Shown here: positions 1 through 64,000 of the stretch, piece by piece
Layout: each line of letters opens with the position of its first letter
Position numbering within the stretch: the first letter of the stretch is position 1
Origin: Rebecca billardiae RCC1528
Lineage: Eukaryota > Protista > Haptophyta
Assembly (NCBI GenBank): GCA_965240325.2
Contig: OZ251225.1
Coordinates: forward strand, 3,658,001-3,722,000
Length of the DNA: 64,000 bases
Reading direction: 5' to 3'
Translations under genes and position numbers: made by a program
The notes under the pieces: model-generated
The model's database searches: none
What the model was told of the DNA's origin: nothing
The model's input: only the letters and a program-made list of their open reading frames with translations

Positions 1-363
1 TGGAACGGTGGATGCACTCGTTTTGGAACGGGCAAGGCCTGGCTGATCGAGGAGCCTCAAGGCACCATGAGCAAGCTCTTTGTCGAGAGGCGTTCACAAG
101 AGTTGTTTGTCGTTCCGTATACTCGATCATGCTCACGAGCTTTGACGTCAACCAGAAGTTTCAGCATTCTACGTGCTGATCTCCCTCGCGGTGAACACTA
201 CACCTCTGCCTCACCCGCTCTATTCTCTAGTTCCTCTCTATCCTCTAATTCCTCAACCACATTATCTATGGGACATGTGAACCCGCATCTATTGGGTACC
301 CCGCTAATGGCCGTCATCATCTGACTGCGAGCTCTATCTACTATCTCATACCCGGCTTCACAT

Positions 364-762
364 GGGGGGGAGTGTTGTGGTTTATTCATTTCTTCCTCTA
401 CGACCAGATTTTCTATTTCTCGACTTTCTTCACTCGGTCCTGATTCAGACCGGACTGACGTGATCAGACCGGACCGCTGTGCAGTCCAGACGCGCGGAAC
501 CGATATCGCTCTAGACATGACACGCTAAACTAGCTCACGCCCTCGTGCGCTCGCACGTGCTACGCCCGTCGCCGCTGCGGCCGCTGCCGGTACTGCATCG
601 ACCGTGCTGTCGTTGAGTGCTCGTGTATACGCCTACGTCTCTCGCCTCTCACCCTCGACCGTGCCGATCGCCCGTCACCAGTCCGCTCCCACAGGCGCGG
701 GACCGGACGAGCCCGTGCGAAACGCCCGCGTCACCAACAACCATCACAACCTCTTCACAATA
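364..762 (+). mobile_element. Possible 3' end (PPT + 3' LTR) of a decayed copia-type LTR retrotransposon extending off the left edge
   Basis: A purine tract GGGGGGGAG (364-372) is followed directly by TGTTGTG (373). CACAATA (756-762) is its near-inverted partner, giving the same TG...TA LTR style as the intact element at 16261-23606. Upstream sequence is AT-richer than host genes. No partner LTR is in the window. Confidence 0.3.
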
Positions 763-1055
763 CTACTCACTTCTCAGACGCTCATCAGGAGAATGCCGAT
801 TGCCGATGTATCATCGACTACTCCGGTATTGAATGAAGACGCGAACTTTACGTACTCACTTTATAATTAGGGCCGAGCGCATCCGCGAGTTCTGGCATCG
901 CGAATCAGCATCAGTCCTCGGATTATTATTGCATGACACTCGACATGTTCATGACCGTTCGGCGCCGCGCCCCGGCGCCCGTTGCATCGTCAGTCTCAGA
1001 CTTGCGCCACGTACAATTTGCGGCCTGAAACGCACATAGCGACTGTCAAGGCGCT

Positions 1056-2444
1056 TTAAGCCAGCGCAAGCATCTGTGGCGCCGGTGCGGGTGCGGCTGG
1101 TGGAGCAGCGGCTGACGGCGCCCCAGGCGCGGCGGCAGCAGTGGCGACGGGGGGCTCGCGCCCACCGAGTGGCTCGCTGCCTTGCAGGAGCGTGAGGATC
1201 TTGGTGATCTGCAGCGGCACAGTCGGGTCTTCGCCCTCCGGCACGTCGCCCGCCGCAAGGCGAGCGGCCAGCCGTGCTGCGAGTGCAGTGAGCTCATCGA
1301 CCGCACCGGCAGCGAGCCACCATTCACGGCATGCCTCGCGCTCGGCGGCGTCCACCGCTTCGCCCTGCATCGTCGCCAGGACGCACGCAAGCGCGTGGTT
1401 TTGCACCTCCGCGTCGTCCATGCGCGAGCTTTCGAGGAGCGTGCGGGCGCCGTCTGGCACCGCGCGCAGAGCGCCCGCCACACCGGCCGCCTCGTGCATG
1501 AGTGCCGACAGGAGGAAGAGGGTGCGCCTGCGCGTGCGCGCGTCCTCCGCGCTGGCGAGGCCGACGAGCTGCGCGATACCGCCCGCGTCGAGCAGCACGC
1601 GTGCGGACGCCTCGTGGCCGCGCACGCACGCCGAGAGAACGTACAGCAGGCGCGGGATGAGAGCGCGCGCCTGCGGGCGCGTGTGGGCGCGGCAGTGGTG
1701 GCGGTGAGCATGGGGCGCGCGCGCCGGCAGGGTGCGCGCTCGCGCGCGGCATCGGGGGCTGGCGTGGCGGCACACCTGCGACGCGCCATCGACACACCCG
1801 CGCACGAGCTCAAGCAGCGTCGTCACCAGGCCGACCGCGAGCGCCGCGTCCTGCGCCTTGGGGTTGTTCTGCACGCACGTCGCGAGCACGCCCGCTGCCG
1901 CGCCCGCCACGCCGTCAGCCGTCGAGCGGAGGCACGCGATGACGGGGCGCAGCCCGCCGATCTGCAGCAAGTCATTTGCGTTGTCGATCGACTCGACGAG
2001 GTACTCGATCTCCTCCAGCGCGCCCGCCACCTTGTCCGCGGCGCCGGCCTCCTCGGTGACAGCCTTGAGCAGCTTCTTCATCGTCGCCACGTCGCCCTCG
2101 CCGAGGATGGTGTCGAGGAACTCGCGGTACGCCGCGGGGTCGAAGTCGCCGCGCTCCTTGCGCTCTCGCAGCGCCTCAAAGTCCTCGTCGCGCGTGTTGC
2201 CGATCGACCACTTGAGCAAGTCGTTGAGCGAGTTGCCCTCGAGTGGAACTGCAGCTTCAGGCGCGCCCGTCGCACCGTCGCGCACCAGCTTGCCCTGCGT
2301 GTAGATGGACGTCTTCGAGGGGTCGTGCTCGCGGACCTCCGCTCCATACATCGACGACATGTCCATCGGCCGCATCCCTTCCGTCCAATTGTCGTGCGCT
2401 GGCGCGCCAGACATCGCGCCGTCCGCCGGTTGGGCAGCTGCCAT
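1056..2444 (-). CDS. HSPBP1: Hsp70 nucleotide-exchange factor HspBP1/Fes1 (ARM repeats), one in-frame intron 1671-1775
   Basis: Fes1-type motifs LNDLLKWSIGN, LEEIEYLVESIDNANDLLQIGG and VQNNPKAQ. A 105-nt GT-AG intron accounts for the Arg/Ala-rich insert in the ORF track. Confidence 0.85.
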   Translation of the reverse strand: MAAAQPADGAMSGAPAHDNWTEGMRPMDMSSMYGAEVREHDPSKTSIYTQGKLVRDGATGAPEAAVPLEGNSLNDLLKWSIGNTRDEDFEALRERKERGDFDPAAYREFLDTILGEGDVATMKKLLKAVTEEAGAADKVAGALEEIEYLVESIDNANDLLQIGGLRPVIACLRSTADGVAGAAAGVLATCVQNNPKAQDAALAVGLVTTLLELVRGCVDGASQVCRHASPRCRARARTLPARAPHAHRHHCRAHTRPQARALIPRLLYVLSACVRGHEASARVLLDAGGIAQLVGLASAEDARTRRRTLFLLSALMHEAAGVAGALRAVPDGARTLLESSRMDDAEVQNHALACVLATMQGEAVDAAEREACREWWLAAGAVDELTALAARLAARLAAGDVPEGEDPTVPLQITKILTLLQGSEPLGGREPPVATAAAAPGAPSAAAPPAAPAPAPQMLALA

Positions 2445-2957
2445 CCCTCTGAAGATGCGCGGGAGACGACGCTACGACGGTCCGCGTCCGGAGCGTTTGC
2501 CAGTGGCTCTGGAGCTGTTCCAGATCTACACGCCGCACAACCACAACGGCTGCGCGCGCCTGCGCCTGTCACGAATCCGGCCCCTCCAGTCCGGGGCAGT
2601 CTGACTACGTGGTGTCGGACCACACGCCTGGTAGATTCGGCGCTGGCTTCCGTTTGGCTGCTCCGACTGAAGGAGCCTGGCTACTGTACCTCCACGAGCG
2701 TGCGAAGCTAGGCTGCTGTGCATGCTTACGTTACCACGATCGTGTGACACACCGTCGTCCGTAGTGGCCCCCCGCGCGTCACGGGCGGCGCGCCCGCATC
2801 GGAGATTCAGTACTGACGTAGTCCGAGATCAGCGGCCGGCGGCGCACAACACAGCTCGGCACCGCGGCCGTTTCGCCGCCACACTGCAGCCTGCGGCACG
2901 CGCAGCAGTCTGCCCTTGCATCGTTCAGCAGACATGGCAGGCCGGGAGCTGCGCTCC

Positions 2958-4594
2958 CTACCCCCTTTGCTTGCGGATGAACTCCGCCATCGCGTCCGCC
3001 GAGCGATCGCCGTCGTACGGCGTGGGCTTGCCGCCCTTTGGCACCCAGTAGATGGTCGGGAAGCCCTGCACGTCGAAGCCGTCCGGCACGGTGTGCTCGT
3101 CTGCGTCGAGCTTGCCGATCACGACCGAGTCGTCATCGGCGAACTGCTGGCCGAGCTTGGCGTACTCGGGCTTGAGCATCTTGCAGTGGCCGCACCACGG
3201 CGCGTAGAACTCGACGAGCGCGTCCTTGCCCGAGTCGGTCACCTCCTCCTTGAAGTTGTCCGGCGTGAGCACCGTCACGGCGGACTCGTCCACGTCGCCC
3301 TCCTCGTCGTCCTCGCCGCCGGCGCCGTACGAGCTGTGGTCGGGCGCCTCGACCACCTTCGTTGGCTCGAGCTCGCCGCCGAGGAACTTGTCGCAGAACG
3401 CCTTGAGGTTGACGACGGAGAACTCCTCCTCGCCCATCCCGTACCGCTTGTCGCCGTCCTCGATGCCGACGCCCACCTGCTTCTTGCCCTCCTCCAGGCT
3501 CAGCCCGTAGTCAGACGACTGCGCAGGCGCGCGCGCGCGCGAGGAGGCAGCCATGCGCGGCGGGGCGGCTGCGCGTGAGCCGCGGGGACCTCTCGCGGGC
3601 CCGCGCACGCGCGCGAGGGCGCACCTCCCACGAGTAGTCCTTGATCGCAGCGATGGCGAACGAGAGCTTGCCCACGTACTCGGCCGCCACCTTGCGCACG
3701 CGGTTGACGTAGTAGTTGGAGCCCTTCGGATTGAGCGCGTAGTCGACGTCGAAGAAGACCTTGACCAGCGGGATCCCCCGCGCGCTGTACCGCTCCTTCG
3801 TGTTGTACGTCAGCTGCCCCACGAGCGGCAGCGACGCCTCGCGCAGGAAGATCTTGAGCGCCTCCGTGTTCGAGTAGTTCGTGCCGGGGAAGCGCGCCTT
3901 CGGCTTGTCGAACTTCTCGTTGACGAAGCGCGGGGGCTTGAAGACGACGGCGGCGCTCTTGTACTTGAACTTCGAGAGCACCGCCTCGGACGTCGTGTAA
4001 GCGAAGCGGTAGTCGTACTGCGCGGCGCAAGGCGCGGGCACGCGCGCCGGCGTGGGCGCGCCGGCTCAGGCCGTGTGCCCCTCTCGTGCGCAGAGCACGC
4101 GCCAGGCGGCGCACCTGAAGGGTCTGCGCGGAGGACTTGAAGTCATCAAGCGCATCGCCCTCCTCCGCGAAGAAGCCCACCACAGACGCGTCCTCGTTGT
4201 CGAGGAACGAATCGAACTGCGCTCGCATTGTGCGCGCGCGCGGCGCGCGCGTTCGGCGGCGCGTCAGGCGGGCCTGCGCGCGTGCACGGCTGGCTGGCGC
4301 GCCGCAGCGCAGGGGTGGGGTGCAACCGCGCGGGAGCCGCGCATGCACCTCCTCGGCCGTGGTCAGCTCCTTCAGGTCCGCCGCCGGCGGCGGCATGCTG
4401 TCGGGGTCATAGTCGTCGTCGCCCATGTAGTCGTCGTCGCCCATGTAATCGTCCTCGCCGCCATCGTAGTCGTCGCCGCCCTCGAAGTCCTCGTCATCGT
4501 AGTCCTCCGGGTGCACGTCCGCCCGCACGTACGCGGGGTACGACGCGAGGGCGATCGCGCCAAGCGCGACTAGAGCGACGAACCGCGCGCGCAT
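2958..4594 (-). CDS. PDI: Protein disulfide-isomerase (PDIA3/PDIA4-like, b-b'-a' domains), signal peptide, 3 introns
   Basis: Signal peptide MRARFVALVALGAIALA and an acidic tract. Exons include YDYRFAYTTS and NYYVNRVRKVA. The C-terminal thioredoxin domain has DALVEFYAPWCGHCK and VQGFPTIYW. GT-AG introns lie near 3519-3624, 4018-4113 and 4217-4348. Confidence 0.9.
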
Positions 4595-4740
4595 AGCTCG
4601 GATCAAGCGGGCGTGACCGCTGAGTCGCTGACGTGGCCGGACCAAAAGGAGGAGAGGTGGTGGCACTGTGACCGATAGGCCGGCTGGGCGGGCGCGCGGG
4701 AGGTCGGGACGCCGCTCAAGCTGCTTAGACGCTTGCCGCC

Positions 4741-5935
4741 ATGACTGCCATCCTCCTCGCGCCGGGCGTGGCTGCACGGGACGACGCCGCGCTGCGCGTG
4801 CGGTGGGGCCTACCCGCCGACACACGGGTCGTTCGCGAGGGCGTCAGCCAGATCGCCGACGCGAGCGTCGAGCGCGTCGTCGCCCTGTGCTGCGCGCGGC
4901 ACGCGCCCCTGCTCAAGGAGATCGCGCGCATTCTCAAGCCAGGGGGCGAGTGCATGCTGCACGAGCTCAGGCCGGCGGCGGGGCAGGCGGCGCACGGCAG
5001 CCCCCGCAGCGTGGTCAGCAGCGATGCCGCGTGCACAGCCGCGACCTACGCCGGCCTGGTCAGCCCCACCGCCCTCGAGGCGACAGCCGCCACGGCCGAG
5101 ATGGTCGCTGACCTTGTCGCTGCTTCGTACCCGGCGCTCGCGGCGATGAGCGCGCAGCAGCAGCAGGCTGGTGCGGCTGTGGAGGCCGCGGACGCGTTGC
5201 AAGCGCTCGCCGCGCAGCTCAGCCTTGCGCCACCCGTCCGTGCGTCGAGACCGGCGTATGCCACCGGCGCGTCTGTGTCCCTGCGCTCGCGCAAGCTGGT
5301 GCCGGCTGAGCCGAGTGCGGACGCTGCAAACGCATGGGCACAGGTGTGTGCGACAGCGCGTGCCGCATCCTGCGATGCGAGTGTGGCCCACGGCCGGCCT
5401 CGGGTCCTCGCCGCGCGCGCGGCGCGACACCCGCGATCGACACCCCTCTCACGGGCCGTGCTGCCCGCGGGCGCGCCCTGCGCGTGCCCGCGCCCTCGCG
5501 CGCGCGCAGGCGGCTGCTGCTGGCGGCGGCGCGGCCGAGCTGATGGACGAGGACGAGCTGCTCGACTCGGCGGACGCGGCGCTCCCCGAGCGCGCGGGCG
5601 CGGACAAGTGCACGCCCCAGACACGCAAGCAGGCCTGCGCCAACTGCAGCTGCGGGCTGAAGGAGATGGAGGAGGCGGCGGCGAACAGCGAGCCACCGCC
5701 CAAGTCCAGCTGCGGCTCGTGCGGCCTCGGCGACGCGTTCCGCTGCGAGGGCTGCCCGTATCGCGGCATGCCGCCGTTCAAGCCGGGCGAGGAGGTGAAG
5801 ATCGCGGACACGATGCTCAAGGGCGAGGCGCCCGCGCCCACGGCGGCAGACGCGGCGGCTGCCGCGCCACTGGTCAACGGAGGGAGTGGTGTCGTCAAGC
5901 TCGACGCGTCGATGATGATGGACGCGGACATTTGA
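4741..5935 (+). CDS. DRE2: Anamorsin/Dre2 Fe-S cluster assembly protein, intron 5344-5509
   Basis: N-terminal methyltransferase-like segment (IARILKPGG) and linker LMDEDELL. Cys motifs C-x8-CANCSCGL and [32 protein letters not shown]. Confidence 0.93.
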
Positions 5936-6737
5936 TGCGCAGCCACGCAGCGTGTGGATTGTACCAGCAGCACGGGGCGCACAGGCGGCAGGTGCCGAGG
6001 AGAGCCGCGCGCTCCTCTCCACGGGCGTCCCCTGGTCGCAGTCTGTCTGCGCGGCATCCGCACGCGTCGCTCGGGCTTACGCCGTTAGGCAGACAGCTGC
6101 CTGAATCCGCCGCGGGGCCACCGCGGCTACGCCGGTGTCACCGGATGCCCGATCATCTCACACACGAGCCTGGAATCAGGCTCGGGGCCGCGGGGCGGCG
6201 CCCGGGTGGCCGGTGGTGGTGTGGCGTTGCCCGCAGACCGGTGATGCCGGTGCCGCGCGGCCGGCCGAGTCCGCGGGCAACCGAGCGTGTGAGCCGCGGC
6301 CTGCCGGTCTGCGCGGGGGCCCGCGGCCCGCGTGTTCACGATGACACTGCCAGGTGATGTGAGGGTCTGACTCTGAGCCTGGATGTCGGAGTCTGACCGT
6401 GCTGATGTCTGCGCTGGTAACTCGTCTCAGTGAGTCAGTGACTGATGCCGATCGTCAGTGATCCCGGGTGTGGCACTATCATCACGCCCACGGACTCTTA
6501 GTAAGTCTTAGTCAGAGACTCAGAGTCCGAAGCTGCTAAGACCGTCAGTGACTGACGGCTCGGTCAGTGACGGTCTGACGCAGACAGACTGACGCCGGCC
6601 CGGACCGTTGACGGACTCACTGTCCGACAGTGATGACTGTCCGTCCGAGTCTGACGCAGTACGCTGCGGACACTGACACCGTAGTCACCGGCCCACTGCT
6701 GGGCTGCCGCCTGTCCTAGCTAGTCACTTTTACCTGC

Positions 6738-6849
6738 TACAGTTTACTAAGAATAAGAGACGCACGCAGCTCAGGCAGGCGAGATAGTCAGTCTGCCGTC
6801 CGAGTACAGTTTACTAAGAATAAGAGACGCACACAGCTCAGGCAGGCGA
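6738..6849 (+). repeat. Two tandem copies of the dispersed 46-bp motif TACAGTTTACTAAGAATAAGAGACGCACACAGCTCAGGCAGGCGAG
   Basis: Copies at 6738-6783 and 6805-6849. Others at 24602-24650(-), 40724-40783, 47198-47249(-), 47323-47579 (split), 53891-53939(-) and 54060-54099. Confidence 0.9.
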
Positions 6850-7067
6850 CAGTAATCAGTGTATGGTTACTGAGTAGTGAGTGGACGGAGCGGTCAGTGG
6901 TGGCAGCGCCGGACTCGATTTCTCAGGTCCAACGGTCGATTTAGTCATCAACCGCTCTCGATCGCGAGATCGCCGCGCAAGTCGTTGGTGCTCACCAGAC
7001 CGCGGTCGCTCACGAAGAGCGGACGACGGGTGGCCTATCGTAGCGCCCCGACAGGACGACGGAGAAC

Positions 7068-7778
7068 ATGTCGCACGACCAGGGCGAGCTTGACATTGTC
7101 TACCCCAGCTTCGACGCGGGCAAGAAGGGCAAGTCTCGACCGCCTCAGCGCGCCGCCAAACAGCCGGCTCGCAAGGCGGTGACATCGCCAAGCTTCAAGG
7201 CCTCCGACGGACTGCACGACGAGGACGTGGAGATCTCCGGCGACAGCGGTGACGGCGCGCCCGACACGAAGGAGATTGGGCTTGCCTTTCAGCAGCTGGT
7301 CCATCAGCTCGGACACAAGACCGAGAACAAGCGCAAGCGGACGGAAGAGAACTTCTCGCGCGAGCTCAAGAAGCTGAAGACGGACGTTCAGAACGCCATC
7401 GAGCAGCGCATGGCGGCTACGACGAAGCAGCTCGATCACCTCGAAGCGCAGATGAAGGCGAAGGAGAAGCAGCTTGGCGAACGGGCGATCAACGAAGTGC
7501 GCGGGCATGTGGCCGAGCTGAACCGCACGATGCTGTCTGCCGAGTCGAGCGTGGTGAAGGCGCGTGAGGACCTCGTTTCCGCAGAGGAGTCGGCAAAGCG
7601 CATCGCATCGCAGGAGTGCAAAGCGATGCGCGAGTATGTCGAGGAGGCCATCGCGAAGCACAAGGCGGACACGCGCACGACGACGGCTGAGCACGCCCTG
7701 CCGCATCGCGAGCTGTTCATGACCATTGACGAGCTCTTCATCGGCACGCAGGGCAACAAGCACGCAGTCGGCATCTGA
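7068..7778 (+). CDS. Coiled-coil protein, possibly an SYCP3/Cor1-like meiotic axis protein
   Basis: Intronless 236-aa ORF with host-like codon usage. It has a disordered N-terminus, a KRKR basic patch at residues 88-91, then about 130 aa of heptad-rich helix. Confidence 0.6.
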   Translation: MSHDQGELDIVYPSFDAGKKGKSRPPQRAAKQPARKAVTSPSFKASDGLHDEDVEISGDSGDGAPDTKEIGLAFQQLVHQLGHKTENKRKRTEENFSRELKKLKTDVQNAIEQRMAATTKQLDHLEAQMKAKEKQLGERAINEVRGHVAELNRTMLSAESSVVKAREDLVSAEESAKRIASQECKAMREYVEEAIAKHKADTRTTTAEHALPHRELFMTIDELFIGTQGNKHAVGI

Positions 7779-8946
7779 TGGTGAGAGACATGTGCGCTGA
7801 CTCTGATGACCTTTGCGATGCACGAGCACGTTCCAACCGTTCGATCCACGTGAGCACATTCAGATCTGACCCGATGCCACGCAGTGAGTGCCAAGCTGCG
7901 ACGAGGCGATCAATCACGGTGTGGTTGTAGTGGCCGGTGCCAGGATAATAGTACTGCTACCGTGCCGGCACTTAGATAGATCAGACTGCCTCATCTGATG
8001 ACTGATTCCGCGTCACGGTTGTTGCCAGTGATGATGCGCGGACGGTGGCACCCGCCGCCGCCCGCCTGGCAGCATACGGGCAATCGCGGGCAATAGGGAG
8101 CTGTCACGTTAGAAACTGGGACCTGCTATCTCCTGATCTGGCTTAGAAACTGAGACTAGCGATTGGCTGGTTCCGACGCTATACGCATCGCTAGTCACAC
8201 TATAAGAAACAGGGACTACGTTGCGGCTCGAGGACGCGGCCCGAGGTGCGTGCCCGTAGGACGCGGCGCGCGGCCCGACTGCGAGTACAGGCCAAGTCCA
8301 CTTCTCCTCGGTCTGAGTCCTGGCCCGTGCACCGGCATCCATGCAACATCATGCCGCCAGATTTTCTCCAAAAGGCCCAATTCTTTCTTCGGCGTCGCCG
8401 GCCGGGCCTGAAGACTCAGTCAGCGGCCGGGGGCTCTGCCACCCTGCGCCCCCCGCGCCTTTGCGGCGGGCGATCCCGTAGCTAAGAAACTGCGACTCCG
8501 CAGGCGCTCGCCTGGCTACCGAACGGCTATTGTAAGAAACCGAGCAGACTAGCCGTAAAATCTCTGATGACTTCTTATTCGGCGACGCGACTGTCATGCA
8601 GTGTCTGTAGTAGCCTTGCCTTACAGTAGCAATCAATCCAGCACATATCTGTGATGCATGTATACCAGCGCACATATCGCGTTTGACGACTTCGATACGA
8701 CGACAGCATACGTATACGTTATATTTCGTTCTCACTCGCGCGTCTCGACCGAGCGTCGATTCGCGACGACACTCGCTATGACTAGCAGCAGCTTGAGCTC
8801 GCGATATCTGACGACGATTCTGCTCGGACGATCGAGTGTCGAGTCTTGCTGCACCCTGGCCCCTGGATAATAATCATATATCGTCGTCAAGTCGTGATGA
8901 CGATGATGATTATTCAAGAATCAAGTCGTGATGCGACACTGACTAC

Positions 8947-8972
8947 TCTCTCTCTCTCTCTCACTCTCTCAC

Positions 8973-9030
<58 letters not shown>
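8947..9030. repeat. (CT)n microsatellite
   Basis: Directly visible. Confidence 0.98.
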
Positions 9031-9033
<3 letters not shown>

Positions 9034-9043
9034 GTCTACGACT

Positions 9044-9898
9044 GACCCGTTGCAAGCGTGAGCGCCGAAAAAACGACACTTCTGCGGCCTAGAGTGATGA
9101 CGATAGTCTTGCCGGCGGCGGCGGCGGCGGCGGGAGCGTGACAGTGCGTCTACCATCACCTTCCGTTTAGCGCGCTACGCCGCGCGTGCCGGGTAGTGCC
9201 CCCGGCCCGCCGCAGCAGCAGTCGACAAGTAGTGAAGAGACGATGACCGCGGACGCAGTGCCGCAGTACAGCCTGCATCCACTTGCAGCGCGGCGCGCAC
9301 TGTAGTTGCACTTGCAGCGCTCGCGCTCAGCGAGCATGGGCGTGCGCTCAGGCGTGTCAAGTGCTGTCTCGTCGGCGCGCTTTCGCCTGCCACCTCGCGC
9401 ACCCGTGCACGCAGCTTCATCGTCTTCATGAGGACTGCTGTGCTGCTGTCGCCATCACCCGAGTCCGCGGTCGCGCGGCGCGCGCGGTGGCAGCTGTGCA
9501 CCGCAGAGTGTCACCGCTGCTGCTTCGCAGCAGTCGTCAGCAGTTGCGTCGTCATCCTCCTCGTCGTCGGCTTCCACTGCCGCAAGAGGGAACGCTGCCA
9601 AAGCTGCAGTTGGGAGGCAAGCCCTTCGCTCTTCCCACCGCGGCGCGCGCGTTGTGACAGCCCTCCCCGTTTGGCTTCTCTTGACCACCTGCTGAGGGTT
9701 TTGCAGCTCGATCTCGGCAACGGCACCACCTGGCGACGAACGGATTGGATTGGTGCACGGGGAATTGGATTCCCCGCGCACCAATCCGCTCGGTTCGTCG
9801 CGCCCGGCCGCCATCGCCCAGCGCTAGTTGCAAAACCGTATTTTCACCGGTACGTCGCATTTTCACCGCCCTACGGTCACTCACCCGTGCAACGGGTC
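9044..9898. mobile_element. Non-autonomous TIR DNA transposon, copy 1 (855 bp, 4-bp TSD GACT)
   Basis: TIRs GACCCGTTGCAAGCGTGAG ... CTCACCCGTGCAACGGGTC. GACT is duplicated at 9040-9043 and 9899-9902. A homologous copy lies at 46099-46956. Confidence 0.85.
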
Positions 9899-10132
9899 GA
9901 CTGCTGATTAGTGCCGATATTATTCCGGCGGAAATAACTCGCGCGTGCTACACTACTTTTATATATAATCGCCACCACGACTGATCGGGGCCGGGGGCCG
10001 GCGGGCAACTAGATAGACTGTCCGGAGCCGGAGCCCGTCGTGTGCAATACTCTTACGTATTCTGATACGCGACTGCAATCTGCATCACCAGCCTCAGCCT
10101 GACACTGCCGTCTTGATCAGCCGCCACGCTCA

Positions 10133-11431
10133 TCACATCTCCTCGCGCAGCACGCACCCCGTGGTGACGACGAGTCCCAGCTCACGCGCGCGCGCTAGCA
10201 CGCGTTCGGAGTCGGCTCCCGGCTGCACGAAGAGGTAGCGGATGCCCAGCGCCCACATCTCCTCCACCACGCGCAGCCCGAGGCGGGGTGAGATCACCAG
10301 GTCGACTGCAGAGATCCGCTCCGATCCGCCTGCCTCGGTCAGCGAGCGGAACAGCTCGGCAGGGCCATCGTCGGCGCATCGAGGGTCGACTTGGACCACC
10401 GCACGCCCCGCGGCGCGCAGCCGAGCCACGATGGCGTGCGCGGGCTTGGCCGGGTTGCCCACGTCGCCCACAACCGCCCACTCGCGTTGCGCGAGCACCA
10501 GCTCGTGCATGGTCGGCCCTGCCGCGACCGACGGCAGGCCGGGGGGCGCGGCGGTGAGCCCGCCTGTCGCTTCCGCCGCCGTTCCGACCGGGTGTCGCAG
10601 CTCCCGCAGCAGCGAGCGCAGCAGCCGCGTGCTCAGTCCCATCACCGAGTCGACGCCGCCCACGATGGCGCGCAGGTGCGGCGCGACAGCAGGATGCTCC
10701 ACCATCAGCCCGCCCGCGCAGTGCAGCACCGCCTCGTCGGCGAGCAGCGTGCGCACCACGCCCTCGGGGATCTGCCCGAACTCGATGCTCGCCACGTCCA
10801 CACCGACCGCCCGCCGGCCGGTCCGGAGGTCATGCAGACAGATCGCTTGCACCGTGCCGCACGGCGCGCGCGAGTAGGACTCGATGAACTCGCGCGCCTG
10901 CGAGATCGAGGAGGGCTTCTCGCGGATGTGCCCCTCGTACGTCACCACCTGGTCGCCGGTGAGCAGCACGCGCATCTCGGCGCATGGCTTGCCCTCCGCC
11001 TCCTCCGTGCCGGTGGCGGCAGCGGCATCGGTGGAGTCGGCGGCGAGTCGGCTCAGCAATGCATCCGCCTTTGCCTCCGCAATCTGCCGGACGAGCACAT
11101 GCGGGGGGTCGACGGAGCGGTCACCGATAGCCTTCTCGTCGATGTCCGGCACAATCACGTCGAACGTCGCGCCCGTCGCCGCGAGGATCGCGCGGCGCGT
11201 CGCCGACTTTGAGCCGAGCACGAAGCGCGGCGCCGACGGCTCCAGCCGCACGGCCGAAGCGCGAGCCGCGTCCACCGTTGCGAGGGCGGGCTGCTGACCC
11301 GCGCCGCCAGCGGGCGAGGGAGCACTCAGCGCGCGCGCACGCAGCGCAGGGAGCGCGAGCACGACGATCGCATGCCGAGCGCCGAGGTACATCAGTCCGC
11401 CGCCGAGAAGGCACGAGAGCGCAGTCAGCAT
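10133..11431 (-). CDS. Maf/YhdE-like nucleotide pyrophosphatase fused to a C-terminal YccU-type CoA-binding domain
   Basis: Maf motifs FVLGSKSATRRAIL, PDIDEKAIG, LLTGDQVV and IREKP. C-terminal WAVVG..NPAKPAH, VDLVISP, LFVQPGA and GCVL are typical of CoA_binding_2. The start is taken at MLTALSC. Confidence 0.85.
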   Translation of the reverse strand: MLTALSCLLGGGLMYLGARHAIVVLALPALRARALSAPSPAGGAGQQPALATVDAARASAVRLEPSAPRFVLGSKSATRRAILAATGATFDVIVPDIDEKAIGDRSVDPPHVLVRQIAEAKADALLSRLAADSTDAAAATGTEEAEGKPCAEMRVLLTGDQVVTYEGHIREKPSSISQAREFIESYSRAPCGTVQAICLHDLRTGRRAVGVDVASIEFGQIPEGVVRTLLADEAVLHCAGGLMVEHPAVAPHLRAIVGGVDSVMGLSTRLLRSLLRELRHPVGTAAEATGGLTAAPPGLPSVAAGPTMHELVLAQREWAVVGDVGNPAKPAHAIVARLRAAGRAVVQVDPRCADDGPAELFRSLTEAGGSERISAVDLVISPRLGLRVVEEMWALGIRYLFVQPGADSERVLARARELGLVVTTGCVLREEM

Positions 11432-11980
11432 CGGCGGCGCGCCTGGCGCGACGGCATCGCTTTGCCCGAGGAAAAACCCGGCGGACAAAATAAACGAATT
11501 CTACGCGACATTCTACAAGGTTTCCACGCGGTAGATACTGTCGATTCGGCCTCGGTGGACGCCGATGAAATCGCCGAATAAAGAGTTGATTGCTCGTTTG
11601 ATGGTACGATAGCAATCAGTCCAGGGACTCCAGGGAGATTAACGCGCACACCCGGCCATATCTATTCGGCTTAGGCAGCAGTACGACCTTAAATGAGGGG
11701 AGTATTCCACAATACTTGTAATCTGCTCACCCCAGCACTGTGTTCACTATTACTGCGTTGAATGGGTCGGGGTACGAGGGTACCGACTACCCATGCCATG
11801 TTTACTGCTAACCAATAGTAGTACCCAATCTGACCCCAATGGACGTACTCGTGTACTAGATAATTAGCTGGCGCAATCTGCCAATCTCCACCGACGAGGA
11901 TTCACCCCGCGAGTCGGCGAGTGTCCAAATCGTCACCTCGTCCCTCCGATCCCCTTGGCGACGCGGAACGCGCGGCGAGC

Positions 11981-14900
11981 ATGCTGCGTGGCAGGAGCAT
12001 CTCCGGCGCGGCCCAGCAGGCGACTGTACGAGACTCGTCCTCGAATCTACCACAACACCCACGTGTGTCGACGCCGCCGCAGCATGCCCTGCGCCCCGCA
12101 GGCCGACGCCCGGAAGTGACGAGACAGACGAGTGCGTCGGGGGCGACGAACGGAGGGCGAGGTGGCACGGCCGCTCAGCTGAGTCTCGAGCCTCTGCCGT
12201 CGACGAAGCTGCACCAAGACAGCGCGAACGGCGTGCTCCTCCGCCGCACGCTGCTCGAGCGGAGCGCCGCCTTGCTTCGCAAGGACGAGCCGATGTCGGA
12301 CGAGCCGATGTTCAGCCACATCGACATCGGCACAGAGGCGGAGCAGATGTACGCGTACGAGTCATCTGTGCTTACGCTTCTGTCCGGGACGCTGCACTCC
12401 ACGAAGCAGCAGCACTCGGCCAGCAATGGGCCACAGCCGGATGCCAGCGGCGCTCCTCGCACTGCTGCTCCTCCCGGGCCCCTGCCTACCAGCCGTTCTG
12501 ACCCGACTGAGAAGCAGCAGCAGCGCACAGGCGCGCCCAGCCCGGCCGCGGCACACGCCAGCCCGTCGTCGCCGCCGTTCACGCCGATGCGTCGGTCGCG
12601 ACCGCGCCCTGCGAGCGTGGCTAGTCTCGGCAGTCATCGCCGCACCAGCGCCGCCTCGAGCACCGCCGGCAGCGCAGGTGGCTCGACCTCGTCATCGTCA
12701 TCAACGGAGGCGACGCCGTTCCGTGCCCCACACCGGCGTGTGAGCCTTGCTCTCAGCCACTCGCTGCTGGAGGGCGCTGCCAAACCCGTGAACGCGTCGC
12801 CCGCATGCTCGCATCGCGCGTCGGCCCTCGGCAGCGGCGGCAACACCGCACGTTCCTCGCCCCTTACCAAGCCGCTGTTCGTGCGCCGCTCGCTCTCGTT
12901 GTCCGACGAGCCGCTCGCAGCCGAGGACCCAGCAGGGGAGGCAACACCGCTCAGCGCTGACCATGCTCTGGCCATCGGCCTTGTCGACGTGCTCAGCAGT
13001 ATCGCGGACGCGCGCTCGGAGGCGGAGCTGCACGGCGCGCTGTGCTCGCGCGCGCACTCGCTCGGTTGCACTGGCGTGCGGCTGCTGCTGCTGGACGAGG
13101 GCGGCTGGCGCGCGGCGGCGCTGCCCGACGGCATGCCGCTCGCCGAGCGCACCAAGGCCGCGGGGCCGCTGGCGACGGCACCGCCAGCCCTCAGTGGCGC
13201 GGCCGCCGAGCACGGCGATGCGATGTTTGCGGCGAGCTGGCGTGAGGCCACGACGCTGGGCGGTTGCAACGCTGAGCGTGCGCGCCAAGAGGCGGCGGAT
13301 CGCGTGGCCTACGCAGCCTGGCCGCTGCGGCCTGAGGCGGCGGGCGAGGCGGGCTGGGCAACCGCCGCGCGCGCGCTGCTTGAGTGCTCGTGGCCCGAAT
13401 CAGCTCATGCTCTCCGGAGGGCACCCAGCAGCGAGCACGCAGGCGCCTCCGCAGCCACTGCCACGCCGGGCCCGGCTGCCGCAGCTCAGCGTGTCGACGT
13501 GGCCGAGCGCGTGGCCCGCGCTGTGCGCTCGAGGCTTGCCGCGCTCGCGTGTGACGAGGTCCACGGCGCCTCCCTCGGCATGTGGCGGAAGTCGGCCAAT
13601 CTGTCGGAGTGGAGCCGTGCGCTGCCCGCGTTGTCATCCGCAGCCGCTCAGAGCGTCCACGCCTGTGTCGGCGGCAGCGACAGCAGCATGCGCGCCGGCC
13701 TGCGCGCGCTCGCGCAGGCGGCCGCCCTCCTGCCGGGCTGCACCCAGTGTGAGCTCACCGAGCTGAGCGCTGAGCCCTCGCTCGACGCGCGCGTGTGTAC
13801 GCTCGCGCGCAGCGCGCCGCGCACGCCCGCGCACGCCGACGCGGACGGCGAGCACGCGCCCGTCGCGCTCAGTTCGCTGCCCGCCGCGACGGTGCGAGCC
13901 ATCGGCGAGGCGGTGCGCTCGGCCTCGTGCGCAGACGGCGAGAGCCTGAGCAGTGCCGTCGGCGCAGCGAGCGCGCCCGCCGCTGTGCCGCAGCTGCTCG
14001 CGCCGGCGGGCGCTCATGTCGCACCCGCACCTGTCGTGCGCGCGGCCACGCTAGGCCCGCCCTCAGCGGGCGCGCTCGTGCTCGCGCAGCTGCGCTTCGT
14101 GACGTCGTCGGCGTCGTTGGCTCCGGCGCAGCGCGCGGCTGCAGGTGCGCGCAGCGCCCCCACGTGCACGCGCACAGCTCGCATGTGCCAACACCGCGCC
14201 CTGTGCGCCGCGCGAGCACGCCACAGCTCACAAGCCGCGCTTCCCAACCTTGGTGGGTCCCGCCGACCCGCGTGTCCCGCGCGCGCCCATTGCGTAGACG
14301 TGCTGGCTGCGAGCGCCGCGACACTCGTGCACGCCCACGCGCGCGTGCGCTCGCGTGCGCTTGCGCGCTCGCGATGGATGCGCGCGGGCGAACGCGTGCG
14401 GCAGCGCATCAGCGTAAGGAGGTGCGGCGTCTGCCCCCTCCCCCCCCCCTGCACGCCCGCGCGTGCGCCCGCGCGCCGCTGACCCTGTGCGCGGCATTCG
14501 AGCTGAGCTCACCTCGCGCCCTCCGCGCCGCTCGCTCGTGCCCTGGAGCGCAGGCTGACCACCCGGATGAGTGAGGCCGCGACGCGCGCGGACGGCGTGG
14601 AGGCGACGCATCGGCGCTCGCAGCTGCTGCTCGAGGGCAGCGCCGCGCTCACGGACGCGCGGCGCGAGCTCGCGCATGCCATGGCTGCAGGCGACGACGA
14701 CACCGTGCACCGCCTCGGCGCAGCGGTGCACGCCTACCTCCGGCGGCTGAGCATCATGCTCGAGGAACACCTGTCGGTGTGCTCGGCGAGTGCGCTGCTG
14801 TACGAGCCGCAGAGGGCCAAGCTGCACGCGGTGCACACCGCGGTGCGCGGGCAAGCGGCCGACGGGAGCGCGGACCCGGGCATGCGCAGCTCCTTCTCGC

Positions 14901-15286
14901 TGCTCTCCGCCGCGGCCGTTAGCAAGAACGAGGTGGTCGTGGTGGAGCCGGCGCAGCGCTCGAGGCGCGCGTCTGTCGGGTCAAAGGCGGTGCACGCAGC
15001 CGCGCTGAACGGCCAGTCGGCGCTTGCGGTGCCCATCATGATGGAGACGGGCGAGGTGGCGGGCGCGCTGCAGCTCGTCGGCCGGATCGGCAATGACGGT
15101 CTTGGTCACGACGCGCATGCTGGCAAGGCCCTGGCCTTCGAAGCGGAGGATCTGCAGGCCGTGAAGGCGTTCGCGGCGCAGGCATCGTGCCTGCTCGACC
15201 TGGCATGCGCGTACGCCGGCGTCGAGCACCCCTGCGAGCTGCTGCCGCGCACGAGCACCCGTCGCACCTCCCTGAGCATGGCGTAA
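11981..15286 (+). CDS. GAF-domain-containing protein (multi-exon; introns ~14145-14297 and ~14422-14553)
   Basis: The last exon has the PDE-type GAF signature SALAVPIMMETGEVAGALQLVGR...FEAEDLQAVKAFAAQA. A long Ser/Ala-rich N-terminal ORF precedes it. GT-AG sites join the frames. The start codon is uncertain. Confidence 0.65.
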
Positions 15287-15490
15287 TGCCGAGGGCGGGG
15301 CCCAGGTGATGCTCCGACGACGGCCGACGGGCCGAGCGGTTCGTGAGCCATTGGGCGCGAAAATGATGACGATGCCGAAAATAATGAGAGCGCCGATCCC
15401 GAAGAACCGGACTTCGATTTCCTGCCGGACAACTCCTCTCCAACCGTGCGCCCCAGCGAACGAAGCGCGGCCGAGGGGTCGGCGCGGGCG

Positions 15491-15667
15491 ATGGAGGCCA
15501 CCTCGAGCGGACATCTTCCGGGCTCGCGCTTTGTGGAGCATGGCGACGCAATGGACATCGACCCGGACGAGCTCGGTGTGATGGACGAGCCCGGCACCGC
15601 CGACAAAGTCGAGGTAGACTTCTTCAACGCGTTCCCGGACGACTTTGACGACGATGACCTCGACTAG
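15491..15667 (+). CDS. COPS9: COP9 signalosome subunit 9 (CSNAP/MYEOV2-like), 58 aa
   Basis: Small acidic protein ending in KVEVDFFNAFPDDFDDDDLD, which matches the F/D-rich DFFN.F.D.FDD.D C-terminus of CSN9. Confidence 0.8.
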   Translation: MEATSSGHLPGSRFVEHGDAMDIDPDELGVMDEPGTADKVEVDFFNAFPDDFDDDDLD

Positions 15668-16062
15668 GCTATGCAAACTCGCCACCTAACCCCGTGGCAG
15701 CGCTGCACCCAGCACGCATCGCATCCGCGAGACAACCTAAGGGGTTTGAAGCTCTTCGTGCGGCGTCGCGCGCATGGAGCTGCGAATGGAGCTCCGCCGC
15801 CTCGAGCTGGATGACAGCACGAGAGCAACCCTGCGTGCCTATCGGGGCACGGCCAGCGGGCCGTGAGGCGGCGCGTTCAGCCGACAGTCGTGGAAACATG
15901 TGATAGCTTGTGCGTCCGCGGGCGGTGTGGCTGACCGAACGCCTCACAGTGACGCAGTGAGAGCACAGACACATCGCGACAGTGATGTAGTCGCCTGACA
16001 ATGACCGCTGAGCCATGACCGCTGAGACGGTCACTGTGACTGAGCCGCCGCGGGTTATCACG

Positions 16063-16183
16063 GCGGTGACTATCAGTAGTAGTAACGGCGTTATAATTCT
16101 GCGCCCCGGCGTCGTCCCGCGGGCGCGGTGACTATCATCAGTAGTTAACGGCGGTTAAAATTCTGCGCCCCGGCGTCGTCCCG
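16063..16183. repeat. Tandem duplication of a ~60-bp unit
   Basis: GCGGTGACTATCA...AACGGCG.T.AATTCTGCGCCCCGGCGTCGTCCCG occurs twice with small indels. Confidence 0.85.
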
Positions 16184-16260
16184 GAACCGTTAGACGGCAG
16201 AAAGTAACTAGGACGATTAGTACATCATATATATATATTTAGTAATATTTAAGTATATAT

Positions 16261-16955
16261 TATTGGGTAAACGCGAGCTCCGAGCGTCTCGAGCCCTGCT
16301 AAAAGCTCACCGGCACGTCCTCGGGCGCGTCGTCGGTGACGCCCACGAAGCCAATCTCGACCCTCGCTCCTCTGACGAGCGAAGCTAATCCTCCTGCCGA
16401 GCTCTTTTCGGCTCCGGCGGGGTGACCCGGCGTTTGCTGGCCCGGCTCGGGGAATCTCAATGATTCCGAGCCGCACGCCCCGTGCGTCAACCAATCACAG
16501 GTGTTCCCGACGCACCGCCGTAACTGCTGGTCGCACACGGTTTCTGGATCCGTGTACCCGTTGAATCCGGACGTCCTCGTCCGTGATGAATTTCTGGATG
16601 AAACGGTCGTGTTTGCGTTCTCGAGAACTCCAACACGCTTCCACGATGGCGGCCGGGCCATGCCCGTGCGACGTCACCGTGCCGCGCTGCGCCGGGCCGT
16701 ACCGCCCGCGCACGCGCCGCGTCCGTGTCGCTCCGCGTCCGCGCTGCCGCGTCCGCGCTCCGCGTCCACGTCGATCCGCGCCAGCGCTGCTGCGCTCGCG
16801 CTCCTGCCGCCGCGCGCGCCGCGCGCGCGCGCCGCCAGAGCCAGCCACTGCTCCGTAGCTGATGCCGCCGGCCCGCCTGGTGCGGCGCCGGCCCTGACGT
16901 CCCAGCGGCGACGCCATCTGCTGAGATGCGCGCCCCAGGCTGCGTCAGCTCAACA
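16261..16955 (-). repeat. 3' LTR (TGTTG...CAATA)
   Basis: Direct repeat of 22912-23606, offset 6651 bp. Confidence 0.95.
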
Positions 16956-16991
16956 CCCCCCCTCGACAGCCATAGCCGCGAGCTGCGCCGC

Positions 16992-19900
16992 TTACCGCGC
17001 GCGCGTCGGGTGTCGCTCCACCATGATGGCGTCGACGTGCCGCTTGAACGTCGCACCGTCCGTCGCCTTCGTCATGATGTCAGAGTGGTTGAGTGAGGTG
17101 TGTACCTTGACCACCTTCACCTTGCCACCCTCCTGCGCGTCACGCACATAGTGATGCTTGATCTCGATGTGCTTCGAGCGCTTGTGGTGCACAGGATTCT
17201 CTACGAGGTCGATAGCCCCTTTGTTGTCCTCTCGCACCTCCGTCGCGGCCCGCGGCGGCTGCCGCATGGACTCGAGTATGCTCCGCAAGTAGCTCACCTC
17301 GCGGCAGCAATCGCTCAGCGCGACGTACTCCGCCTCCGTCGAGCTCAGCGAGACTGTACCTTGCAGCCCGCTGTGCCACGACACCGGCGCCCCATTGTAG
17401 AACACAATGTATCCACCCGTCGACCTGCCCTTGGTCTCCACCGGATTGCTTGCCCAATCGGAGTCAGCGAAAGCAAGTAGGTCGGGGTGCTCGGAATCTG
17501 TTGCAAACTTGAACAAGATTCCCAATCGCGGGCATCCACGTAAGTAGCGCAGCACACGCTTCGCACTTACCAGATCCACCGCCCGCGGACATGACATGCG
17601 TCGCGTCAGCATGTTCACCGCGTGCGCGATGTCCGGCCGCGCCGTGACCATCGCAAACATGAGACATCCCACCATCGCCTGGTAGTTCTCAATCTCCGCG
17701 CGCTGCAGCAACGCCTCATCGTCGTCGCTCAGCTGCGTCCGCGCCGCCGGCTCCGGCGTGCGCGCCGGCGTGCTCGCGTTCAAACCGAACCGCTGAAGCA
17801 CGCTCTCGACGTACGGCCCCAGGTGCATCAGGATGCCGTCGTCATGAACTTCAAACACGGCGCCCAGGAACTTATCGAGCCGCTCACTCAGCTTGATCTC
17901 GTAATGCTCCTTCAGGTCAGCCGCCAGCTTCTCCACCGCGCGCGCGTCGCGCGTCAGGTTGAGAAACAGCAAGTCGTCGACAAAGCCGCCCGCGATGATG
18001 AACTCGCCCGGCGCCGACTCCTTGACGTAGATGCACGGCGCACTCGGACACTCCGAGAAGCCGCGCGCGAGCAGCTGGGTGCGGTGTGTGCGATGCCACG
18101 CGCGCCCAGACTGGCGTAGGCCCGGATACGCCTTCAGGCTCCTGCCCACGACTTTGTACCCCGGCGGCGCCTGCGTGCTCGGCACGTAGCCCGGCGGGAA
18201 TGAGAAGAGAGGCCGCTCATCCGGCTTCAACTCCGAGTTGAGGTACGCGTCCTTGACGTCGCCCTTCGACAGTATGCCCAGCGCTGCAACCGACGCTGCA
18301 CCCAAGTCGACCCTCGCGCCCGCCTGCTGAGCGGCGATCGCAACGAGTAGTCGCACTTGTTCCGGCCGGATCGTCGGAGCAAAGACCTCCTGAAAGTCGA
18401 TCCCCGGCCGCTGTAGGTTCCCCAGTAGCACCGACCGCGCCTTGAAGCGCGTCACCTCGCCCTCCGGGTTCGACTTGACGTCAAAGACCCACTGGCTCGG
18501 CAACACCCGCGTGCCCTCCGGAACCACCACCTCCTCCGAGGTGCCGAGCAACTTGTGACCTTCCAAGTGCTCGAGCATGGCGCCCTGCCACTGGGGCGCC
18601 TCCGCCGACCGCATCGCCTCGCGATAGTTCGTCGGCACCTTCACGTTGATCTTCTGGAACACCGACGCGGCGCTGACGACGGCAGTAAGCAGCTGCGGCC
18701 GTCGGCGTGACGTCCGATCCCTGCGAAGCGGATCGTGTCCCATATCCAGACCGGGCGGCGGCGCGTCCTCGATCACGCCGTCGTCACCGTCTGCGCCGCG
18801 CGGCGGCCCGCCAGCATCTGCTGCGGTCCCGCGCCGTGATTCCGCCGGCGGTATCTGATCCTGCCGACCCGGCTGCGTCATTGACGCGCCTGCCCCGCCA
18901 CGCCCGCCCTGCGGCGTCGGCGTCGACGGCTGTGCGCCCGCGCTGCTGCACCCGCGTTGTCCCGCGTCCACGCTGCTGCGCCCGCGCCCCGACGTTGACG
19001 CATCTGCGTCGTCGTCGTACCCGACGTCGAACTCTGTCGCGTCGTCATCCCCGGCGTCGGCTGGCGTCTCGCCGCCGTCGCCGTCCTCGTCCTCACCGTC
19101 GGCATCACCGCCGACTGGACGATGTCCGCCGCTTACCGCGGCGCCGTCCCCATCACCCACGTACGCGCCACCGTCAGGTGCGCCCAGCGACGAGTGCCCC
19201 CCCTCGACCAGGTCGGTCTCGTCGATGCGTACGTCACGTGAGTGAACGAGACGTCCGTCGTCTAAACGACATACGTACCCAAGCACGTAGCGCCATGTAC
19301 CGCGCCACTGCACGCCGTGCCCACCCCAGAGATAGACACGTCCGGGTAGTGCGCGCTGCTTCAGCTGCCCCAATGCATTGCGCCGTGCGCCCAGCATCAG
19401 CACGCGGCAGCGCGCGCCAAACGCCACGTGATGCTTCCACGTCGGGCGTTTGCCAAAGAACAGCTCATCCGGCGTGAGCCACTCGATGTCTCCATCGTCA
19501 CGAATGATACCACGTGACGCCAGTCGATTGCGCGACGCGCATGCGTGCCACGCCGCGTAGTGCCAATCGACCCGCGAGACTCCACGCGCAACGACCGTGG
19601 CGCGCAGTCTCGACTTCAGCGTGCGGATAGCGCGTTCCGCCACGCCATTCGAGCTCGGCGAGTCGGGCGCCGACGTGACCGTCGACGAGAACCCAAGCTT
19701 CGCCAGCTCACCCTCGACGTACGTACTCAGCAACGTCGAGCCACCGTCGGTGTGAATATGGCGTCGCGCCATAGTACACCCCGACGCCAGGACCCAATGC
19801 GACATGTGCATGGCCCCTGTTCCAAGCAACTGCGCGTACCAGCGGAATGCCCGACCAACCTCGGCGTCATCCAAGCTGCGTAGCGCGTACACTTGCCATC

Positions 19901-20306
19901 GACGTGAATGCCCATCGATGAATATGATCCCATGAGGATACCCTCCACGTGCGCCATCGGCCCCAACTGGTAAGTCGATGCGCGCCATAGAGAAGATGTC
20001 GACGTGCGTCACCTGCCCAGGGTAGTGCGCCGTCGGCATTGCGTCCGCGAACGACCGCCGCGTCATGCCCGCCGCCGACTGCTCGTCGAGCGGCTCACGC
20101 CGCGCGTTCGCCCCCTCCATCCCCTCGGCCACGCGTCGCGTGCGCTCGAGTAGACGTTGGTCATTGGTGCCCGTTCGAACCGACCAAGTGCGTAACCACG
20201 CCGGATCAGCGCCTCGCGCCGCCTCCGTAGTAGTAGTGGTATCAGATACCGTAGTGGTTGTGTTTGTGGCTCGCACCTGCGCGGGTTCCGGGCTTAGGCG
20301 TTTGGG
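16992..20306 (-). CDS. Copia pol (integrase-RT-RNase H), entered by a -1 frameshift
   Basis: Integrase motifs HVDIF, IIFIDGHSR, IHTDGG and SNGVAERAIRTL. RT motifs RFKARSV, VFAPT, DVKDAYL, GLRQSGRAW and FVDDLL. RNase H motifs ADSDWA, SSTEAEYVA, EDNKGAI and KHIEIKHHYVRD. Confidence 0.93.
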   Translation of the reverse strand, partial: PKRLSPEPAQVRATNTTTTVSDTTTTTEAARGADPAWLRTWSVRTGTNDQRLLERTRRVAEGMEGANARREPLDEQSAAGMTRRSFADAMPTAHYPGQVTHVDIFSMARIDLPVGADGARGGYPHGIIFIDGHSRRWQVYALRSLDDAEVGRAFRWYAQLLGTGAMHMSHWVLASGCTMARRHIHTDGGSTLLSTYVEGELAKLGFSSTVTSAPDSPSSNGVAERAIRTLKSRLRATVVARGVSRVDWHYAAWHACASRNRLASRGIIRDDGDIEWLTPDELFFGKRPTWKHHVAFGARCRVLMLGARRNALGQLKQRALPGRVYLWGGHGVQWRGTWRYVLGYVCRLDDGRLVHSRDVRIDETDLVEGGHSSLGAPDGGAYVGDGDGAAVSGGHRPVGGDADGEDEDGDGGETPADAGDDDATEFDVGYDDDADASTSGRGRSSVDAGQRGCSSAGAQPSTPTPQGGRGGAGASMTQPGRQDQIPPAESRRGTAADAGGPPRGADGDDGVIEDAPPPGLDMGHDPLRRDRTSRRRPQLLTAVVSAASVFQKINVKVPTNYREAMRSAEAPQWQGAMLEHLEGHKLLGTSEEVVVPEGTRVLPSQWVFDVKSNPEGEVTRFKARSVLLGNLQRPGIDFQEVFAPTIRPEQVRLLVAIAAQQAGARVDLGAASVAALGILSKGDVKDAYLNSELKPDERPLFSFPPGYVPSTQAPPGYKVVGRSLKAYPGLRQSGRAWHRTHRTQLLARGFSECPSAPCIYVKESAPGEFIIAGGFVDDLLFLNLTRDARAVEKLAADLKEHYEIKLSERLDKFLGAVFEVHDDGILMHLGPYVESVLQRFGLNASTPARTPEPAARTQLSDDDEALLQRAEIENYQAMVGCLMFAMVTARPDIAHAVNMLTRRMSCPRAVDLVSAKRVLRYLRGCPRLGILFKFATDSEHPDLLAFADSDWASNPVETKGRSTGGYIVFYNGAPVSWHSGLQGTVSLSSTEAEYVALSDCCREVSYLRSILESMRQPPRAATEVREDNKGAIDLVENPVHHKRSKHIEIKHHYVRDAQEGGKVKVVKVHTSLNHSDIMTKATDGATFKRHVDAIMVERHPTRAR

Positions 20307-22912
20307 GGCGGCGCAGCGCCAACGCGCCCCCGCCCCGCGCCCACGCGCCGCACTGGCGCCCTGCGCCGTGCGCGCTGCTCCGCCGGCGCATCGCCGACGT
20401 CCGGCCCCACCTGGCGCCGTACAATCTCGGCGCGCAGCGTGGAATCGCGCGGCAGCTGCACGACGCCGCCTCCCAGCGCCGTAAAGTCCGCAGTGTTGCC
20501 GCGCTGCGAGTAGTGGAACTCGATGCCTGCGTCCGCGCAGTGCTCGACCGACAGCAGCGGCGCCGTGACGCGCCGCGACGCCCACGCCTCGATCTCGAGC
20601 GTGAGGACCTTGTCGCTGTCGTCGTCCGCCGCAAGCTTGACCACCAGGGTCCCGCGGTGAGTGACCCGCTCCCGCGCACCGTTCCCCCACTCGATCTGAC
20701 ATGCGCCGTCCACCGGGGTAAGATTCGTCAAATCCTCGGCCATGGCGATGTTCTTCCGTGCGCCAGTGTCAAACACCAACGCCCGCGTGTTGTCCTCCGG
20801 CGGCGCCACGCGTGCCTCGGCCGCCCGCGCCGCGACGATCTCGATGTCCTCGTCGCGCTGCGCCCTGCCGCCGATAGCCGCGCCAATAGGCGCCAAGCCG
20901 AGTCCGGCGCCGGCGCCGCCGCCGTCTCCGGCGTCAGCATCACCGTCGCCACCAACGGCGCCGTCGGGCTCGTCACCCTGCTCGGGTGCGAACGCGACCT
21001 GCGTGCGGACCGTGCCGCCGCCGTTGCCATTCCCGACCACGGCGCGGGTGCTGCCCCCCGCACCACCGCCGCCACCGCCGCCGCCGCTCCGATGTGAGCC
21101 ACGGCTGCGATCCGACCGCGTCGACGCCGCGTCATCGCCAGCGTTCGAGTCGCGATCAGCCTGCGTCACCTGCGGGCAGTAACGCTTGATATGCCCCACG
21201 GCGCCGCACTTGTAGCAGCGCGGCCCGTGCGCGTCGTCGGAGTCGTCCTGGCCTCCGCGGCCGGCGCCGCTGCCAGTGCCGCCGCCGCCACCGCCACGAC
21301 CTCCGCCGCCGCCACCACGGCCAGCCGGCGACGTCGTGTCGCCGCCGCCGCCACCCGCCGACGCCGCCGCCGCCTGCGCCAGGCGGAGCCCGTCGATTGG
21401 GTGCGCGCGGGTAGCGCCGCCGCCTCCTGGCGTGCGGCCACCCGCCCCTGGGCGCCCAGGGCCCCCGCGGTCAACCCGCTTGCCCTTGGAGAAGTCCCAG
21501 TCCTCGAACTTGCCGTTGAGCTCGTGCACGAGCTCCTGCACGTCGAAGTTCGTCACGGTCCTGTAGTCCTTCGACTCGTACCGCGTCCGCATCTCGATGC
21601 CCGCGCCCACCGACGGAATGAACTCGATGAGCCGCGCAAGCATCTCCGCCGCTGGCGCTGCGTCACTCAGCTCCTGCAGCAGCACGTGGTTGTGCTGTAG
21701 CACCTGGAAGAGCTCGAGGGCGCCGACGCCGTCCTTGCCACAGTCCGGCAGGACCGTCCGATGCCAGCGTGCCCGCACCGACATGTACTTCCGCATGTCG
21801 TCGGGCTTGCGCATGCGCAGGATCGTCTTCCACAGGTACAGAAACTCGCGCCCCGGCGTAAGTGCGCCCCGGCGCGCGCGCTCCTCCTGCACCTCCGGCT
21901 GCGTCTCCATGAGGCGGTTGATGTGCTGCCACGCAGCCTCCGTCACCCACGACCGCAGCTCGGTGCGTAAGAAAGCCGTCCCCTTCTCGTACTGCGCCCC
22001 GGCGTACTTGGCGGGGTCCGCCTCGTCGCCGTCCGGCGCTGCCTCCAACACGCTCTGTCGGAGCTTGATGTCCAGCATGGCATGCTCGCTCGCCTGCCGC
22101 TCATACATCTGTTCCTCGGTCTCGCGCTCGCGGCGGTAGAGCTCGCGCGCGCGCGGATCGAGCGTCACGGCAGCGCCGCCCGCGGGCGCCGCGCCACCGA
22201 TCCCGCCGGCGCCGCCCGTAGGCGCTGCGCCGACGCTGGCGCCGCCCGCAGGCGTCGCGCCGTCAGTCCCAGCCGGCGCACCTGCCGCGCCGCCTGTGCC
22301 CACACCCGGACCGGGTGTGCCGGCCGCCGGACCCGGAGAAATTCCGGATCCGCCGCCCGCCGCCGGACCTGAACCCGGTCCGGTCGCCGTCGGGCCGCCC
22401 GGAGTGGCTAAACCACTCCCCGCGCCCGCCGAGGCAGCCTGCGCGTAGCTTGGCGCCTGCCTCGCCCCCGCCGCCGCCGCCGCGCGTTCCGCCGCGGCCC
22501 GGCGCTCGGCGTGCTCGCGGCGCTCGTGCTCGTGGCGATGGTCGAGCAGCCGCTGCTGCAGCGCGTAGTTCTCACGCGCCAGGTCCATCCGCTCGGCACT
22601 GACCTTGATCATCTTCGCCGCGGATGGGTTGAATGTCTCCCACGTCGAGTTGTACTCCTCGAGCGTGTTGATGCGGTGCTCCGCGTTCGGGCCGTGCGTC
22701 ACGATGATGCCGTTCAGTGCGGACATCGTAGCACCTTGCCCCGCCGGAAGCGCCGCCAGCTTGCTCGCCGATTGTGCGAGCCAACGCTGCTGAATCCCCT
22801 TGTCGTTGAGGCTCCCAACGTCGACCGAGCCGTAGTACCGGCCGCTCGTGCTCATCGGCGCGATCGATGAGAAAGCGCCGCGCGTACGATCCCTCCCGAT
22901 CGCTGCATGCAT
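20294..22912 (-). CDS. Copia gag-protease ORF
   Basis: Zinc knuckle CYKCGAVGHIKRYC and aspartic protease VFDTGA...WGNG...LLSV. The ORF ends PPPNA* just after the slippery heptamer. An alternative start is at 22855. Confidence 0.9.
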   Translation of the reverse strand: MHAAIGRDRTRGAFSSIAPMSTSGRYYGSVDVGSLNDKGIQQRWLAQSASKLAALPAGQGATMSALNGIIVTHGPNAEHRINTLEEYNSTWETFNPSAAKMIKVSAERMDLARENYALQQRLLDHRHEHERREHAERRAAAERAAAAAGARQAPSYAQAASAGAGSGLATPGGPTATGPGSGPAAGGGSGISPGPAAGTPGPGVGTGGAAGAPAGTDGATPAGGASVGAAPTGGAGGIGGAAPAGGAAVTLDPRARELYRRERETEEQMYERQASEHAMLDIKLRQSVLEAAPDGDEADPAKYAGAQYEKGTAFLRTELRSWVTEAAWQHINRLMETQPEVQEERARRGALTPGREFLYLWKTILRMRKPDDMRKYMSVRARWHRTVLPDCGKDGVGALELFQVLQHNHVLLQELSDAAPAAEMLARLIEFIPSVGAGIEMRTRYESKDYRTVTNFDVQELVHELNGKFEDWDFSKGKRVDRGGPGRPGAGGRTPGGGGATRAHPIDGLRLAQAAAASAGGGGGDTTSPAGRGGGGGGRGGGGGGTGSGAGRGGQDDSDDAHGPRCYKCGAVGHIKRYCPQVTQADRDSNAGDDAASTRSDRSRGSHRSGGGGGGGGAGGSTRAVVGNGNGGGTVRTQVAFAPEQGDEPDGAVGGDGDADAGDGGGAGAGLGLAPIGAAIGGRAQRDEDIEIVAARAAEARVAPPEDNTRALVFDTGARKNIAMAEDLTNLTPVDGACQIEWGNGARERVTHRGTLVVKLAADDDSDKVLTLEIEAWASRRVTAPLLSVEHCADAGIEFHYSQRGNTADFTALGGGVVQLPRDSTLRAEIVRRQVGPDVGDAPAEQRARRRAPVRRVGAGRGRVGAAPPPNA
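20300..20306 (-). other. Putative -1 programmed ribosomal frameshift heptamer C CCA AAC
   Basis: The minus strand reads ...CCC CCA AAC GCC TAA. The X XXY YYZ pattern is phased in the gag-PR frame, and the -1 frame (CCC AAA CGC) is the open integrase frame. Confidence 0.75.
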
Positions 22913-23606
22913 ATTGGGTAAACGCGAGCTCCGAGCGTCTCGAGCCCTGCTAAAAGCTCACCGGCACGTCCTCGGGCGCGTCGTCGGTGACGCCCACGAA
23001 GCCAATCTCGACCCTCGCTCCTCTGACGAGCGAAGCTAATCCTCCTGCCGAGCTCTTTTCGGCTCCGGCGGGGTGACCCGGCGTTTGCTGGCCCGGCTCG
23101 GGGAATCTCAATGATTCCGAGCCGCACGCCCCGTGCGTCAACCAATCACAGGTGTTCCCGACGCACCGCCGTAACTGCTGGTCGCACACGGTTTCTGGAT
23201 CCGTGTACCCGTTGAATCCGGACGTCCTCGTCCGTGATGAATTTCTGGATGAAACGGTCGTGTTTGCGTTCTCGAGAACTCCAACACGCTTCCACGATGG
23301 CGGCCGGGCCATGCCCGTGCGACGTCACCGTGCCGCGCTGCGCCGGGCCGTACCGCCCGCGCACGCGCCGCGTCCGTGTCGCTCCGCGTCCGCGCTGCCG
23401 CGTCCGCGCTCCGCGTCCACGTCGATCCGCGCCAGCGCTGCTGCGCTCGCGCTCCTGCCGCCGCGCGCGCCGCGCGCGCGCGCCGCCAGAGCCAGCCACT
23501 GCTCCGTAGCTGATGCCGCCGGCCCGCCTGGTGCGGCGCCGGCCCTGACGTCCCAGCGGCGACGCCATCTGCTGAGATGCGCGCCCCAGGCTGCGTCAGC
23601 TCAACA
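22912..23606 (-). repeat. 5' LTR
   Basis: Direct repeat of 16261-16955. Confidence 0.95.
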
Positions 23607-23620
23607 TATATATATATATA

Positions 23621-24182
<562 letters not shown>

Positions 24183-24497
24183 AGTAAGCAAGCAAGCTGT
24201 AGCAGCAGATCGAGCAGCAGAGACAAACACCAGTGTCAGACTGGGCACCAGTCCTCGGAGACACCGTTCCACAGGAGTCGCGGGTAAGTTTCCGCATCTA
24301 CCCGTACGTACCGGCGGAGGCACGATCCGGCACTATCTCGGCCAGTCCGGAGCCCCAAACTCCCTGGGGCTGGGAGTTTGGGGCTGCCTGGCCCATCATC
24401 CGATGTGATGTGACCGATCCGTCCGCCTGCCCCTTCGGGGCGGTCTTAGCCCCGCCTGGTCGCTTCCGGTGGACCTATCGCCCACACGCGCGGTAGT

Positions 24498-24541
24498 GTA
24501 TGTATGTATGTATGTACGTATGTATGTATGTATGTATGTAT
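24498..24541. repeat. (GTAT)n microsatellite
   Basis: Directly visible. Confidence 0.95.
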
Positions 24542-25588
24542 TACTAATTGACCGGTAGCACGGAGTCGGTAATTGTGTGAGTAGCACGAGTCGTAGTTGA
24601 TCTCGCAGCCTGCCTGAGCTGTGTGCGTCTCTTATTCTTAGTAAACTGTATAGTATAGTAAGTAGCTAGTCAGACAGTAAGTCGGCGGCCCGCGCTGAGT
24701 AGTTAGTACGGCCCGGCGGCTGTATTGGTATCATAGTCCCGTGGCGCCGCCGGCACGGCCGCGCCGAAACTCAGAGTCCGACCGAACTGTCAGCGGACAG
24801 TGAGGGTGACGGCGAGCAGGCCTTCGATCTGAGTAGTTGCTTCACCAGCATCATTGAGGATGTACTAGTTACTTGCACACTGCGACAGTGATGTTTACAT
24901 GTTACTTGCGCCACGGTCACACACAGACGACAGACGATTCACAGCCGCGGCAATGCCGCCGCGATAACTATACTGCATACAGTATCAGACTATATTGACA
25001 TGGCGCCATATAGGTAACAGCCCGCGCGGGCGGCAACTCTGCTGCGCTCAGTAGTTACAGTCAATTGAATGATGACTCGTCAGTGTCAGTTACGTATTCT
25101 CGACTCGTCGACTGCTATAGCTAGCTACGGTATAACTTAATTCTGACATACTACGACGCGCCGATGATGAACTTCGATCGACGCGATCGACCGACGACAA
25201 CTCGTCCGCCGGTCTCGTCCGGACTACTACAGTCGCGCCGCGCATCACAGCACGGAAGTGAAAGTCGTCAAGGCTTCTCACGACTCACGGTAAGCTAGGG
25301 TCTACGACAACGGATCGGGATCAGATAGTAGTATCGTCGCGTCATATCATCACGTCGCGTGACGACGACGAATTATTTATATTGACGACGATCTATGACA
25401 AGCTGCACTACGTCGTCACGACTAAACTGGCATCGTCACGACCGGTGTGAGGTGGCATTGCTTCAACTTCAACGCATCATCACGAAGCCTAGAGCTGGCG
25501 TCTGAGACGCCATAACTGCATAAGGGGCAGCGGCGGCGCTTGTGTCGTCGCCGGGCACGTGGCTCGACAGCAGCGCCGATCAGCCGGC

Positions 25589-26668
25589 TCAGCCGGCCGA
25601 CGGGCATCCGCGCTTGGGCTGCAGCTGCATCCCTCGCCGCGATAGCTCGGCCTCGATCCCGTCCAGGTGCGCAAGGCCCACCACAGCCACCAGCCGCTGC
25701 CCGCCCGCCTTGTCGATCGAGTTGGCCATGTACTGGTCGCGGTCGGCGATGAGCGCGCGATGCAGCGCGGGCGCGGCCTCCTTGAACGAGGCCACCACCG
25801 CGCGCGTGTTCTCGCGCTCTTTCAGCGCCTGCACGGCCGCGCTCACAGCGGCGGCGTCGAGCGAGTCCGCGCCGGCACCGAGCGCGCCCGCCGGTGCGAG
25901 CGCGCGCGCGGCATCGGCGGGCGCGCCCTGCGGGAGCTCGGGCGCCGGCGCGGTGAGGAGCGCCTTGAGGTCCGTTTGCCCCAGTGCGTCACGCAGAGCG
26001 TCGAGTGTCGTGCGCACGTCCTGGTCCCCGAGCACCACCTGCGCCCCCGTGTCGAGCGCCTCCGCCACCGCCGTCCTGAACTCATCGCCCGCCTCAAAGC
26101 CCAGCCCCTCGAGGGAGGAGTACATGTTGGAGAGCGAGCGGCCGATGGCGTTGGACTGCGCGCGCTTCAGACGGTCGGGAAGGGAGCCGGGGCGCATCAG
26201 GTCCTGCGCAAAGCCCTGAACCACGCCCTGCTCCTTCGAAGGGCCACCGCCGCCGCCGTCAGCCGCGGCAGCGGTCGCGCTGCTGGCCGCGGCCGCTGCC
26301 TGCTGCTTCTGCGCATCCTTCGCGAGTAGTGACTCGAGGCGCGGGCGGTCGAGCTCGACCATCACGACGTCGGGGCGCACCTCACGGATGAGCGAGCGCA
26401 CCAGCTCCGCCGAGTCGCGAGAGATGTGCGCCGTGCCGCACATCCACACGCGCCTGCCCGAGGCGTCGCGCAGCATGTCCACGGCCTGGTCACACACCGG
26501 CGCGCCAACCGCAGCGGCTGCCGGCAGCACGGGGACGCCGTGCAGGACCGAGGACGCGCCAAGCGCACCACCGTACTGCACGACCGCGCGCCGCGTGCGC
26601 GGCGCTGGCGCGGCGTGCGCGCAGCACGCCACCAGCGCGAGCAGCCCAGCGCACGCGCGTGCAGCCAT
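25589..26668 (-). CDS. TraB/PrgY-family protein, probably plastid-targeted
   Basis: Motifs GTAHIS, VRPDVVMVELD..R, G.EF..A, VVLGDQD, LIADRDQYMA and VAVVGLAHLDGI. N-terminal signal peptide. Confidence 0.9.
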   Translation of the reverse strand: MAARACAGLLALVACCAHAAPAPRTRRAVVQYGGALGASSVLHGVPVLPAAAAVGAPVCDQAVDMLRDASGRRVWMCGTAHISRDSAELVRSLIREVRPDVVMVELDRPRLESLLAKDAQKQQAAAAASSATAAAADGGGGGPSKEQGVVQGFAQDLMRPGSLPDRLKRAQSNAIGRSLSNMYSSLEGLGFEAGDEFRTAVAEALDTGAQVVLGDQDVRTTLDALRDALGQTDLKALLTAPAPELPQGAPADAARALAPAGALGAGADSLDAAAVSAAVQALKERENTRAVVASFKEAAPALHRALIADRDQYMANSIDKAGGQRLVAVVGLAHLDGIEAELSRRGMQLQPKRGCPSAG

Positions 26669-26798
26669 GATGAGCCAGCCCGTCGCGCGAATCCCGTTCG
26701 CTGAGGTTGGCTGAGGCTCCTTGCTGGGCCGAGTCTGAAGAACAGTGTCTCACGCCCGCACGCGTGCCACGAACTGCACTGGGCATCCATCGTGCACG

Positions 26799-27503
26799 AT
26801 GCAGACGACGGTGCCGCACTTCGTCACGGGTGACTTCACGTCGCACCGCAAGTTCCTTGCCGACAAAGAGTACGGCGATGCTCTCGACTCTATCGTGAAG
26901 GGCTGCACGGACATGCTCATCGTCTCCGCAGACGGCGCCAAGCTCCTGCTTGGCAAGCGTCTCGTGCACCCGCAGCCGGACTGGTGGTTTGTCGGCGGGC
27001 GAATGATGCCTGGCGATACGCCCAAGTCGTCGTGCGCGCGCCTTCTCCGTCGCGAGCTCGGCCTCGAGGTGCAGCCCGATCGCCTCTCATTCGTCTGCTC
27101 CGCCAGCCTCGCATGGGCGATGCGCGAGCAGGCGCCGCAGACCAACGGCACAACGGACGTGCAGCTGGTGCTCTCGATGCAGGCAACGCAGGAAGAGATG
27201 GCCGCCATCAAGCTCGACGAGAAGGAGTACTCCGACTCGCAGTGGATCGCGCCTCAGGACGTGCTCGCGGGCGATTACCACCCGGCGCTCAAGCACGCAT
27301 GCGGCGCGCTTCTCGCCGGCCGTGTGATGGCTGAGCTCGAGCGCACCGCAGCTGCTCCGCCCTCACCCGAATCGGATGCACAGCTCGCGAAGCTCGCACG
27401 CGAGCTTGTCGCGCTGCGTTCGCCGCCCCCGGCTGGGGTCAGCAGCTACCGCGTGCGATGCGCGGAGCTCTCGTATGATGGGGCGGTGAACGTCACGCTG
27501 TGA
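26799..27503 (+). CDS. Nudix hydrolase (GDP-mannose mannosyl hydrolase-like)
   Basis: LLLGKR...PQPDWWFVGGRMMPGDTPKSSCARLLRRELGL is a variant Nudix box, followed by LDEKEYSDSQW. Confidence 0.8.
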   Translation: MQTTVPHFVTGDFTSHRKFLADKEYGDALDSIVKGCTDMLIVSADGAKLLLGKRLVHPQPDWWFVGGRMMPGDTPKSSCARLLRRELGLEVQPDRLSFVCSASLAWAMREQAPQTNGTTDVQLVLSMQATQEEMAAIKLDEKEYSDSQWIAPQDVLAGDYHPALKHACGALLAGRVMAELERTAAAPPSPESDAQLAKLARELVALRSPPPAGVSSYRVRCAELSYDGAVNVTL

Positions 27504-28761
27504 AGATGCACGGGCTGCACCGCAGCCTAAACAGCCCAGAACAGGCGGTACTCGTCACTCTCAGAGATTATCATTATTCATGTCATTATTAGCAGGCTCC
27601 GAGCTGTTTCGATCCGCCACAACTCCCAGAGGAGGGGCAGCCTCCAACGCCGCGCGGTGACCCATTGCACTTTGCAGCCACGCCCGGGCCGCCGCCAGCC
27701 CGCGGGTGCAGCCAGCGAGCGCGCGGCCTACGCGCACCGGGTCCGCCGTCCGGGACGGGCCACGCGCATCGCCCGCCGTAGTGCGGGCGTAGTGACTAGT
27801 GGCTGACGACGCGGTAAGCTATAGTGCCCTTATTGCCGCCAGCTGCACGGCCGTGCTGGCGATCCGCGCCCCGCCCAGGCCGGGCCTGGCTCAGCTTGAT
27901 GACTGACCGGAAAGCCTCCAGGCAGCCGGACTCTGGCTGCCAGCCCGCCCGAGGGCGCCAGGTCACGCGGAGGGCTAACGGTGACGGTGTCAAGTTATAC
28001 CCGCTTAATCAAACCGCCGAGCTGGTTATTCGATCGACCGAAACGTTTCCGCCGACCGTTATTGACGATACGTTGTAGCTAGACTCCGTAGTACTAGCTT
28101 ACTGCTAGCTAATAGCAGGTCTCAGAGTAATAAAAGATGTCGTCATCATCATATATAGTAGTATATCGATCGCGTTTGCGGGGTCGTAGCTATACCTATA
28201 CAGTCATCACTGCTAGAGGCTGCTATATCACTTCGGAGTGCTGCCGACTCCCGCGGCTGCCGCCGGTCCTGATGACTTCCGCCGTACTCACGGCGTACTG
28301 CTGTAGGTAATGCTGCGGCGCAGACTAAGTGAGTAAGACCTGACGCGCGAGACCGCGCGCCGCGCGGCTCCGATTCGAGGCTTTAATCGAGGCGGCTACT
28401 GACTCGGTCTCGGGGCGGCCGCGCGCAGCATCAATCTGCCATCATTGTCACTGATTGCAGCTAACTAGCTAGCTCTAGTTACAGCCTCCGCAACTCGGTC
28501 CAACGGGCCAACGGACCCCGGGCCCGGCGCCCCCGGGCCCGGGGGCCCACTGAGTCGTCATGCGCAGTTGCGAAACCCTGATTGATGAGTGATCGGATGA
28601 GGCGAGGACTCCGCAGCTGAAGTCGTCAGTCAGTCTCAGGCGGGCCGTCGCCGCCGGTCGCGCCGGCCGCCGGCCTCCAGGGAGTCGGGGGTCGGCAGGA
28701 CCGTCGCCGGGGGACGAGGCTGCCCGCGGCGGGCGTGACGAAACCGAACAGTTGGCACTGA

Positions 28762-28857
28762 TGTTAGAGGAGTTGAAGACCCGCGAGACGACTGGGCTAA
28801 ACGGTTCGCGCGAACCGTTTAGCTCAGTCGTCTCGCGGGTCTTCAACTCCTCTAACA
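28762..28857. mobile_element. 96-bp near-perfect palindrome with TGT...ACA termini (Ginger-like MITE?)
   Basis: TGTTAGAGGAGTTGAAGACCCGCGAGACGACTGGGCTAAACGGTTCGC|GCGAACCGTTTAGCTCAGTCGTCTCGCGGGTCTTCAACTCCTCTAACA, with one G/T mismatch. GGCAC occurs on both sides. Confidence 0.8.
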
Positions 28858-29228
28858 GGCACGCTTACCGCTTAGTGGCGCCCGCTGTGATTTGACACTG
28901 TGAAGTCACTCAACCGCGGGCCGCAGCATCGGGCGGCGCCGCATTCAGGCCGGCGACGACGTCGACGGTCGCGGGCCGAGTCCGGGCCGCTCATCAATCA
29001 TCATCATAACGTTCATCATCATTGGCGGCATATGGAGCCTGGCGGATGCACGGAAAGTCTGGAATGATGATAGCTCCGACGGCGAATTCATCCTGACTGA
29101 CAATCCGACTGGCGACTGCCGCGGTACTCCGCGGCACGGACTGGGCTCGGGTCAGTTCATGGCCAGCTGACGATGTCAACATTGATGGGTCGGGCCCTGC
29201 CCCACGTGGCGGTACGCGGACCATCACC

Positions 29229-29621
29229 CTACGTTCGGTACGGCACGAGTAGGTCTGCGGCGAGGCTAGCTGCGTCCTCGGTCGCCCCCGACTGCCCATC
29301 GGCCTGCGCACGGCACACACTCGAGTCCACAAAGTTGTAGTCTGCACACGGGTTCAACACGCCATCTGTGGAGACATAGGCCTCGGTGAGAGGGACTGAA
29401 TTGCCAAAGAGGTTCAAGAACGCCGAGCCACCGGTGAAGGCTGTCGCGTCCCCAAACTGTGCGCTCTTCAGCGAGCCCTCTGGCGTGGGCGCCCAGTCGT
29501 ATCCATAGTCGACCGAGTAGTTGACGCCCGCTGACATGCCTGACTCGCGATCACCCAGGAAGTAGTAGGTGTCCTCCATCTTGCCGAGCTCGGGCTTTTC
29601 GCGCAGGAACGGAGTCCCCAT
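29229..29621 (-). CDS. Hypothetical protein (~130 aa)
   Basis: Complex, aromatic-rich sequence (MGTPFLREKPELGKMEDTYYFLGD...YGYDW), unlike the GC-driven shadow ORFs. No family recognised. Confidence 0.55.
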   Translation of the reverse strand: MGTPFLREKPELGKMEDTYYFLGDRESGMSAGVNYSVDYGYDWAPTPEGSLKSAQFGDATAFTGGSAFLNLFGNSVPLTEAYVSTDGVLNPCADYNFVDSSVCRAQADGQSGATEDAASLAADLLVPYRT

Positions 29622-29973
29622 GGCGCCCCGGTACCGACGCCGGGCGCTACGGCGCGCCCGACAGATGCGACGCGGTGCCGCGTGCACCGGCCGCGCCTAA
29701 AATGACGATGGCGGTCGGAGTCGTCCTGCTGACCCATTCTATGATTTAACGACACAGGTAGGACGGCGCAGGTCTCCTGATTCGTCGTCGGCAGTGCCCG
29801 ATCGTCGACACGAAGTCGGCGCTGGTGGCAGAGCATAGCCTGAACCGCGATCGAATGGCTTGAGCGCGGCCTTGAGCTGCTGGAGCGCGATCCACCTGCG
29901 CTGCGCGGCTCGCATGGACCTGCTGTGCGCCGAGCGAGGGCGAGGGTGCAGGTCCGGATGTCAGACGGCCGTC

Positions 29974-30759
29974 TCAGCCGCTGGGCCCTGGCGGGTGATC
30001 CGGCGGTGATGTAGTCGTCCCCGTGTGCCCTGCGCGGCCGCGTGCGCGCTTGCCGCTCTGCTCAGCTGGCTTGCTGGCGGCGGCTGGCGCTGCTGCGGCG
30101 TGCAGGGTACGCTTTGCCCCCGACTGCTGCGCATCCTCGTCGTCCGAGTCGTCGTCCATGGACGAGTCTCGGTCCGCGTGGGGGACAGCAGCTGGAGCAG
30201 GCGCAGGTGCTGCGGGCAGAGAGGCCGCCAGCCGCGCCGCCTTGCGCTCCTGGCGTTTCTCGACGGCGCGCCGCGACGAGGTGCGGCGGCTCGATGGAGA
30301 TCGAATCCGCCTGCCTTGCGCGTCACGCCGAGGCCCGCGCTTCCCGCGCCGAGGCTTCTTCTTCCGCTTCTGAGAGTGCTGCTGCTCGCCGTTTGCAGCC
30401 TGCACTCCAGTACCCGAGCCCTGCGCGGCGAGCGCGCGCGCCGGCGGAGCCGACTTGCGCGCTCGGCGCGGGGCGGGATGCAGGGGAGCTTTAGAAGGCG
30501 CGCCACCACCTCCCTCGCGCCGCTGGCTGCCACCAGCGGGGGTTCCCTGTGGAGAAGCATCAGGCCCTTGTGCATCAGGCGGACGCACAGACACCGTCAG
30601 ACGGACACTCCCATCTGGCAGGAGGGAGATGTGCACCGCGCGCGGGAGGCCGTCGGCGGCGGTGAGCCTTGCTGCGTCACGCCAAAGGCGGACGTAGAGG
30701 CGCACCCAACGATCCGACAGCCCCTCGGGCAGCAGCGCAGTCACGTCGAGGTCGTCCAT
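29974..30759 (-). CDS. Hypothetical basic protein (possible retroelement ORF1-like remnant)
   Basis: MDDLDVTALLPEGLSDRWVRLYVRLW... followed by a Lys/Arg-rich KRKKKPRRGKRG patch and an acidic patch. No family recognised. Confidence 0.35.
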   Translation of the reverse strand: MDDLDVTALLPEGLSDRWVRLYVRLWRDAARLTAADGLPRAVHISLLPDGSVRLTVSVRPPDAQGPDASPQGTPAGGSQRREGGGGAPSKAPLHPAPRRARKSAPPARALAAQGSGTGVQAANGEQQHSQKRKKKPRRGKRGPRRDAQGRRIRSPSSRRTSSRRAVEKRQERKAARLAASLPAAPAPAPAAVPHADRDSSMDDDSDDEDAQQSGAKRTLHAAAAPAAASKPAEQSGKRARGRAGHTGTTTSPPDHPPGPSG

Positions 30760-30999
30760 GCGAGCGTCGCCATGTACACGTGGACAGGAAGTTTCCACGA
30801 CGTGCAATAATCGCGATCTGCCTAGTGCCAGCTTTTCAGAAACAGTCTGAAGTCTGAACTCTGAACTCGCCGTAGAATGATCCAAGCAAGGGAGGTTGAA
30901 TGATCTATCCCCAAGCCGGGGGGCGGAGGAGGAACGGCGAGCGAGCGACCCTTGGGCGTAAGCCGCAGCAGCCTTTGTGGCCACGGCGAGCCTTCACCC

Positions 31000-31398
31000 A
31001 TGTCGCCGAACGCGCCGGAGGACCTTCGCATCGACGGGTGCGACGAGCTGTCCGACGAGGATGAATCTGAGTCGCCCGTCTCCGTGGCCGAGCTCGAGAT
31101 GGACGAGGAGCGGCGCTTTCACATCCACCGGCAGACAGTGCTGGCACACTCCGCACTGCAGCCGAGGGTGAGCCACGAGTGGAACATCCATCCAGGCCAG
31201 CGTGTGAGGGACGGCGCACGCTCCATGGCGGGGCAGTCCTTCACGTCAGCGCACGCCGCCACCGACGGCGCGTTCACGGACGCGCGCTTCGGCAGCGCGG
31301 CTGCCCTGTGGGATGCAGCGTCTGAGCTCGATGAGGAGGCTCGCTTCCGCATCCACGCGCGAACACGACGAGCGGAGAGTGGTCAGCGACGAACATGA
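31000..31398 (+). CDS. Hypothetical protein with a duplicated DEE.RF.IH motif
   Basis: ELEMDEERRFHIH and ELDEEARFRIH occur in one 132-aa ORF. Confidence 0.5.
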   Translation: MSPNAPEDLRIDGCDELSDEDESESPVSVAELEMDEERRFHIHRQTVLAHSALQPRVSHEWNIHPGQRVRDGARSMAGQSFTSAHAATDGAFTDARFGSAAALWDAASELDEEARFRIHARTRRAESGQRRT

Positions 31399-32107
31399 GC
31401 CGCTGGGCTCTCTCTGCTGCACCACCGCAGCGCAGCAGCCTCCGCTGCAGAGTGGTCGTGAGCGCGCACGCTGGGCCGGCGATCAGGCCAGGCTGCTCCC
31501 GAGCACGTGACCGCGCGCCGCCAAGCTGGAACCAACATCCGGAAAATCAACGCTTGGGACCCACGCGACGCGCACGCGGGCTTGGTCACGCTTCGAAACG
31601 GATATGTGAGCAGGCAACGCCTCTTGACCGTTCCCGGGCGGCTGCCGGCTGTCCGCGTGGTGACGGCACTCCGCCGTGAGTCACACCCCTGACAGGCCCC
31701 AGCGCACCCACCACAGTTACCAGACTGGCATGGCCACTTCTGGGGTGTCACATGCATTGCCATGCTAGCGCTACCGCCAGGCAGCAGTTGGCAGTAGCCT
31801 GAACACGGAAAGGCCGACGATGTTGATCGTCCCGATGGACGGCCGCCGTAATCCGCGAAAAATACGCAAAAGGGAAAATGTGTCGCGTGTAGTCTTTTGT
31901 GGGAAAAATCAAATAAATCATCCCCGCCTTCGTTCGCGCTCCGGCTTTTGTTTCTGCGCCACGTCGCTTTCAGCAGCGACCGACCAATCACAGGCGCCGG
32001 GTTGGCGTCTTTGATAGGCGGTCATTAGTCCGTCTAATCAATGAGCGGAACCAACGTGCAGGTTCTAGACGACCTTCCGCGGGTCCGCTCCTTGGCACAT
32101 CGTCGCG

Positions 32108-33626
32108 ATGCGCGCGCCGACGCTCGTCTCCGCTGGCCTTCTTGCGGCGCTTGTGGGCGCCGCTTCGGCGTTCGAGGCCTCGGCCGCTCGCCTCGGTCGC
32201 TCGGCCGTCGCGTCGCGTCCGGCCGCCGGGCATGCGCGCATGTCCACGCTCGCGCCGCAGGTCGGCGAGATGCCGAGCCTCGATGGCGCGCTGCCCGACT
32301 GCCCCACGACGGTCTGGGACTCTGAGAATATGGACATCGCGGCGGAGCAGGCGAGGTACCGCGAGGAGGGGCTCCCCACCTGCCCGCTAGAGATCGTCGC
32401 CACCCCCGAGGAGAACGCCGAGGGCGTCGCCTACTTCTCGCGCAACGCGGACAAGTACCGCGAGCTGCTGCGCGAGCACGGCACCATCTGGTTCAAGGGG
32501 TTCGACCTGATGAAGACGGAGCAGGGCTTCCGCGCGTTCTACGACGCGATCGGGCTGTCGCCGTGCCTCGATCCCATCCACACCTCCGGCCTCCGCGCCT
32601 TCGCCTCGGCGCGCGACGCGGTGTACGAGGAGGTGAACAAGGCGTCGCTGGCGGGGCATTACATTGGCCTGCACAACGAGGTGCGCGCACGCACGCGCGC
32701 GCGCGCACAGGGTGCCGCACGCCGCGGGCGCTGGGCCGGGCGACGGGTCTAAGCGCGCGTCGGCGCGCACGCCGCGCCGCCCATGCTGCCCTCGCAGGCC
32801 ACGACCAAGAAGACCGCCCGCTTCGGCGCGTTTGTGTGCTTCAAGCCCGCCACCGTCAAGGGCGGCGAGTTTCTGATCGCGGACGGCGCCGCCATCTTCC
32901 GTGACATGGACACGAAGGTGCTGCAGCGGCTGTACGACGAGAAGGTGCGCATCTCCGTCTCCAACCTCGACTTCGACTTCCTCGCCGCGCTCGGCCCGCT
33001 CAAGGACGGCGCGCTCCAGCTTGCCAAGGACCTGGTCGGCTCGGTGGTCGCGCCCAAGTTCGACATGGACCTGGGTACGCGCGCACGCGCGCGCACGCGC
33101 GGCACGGTCGCACGCGCGCACGCGCTCACGCGCGCACGCTCGCGCACGCTCGCCCCGTCGGCCTGCAGAGATGCTGTACGGCACGGACGGCAAGCAGTAC
33201 CGGCTGCAGGCCATCGAGGGCGTGCAGTCGCCCGTGAACCGCCACCCCGAGACCGGGCGGCCCGTCTGGTTCTGCAACGTGCACAACCACGCGCGCTACC
33301 TGCGCGACCGCCGGCCATGCACTGTGCCGGAGGTGGGGATGACCGACGTGTTCCGTGGCGACCTGTCGAAGCTCGACGCGGAGACGCTCGACCACATCAA
33401 CGAGGTCTCGCAGAAGAACATCGCGCGGTGCGCCATGTCCCCGGGCGACGTGCTGCTGTGCGACAACTACAGGGTGCTGCACGGGCGCGACATCTTTGAG
33501 GGCGACCGGTACCACGCCGTCAGCTGGTTTGACGGCTGGAAGGGGGCAGGGCAGGACTCGATGGTCACTGACGGCGGCAAGCCGGGCAACTTCCTCAACA
33601 AGGTGATCAACACCCTCATCAAGTAG
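32108..33626 (+). CDS. TauD/TfdA-family Fe(II)/2-oxoglutarate dioxygenase, plastid-targeted; introns 32681-32797 and 33075-33168
   Basis: Signal peptide plus ASAF motif. Motifs IGLHNE (HxE), HPETGRPVWF and GDVLLCDNYRVLHGR. Canonical GT-AG introns restore the frame. Confidence 0.9.
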
Positions 33627-33846
33627 GCTGCGCGAACCGTGCTCGTCCGCACGGACGATTACGTACATCACGGCACTATCGCGGACGATGGTGCTGATCG
33701 CCCGTGATGGTGCAGGGCAACGCTGCCAACGGCCGCATCGGCACGTGCCTGCGGGCGCTGCAGTCAGCGTCCACCGTGTCCGTGACCACTCCAATTGCGG
33801 TATGATCCGTCCAGTGTTAAATGATGATGAGTGATGGCTCCGGCTC

Positions 33847-34418
33847 CGGTCCACCCCCCCCAGCTCCGTTACGTCTTATCTAAAGTCTTATGAGTTATGG
33901 TGCCACGGTCACGGTAGTGACGGTGCGGCGGCCCCGATTCCCGAACAGCCCGGAACGGTCCGAACCTAAAGAAAGCGGAGTCCCTTCCGACCCGCCCCGA
34001 TTATAATTATTGATGACTTCAATAATGACGAGAAATGATGGGGCATCCGACCACCTCCCAATATAGGTTCAGACTCTATTTTTACTATGTAATTACCCGT
34101 CCCTTACTCTGATTTTAGCACAGTCCGGGAGCGTTCCGCGGACCCGGACTTGTGTACATATGCGACTGAAATGTCTCCCGGCCTGGGTATTTAGGTATAG
34201 AAAATAGTGATGTCTTAGGAACCTATTGGAGGTGTGGCTGATGATCCATCTGCCGATCTGGCCATAATATCGTCCAACTCCAAGACAGACCGCCTCACTC
34301 GCCTGGGGTGGTCTAAGAGTAAGAGCTATTGTAATAAATCACCAGAGGCGGCGATTCCGCCGATTGCCGTGTCAATTAAGATGTAACGCTCCAGTGACCG
34401 GACTGGGGGGGTGGACCG
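33847..34418. mobile_element. Degenerate foldback/MITE (~570 bp) with nested inverted repeats
   Basis: CGGTCCACCCCCCC...CGTTACGTCTTA pairs with TAAGATGTAACG...GGGGGGGTGGACCG. An inner inverted repeat pairs ~34037-34100 with ~34180-34250. Confidence 0.6.
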
Positions 34419-34532
34419 AACTCCGAACTCACTGAACTGCCGGAGCCTGATGCACTGCTCAATAGCTCATGCGGACAGATGCGGAGGATGTATATATATA
34501 ATTCACATGTCAACTAGTGCGCTGCTTATGCC

Positions 34533-34564
<32 letters not shown>

Positions 34565-34876
34565 TAATACTAGTTACCTTCAGAGTAGTCTACTTACTAG
34601 TACGCGACATCATAGTAGTAGTATTTTAATAAAAGTAACCGTCGCGGCGTCGCGGCGGTCGGCGGACTCGGCGGTGCCCCCGGTTACACCGCGGGTCCGC
34701 GGTGCGCCCCGGGCGCATGCTGCCGGCCTGCCGCGGGGCTGCGATCGACGGTTGCGGCGAACGGTCGGGCCGGGTGTGACTGAGTCGCGCCTTGCGGTTA
34801 CCCGCTGGCCGCTGCGGCGCTGCGCGCCATATCCGAACCGTTCCGATAATAATAATAATATTATATTAGTTAGTAT

Positions 34877-37800
34877 ATGACCGCGTTCCGCGGTCCTTTT
34901 CCGTAGAACGAACGTAGTTCAGGGCCCGCGGTGGCGGTGCACCCTCCATCGCAGTCGTCTATTGACAGACCCGGAGTTGCATGCCCGTACAACTAGACTC
35001 CAGCGGCGCGCCGCCGCCCGCCGCGCCCGGGGCGCGGGCCCATCGGCGCACTTCGCAGCCGCCGGCGCGGCGCCGATTGTGTACAGGCGGATGCGACGAG
35101 GCGTGATCGACGCATGAGCGCGACTCCACGTGCACGCCAGGCCACGCGAAGCTGACAGCCAGGGAGCACGGTGCGGGGCCGCGGATTCGTTCGGGCCGCT
35201 GCTGCTGACTGACCGCTGTCCCGCCGCGGGTCACCGCGCACCGGCAGCGCCAGGATAGTTAGATGATTTGCACTGGTCCGAGTAGGGTTCGACCAGCGCC
35301 TGCGCGACGGCCGACAGGCGGGCGCGAGGCGTGATCGACGCATGAGCGCAACTCGACGTGCACGCCAGGCCACGCGGAGCTGACAGCCCGAGGGAGCACG
35401 GTGCCGAGGTCGGAGGTGCGACTGGGCACCAGTCACGGATCGTTCGCGCACGCCGCGCGTGCACGGGCTGACACACCTCGATCAGGCTCGGCACGCGTTG
35501 CAGAGGCACAGCCAGCTCTGGGGACGTCACGCACCACCGTCGCCCGCGCAGCTCGTCCTCCTCGTAGAGTACCGTTCAGTTCCGAGGCGTAGCCCTCGCT
35601 CAGAGTCGACCGTCGACGATGGACTCGGATCGTCGGCGCTCCCCGGAAAGGCATGGCAAGGGCGGCGCGTGGTGAAGTCGAAGACTCAGAGATCGATCAG
35701 TCCGGCATCAGGCGCCGCTGCCCCCGAGCTTGCGAGAGCCCGAATACAGGGCGGCTGCCGCGGCGCGGCCGGGGCGCCGCGGCGCCGACCGGCGCGCGGC
35801 CGCGCGCAGGCATCGACACGGGGCGGCGGGGGCGCGAGGAGTGGGCGGGGGCACGAACGCGATGTCGACGGCAGTCGGGACCCGCCGCAGCCGCGCGCTC
35901 CAGGCGCAACTCGCCGCGCGCACCTGCCCATCGCCGTCCTCACCCGTCGGTCGCTCGTCAGCTCGCCTCGGCTCTCGCGGTCTCGCCGCAGCCGTGGCGT
36001 ACAAAACGCGGGCCCGCGCGCCCCGGTGTCAGATAGTATTGAGATTCGCCGAGGTTGGCCCATCGGCTACTGACCCTTGCCTCGTCGGCTCCTGATACAG
36101 ACACGGCGCGATTGAATAGTTGATTCAACTGATTCAAGGGACGTACATGGTCACATCGGTTCGCGGCAATCTCTATCTAGATGTACGTCATCGCTCCTTG
36201 GACCTTGCTGCAATCTCATTGGCCGGAAAAATCGCTTGTAACGGTTCGTTACGTTAGGGATCCTAAAGGGCGTGAAGTTTTTTGGACGGGCGTCACTCCA
36301 CGCTTTACTATGAACTTGTTGTGGGCGCGACCTTTATCGGCCGTGATGCGTGTTAGAGAGGGTCTCAAAATTCGAAACTCGGTCTCCTCCAGCCATGAAA
36401 ATCGTCCCCCGTCCCTTTTTTCTTGCTGATCAAAGATCTTTTTGAAACGTGGTTAGGGCCCACGGAGCGGGCTCCACGCTGCGCGCAATGGCCCGCGGTG
36501 CAGGGCGGAGCGCGCAGCGTGGAGCCCGCTCCGTGGGCCCTAACCACGTTTCAAAAAGATCTTTGATCAAGAAAAATGGGACGGGGGACGATTTTCATGG
36601 CTGGAGGAGACCGAGTTTCGAATTTTGAGACCCTCTCTAACACGCATCACGGCCGAAAAAGGTCGCGCCCACAACAAGTTCATAGTAAAGCGTGGAGTGA
36701 CGCCCGTCCAAAAAACTTCACGCCCTTTAGGATCCCTAACGTAACGAACCGTTACAAGCGATTTTTCCGGCCAATGAGATTGCAGCAAGGTCCAAGGAGC
36801 GATGACGTATCTAGATAGAGATTGCCGCGAACCGATGTGGCCATGTACGTCCCTTGAATCAGTTGAATCAACTATTCAATCGCGCCGTGTCTGTATCAGG
36901 AGCCAACATGGCAAGGGTCAGTAGCCGATGCGCCAACTTCGGCGTAGTATCTCAATACTATCTGACACGAGTCTGGAGCCGGACTGCTGCCCAGCAAAGC
37001 CAAACCTTATTGGTTGCTGCGCACTCTCCGCGAGAGGGTCGCGAGCCGCACGAGCGACCGACGGGTGAGTGAGTACGGCGATGGGCAGGTGCGCGCGGCG
37101 AGTTGCGCCTGGAGCGCGCGGCTGTGGCGGGTCCCGACTGCCGTCGACATCACGTTCGTGCCCCCGCTCACTCCGCGCGCCCCCGCCGCCCCGTGTCGAT
37201 GCCTGCGCGCGGCCACGCGCGTCGCCCGGGGCGCCCCGGCCGCGCCGCGGCAGCCGCCCTGTATTCGGGCTCTCGCAAGCTCGGGGGCAGCGGCGCCTGA
37301 TGCCGGACTGATCGATCTCTGAGTCTTCGACTTCACCACGCGCCGCCCTTGCCATGCCTTTCCGGGGAGCGCCGACGATCCGAGTCCATCGTCGACGGTC
37401 GACTCTGAGCGAGGGCTACGCCTCGGAACTGAACGGTACTCTACGAGGAGGACGAGCTGCGCGGGCGACGGTGGTGCGTGCCGTCCCCAGAGCTGGCTGT
37501 GCCTCTGCAACGCGTGCCGAGCCTGATCGAGGTGTGTCCGCCCGTGCACGCGCGGCGTGCGCGAACGATCTGTGACTGCGGTGCCCTCGAACCTCGGCAC
37601 TGCGTGCCGTCCCTCGGGCTGTCAGCTCCGCGTGGCCTGGCGTGCACGTAGAGTTGCGCTCATGCGTCGATCACGCCTCGCGCCCGCCTGTCGGCCGTCG
37701 CGCAGGCGCTGGTCGAACCCTACTCGGACCAGTGCAAATCATCTAACTATCCTGGCGCTGCCGGTGCGCGGTGACCCGGGACAGCGGTCACACACAGTCA

Positions 37801-38132
37801 GCAGCACGGCGGCCCGAACGAATCCGCGGCCCCGCACCGTGCTCCCTGGCTGTCAGCTTCGCGTGGCCTGGCGTGCACGTGGAGTCGCGCTCATGCGTCG
37901 ATCACGCCTCGTCGCATCCGCCTGTACACAATCGGCGCCGCGCGGCCGGCGGCTGCGAAGTGCGATGGGCCCGCCCGCGGCGCGGCGGGCGGCGGCGCGC
38001 CGCTGGTGGAGTCTAGTTGTACGGGCATGCAACTCCGGGTCTGTCAATGGACGACTGCGACGGAGGGTGCACCGCCACCGCGGGCCCTGAACTACGTTCG
38101 TTCTACGGAAAAGGACCGCGGAACGCGGTCAT
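34877..38132. repeat. Giant palindrome / foldback element (~1.6-kb arms, ~24-nt spacer at 36487-36510)
   Basis: ATGACCGCGTTCCGCGGTCCTTTTCCGTAGAACG... is mirrored at ...CGTTCTACGGAAAAGGACCGCGGAACGCGGTCAT. The ORF track shows mirrored ORFs. Both flanks are TA-rich. Confidence 0.95.
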
Positions 38133-38613
38133 TATATATATTAACAATATTAAGATTGCTCAGGGATGGCCGGCGGCCCGGCCAGACGCGGCACGGCGGC
38201 GGACCGCCGATCAGATGAACTCAGATTAATAACTGGCCCGACTGATTATACGGTCACCGGTGACCGGCGCGGCCATATAAATAAAGGACGGTATAGCTAT
38301 ATATATAGTATATATATAGATAGATAGATAGTCGTAGTCTTAGTAACTACTATATTCGCAGTAACGTACGGCCATCTGCTGCCAAAATAACTGTGTCACA
38401 CGCCACCTTGTCTGGCGCAGACTCTCGGAGTCGCCTCAGGCTCCGAAGTCGGATCGGATGACAATTCCGCTGTGAGCGGGTTGATCACTTGATGTTCTCA
38501 GCGCACGGCGGCCGCGCTGCATGCGGCTGCAAGCCGAGCTGATCCTCGGCGTCAGCGCAGGACTTCACGACGGGAACATCCCCACCCGGCAGCCACGGCG
38601 CCGCCACATCGGC

Positions 38614-39198
38614 CTAGAGCATCGGCGTCGTGTCGACCTGGTACTTGACGATTGGCCGGATTGCCTCAATCAGGCTGCCGTCGATCAGCGTGACGAGGAA
38701 GTAGGCGATGACGAAGCCGCCCAGGGAGAGGCCCATCTTCTGTGCCATGGCGCCGGGCGGTGGCACCTCGTATTCCGGGATCGATTTGATGGCGTTCACC
38801 ACAAACTCCGGGATGCTGTCGCCACCAAGGAATGGGCCATCCTCCTCATCGTCGTCGCCGCGCGCGACAAAGCCGGAAGCACGCCGCTCCTCGTCAAGCT
38901 CGGCTTGGAACTTAGCCACTTTTGCCTGCATGTCAGCGAGCTCCTCGTCACTGCCAGGCGCGAACTCCGAGGCTTCCAAGTCGCCCTCGATGCTGTCGCC
39001 CGTCGGCACAGCGCCGCCAACCGGTGACGGCTCTGTCACACCCTCTTTCGAAGGCTCTGAGGTCTGACCCATGCTCACGCGGACGAAGGGTCGGCGGGTG
39101 ACGAGACGTGCGTGAGCTCGCGGTAGGCTCACGCGCACTCCGCAGCCGAGGCAAGCGAAGAGCGCCAGCAGCAAGCCCAGCAGCACGCGGCCCCCCAT
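38614..39198 (-). CDS. Hypothetical membrane protein with signal/transit peptide and a C-terminal TM helix
   Basis: Signal MGGRVLLGLLLALFACLGC, an acidic/coiled region and the hydrophobic GLSLGGFVIAYFLVTLI. Confidence 0.6.
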   Translation of the reverse strand: MGGRVLLGLLLALFACLGCGVRVSLPRAHARLVTRRPFVRVSMGQTSEPSKEGVTEPSPVGGAVPTGDSIEGDLEASEFAPGSDEELADMQAKVAKFQAELDEERRASGFVARGDDDEEDGPFLGGDSIPEFVVNAIKSIPEYEVPPPGAMAQKMGLSLGGFVIAYFLVTLIDGSLIEAIRPIVKYQVDTTPML

Positions 39199-39462
39199 AG
39201 CTGATCGACGTCGCCGTTGATGACTCTCAAGCACTGGGCGCGCCGCCGGCTCGGGCGGGAGAAAATGATGGCGACGATGCTGGCGAGTGGCACGCCTTTC
39301 TTTTTTTCTGGAGATCGGCGTCCGGCCGTCGGGTCCGGCGGCGGCGGGCGGGCCCCGGCCCGGCGAAGCCGAGGGACCGTTGTCCTGAGTCCTGACAGAA
39401 AGCTCCTGACATTTCGCCTTACAGTAGCGGAGTTCGCGCGGCACACGACCACGGCAACACAC

Positions 39463-40248
39463 ATGCACGCCACGGCGAGGACGCTGACGGTGATCTATGG
39501 GACGATTGGGGGCATGAGCGACGTTGGCAAGTTCGCGGTGCAGCTTGCCAAGTCGATGGGTGTCGCCGTGCGGGCGATCGCCCTCTACGACGGCCGCACA
39601 GAAAAGGCGGGGGTGGGTGAAGTGGCAGACGTCACCGATGAGCAGCTGCGCGCACAGCTGAGCGCAGACCTGCTCGCCAGCGAAATCAAGCAGTTGGACA
39701 TCACGTCGGACGGGGCGCAAGCAGTCCTCGAAGAGGCGGCCGCCGGCGCCGCTGCCGTAGTCGCGAGCTTCTCCTCGCGCCAGCCCGAGCTCCCTCGCTA
39801 CCTCGAGCTCGGCATCCGCAAGGTGATCGGAGCGATGGAGTCGAAGCGTGTCACTCGCCTCGTGTGCCTGTCGTCTTTCGGCATCGGCGACGACTTCATC
39901 CCAATGTCGCCCATCAAGCTGCTCTGGCTCGGCCTGCTGCGCACGGCCATCAGCAAGCCCCGGGTGGACCTCGAGAAGCTCGAGGCGGCGGTCCAGGCGA
40001 GCTCGCTCGACTATGTGCTCGTGCGGCCGTGCGGCCTCACGCCGAGCGAACCCGTGACGGGAAGCTACCAGGTGGTCTCCGCACGTGGGCAGGGGCGCCT
40101 TGAGCTAGGGATTGCAAAGGCGGACGTGGCCAAGTGCCTGCTGGATGAGGCGCTTGAGCCCAAGTTCCACCGCGCAGCCATCACGGTTGGCAAGCGTCCA
40201 GCGCCACGCGGGCGGAGCCTGTCGCAGGGCCAGGCTCCTTCATCGTGA
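39463..40248 (+). CDS. NAD(P)-binding Rossmann protein (flavin reductase/NmrA-like)
   Basis: Motifs TVIYGTIGG, RLVCLSSFGIGD, SSLDYVLVRPCGLT and IAKADVAKCLLD. Confidence 0.8.
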   Translation: MHATARTLTVIYGTIGGMSDVGKFAVQLAKSMGVAVRAIALYDGRTEKAGVGEVADVTDEQLRAQLSADLLASEIKQLDITSDGAQAVLEEAAAGAAAVVASFSSRQPELPRYLELGIRKVIGAMESKRVTRLVCLSSFGIGDDFIPMSPIKLLWLGLLRTAISKPRVDLEKLEAAVQASSLDYVLVRPCGLTPSEPVTGSYQVVSARGQGRLELGIAKADVAKCLLDEALEPKFHRAAITVGKRPAPRGRSLSQGQAPSS

Positions 40249-41034
40249 CCAGAGTCGGCACCATGATGATGCAGTGACACCGGTGGTGGCTGCAGGCGGA
40301 TGCATGGCCATGTTGCTGGGGCCCACTGGTCCGCCAGCCCTGCCAGCCGCCCGAATATGATGACACCATCATTGCGGGTCTGTCGACTCAGTCACCCGCA
40401 GTGTCGGAGGCCGACGGCGCCCCGACGGCGGCCTGGCGCGCCCAGAGAGCGGGCCGACCGGCCCGCCGGTCCGTGACTCGTGAGTGTGTCTGTGTGAGGC
40501 GTGTGACCCAGTCCGCCACTGATTACACTGTCCACGGCCTGCGTCTGCCGCCTCGCCGGTTGGCCCGCGCGGAATTGATATGCGCAATAACTGATCCCGC
40601 GCTCAGACGCCCCTCGCAGGCCCTCGTCGCCGTCGGCGTCGGAGCTTGACCTTGTCGCTTCCGCTTCGGTCGGCTTCGGAGCCTTGACGGTCGGCGAGTC
40701 TGACTAGTCAGCATGAGCACTGTTACAGTTTACCGCGGCGGTAAGAATAAGAGCAGCAGACGCACACAGCTCAGGCAGGCGAGACTGTAGTTACCTACCC
40801 ACTACATCATCAGTAGCAGCGGCTTCGGGCCTTTGCCCTTTGGGGCGTTGGCGGGCCGTCGGCACCTGGCACTAGTTAGTGCGGCAGGAGCCGCACCTGG
40901 AATTCCGGCGGCGGCTGGCGTCGCGGCATCGCGGCCCGGGCGCAGATGTCGCCTCCGATTGACAGAGTGGCGGCGCGCGCCCTCCGATGTGCCTCCTCAG
41001 CGTGTTTGCGAGAACCCAGATCACAGAGGTCAGA

Positions 41035-42850
41035 TCAGATTGCATCGTATGCAGCCGCCGCGCTGTTCCAGCCGTTCTTAGCGGCCATCTGCTCGCGGAA
41101 GTCTTTGTACAGCGAGTGGAAGTGGAGCGTGCTGCCGCCCACACGCACAAAGGCGAGGTCGTGCCGCGGCGAGCCAGACGGGTCGCTCGCGCGCCTCGAC
41201 GGCAGCAGCCGGATGCTGACCTGCGCGTGCATCGGCTGGGCCGCGCCCGCGTCCGCGGGCGCGGCCGCCCGCGCCGGATCGATTGAGCGCGCAGGGAGAG
41301 GTGCGGCCTCGTGCACGTGCACGACCGTCTCGGTGCTGCGGTCCACCTCGTACTCGACACCCAGCCGGTCTGCGCGCGGGGGCGAGCGGGGCGGCGCGGG
41401 CGTGTAAGGGGTTGCGCGCGGCTCGGCTCGGCGAGCACCGCGCGGCATGCAGCGCACCGAGCGACTCGACAATGGATGCCATCAGGTCGATGGCGGAGCC
41501 GCGCATCCGCTCCCAGCCGAGGTGCCGCACGAGGTCGCCCACGCTCGCGCGCGCATGTCGCTTGGCCACGGAAGCGTCGCTGCTCGCGGGCGCTGCCGCG
41601 GGCGCAGCGTCGGCGGCCTCTCCCGCGGCCACCGGCGTCGTCGGCATCGCAAGCACCTCCCACGTGTCTGCGGCGGCAACCGGCGCGCCCGCAAGCGGTG
41701 CGCTCGTGTGCGCGCGCTTGCGAGGCGGCCCGCCATCGGACGCGATGAACTGCGTGCTCGACGGCGGTCGCGTGATCCGATCCATGGCGGACCACTTGGG
41801 CAGCGCCGGCGAAGCTGCGATGACCTCCTCGCCACCCACCTCGTCCACCGGCCGGCAGCCCGCCCGCACCCAGGCGTCGGCGAGCAGCTCCCGTGCGCTC
41901 GGCCGCTTGGCGGGGTCCGCGGCGAGCAGCCGGCTGAGCAGCTGCACCGCGGCCGCAGAGAGCCAGTCGGGGCAGAGCACGCCGATGCCCTGCGCCTGCG
42001 CCGCGCAAAAGCGCTCGCACGCGTCCACGCGCGCGATTTTGAACGGCATGGTCGCGGTGAGCATGCAGTACAGCACGACGCCGAGCGACCAGATGTCCGC
42101 CTTCTCAGGCGAGTAGCCGCTCGAGCCCGCGGCGTCGGCCGCGCGGGGGCTGCCCAGCGCGGCGTCCTCGCTCGCGTAAATCTCGGGCGCGGCGTACGCG
42201 ACCGAGCCGCAGCGCGTGTGCCGCAGGTACGCACCGCGCCTGCTCGGCTCCTGCTCGCTGAGCGCCGCCAGCCCAAAGTCCGTCACCTTGACGGTGCCGG
42301 CGCCATCCAGCAGGATGTTTTCCGGCTTGAGGTCGCGGTGGTACACGCTGTGCTCGTGGCAGTGCGCGACGGCGGCGAGGATCTGCGCGAAGTAGTGCGC
42401 TGCCTCGGCCTCTGGCAGCCCGCCGTACTCTGCAATCTTGTCGAAGAGCTCGCCGCCCGAGCACAGCTCGAGCACCACGTACACCTGACCGTCGCTCACG
42501 CTCACTTGCGCCGAGTGCGTCCTCACGACGTTCGGGTGCTCGGGCAGCACGGTGAGCACGGTCAGCTCCTTGAGCGAGGCTGCGAACGCGCTCGATGCGG
42601 CTGAGATCTTCACGGCCACAGGATCGTTCGTCTTCAAGAGCCGGCCAGACCGCACGATGCCGTGCGCGCCCGCACCCAGCAGCCTGCACGCACCGTCTCG
42701 CGCGGCGCGCAGGCGCGTCAGGCGGCGCACCACGCGGCGCGACCGCGGCGCACGACCGAGCGCGCACCCGAGATCGGACGTGTCGATCTCCACGAGCCCG
42801 TCTGGCGTACGCTTGCTGACCTGCGGCACCTGCAGCAACAGGGGCGGCAT
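41035..42850 (-). CDS. CAMK-group Ser/Thr kinase (SnRK/MARK-like) with a C-terminal KA1-like domain; introns 42684-42767 and 41370-41456
   Basis: Motifs GAGAHG, VAVK, HPNVV, ELCSGGELFD, HRDLKPEN, DFG, CGS..YAAPE and DIWSLGV. The last exon has FVRVGGSTLHFHSLYKDF. Confidence 0.9.
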
Positions 42851-44157
42851 GGCCCCGCCACTGCGCACCGGGGTGCAGGCGGCTGGCGCAGCCGCTGATG
42901 GGGTCTTGAGTCTTGATGCGCGCTCAGCCAGGTAAATCAAGTAATAATGTTAGCCGCCGAGTTCACCGTGCGGGCAAACAATAATTATTCGGCAGGGCAC
43001 GATGGCGGGCCGCGCGACGCGTGCGGCCGCGCCGGCCCGGGCGGGCCGCTTGCTTCACTGTTGAGCAGCCACCCGTTCAGGCGCCCGCTGTCGGGTCGGA
43101 TCTGGGGGTTGGCCCGAAGCGCTCGCGGAAAACATTTCAATTGAAATGGCTTCCGGCTGCGCGCCGGTAAAGTAAAAGTGGCCGCGGCCTGCCAGTGGCG
43201 TGCGCGGCCTCGCCTCGCGTGCACGCCAGTGAAGACGAAGGCTGGGCGACGGCGCGCGAGGCGGGTACGTCTTGGTCGCGCCTACTGACCCCTTCTGACG
43301 CTCATGGCTCGCCTCCGTTGCCTCTTCTGCGCCCATGGTCACTGCGTACGTCCATGCGTCTGCATGCCGTTGCGGCTGGCGGTGCCTGCGCCGTCGCTTC
43401 ATCGCACCGGATGTGCTGCAAGGGCAAGACGCGGGCTTCCTGAAGAGAGAACATACATACCAGCCCCATGCGCACCGGTTCAAGCCACGACTCAAGCGCA
43501 TGTCGCGGACAGAAGCGGGCGCGGTAGGCAACGTTTGGCCTTCTCGGTCGGTGGCAGTCGAGTAGTGCTCAGAAGCGGAGAAGAGGCTGAGGCGGCACAC
43601 TTCTGCAGAGCCGGATGTCCCTTGAGCAGTTCTTCAAATGATGGCCGCGATGCGCCGTCGCCACGGCCATGCCAGCCGCCGCAGACGACACGCGCGACGG
43701 GCGGCGCGACGGGTCTTGGCGCTCATCTCGCAGTGGCGCGCACTGCGCGCGGGCTGAGTCCGGGCGGAATGAAGGGGACCGAGTCCCCTTAATTCCGCCC
43801 CGGACTCGTGTGAGTTAGCTCGGGTCGCCTGAACGGGTGGGGGGTGCGTGCGCAGCGTCGTCGTCGGCGGCGGCGGCAGCGGCAACCACGCGGCTCCCGA
43901 GCTCTCTTTTGGCCTGCGTGACTGGTATCATAAGGAGGCGCGGATTCGAGTATTCGACAGAACGCTCATCAATAGCGCGTATTTACTCACTTCATTCATT
44001 TAGTGTGCGGTTGATTAGGTCATTTGGGAGCGAGGTGCGACCCAAGCCGTAAGTTCCGGACATGATGACTCCTTCCGATAGGACGCGCTGGGTAGTGCGC
44101 GGGGCTGCTTTCACTCGTCTGGGCCTTGGCCTGCGTCCTCGGCGACGCGTCCTCGAC

Positions 44158-45250
44158 ATGGACTTCGCCCAGTTCAAGAACTGGGCGCTCGAGAACCCGC
44201 GCACCGCGGCGACGCTCGTGATGGCCGTGCTCACAGCCCTTTGGATATATCTCGCGCCCGAGCCGGGCGGCTCGCGCGAGAAGCAGCTCAAGAAGTGCCG
44301 CTCGATGTGCGTCGACATGATTCGCAGAAACTCGTGCCACCCGATCATGGTTAGACTTGCCTGGCATGACGCGGGCACGTACGACATGAAGCACAAGCAT
44401 CTGCCGTGGCCCGCCGCGGGGGGCGCGATCGGCTCGATCCGCTTCGCCAAGGAGATCAACGCTGGACCTAACGCCGGCCTCTCCAAGGCGCTGCGGCTGC
44501 TCGAGCCGATCAAGCTGGCGTGCCCCGAGGTCTCATGGGCGGACCTGATCCAGATGGCGTCGGCCACGGCGATCGAGCTGGCGGGCGGGCCGAGGATCGA
44601 CATGACATACGGACGCCTCGACGCGGACGACTCGCCGCCGCAGTCCACCCCGCCCTTCGGCCTGCCCGACGCCAAGCCTCAGCGGCCGGCCGAGCACCTG
44701 CGCGCCGTGTTTGGCAAGTACGACAACATGGGCGACAAGGAGATCGTCGCGCTGTCGGGCGCGCACACGCTGGGCCGTGCGTTCAAGGTGTGCGCGCCGC
44801 CACCGCGCCGGGCTGTCGCCCCTCGCCCTGCTCACCCGCCGCACCCTGCGTGCCGCACACGCTCTGCACGTCGCACCTCGCGCCGCCGCGCAGGAGCGCT
44901 CGGGTGCGGTCGACAACGGGTACGGCGAGAACGGCGCGACCAAGTACACGTGCAGCGCCCACTGCGCGTCGGGGCACCCTGGCACGTCGAATGGGATGGC
45001 CGGCGGCAAGTCGTGGACGCCCATGTGGCTGCGCTTCGACAACTCGTACTTCACGCTGCCCGGCAAGTCGGATCCCGAGTGCGTCGCCTTCCCAACAGAC
45101 CGCGTGCTCGAGACCGACCCGGGCTTCAAGCCCTACTTCGACAAGTACGCTGCGTCCGAGGCCGCCTTCTTCGCCGACTACGCGGCAGCGCACAAGAAGC
45201 TCTCCGAGCTGGGCTCGAAGTTCCTGCCTCCGCAAGGGATCAAGATCTGA
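44158..45250 (+). CDS. APX: Class I heme peroxidase (ascorbate peroxidase-like) with an N-terminal membrane anchor; intron 44788-44893
   Basis: Motifs [58 protein letters not shown] and [16 protein letters not shown]. Confidence 0.93.
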
Positions 45251-46098
45251 GCAGAAGCCTGCGAGTGCGGCGCCGCACCGACGGCACTGCGTCTGCCAGC
45301 TGGGACCTCAGCGGTCACGGACACGGTGCTCGGACGCGCACCGCCACCGGGTCCAAGCTGAGCAGTGCCAGGACCAAGGACCATGGATGGGCGTTGCATC
45401 TGGTAAACACTCTTACACACACAGCACACACACACACACAGTACCGCGTGATATATCAGATATATATATATATATGTGTGTGTGTGTATGTGCTGTAGTT
45501 ATTAGTTAGTATACATTAATAACGACTGATGCTGATGATTTATTACACTATTTCGGACGAGTAATTTGAGCCGCCCTGATACGCAGTCGTCCGAGGCGGC
45601 TGCCAGGGCGCCGCCACTCGACGAGTGCCAACTCGACGTCCGAACGAACGGCGCGCGGACGCCGGCACCGGTACGTACGGCTAGTAACGTCGGCTACCAC
45701 CGGTCCGTACCGGACACGGTCGGATACTAGCATCAGTCCGCGGGACACTCAATAACTCATCCTGGAATAACCGTGAATAAGTCGATCAACCAGAGTACAG
45801 TAGCAGTACCAGTAGTTCTGTTCAATTCAGAATCGACTCAGACTAGCTTACTGTCTACTGTCTACTCGGGAGTCGGGGGCCGCATCATCCTGGCCGATCG
45901 CCGTCGGGCTGTTCCATATCTCAGCCTAGTTACGGAGTCACTGAGCTACAGTAAGCTACGGAGAGTACGCTGTACGGACAGACTCCTCGGCCACCTCGGG
46001 CTCACGGTCTGCAGTCAGCCACGGTGAGCCACTCTGACTGAGTCTCGTCAATCGTCATCGGAGTGCCACGTCCGACAGACCAACCAGCAACAGCCAGC

Positions 46099-46956
46099 GA
46101 CCCGTTGCACGCGTGAGCGCCGAAAAAACGACACTTTGGCAGTGATAGTCATCAGCACCGTCGCCGCATCGTGGGCATGCCGCTGCCGCCGCCGGCGGCG
46201 GCAGCGGGAGCGTGGCAGCAGATCTACCACCTTCCGCGTTACGCGCTGCGTCGTGCGCGCCAGGTGGCAGGTTTCCCAGGTCCGCCGCGCGGAAGGCAGC
46301 GTGAGCGGTCGGCGAGCGCACGGAGATGAGAAGTAAGCGCGCATCGTGAGAGCTTCAGCAGCTTGCCCACGCGCTTCACGAAGGCGGTGTGGTTGCGTGC
46401 GCACGCCTTCTGTACCCGTACCCGCGATCAAAGCGTGAGCCACTCCCTAGGTCTTGCCTGCGCATCGCGGGCCGCGCCTCGTCTCCTGAATCCTCGTTCA
46501 CGAGGACAGCACGTGTATCCGTGTACGCGCTCGCGGCCGATGGCGGCTCCCCGCGTCGAGAGCCGTTTGGCTGGAGCCGCATCCAAGGGCATGTATCCTC
46601 ACGGCCCCACCCGATGCTGACGCTGAGGTGGCGTGCTTGCCGAAGGTAGCCGCATTGGCTGATCTCTCTGCCTTTGGGCAACCCTTTGCAACCGCGCCGG
46701 CTCACGCTGCCAGCGCGCGCGCGGCGTGGCTTCGTGGTGGACACCTGCCCTGGGTTTTGTCGTTCGTTCTCAGCGACGGTTGGGTCGATTGACATGCGGA
46801 TTGGATTGGTGCATTGCGAATCGGCTTCGCAATGCACCATTGCGCTCGGATCGGCGCGGACGTCAGCCATGCGGCAGCGCGAGCGACAAAACCGCGAGAT
46901 TTCATACGCTTGTCGTTTTTTCATACGCTCACGGTTACTCACCCGTGCAACGGGTC
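46099..46956. mobile_element. Non-autonomous TIR DNA transposon, copy 2 (858 bp, 4-bp TSD CAGC)
   Basis: TIRs GACCCGTTGCACGCGTGAG ... CTCACCCGTGCAACGGGTC. CAGC is duplicated at 46095-46098 and 46957-46960. Confidence 0.88.
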
Positions 46957-47354
46957 CAGCACAGACGATCTCAGCCAAAGGACCATCGTCAAATCTCAGC
47001 CGTCCGTCTGCACTCGTGCACCAGTACTGTGCTGTGCCTGCGCCGGTCTGTTTTGTGGCGGCCGGTGTCTTTATTGTGCAGTGTTGGATGGCGTCAATCA
47101 CGCCCGGCTTAACCAAGTGACAATAAGTGTGCACGTTATAAAAACATTAACATAGTAAACTGTACCGACTGTCCGACTCGGTACGTCGGGCGTCAATCTC
47201 GCCTTCCTGAGGTGTCGTGTGCGTCTCTTTTTCTTATTAGTAAACTGTATGGGGGTACTATTTTGTAAATACCCCCATACTTGTATTCAGTGACTTGTAT
47301 TGTACAGTTTACAAGCTAGCTATACAGTTTACTAAGAATAAGAGACGCACACAG

Positions 47355-47559
47355 GCGCTGTTGGCAATGGCAGCATACCCCCGCCCCCTCTGGAGGCGGG
47401 CTGTCCACAGTGGAGTGGTGTCAAGGCACTTGGTGTCTCGGTCAGTGGTTTGAGGTTGGGTGAGGGTGGTGGTTGGTTGGGGGCTGGCCAGGGTAGGGCT
47501 GGAGGCTTCGGCCGCCAGTCTGATCACCCGGAGCCCGTTATAAAGGGGAATTTAAAAAA
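47355..47559 (+). mobile_element. Short A-tailed retroposon fragment inserted into a copy of the 46-bp motif
   Basis: It splits the motif between ...GACGCACACAG and ACACAGCTCAGG..., with TSD ACACAG. It ends in TTTAAAAAA and has a CpG-poor interior. Confidence 0.65.
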
Positions 47560-47607
47560 ACACAGCTCAGGCAGGCGAGCAGTGCTGTACACTCAGTACA
47601 GAGTGCG

Positions 47608-49132
47608 ATGGCGGCCGCTCAGAGCGGCCCTTACCCCATCTACGACCGCTCGGGAGTCGACGATGGGCCGCCCGAACTGCTCGGCGAGCTTCCGGATCTG
47701 CCTCGTGCGCCGCTGGAAGCACCAGCCTTCCCACTCGACCAGAGCGTCGACGGCAAGCGCGATGTGCTGCTCGACCGATCTGTGGTGCGCCGCGCCGGCC
47801 TGACCATCGCAGCGATCCTGGCGACGACGGTGGCATCGCTCGGCGTGCTTGGGGCGGTGAGCTTGCGCTATCCACCGCTCGGCTCATCTGGGTTGATCGC
47901 GTTCACGCTCGGCCTGCGCCACGGCGTCGACGCCGACCACATTGCCGCGATCGACAACGTGTCCCGCAAGCTGCTGGCCGATGGCCAGCTGCCGCTGTTG
48001 GTCGGTCTCTACTTCTCGCTGGGGCACTCGACGGTGGTGGTCGTGCTGTGCGTGCTCGTCACGCTGCTGGGCTCGACACTCGCGCCGCGCATCGACGAGC
48101 TCGCCGGCGTGGGCAGCGTGATCGGTGTGCTCGTCTCCACGACAATGCTGCTGCTTGTCGGCTGCCTCAACCTTGCCCTTGCGCTCAACACGCTCAGCGC
48201 GTGGCTGCGAGCGCGCGCGAGAGGCGGCGCGGGCGCAGAGGACGACGCGGGCGCGGGTACGGGCCTCGGCACGCCGCGCCAGCAGCTCCTGTTGCACGAG
48301 CACGACGGCCAGCCGCCGCATGCGCACATCATCAGCCTCGCCCCGACAGCGGACGGCAGCGCGGTGGGTGCGCGCGCGGATGAGGGCAGCATGGGTGGGC
48401 TCTTCCTTCGCTGCGCATGCTGCGCGCGCCTGCTCGCGCGCGTCGACCGGGCTTGGAAGCTGTGCCCCGTCGGTGTGCCGCTCGCCCGCGCGCACCCGCG
48501 TGCCTCGCGCGCGCCCGAGCTGCGCACGGCGCCCCCGGTCAACACCGCGCCCCCGCCCACCCCGCCCACGCGCAGGCGTCCTCTTTGGTCTCGGGTTTGA
48601 CACGGCGTCGGAGGTGGCGCTGCTCTCGCTCGCGGCGGCCGCGCCGGGGCGCTCCGCCGCGCCCCCCGCCGCCGCGCTCGTGCTACCCCTCGTCTTCACC
48701 GCAGGGATGAGCCTCGTCGACACGTGCAACGGCGTGCTGATGCTGTGGGCGTACGGCTGGGCCGGGCTGCAGCCGGGCACCAGGCTGTGCTTCACCGCCT
48801 CGCTCACGCTCGCATCAGCGCTCCTCGCGCTCAGTGTGGCCGCTGTGCAGACACTCGCCTTCCTGCGTGAGCACGTGCAGCCCACGCCCACCGGCGGCCT
48901 GTGGGACGCCGTCGCAGCGCTCGACGAGCACAACGAGTGGATCGGCGCCGGCGCCATCTGCGCCTTTGTGCTCGCGCTCGTCGGCGCGATCATCGGCACG
49001 ATGCTGTGCACGGCTCGAGATCAGCGCGGGTTGGCGGCGCGGCATCAGCGGCCAGCTGCGCTCGGCGCCACTGAGTCTGATCTCACTCAGTTGCAGCCGA
49101 GCAGCGTCGAATCATCGTCATCGCTATCTTAG
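47608..49132 (+). CDS. NiCoT-family high-affinity nickel/cobalt permease (HoxN/HupN/NixA, Nic1-like); intron 48473-48575
   Basis: Motifs GLRHGVDADHIAAIDN, FSLGHSTVV, GVLFGLGFDTASEV and LPLVFTAGMSLVDT.NG, plus a His-rich loop. Confidence 0.93.
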
Positions 49133-49963
49133 GCCGCCGCCCGTTTTCGCGTCGTCCTCTGAGTAGCGCGCAGCAGATCTGAGTCTGGCCTACTCGTCAG
49201 CACTCGTACATTCACGACCGACTCATCGTCACTGTCTCATGACTCTCATGAGTCATGTCCGCCGTTGTCCGCGGAGAGTCTATCGAGCATCGTCTCGGGT
49301 TCGTCATCACCGCGTTCGAGTGACATATGATATATACGACTCCGGCAACCGTTCTGCCGAATCGCCGCTTAATAATCTGCTGGCGCTTATGAGCCGCGCT
49401 TATTACGGCTAAGCTTATATACATGCGCAAAATCCTCGTTCATACGCCGCGCCGTTATTGCATGCTGCGTGCGCACGGCAATAATTCGTCATATATATTC
49501 AGTTTTATGCGCGCACACGACCTGATATCTTCAGTTATTGACGGGTCGTTGCAGTGTTGCACCCTTTCCCGGCGCCCGTCTGGCCGTCAGATGCGCGTGT
49601 TGTGATGGCACCTGCTGCTTATTGCCTTGCTGCCTTTCGCCTCTAGTTACTTGCCTTCCCGAGCGACCGCGACGGGTCATCACTGTTATCAGACATCATC
49701 ACCGCCTGCTGTGTGCGTCGTCATTCCCGCGTGGACTGCGGCTCGGTTATAGTACGTGACTGCTGCTACTCAGTGCCAGCCTGATGCGCCCGGACGCGCC
49801 AGCAGCGCGCTATAACTAACCCGGAGTCAGTCGGACAGGTGATATCGGACTCAGTGATGAGTGACTTGAGCCACGGACGGTGCGCGGCTGATTCGTATGA
49901 CTGCTAGTGCGCCACTCAGCATATATATATAATGAGTCATATGACAATAATGAGTCCTGACTA

Positions 49964-50938
49964 CAGGGGTCTCAACCATTTAACGTCACATTCTGACTGA
50001 GCTGCACGCCACTGCTCACCCTGCCCCCTGGGCTGATCCAGGCGGCCCCCATGGCCCGTGCACGACGGTTTCGACCTAGGGCGTCAGCCCCAGCGCGCGT
50101 GGGCTGGACTTGGAGTTGGGCACACTCACAGGTCACACGGCTGCAGGCGTACAGCCTGTCGCAGCTGGCCAGATCCTGCCGCAGGCTTGTCGTCACTGGT
50201 CGCGGGCCGTGTGCCCACACAGATCAGGCCTAAATTGTGCTTGCATGGCAGTGGATCTGGTACCCCCTAGAGAGGGCTGCATGCCACCCTGGGGGGAGCT
50301 CATGGGATGCAGCTGTTGTGGCACAGTGCCCAATCCCGCGCCCCCACCTGCGCAAGGACCTGTCGGGTCAGCTCCCCTGCACTGGGAGGCCAGCAGTGTC
50401 AGTACCCGCTGACACACCCAGAGGGTGGCCAGCCACCCGACTTGAGGGGGCTAGAGTGGGGCTGGTGCAGCCAAGAGCTCTGCCAGCCTAGCTGCTGGTG
50501 GCTGGCCTGCATGGATTTTCATTCAAGCTGGCCACCCACTGCTGCCTGCCGCACCCCTCGCTCACTAGTCGCTGCACCCACTCCTGGGCTGTGCACATGC
50601 CGCATGCGCACTCTGGATGGCACCACAGCCCAGCAGGGAGCCAGCTGGCCAAGCAGCCACCCACTCGTCAGAATGGCCAGAGAGTGCGAGCGCGCTGGGC
50701 TCATCAAGACTACCACATCTGGATCTAGCGCCATCATCAGGCGCAATCAAGTAAGTAGCAGCTTTTGTGCTCACTCAATCACCGCCGATGCCTGTCTGCA
50801 GTGGGCACTTCAAGTATATCGGCATTATGACGATTAAATAACAAACAGAGCCATAATATATATATATATATATTATATATATTAAGATATCCATATAGTA
50901 GCTTGAATCATCAGCAGCTATAATTGTTGAGACCCCTG
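49964..50938. mobile_element. Tc1/mariner-type non-autonomous element (975 bp, TA TSD)
   Basis: TA|CAGGGGTCTCAACCATT ... AATTGTTGAGACCCCTG|TA. The interior is CpG-depleted and has no intact transposase. Confidence 0.8.
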
Positions 50939-51072
50939 TATGCGCAAGGCCACTGACAAGTGACTGCGCACCTTGATTCTTGTGAGAGACAGAAATCAGC
51001 ACCAATCAGAATCGGCGGGCCGATGGCGGAGTTACGGTCCCAATGTGCGCTGGCGCGCTCTTCGGACGGCCG

Positions 51073-52182
51073 CTACTGCCGTGCGATCAGCCACCCGGCC
51101 AAACTTCGCTCAATGAGCCGAGCCGCCATTATCGTCGTGGTGGCTGCGCCGTTCTCCAGGAGCGGGTGCCGAGGGCGCGTGCGCAGCGCGCGTGCGATCC
51201 ATGCGCGCCTTCGTGCGCAATGCGCCTGCACGGCGCGCTCGCCGCCCTCGTAGATCATGACCGCAAACTCTGGGCTGGTGGAGTTGCAGAGCGTTTTGAC
51301 GCGATCGAGCTCAGTCAGAAGCATAAGGCTGCTCTCAGCGGGCGCCGAGGGCCCGACCTGGTCGCGATTATCGCCTGGCGCCCGGCCATCCATGCGGCAC
51401 ACGACGCGCGCCGAGGGCCGGGTGCACTCGGCGCGCACGAGCGCCTGCAGCTGCGCGCCCTCGTCCTGCGTGCGGTACCGCCACGGGCGCGGGCAGTGCG
51501 GCGTGAGGTCGACGAAGCACTCGTCGAGGCTCCCGCCGAGCAGACGGACGAGCGTGTGCACGTCGGGCGTGTGCATGTGCACGCCCGCCTCCACGCTGAG
51601 CGCTCGCAGCGCCGCCCGCGAGGACAGCGCGACACGCAGCACGCAGTCGGCGAGGCGCGTGCTGGGCGTGTAGTGAAGGTGGACCGTGCCGCTCGAAACC
51701 ACGCTGGCGTGCAGCTGGCGTAGGCCCGTGAGGTGCTCGGCGTAGATCAGCCCGACTGGGCACTGCTCCCGCCGCTCGTCGCGCAGGCAGAGCCTTGCGA
51801 GCAGGAGTGTGGTGATGCCGCCCTGCACCGCCGGCGGTAGGCGCTCGAGAAGCTCATCGAGTGCAGACACGGTGGCGTACACGCCGCCGCCCTTGTCACG
51901 CGCGCAGTAGAGCTCGTACTGACCGTTAGTTCTGTCACGCGCCTGGCCCTTCAGCCTGCGCAGGTGTGCTGCGAGAGTGTCGGGTGCTGCCCGCTGCGAT
52001 GCGCGCATGGCGGCACTGTCAGATGGACTGGTGACGGCTGAGCCAAAGACGACGAGGGTGCGCAGCGGCCGCTGGGCGGCATGCAGGGTGCGGCACGTGG
52101 CGCACAGGGCGAGCATGCTTGCATAGTCGTGGTCGGCGAGCTGCGCCACGAGCACGTCCACAGCGCGAGATGGAAGCCCCAT
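51073..52182 (-). CDS. Hypothetical protein with an F-box-like N-terminus
   Basis: MGLPSRAVDVLVAQL...MLALCATCRTLH resembles the F-box consensus (LP..ll..il..L...l.lvCr.w). 369-aa ORF. Confidence 0.5.
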   Translation of the reverse strand: MGLPSRAVDVLVAQLADHDYASMLALCATCRTLHAAQRPLRTLVVFGSAVTSPSDSAAMRASQRAAPDTLAAHLRRLKGQARDRTNGQYELYCARDKGGGVYATVSALDELLERLPPAVQGGITTLLLARLCLRDERREQCPVGLIYAEHLTGLRQLHASVVSSGTVHLHYTPSTRLADCVLRVALSSRAALRALSVEAGVHMHTPDVHTLVRLLGGSLDECFVDLTPHCPRPWRYRTQDEGAQLQALVRAECTRPSARVVCRMDGRAPGDNRDQVGPSAPAESSLMLLTELDRVKTLCNSTSPEFAVMIYEGGERAVQAHCARRRAWIARALRTRPRHPLLENGAATTTIMAARLIERSLAGWLIARQ

Positions 52183-52209
52183 CCCGACGAGCGAGCCCGG
52201 GCGGCCGCG

Positions 52210-53829
52210 GGCTTATCCCACAAACCCACGGGAGGCGCTCGGCTTGAAAGAGCGCCCGGACCACAGCGATCTCATGAGATCGCTGTGGTCCGGGAGCTCT
52301 TTCATACTGTTCGCGCGTGCGCGGGGTGGGCGCTCTGCCGACCGGGACCGGCCGGGGCGGTGAGCCCGGAGCGACGTGCGCCGCGGTTGCGCGCGCTGAA
52401 CGCGCATCTTGGCACCTCGCGCGCTCGTCACGCACGCGCTAGTGACAGATCACTACCGCATGCGTCATCTCTTCGTCCGCCAAGCCTGCTCCTTGGGCGC
52501 TCGCTTCGCGTCATCGGTCAGAGCGGCGCTGTGCGAGCCGAATGTCAGCTTGGCCGGGCCGATTGCCGAAGCGCACATCGGCATCGTGCACGGAGGAAGC
52601 GGCACTGATGCTGCGCGTGTGCCTGTCCTTGTTGATAATGTTGCCATCTGCTGCGCTATGCAACGCGTCGACGCGGCTCACCTGACACGGGCAGCCCAAC
52701 TTGTTCCTTGGCACTCAGCTGGTCTGATGATCAGCGAAGGCGGATCTGTCGTTCACACGCGCGCGCTGCCTGATGCGTCTATGGTCGGCGCCGCGCGGCA
52801 TGGCGATAAACAAGTCAGCACGTGAGTCAAATCTCCCGCCCGCTACGCAGTGCTATGATGACTGCTCGATCAGTCATCATAGCGCCCCCCGACCAGCAGC
52901 CGCGGCGATGGGCGAGGCCGGCACCCACCGTCGACGCGCCGAAGACCGAGTCTGCGCTCGCGTCGGCGATGAAGTGCTCGGTCAAGACGGAGACGCGCGG
53001 GCGCTCGATGATGCCGGCTCAGGACAGCTGTTGGCACGACGGCCGTCTCAGCCAGGCTGAACGCGCACGCGACGACGACGCGGCGGTGGATCTTGACCTG
53101 ACTTGGTGGCCCGAGCGACGGACGAGTCGGCGGCGCGGTCGCTGACGAATTGACGATGTCTGACGTATAGCTGATTCTGACGCTGAGTGATGACGGGTGA
53201 GCGCGACAGGTTGCTGACGATTCGTGTATACCAACACGGCGGTGTGTGTAGTCGTATGCCGCGGCGGCGAAGTCTGACAGCAGCAGCATAGTACTTAGTC
53301 TCACCATGTGCGCCCAGCAGTCAGCATCAATCAGCAATCAGACATCGTCTATCTCTGACCAGCCCGCAGCCTACGGAATCCGCCATTTTGGCCGGTTTTG
53401 CTCGAAACATCCATACCTTGACACCGGTGGGAGAACGAGCCTGTTGCAGGTGCCGAACCCGCGTATGCCGCCGAGCACGTCCGCGCACGCCAGCAAGCGG
53501 GCGTTGCGCATCCACGCCAAACACATGCGCACCAGGCAGACGCGAGAACTCGCCCTTAAAAGCCCTCCTGCGCGCGCGCGCGCGCGTTGCGGCGCGGCGG
53601 GCAGGCGGGCGTGATGCGTTGCACGCAAAGCAGATGGTGCCTGCGCGCGGCGAGGGCGGCGAGGGAGGGCGGGAGCGCGCGCTAATGAGGCCGGTAGGTG
53701 TCCTGACCCGCGCCCGCAGCGCGCGCGCACCCGCAGCGGCCGTATGTGAGCGAACGAGCGCGCCGCGCGTGGCCGCCATCGTGTCGCTGCCCGGCTGGGG
53801 GCGCCGCCCGTGGGTTTGTGGCATAAGCC
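52210..53829. mobile_element. TIR element (1620 bp, 3-bp TSD GCG; PIF/Harbinger-like termini), non-autonomous
   Basis: GGCTTATCCCACAAACCCACGGGAGGCGC ... GCGCCGCCCGTGGGTTTGTGGCATAAGCC, with GCG on both sides. It contains a 60-bp palindrome at 52245-52304. Confidence 0.75.
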
Positions 53830-54159
53830 GCGGGGCTCGTCCTTCGGCCGCGAGTTGAGAGCGACGGCAGGACGAATGATGATGACGATACTCGCCTGCC
53901 TGAGCTGTACTGTGCGTCTCTTATTCTTAGTAAACTGTAGAAAAGGGACCCCCCATACGGTCGGAAGCACTCTGATGAACAATGCCGGGGTCATCGCGCG
54001 GGTCCCACAATCCTACTACCGCCCTTGATCATACCGCTAATACTGTACGGTCGTACGGCTACAGTTTACTAAGAATAAGAGACGCACACAGCTCAGGCAC
54101 AGTAACTATAGTACTTTTACGACGACTTACGTACTCTTAGGAGACTTGGGACACGCTCG

Positions 54160-56172
54160 TCAGTCAAACTCGATTGGCCGGTCGGCCGGGTGGTCGATGC
54201 GATACACGAGGCGCACCGTGTGCTGCGCGCCGCCCGGCACGCGCACCACCCACACGAGCGTCGAGTCAGGCCGCTGGTACACCGCCGCGCCGCTCGCGCC
54301 CGCGCCAGTCGCGAGGATCTGCTCGACCTGCGCCTCGGGCGTGCCGGGCTCGATGGTGCGCACCCCCGCGCGTGCCGGCTCGAGCAGCGTCACAGAGATC
54401 TGCTCGTGCGACGAGCGCGGCAGCGGCATCGCCACGTGCACTGTCACGGCATGCGCGGGCTGCGTGTTGGCGATCACCGCGACCATCTCGCTCGTCACGT
54501 GCCGCGTCGCCGCGGAAAAGAGGGCGAGCCCGCTCGCCGCGCCCTCCTTGTCCCGGCGCGGCACGCCCTGCACGTGCACGCGCGGGTCCGGGCCGAGCGA
54601 GAGCGCCAACGCCTCGCCCGGCATCGTGCCGCGCAGCTCGGTGCTCGCGACAAAGGAGCCGTCGACAAACACGGAGCACGCCGAAGACGGGAGGAGCGGG
54701 TACGGGCTCGTGTTGTTCGCCGTGGCGCGCACGAAGGCGCGCGCGTCGAGCGAGGGCACGGCGGTGTGCACGAGGGTGGGCGTGAGCTCGATCAGCGCCA
54801 CCGTCACCTTGTGCGCACGGCCGTCTGCGCTGATGCTTGCGGCGTGCTGCACGCCGAAGCGCGTGCTGCCCGCGCCGCTGCCGAAGGCGGAGGTCGTGGC
54901 GACGGGCGGCGCGTCCCCGACCGGCTCCTCGTATGCATCTTCCTCCATCACCTCCTCCTCCATCACCGCCTCGCGCACGAACGCCTTGGACGCAGAGCGC
55001 GCCGCCGTACGCTTCAGCCCCAGCGCGCCCGCTGCCCGGGGCGCGCGCGCTGCGGGCTGCGGACGCGCGTACCGCACGCTGACGGGAGGCAGGGTGGGCG
55101 GCGTGCCGCCGGCCGCCGGCTGGGCGGTGGAGAGCGCGAGGCGCACACGCGCCCAGTCCTCGCCCGAGTCGTTCGTCACCAGCCCGTAGTAGCTGAGCTG
55201 CAGGCTGGCTGTGCTGTCGAGCGTGTCTGCGCGCACGTCGTACGCCGGCGTCCAGCGCGCGCCCGAGACGAGATAGCGCAGGCGCAGCCTGATGGGCGCC
55301 GACTTGCGCGACACGGAGACGCGCACGCGCACGGCGTACCGCCCCGCCTGCCCGCCCGGCGAGAGCGCGCGAATCCGCTCGCGCAGCGCCTCCGCCTCCG
55401 CCTCCACCGCCTGCCGAGCCGTGGCCAGCGCGCGCAGCTGCTCGTCGAGCGCCGCCGCGCGCTGCGCGTACAGCTCGAGGGCGTGCTCGATGGGCGGGGG
55501 GCTCGGCGTGGCGGCGGGCGCGCTCGACGTGGCCGGCTGCTGCGCGACGGCGGTGCAGTACGTCTCCACCAGCTCGCGGCTCTTGCTCGCGCGGCGCGTG
55601 GCGTCGCGATTCGCCTCCATCTTGGCCTGCGCTGCGAGCAGCTCGGCCTCGAGCCGAGCGCGCTCGGCGCGCTGCGGGGCGTCGGCGGCGGTGGCGTCGG
55701 CGTCGGCGGAGAGGAGCTCGCTCCCGACCTCGAGGATCGTCGCGCCGTTGCCGCTTGCCGGCTTGACGCGCAGCGACCCCTCATCCATACGCGAGGTCAG
55801 CCCGTGGATCAGCACACTCCACACGCCCGCCGCCGTGGCCTGCACGTCGATGGCGCGCTCGACCTCGGCGCGGTCGGCGTACACGACGACATCTTCGATA
55901 GGGCACGCATCTGCTGCGGCAAGCTGCACCTCCTGCTCCTCGACGTCGAGCAACAGAGGGCGCGTCTCAGACGGCCTCTCGCCGACAGCAGGCCGCAGCA
56001 CCTGTGACGGTCCCAATGGGCCGTCGGGCAGCGCGTCCACAGGCTTGACGGTCGTCACGGCGGCGGCGGCCGTGGCCACGCCCACGCACGTCGTCGCCAG
56101 GGCAGCGGTGAAGAAGCACGGCGTCCACCGCCGGCAGGCGCGCCGGCGCGCGCGCTCTGGCTCTATCGCCAT
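54160..56172 (-). CDS. DUF4140 + DUF4139 protein (mucoidy inhibitor MuiA-like family)
   Basis: Motifs IEDVVVYADRAEVER and DEGSLRV, a coiled coil, then LRYLVSGARWTPAYDVR and VTNDSGEDW..V.LALSTAQP. Confidence 0.88.
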   Translation of the reverse strand: MAIEPERARRRACRRWTPCFFTAALATTCVGVATAAAAVTTVKPVDALPDGPLGPSQVLRPAVGERPSETRPLLLDVEEQEVQLAAADACPIEDVVVYADRAEVERAIDVQATAAGVWSVLIHGLTSRMDEGSLRVKPASGNGATILEVGSELLSADADATAADAPQRAERARLEAELLAAQAKMEANRDATRRASKSRELVETYCTAVAQQPATSSAPAATPSPPPIEHALELYAQRAAALDEQLRALATARQAVEAEAEALRERIRALSPGGQAGRYAVRVRVSVSRKSAPIRLRLRYLVSGARWTPAYDVRADTLDSTASLQLSYYGLVTNDSGEDWARVRLALSTAQPAAGGTPPTLPPVSVRYARPQPAARAPRAAGALGLKRTAARSASKAFVREAVMEEEVMEEDAYEEPVGDAPPVATTSAFGSGAGSTRFGVQHAASISADGRAHKVTVALIELTPTLVHTAVPSLDARAFVRATANNTSPYPLLPSSACSVFVDGSFVASTELRGTMPGEALALSLGPDPRVHVQGVPRRDKEGAASGLALFSAATRHVTSEMVAVIANTQPAHAVTVHVAMPLPRSSHEQISVTLLEPARAGVRTIEPGTPEAQVEQILATGAGASGAAVYQRPDSTLVWVVRVPGGAQHTVRLVYRIDHPADRPIEFD

Positions 56173-56616
56173 CCGCCCCACGCACGAGTGGACGGGTCCC
56201 AACCGTGAAGGCCGCGTCCGTGGTGGAGCGCGGCCGAGTCGTCATCAGCAGTTCGCGGCGTGCACGAGCGGTAGTGTATCCAGATACAGTCAGCAGTGTT
56301 ATGTACTGTACGTCGCTTCCGGAGAGACTGTAGATCTGACTGACTGTGCAGACTCATCTCATGTCGCACTCAAAGTGGTGCTCGATGGCCGCACTGAGTC
56401 GGCCACCGGGGGTCGACCGATCTCAGCGTTCTTTGGCAACAATGAGCTGGGCCCGGTCGTCGTGTTGCTGCGCCTCGGTCTGCCTCGGGTTCAGAATGCC
56501 CAACCGGTCACCGGATCATCCTGGATCCGACACCGCGACGGGACGATTGACGAACGGCAGTGTCGGCCGCCGCCGATGAACTCAGCCTGCTGGCTGCTGC
56601 TGTGCGGTCATCATGC

Positions 56617-57153
56617 CTAGGCAGGCGGGCGCTCGACAACCATGACGACCTCATTCGTCACGGACTTGCGGTTCTCTTGGAATGCCTTCACCACCTCGTC
56701 CCACTCCTTGCCCGTCACGTCGAAGAGCGCCTTGACCTTCTTCGCCGCGGGCAGCAGCCCGAACGAGGTGTCCATGCGCATCGAGAAGGTGGTGGTCGCG
56801 CGCACGATGTCGCCCTCGCGCAGCTGATCATCGCTTTTGGTGACGACCACACGGCCATCTTTGGGCTCAACATTGAGATCGAACGGCACGGCGAAGCGCG
56901 CGACAAGAAACTCACTGCCCTCCACCATCGGCTGGAAGTCGACGGTGATGGCGCCCGCGCCCTCACCCATGTCGACCGTGAGCTCGGCCATCGCAGAGGC
57001 GCAGCGCGAGCTACGCGACGCGAGGGGTGCGGGTCGTGACGGCCCTAAGGCGCTTCGCTGCACGCCGCCATATCCCTCTGTCAGCGCCGCGAGGAGGAGC
57101 ACGCCGCCGACAACGAGAGGCCGGACGTAGTAAGCAGCCGTCATCATCGTCAT
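56617..57153 (-). CDS. Conserved-looking plastid-targeted hypothetical protein (PDZ-like fold possible)
   Basis: Signal plus transit peptide, then a globular domain VPFDLNVEPK...LREGDIVRATT...LFDVTGKEWDEVVKAFQEN...MVVERP. Confidence 0.65.
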   Translation of the reverse strand: MTMMTAAYYVRPLVVGGVLLLAALTEGYGGVQRSALGPSRPAPLASRSSRCASAMAELTVDMGEGAGAITVDFQPMVEGSEFLVARFAVPFDLNVEPKDGRVVVTKSDDQLREGDIVRATTTFSMRMDTSFGLLPAAKKVKALFDVTGKEWDEVVKAFQENRKSVTNEVVMVVERPPA

Positions 57154-57746
57154 TTCGCCGCCGAACGCGCGGATCGACGAAGAGATCTCAATCTCGCGGG
57201 ACTCCGCGGCTTCCGCCGTTCTTGGCTGTCGAGCCGTCGGCAGTTTTTTCGTCACCCGCGGATCACTCAAATCCCGATCGTCTGGTGGCAGCGGAATGCC
57301 AAGAATGTCGCGCCGCTGAAACGGGCTGAATGACCACGCGGCTCATCGGAAGAGCCGTAGTGCCCGTACGTAGTCGGCGCCACGACCGCGGCGTCCCGTC
57401 AGTCCACGGTCCCAGTTTGGCTCTCCGAGCACATTGTCTCTGCGGCCCGCAGGCTGGATCTGCGCGCAACACCGCGCGTCGCCGCTGATCGGTGTCGCCG
57501 AGCCGAATACAGTACTGCAGGCTACCGAGCGCGTGATGGTGCGCCATGATGACGGGCACAGCCACGCCTGCCCCGTCGGGCGGTCGGCTCAGCCCAGCCA
57601 CGAGCGTCGGGGTTGGCCCGACTCGCGCGTCGCGCTCGCTCGGCACCCGGGCGGCTGAGTGGCTGCCGCCGCCCAGCTGCCCTCGCGTGCACGCCCGCGC
57701 CCGCAGTCGTCGGCACGACGCGCGCGCCCTGCCGGCGCGCGCGCCG

Positions 57747-59455
57747 CTACTGCCCCCCGCCCGAGCCGCCGCCGCCCGCGAAGCTGCTGTAGAAGCGTCG
57801 GTTCGCCTTCTTCTTTTGCACGACCTCCTTGTACAGCTTGTCGCGGTAGTCCTGCACGCTGTACTTGGTGTTGTCGTCGATCGAGATGGCGATGATGTGC
57901 GGGCACGTCGGCTCGTCGCCCGTGTAGAACTGGGCGAGGTACGGGTGCTTCAGCGCCCCCTCCGCCGACAGCCGCTTCGCCGGGTTGAACTCGAGCAGCT
58001 TGTGCATCAGGTCGAGCGCGTCGTGCGAGGACGAGTATGATGCGGGCAGACTCCTGCGCGCGCACGGGCGCACGCGAGCGCACGCGCGCGGGGCGGGCGG
58101 CGGGCGGTGAGGGCGCGGCGGGCGGCGGGCGCGGCGCGGCCGAGCGCGCGCGCGCGCACCTCTTGCGCACGGGTGGCAGCGACTGCAGCATCGTCGCGGC
58201 AAACGCCGACTGGATGCTGTCCACGTCCGCCTGCGAGGGCATGCCCGTCACCTCGAGAATCTTCTCGAGCTGGTTCATCGTGGACGTGCCGGGGAAGAGC
58301 GGCTTGCCGCCGAGCATCTCGGCGAGGATGCAGCCGAGCGACCACATGTCCACCGCCTTGGTGTACGAGGTCGAGCCGAGCAGGATCTCGGGCGCGCGGT
58401 ACCAGCGCGTCGCGACGTAGTCGGTGAGCACCGAGGACGAGTCCACCCCGGAGTTGAGCGCCTTGATCGAGCGCGCCAGCCCAAAGTCGGCCACCTTCAT
58501 GTGGCACTCCTCGTTCAGCAGCAGGTTGGAAGGCTGCACCGCGCAGCGCGGAGGACGGGGCGCGCGCGAGCTCAGGCCCCGCGCGCGGTGCGCTGCGCCG
58601 CGCCGCGGTGCGGTGTGCGGTGCGGTGCAGTGCGGTGCGGGGCGGTGCTGCGGTGCTGCGGTGCTGCGGTGCTGCGGTGCTGCCGTGCTGCGGTGCTGCC
58701 GTGCTGCGGTGCTGCGGTGCTGCGGTGCGCGGTGCTGAGCTGTGCGGTGCTGAGCTGTGCGGTGCGCACCTTGAGGTCTCGGTGCACCAGGTCTGCGCTG
58801 TGCATGTATTTGAGCGCCTTTAGCACCTGGTAGATGACGTACTGCTTGTGGATGTCCTCCAGGATGTTGGCGCGGATCACCGCGTGCAGGTCCGTCTCCA
58901 TGTAGTCGAAGACCAGGTAGATGTCCTTATCGTTGTCCGCCTTGTGCACGTTCTGCAGCCGGATAATGTTTTCGTGGTTGGCAATCTCCTGCAGGTACAT
59001 GATCTCGCGGAATGTTCGCTGCGCGTCCGTGGCGTTCTGGTGGGCGGGGAGGGCGGGAGACAGCGGGGCGACGTGCACGGGCGGCGCACGCGCGCGTCAG
59101 CGCCCCGCCGCCGCCGAGCGCGCTCGGCGCACGTGCGCTCGGCCGGCGGCCGCGCCGAGTCGGCGCCGCCGCAGCGCGCGCCTGAAACGCGTCAAAGATC
59201 TTCTTCAACGCGACCACCTGCTTCGTCTTCTTGTCGCTCGCTTTGAAGACCACCGCATACGCCTGTGCGTGCACACGCGCGCATGGCACGCGCGCCGCGC
59301 GAGCCCGATCAGCACCCAGCCCGTGCAGCGCTGTGAGCCGCCACGGCCGCCGCCACGCGCCGCGCGCGGCCGTGCCGCGCGGCTCGTACCCCCTTGCCCA
59401 GCTTCTGCGAGATCTCGTATTTGCGTAGGATATGCTTGTCCACTTCTTCCACCAT
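57747..59455 (-). CDS. MAPK15: Atypical MAP kinase ERK7/8 (MAPK15-like), 5 exons
   Basis: Sequence EVDKHILRKYEISQKLGKG|AYAVVFKA..VALKKIFDAFQ|NATDAQRTFREI, then HRDLK|PSN and TDYVATRWYRAPE. Intron 59037-59181 is GC-AG. Confidence 0.93.
58590..58765. repeat. Intronic (GCGGTGCT)n / (GCGGT)n minisatellite in the MAPK gene
   Basis: Directly visible tandem 5-, 8- and 15-nt units. Confidence 0.9.
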
Positions 59456-59769
59456 CGCGCGCGCGCGACGGTCGCCGTGCGCGCCTGCGGCTCGCACTGA
59501 CGATCCAGGCGCGCGCCCCTACTGCCTGCAGCGCGATGGCTGCCCGTGCCGAGGCCCGGTTGTTGGCCAATGCGCGCAAGGCGTTATTTGGCGGTGGAAC
59601 TGACTTTTTGGGAGGCCAAATATGTGTCAGTTATCGGTCATAGTCACAACTTCACATCCAGTCGTGTGATGAACAGTCAAGCGGGACAGTCACTTAGCGG
59701 TTTCGTCAGCGGCCCGCTTTTTCGCGGGCGCGCAGCCTTGCCGACGACACGACGAGGCGACCTAGCACG

Positions 59770-61797
59770 ATGGCGACCGACGACGACGACGACCCACAGT
59801 ACCTTGTGGACGTGGTGAGCGCGGACTTCCCGCAGGCGCGCGTCGACCAGCTTGAAGCCCTGTGCGCGCACGTGCGCGGCGCTCTGCCAAGCGTCGGCGC
59901 GCCGGGCGGCTTTGCGCCCACGCGCCGCTTCGTGGTGGGCGTTGCGCACATTGCCGCCACGCCGCGCTCGGTGCTGCCGGCGCTGCTCGGCGGCGAGGTG
60001 GGCGGCGCGGACGGCACGCCGCACGAGCACGCGCCCTCGGGGGCGGCCCTCGCAGCTGAGCTCGCCTCCCTCGTGCTCGTCGACCTCTTCGACGCGCTCA
60101 CGCGCCTGCCGCGCGAGCAGCTCGCGCGCGCGCTGCGCGCGTACCGGCTGCCGGTCGAGCCGACCGACGGGGCGGACGCGGCGGTGCGCGAGGTCGTGGT
60201 GGACGACGGCGCGCCTCTCTCGCACGGCGATGCCGAGAACGAGCGCATGGCCGACGTGCTCGACAGCGACGACGAGGACAACGCGCTGGCTGAGCCGTTT
60301 GGCGCCGCTGCCGAGGGCGCGCACGGCACGCCCATGGCGAACGGCGGAGCGCACGACGCTGAGCTGGACGACGGGGAGGCGCCCGCGTGGGAGCAGCTGT
60401 GCGCGCGGCTGCGCGACTATGGGAGCCATCTGTCGTACCCCGCGCTCGCCGCCCTGCCCGCGCACGCGTGGACCGTCGAGCCTGCGGGCGCGGCGCGCGG
60501 CGCGGCCGTGGGCGCTGCGCGGCCGCTGGTGGCGCGCGTGTGCGCGCTGATCGCACGCGCAGCCGCGCGCGCGAGCGATGCGGGGCGAGGAGCGCGGGCG
60601 GGGATGGATTCTTCGGGGGCGGGTGCCATCCGTGCGGACCGGTGGGCGCAGCTGCTCACCGAGCACATGCTGCACACACCGACAGCGAGCGCGGCCGTGC
60701 TCGAGCCGTGCGTGCACGCGCTGAGCTCGCTGGCAGCGAGCGGCGCGGCCGCGCGCGCAACCATCGCTGGAGCGCTCGCGGCCGACGTGGCGTGGGCGCG
60801 TGGGCTCGGCGCGCAGCGGCCGGCAGTGCACGCGGCGCTCGCGGCCGAGACGGCCGTCGCGGCCGCCGCCGTGCGCGCCATCGCTGCGCGAGCCGCGCCG
60901 CCTCCGCCCGCCGTCGCAGCCGCCGTGGGCGAGGCCCAGGCGTGGGGATGGTTCCCGGAAACTTCTGTGGGCGCGGAGGAGTGCGAGCAGGTGGTGTGCG
61001 CGGCGGCTGCGGCGCTGACCACGTTTTGGGCGGCGCGAGCCGCCCCGCTCACCGCCGCGGAGCGCGAGCGCGCCGCGTGCGCCGCTATCCTCCTCGAGCG
61101 CACGGGGCTGCTCGCCGCGTGCGCCCACCTGCTCTCGGCGCGGCCGGCTGCGCCGTGCGCAGCTCCGTGCTGGGCGGCGCTGCTCGACGCGTGCTGCCGC
61201 CACGCGGAGCTCGCGGCGTTCGCGGTGGCGTCACCCGCGCTGAGACGCGCGGCGCTGGGCGACGGGGCCGATGCCGCGCGCGCTCAGACCTGGGGCTGGC
61301 TCGAGGCCGCCGCTCGGCCCACCGCGCCCGCGGCCCCAGCCGCCGGCTCGGCCGGAGCGCGCGACGCTCACGCGGCCGCGGCCGCCCAGCTGCTGAGCAC
61401 GGCGCAGGGGGCCGCCGCCGAGCTCGCGCACGTGGACGGCGGTGGTGGCGCGGGCGCGGGCGCGGCGATGGCGCAGTGTCGCGCGCTGCTGCGCGTGCTC
61501 GAGGCGCTCTCGACGCTCTGCGCCGCCCCGCATGGCCGCGCCATCGCCGCCTCGCTGGCGGCGCCCCGCACCGAGGCTGCGGGCTTCCCAGGCCCCCCTC
61601 AGCACCTGGGCGACAGCCTGGCGCGCGCGCTTGCGCTGATCAGCGGCTCAGCCGCTCGGCGGCCGCCGGCCGCGGAGGTCGCGGCCGCGCCGGCAGGCGA
61701 CGAGCCGGAATGGGCGCGCAAGCGCGAGGCGATGCGCGCTCAGCTGCTCGCGCGCGCCAAGGAGGTGCAGTGTGCGCCCGCAGGCAAGAAGGACTGA
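59770..61797 (+). CDS. Hypothetical Ala-rich helical protein (675 aa)
   Basis: Long ORF starting MATDDDDDPQYLVDVV, divergent from the MAPK gene. No family recognised. Confidence 0.55.
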   Translation: MATDDDDDPQYLVDVVSADFPQARVDQLEALCAHVRGALPSVGAPGGFAPTRRFVVGVAHIAATPRSVLPALLGGEVGGADGTPHEHAPSGAALAAELASLVLVDLFDALTRLPREQLARALRAYRLPVEPTDGADAAVREVVVDDGAPLSHGDAENERMADVLDSDDEDNALAEPFGAAAEGAHGTPMANGGAHDAELDDGEAPAWEQLCARLRDYGSHLSYPALAALPAHAWTVEPAGAARGAAVGAARPLVARVCALIARAAARASDAGRGARAGMDSSGAGAIRADRWAQLLTEHMLHTPTASAAVLEPCVHALSSLAASGAAARATIAGALAADVAWARGLGAQRPAVHAALAAETAVAAAAVRAIAARAAPPPPAVAAAVGEAQAWGWFPETSVGAEECEQVVCAAAAALTTFWAARAAPLTAAERERAACAAILLERTGLLAACAHLLSARPAAPCAAPCWAALLDACCRHAELAAFAVASPALRRAALGDGADAARAQTWGWLEAAARPTAPAAPAAGSAGARDAHAAAAAQLLSTAQGAAAELAHVDGGGGAGAGAAMAQCRALLRVLEALSTLCAAPHGRAIAASLAAPRTEAAGFPGPPQHLGDSLARALALISGSAARRPPAAEVAAAPAGDEPEWARKREAMRAQLLARAKEVQCAPAGKKD

Positions 61798-62619
61798 CTA
61801 TACCCAAACTCGAAGCGTAATCAGTACTCGTTGCGTGGATACGGGCCCTGAGGAGTGCTGACTCAGTGAGGGCCGTGCCGCGGTCGCCGGGACTGCAATC
61901 TCTCTGAGTGGACAGTCCCGCACCATCCCGTGGCCGTTCAGTAGGCTGTTCGGGTTCCGCGATAAGTAGCCTAATATTATATATATATATATATTATAAT
62001 ATATATGTGTGTTATACTAATTAATTAATACAGTGCATATCCGGCATAGCTAAGTGCATATCGGCTATAGTAGCGCGCCCGAAGTAGCGCGGCATATCCG
62101 CGCGCGTCGACGGCGACTCGATCCGGACTCTCCGACGCCCGCCCTCGGCCTCGCCCTCGCAGAAATCAGAATCGTCGCGCCGACGCGGACTGGCGGCGGG
62201 ACGGGGTTACCTAGACGGGTGACGCGGTTCACTGAGTGATCACTCACTTTCAGACACTCCGGATCCGGTCACTACTCCGACTGCTGACTGACTTATTCGA
62301 TAAAGCTATTAAGTCCGGTAGACTCCGAGACGGTAGTTCAAGTTGCCTGTACGTATCATACGAATAACAGTACGTAGTCAGCGACAGCAGTATAGTAGTC
62401 AGCGCGTGATGCAGCTGCAGTTCTGATGCCAGAGGCTCGTCGAGTCGTCGTCATGGATCCCATCGCGGATCCCCGCCCGAAATCACCACACCCGATCGAC
62501 TCACGGAAGCCTCGTCAGCACCAGGCTGCACTCCAGGGCCCGGCGGATGGACCGGGTCGGGCCGTCGTCCCGAAGCGTCAGTATCGATGAGCAGTCTGAT
62601 GAGACTGAGAGGACAAGGA

Positions 62620-64000
62620 TCAGTTGAAGAGCATGACGCACACCGTCACGTTGTCGGTGGTGCCGCGATCGAGCGCCTCGCCCACCAGCCGCTTGGCGAT
62701 GAGCTCGGCCGAGCGCGCCGTCGCGAGCGCGAGGCGCACCGCCTCCGCAGGCGGCAGCACGTCCCACAGCCCGTCGGTGCCGAGCAGGGCGAACGAGTCC
62801 TCTGGCCGCAGCGCCGTGGCCGTGCACTCGGGCGCCGGGCTGAGGCCGAGCGGGCGCAGCGCGCGGTCGCCGAGCGAGCGGGTGACCTCGATGACCCCGC
62901 CGACGCGCAGGCTGCCGTCGCGCGCGCAGATCGCCGAGCCGCCCGCCGCCTTGATGCGCGCCGCCTCGTCCTCGCGCGCGAGCGTGTGCGGCGCGTTGAG
63001 CGGCAGCGCGCGCCCCGCGCGGCACAGCACCGCGCGGCAGTCGCCCACGTGCGCCACATGCAGCGTGGAGCGGGCGAGCACGCACGCGAGCGCGGTGGCG
63101 CCGGAGTCGTCGGACGCGTTCGAGCCGAGCCACGCGCTATCCGCCGCGCCGAACGCCTGCGCGAACGCCTCGTCCATCGCCGCCGCGCCGCCGCCGCCGC
63201 TGCCGCCGTGCTTGGCCAGGCCCGCCGCCAGCCGCGCCGGCAGCGTGCGCGCGCTGAAGTCGGCACACGCCGCGCCGCCATGGCCGTCGAGGACGAGGCA
63301 GAGGCTGGGGCGCGCGGCCGCGTCGGCGTGCACGCGGAGCGCGGCGCGGTCCTCCATCCGGTCCCACCCGCGCGGCCCGGCGGACGCCTCGACCGCCGCG
63401 CTCAGCCGCACTACCCCCGCCTCGGCGCCGTCGCGCGCCTTGCCCGCCGCCGCCCACGGCGCGAGAGCTGGCCCGTGGCGCACAACAGTGGCGGGCGCGC
63501 TGGCCTGGCCCGCGCCCGCGACAGCGGCGGCGGCGTCGGGCGCGAGCCCCTCGCGGCGGTGCGCGGCGGTCTTGAGCGCGTCCCGTGTCGCCGCGTGCGC
63601 CTCGGCCAGCCCGAGCCCCGCCTCGCGCAGCGCGCCCTCCATCACCTCGAGCGCGTGCGCGCCCGTCGGCCGAGACTCGGGCGCAGGCGCCCACAGCCGC
63701 ATGCACAGCACCGTGTACCCGGGGCACACCTCGCGCGCGGGGGCGGCGAAGTCGGCGTCGGCGTCGGCGGTCGGCGCGCCGAGGCCCTCCGCCGCCGCGG
63801 GCGCGGCGGCCGGCTCGGGCATCGTCGGCCTCAGCCCCTCCGCCACCACCGCCCTGAGCAGCCCGTCGAGCGAGAGCCGCGCCTCGATCACGGTGTGCAT
63901 CTCCTCGGAGGTCGTGCGCGCGTCTGAGTACGGGATGGCGCCCGTGGCGAGCTCGTTGGCGAGGATGCCCAGCGCGTACGCGTCGGAGGCGAAGCTCGCG
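62620..64000 (-). CDS. Protein kinase + PP2C phosphatase fusion (5' part beyond the window)
   Basis: The frame is open to the window end and contains kinase subdomains IX-XI (SDAYALGILANELATGAIPY, GLRP, LWAPAPESRPT). The PP2C part has RMED, DGHGG, SGAT, HVGDCRAVL, TRSLGD, GTDGLWD and DNVT. Confidence 0.9.
   Translation of the reverse strand, partial: ASFASDAYALGILANELATGAIPYSDARTTSEEMHTVIEARLSLDGLLRAVVAEGLRPTMPEPAAAPAAAEGLGAPTADADADFAAPAREVCPGYTVLCMRLWAPAPESRPTGAHALEVMEGALREAGLGLAEAHAATRDALKTAAHRREGLAPDAAAAVAGAGQASAPATVVRHGPALAPWAAAGKARDGAEAGVVRLSAAVEASAGPRGWDRMEDRAALRVHADAAARPSLCLVLDGHGGAACADFSARTLPARLAAGLAKHGGSGGGGAAAMDEAFAQAFGAADSAWLGSNASDDSGATALACVLARSTLHVAHVGDCRAVLCRAGRALPLNAPHTLAREDEAARIKAAGGSAICARDGSLRVGGVIEVTRSLGDRALRPLGLSPAPECTATALRPEDSFALLGTDGLWDVLPPAEAVRLALATARSAELIAKRLVGEALDRGTTDNVTVCVMLFN

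Follow-up and report, generated by a model that had tools for sequence, protein, structure and literature searches.

Both repeats described in the window, which is the whole 64,000-nucleotide stretch of Rebecca billardiae DNA analysed here (G000:C7:3658001-3722000, 66% G+C), are non-autonomous, protein-less DNA transposons of the cut-and-paste type, with terminal inverted repeats (TIRs), and they belong to one family. Towards their right end they carry a palindrome able to form a hairpin, and comparison of the subfamilies indicates that its complementarity, and not its sequence, has been kept. With about an even chance of this being correct, the palindrome is read here as a cis-acting DNA signal of the right end, directed to the transposase, and not as a guide RNA.

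The assembly that contains the window is GC-rich and comprises 72 Mb in 41 contigs. The genome-wide TIR search suggested in the preliminary description, run with a 31-nt pattern for the left end and a 28-nt pattern for the right end, returned 96 left ends (none with the reversed control) and 87 exact right ends; the reversed control patterns for both ends together gave 0-1 matches genome-wide, and the size of the family is about 95 copies. As for the insertion sites, a perfect 4-bp target site duplication (TSD) flanks 45 of the 46 complete copies inspected at the fetched loci, with 42 different tetramers, in agreement with the earlier claim of a TIR family having a 4-bp TSD of no fixed sequence. 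The target has a weak two-fold symmetric preference, with G at position -2 beyond the TSD in 23 of 45 cases and C at +2 in 26 of 45; a symmetric target preference is typical of a dimeric DDE enzyme. The flanks of the insertion sites have 56% G+C, compared with 66% in the window. A Pfam scan of the open reading frames in A and B elements (both window copies) found no domain, and no pair of ends in direct orientation at retroelement spacing occurs among the 96 left ends. The TSDs, the TIR counts, the lack of a coding domain and the absence of direct end pairs therefore identify the repeats as non-autonomous cut-and-paste transposons, whose anatomy indicates transposition by a DDE enzyme supplied in trans, with staggered cuts 4 bp apart.

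Regarding the TIR taken by itself, its 19-mer has 392 matches in the genome; a larger family was considered as their cause and rejected, because about 174 of them lie inside an unrelated 1.3-kb family, named S and described below. Elsewhere, the exact 19-mer has 108 single matches in metagenome contigs and one in viral contigs; none of these extends past the seed, so that all are attributed to chance and were rejected as relatives.

Table 1. Location and properties of the two window copies, the subfamilies and the long copies of the family. Positions are those of the window, unless a locus or contig is named.
Feature	Position	Strand	Properties
Copy 1, subfamily A non-autonomous element	9044..9898	+	855 bp; 97.9% to the consensus of 22 A copies
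Copy 1, TSD GACT	left 9040..9043, right 9899-9902		Sequence at both flanks
Copy 1, left 19-bp TIR	9044..9062	+	Holds a small ACCCG/CGCGT near-palindrome
Copy 1, right 19-bp TIR	9880..9898	-	Holds a perfect ACCCG-loop-CGGGT mini-palindrome
Copy 1, right subterminal hairpin/palindrome	9751..9783		14-bp stem, 5-nt loop, one private T>C mismatch
Copy 1, A-specific extended imperfect palindrome	9697..9837		69-nt arms, 74% complementary; DNA fold z = -6.95
Copy 1, two direct subterminal repeats ATTTTCACCG	9840-9849, 9859-9868	+	Putative transposase-binding repeats
Copy 2, subfamily B non-autonomous element	46099..46956	+	858 bp; identical to the B consensus
Copy 2, TSD CAGC	left 46095..46098, right 46957-46960		Sequence at both flanks
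Copy 2, left 19-bp TIR	46099..46117	+	
Copy 2, right 19-bp TIR	46938..46956	-	
Copy 2, left subterminal palindrome of B	46180..46207		Perfect 28-bp (GCC)n/(GGC)n palindrome
Copy 2, right subterminal hairpin/palindrome	46807..46839		Perfect 14-bp stem, 5-nt loop
Copy 2, two direct subterminal repeats TTTCATACGC	46900-46909, 46919-46928	+	
Subfamily A	window copy 1		About 27 left ends; mostly 94.6-98.0% to own consensus; consensus 850 bp; older
Subfamily B	window copy 2		About 41 left ends; 16 of 30 fetched copies equal to the consensus; 858 bp
Subfamily D	not in window; one copy at L017:2693-3538		About 26 left ends; 846 bp
Best autonomous candidate	G000:C10:1550966-1555002		4,037 bp; paired ends
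Long B-like copy	G000:C13:1925361-1929254		3,894 bp; B positions 1-811, about 3 kb, last 47 bp of B
Long B-like copy	G000:C13:1279137-1282059		2,923 bp; same break point as G000:C13:1925361-1929254

For the two copies in the window (Table 1), the limits given in the preliminary description, 9044-9898 and 46099-46956, are exact, and the TSDs assigned to them, GACT and CAGC, are each present on both flanks. The termini that the copies were said to share do form an inverted repeat, but the 11 bp then attributed to it are too short: the TIR measures 19 bp, with 17-18 of 19 positions matching in both window copies, and an inverted GAAAAAACGAC-type motif comes next. The right end also has two direct repeats of 10 bp after this motif, and the tips of the element have the form GA-CCC...GGG-TC. 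At least 25 relatives of copy 1 are nearly full-length, with 92-98% identity. The extension of its stem to 9733-9801, noticed earlier, is real and reaches 9697-9837, but it is specific to subfamily A; in every A copy, element positions 654-794 match themselves on the opposite strand. The perfect left palindrome of B is weaker in D, and A has a plain (GGC)n run in its place; the palindrome of the left end is therefore probably not an essential part of the element.

In the surroundings of copy 1, a long (CT)n microsatellite with CTCA interruptions (window 8950-9030) lies 13 bp to the left of the left TSD, and an intron-less open reading frame of 451 amino acids (window 10133-11488, minus strand), presumably a host gene, lies 235 bp from the right end.

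Three subfamilies, A, B and D, were distinguished. At least 40 copies of B are 97-100% identical; B copies are mostly identical to one another, and the subfamily is therefore very recent. At least 22 copies of D are 98-100% alike and 88-89% identical to B; the left end of D is GACCAGTTGCA, and B and D are collinear over their whole length. The TIR family is recently active, and is currently or very recently mobile. As for A and B, homology extends over about 190 bp on the left (z = 10.9 against dinucleotide shuffles) and about 255 bp on the right (z = 17.5, same control), and it is undetectable by the same shuffles in the 410-bp middles (z = -0.2 and 1.9); the earlier remark that the middles are dissimilar and the lengths nearly equal (850 vs 858 bp) is thus confirmed. 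The similar lengths fit descent from an ancestor of about 850 bp, the middle of which diverged by substitutions and small indels; selection for transposition would have preserved the ends during the drift of the middle, and a constraint on length would be unnecessary.

Some copies are involved in nested insertions. One A copy (L022) is inserted into another repeat and is flanked by its own 4-bp TSD; two others, at L017:248-2315 (G000:C7:3933508-3935575) and L027:217-2137 (G000:C32:939035-940955), are themselves split by a nested insertion of about 1.1-1.2 kb. The D copy listed in Table 1 lies 378 bp from the interrupted A copy in L017, which suggests a local insertion cluster.

Family S, mentioned above, is a non-coding repeat of 1.3 kb (L061:490-1786, G000:C1:3654418-3655714) with at least 40 copies at 97-99% identity; other loci are L040:195-1485 and L022:1071-3205, and the TIR-like 28-mer inside the repeat has roughly 174 matches in the genome. 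It has a 7-bp hairpin with a TTC loop at the 5' tip, a GC hairpin near the 3' end and insertion sites flanked by A/T; because of these hairpin-forming ends and insertion sites, the family looks Helitron2-like. Family S carries a captured fragment of an A-like element, inverted and internally deleted, which includes the right TIR. A longer variant (L030:1276-2682, G000:C3:3417786-3419192), of a type with at least seven copies, retains the part from A position 200 to 790 (80% identity) and with it the hairpin; in this captured copy the apex of the hairpin is decayed, with one mismatch and one G-T pair. Within the fragment captured by S, the A-like element's own transposition is irrelevant and the hairpin is not needed.

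Candidates for an autonomous partner are three long copies (Table 1), found by matching up left ends, hairpins and right ends by position, and known from their coordinates alone; each of them could be either an autonomous relative or, instead, a copy that has received a nested insertion. In the best candidate, on C10, the left end is of A type with one change, the stem is of B type with a variant loop, and the right 150 bp are canonical. Both long copies on C13 break at B position 807-811 or thereabouts, between the two TTTCATACGC repeats, and this shared break point suggests either one mobilised composite or a nested insertion with site specificity. Inside the three long copies there is no match to the models for piggyBac, MULE, rve or TnpB.

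Regarding the superfamily, 4-bp TSDs are known for piggyBac and Kolobok (both at TTAA), Ginger1/2 (with TG...CA-type ends and an rve integrase), Sola and some Academ elements (PMC10045372, PMC3627910), and the present family is possibly most compatible with a Sola2-like assignment. The Sola2 families DFa and PPa of dictyostelids begin with GA, end with TC, and have 4-bp TSDs and TIRs of 12-21 bp (PMC3627910, supplement 11). The earlier suggestion of a Sola-like element is possible and gains a little from the 4-bp TSD, the short TIRs and the outermost GA...TC, which agree with Sola2 (PMC3627910); the terminal agreement falls short of the 11 aligned bases of the Repbase rule. In addition, the TSDs of dictyostelid Sola2 are AT-rich (AWWT), whereas the Rebecca billardiae family accepts any tetramer, and the terminal sequences are otherwise unrelated, the agreement being confined to the outermost GA...TC. 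To our knowledge, no subterminal hairpin has been described for Sola. It should be noted that Pfam has no model for Sola, Academ or Kolobok (PMC5751038).

The other systems considered share single traits with the family. In piggyBac, the target is TTAA and the CC...GG tips are directly next to the TSD (PMC10045372). Like piggyBac and piggyBat, which have asymmetric subterminal palindromes at up to about 120 bp from the tip, the element has a 4-bp TSD and CCC/GGG next to its tips; unlike piggyBac, it has GA/TC between these and the TSD, and its target is not TTAA, a tetramer found as TSD in none of the 45 copies with a duplication. The piggyBac model PF13843 matches three open reading frames (C37, C1 and C19), none of them near any left or right end or in the long copies, and piggyBac is contradicted by the TSDs, the tip sequence and the absence of such a frame near the ends. 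Ginger1 and Ginger2 are contradicted by the GA...TC termini, which are not TG...CA, and by the lack of rve in the long copies (rve model PF00665: 27 matches with all 32 candidates scored, none in the three long copies). MULE/MuDR elements usually have TSDs of 8-10 bp; this group is contradicted by the 4-bp TSD and by the absence of a MULE domain in the long copies (PF10551: five matches genome-wide, none in the three long copies). Within the latter group, Muta1 carries at its end a short palindrome for which symmetry is important, and the TIR described here also holds a 5-bp/5-bp mini-palindrome; unlike the present family, Muta1 has TSDs of 8-9 bp and its palindrome is at the very tip, as opposed to 117-150 bp inside. 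The 3' hairpin of Helitrons and the IS200/IS605 elements resemble the family in having structure-defined, sequence-variable hairpins near one end, which act in cis as single-stranded DNA signals, but they use HUH enzymes and are without TIRs or fixed TSDs, whereas the family has a TIR and a 4-bp TSD.

As for the palindrome of the right end, it is 33 nt long (14-bp stem, 5-nt loop), is found in all three subfamilies at 117-150 bp from the right tip, and is present at one end of the element only; the hairpins reported earlier at 9751-9783 and 46807-46839 are thus borne out. The consensus left arm is TGGTGCACGGGGAA in A, TGGTGCATTGCGAA in B and TGGGGCATTGCGAA in D, and in each subfamily the right arm is perfectly complementary to it. 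The stems of A and B differ by three compensatory pairs, as had been claimed, and D adds a fourth, T-A to G-C. In an alignment of five sequences, in which the covariation comes from three independent lineages (A, B and D), 97% of the cells pair and 4 of the 14 pairs are changed on both sides; when the same alignment is slid by 1-3 columns, at most 51% are paired. By direct counting, the chance that the six differences between A and B fall in three complementary pairs is about 4e-5, and that of the two differences between B and D forming one complementary pair is about 0.01. All pairs of the consensus stems are Watson-Crick, and no consensus has a G-U pair in the 14-bp core. The hairpin lies within the best-conserved block of the right end, and A and B agree in all 18 nt that precede its variable apex. 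The stems of B and D are extended with different partners, not homologous to the extension of A; because the outer helices are not homologous between A and B/D, only the 14-bp core is taken as conserved. For this core, the alignment indicates that complementarity and not sequence is kept across the subfamilies, in line with the view of the preliminary description.

Within subfamily A, 20 of the 22 copies examined have a perfect stem; single substitutions are found in copy 1 and in one other copy, and one further copy has a 12-nt deletion. The mismatch of copy 1 (A-C/G-U), formerly interpreted as a G-U pair on the minus strand, is a private T>C change of that copy. Singleton substitutions, which postdate insertion, number 2 in the hairpins of the 22 A copies, with 1.5 expected; since they are as frequent as elsewhere, inserted copies are not under host constraint. 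Variants shared by lineages within A affect 0 of the 33 hairpin columns, compared with a background of 3.6%, a difference that is not significant (P = 0.29). A test by cells had given P = 8e-5 for constraint within A and was rejected as pseudo-replicated; the column test not being significant, the evidence for constraint comes from the comparison between subfamilies.

According to the anatomy of the elements, a DDE-type transposase supplied in trans recognises the 19-bp GACCCGTTGCA... inverted ends together with about 200 bp of subterminal sequence, excises the element, and reinserts it with staggered cuts 4 bp apart, which leaves the 4-bp TSD. The 33-nt palindrome may be bound by a dimer of the DNA-binding domain of the transposase or, alternatively, be recognised after its extrusion as a hairpin or cruciform; in either case it would mark the right end and help to assemble the transposition complex, and lineages with a change in one arm would have survived only with the matching change in the other.

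The features that count for a DNA signal are the occurrence of the hairpin in all three amplified subfamilies, its position in the conserved right-end block and at one end only, the four compensated pairs out of 14, the Watson-Crick consensus and the decayed apex of the captured L030 copy. There are precedents in known transposons. In Muta1, second-site mutations that make the terminal palindrome whole again bring back the binding of the transposase to duplex DNA (PMC5499845). The transposase dimer of piggyBac and piggyBat contacts subterminal palindromes through two C-terminal domains; these palindromes are placed asymmetrically, in piggyBat at one end only and up to 107-120 bp from the tip (PMC11707139). 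On the other side, a perfect palindrome of 14+14 bp is longer and more exact than most palindromes bound by proteins, and a perfect stem with compensated apical pairs fits true base pairing, in single-stranded DNA or RNA, at least as well; the covariation has only three independent lineages behind it, and the three changes between A and B could stem from a single templated event; and the plus strand is somewhat the better RNA folder in B and D, where the outer helices contain 3-4 G-U pairs, a bias that is a weak hint of strand asymmetry.

It is possible, though rather unlikely, that the family represents a cut-and-paste lineage undescribed or barely described so far, Sola-like or new, whose transposase needs a true hairpin or cruciform at about 120-150 bp inside one end. 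Structure-specific recognition of ends is known to us from HUH/single-strand transposons and not from TIR/TSD elements; if this possibility were true, end recognition in a TIR/TSD transposon would be specific for structure and not for sequence.

Covariation in a DNA palindrome is expected also at the site of a protein dimer or from template switching in a quasi-palindrome, so that covariation alone cannot separate RNA from DNA. Two further readings of the hairpin are both on the unlikely side. The palindrome could be a functionless by-product of mutation, in which template switching or repair of an extruded hairpin copies changes from one arm to the other; this is rather unlikely, and it agrees with the purely Watson-Crick pairs, with stems whose lengthening follows a different register in each of A, B and D, as is the way of self-perfecting palindromes, with the perfect 28-bp palindrome at the left end of B, absent from A, and with the decay of the hairpin at the neutral rate after insertion (2 singletons vs 1.5 expected). 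Against it, no block of the right end is more conserved than the one with the hairpin, whose flanks are identical in subfamilies with middles that have diverged beyond recognition, and its distance from the end is unchanged in all amplified subfamilies. An action as RNA is improbable as well: the hairpin would belong to the UTR or 3' end of the transposase transcript of an autonomous element, or to a small-RNA precursor, and in the transcript it would serve stability, processing or translation control, the short elements having merely inherited it. Compensatory changes between conserved flanks are classically taken as the mark of RNA structure, and both the folds, more stable than those of shuffled sequences (z = -8.1 to -10.7 for A, -2.2 to -4.3 for B and D), and the better folding of the B and D plus strand, with its G-U pairs in the outer helices, speak in the same sense. 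However, stable RNA or DNA folds carry little weight, because any palindrome guarantees such stability; the step from covariation to a functional RNA made in the preliminary description is not supported, as the stems are purely Watson-Crick, with no G-U pair in the 14-bp core of any consensus, and no Rfam family comes near its threshold, the generic miRNA-precursor models reaching 28-39 bits vs gathering values of 100-140. Moreover, the outer helices of A and B are at non-homologous positions, a Dicer substrate would normally have a stem longer than 14 bp, and what is selected in non-autonomous copies is transposition and not expression.

The proposal, raised earlier, that the right end encodes an omegaRNA scaffold for a Fanzor/TnpB nuclease is very improbable and close to refuted. 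Its geometry is compatible, the structured region lying no more than 150 bp from the right end, and Fanzor1 genes are carried by Sola2 elements, which make 4-bp TSDs (PMC3627910); but the PF07282 zinc-ribbon model has no match at E ≤ 1 in the whole genome, while 9 of 14 control genomes respond to it, the elements have TIRs and TSDs and no open reading frame adjoining the hairpin, and there is no Rfam match. With no TnpB/Fanzor match and no Rfam or coding-domain match, the guide-RNA idea is therefore unsupported. Finally, a 4-bp TSD and a length of about 850 bp would suit solo LTRs, but that the repeats are solo LTRs or another element without TIRs has next to no probability: the ends are GA...TC and not TG...CA, the 19-bp ends are inverted, none of the 96 left ends has a partner in direct orientation at retroelement spacing, and an integrase domain is absent near the long copies.

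In conclusion, the family is new, and the kind of element is already known. It is a clean case of a DNA transposon family, active now or until very recently, in an algal-type genome that has been little studied; its insertion signature, a 4-bp TSD without fixed sequence combined with GA...TC ends, is uncommon. Should the hairpin be only a self-perfecting palindrome, this would be an ordinary new MITE-like family; if it is required for mobility, the four compensated pairs would make the family a natural test case for a eukaryotic DDE enzyme that reads the shape or symmetry of DNA. In addition, the near-identical copies of subfamily B point to a live transposase, which may become a genetic tool for such algae.
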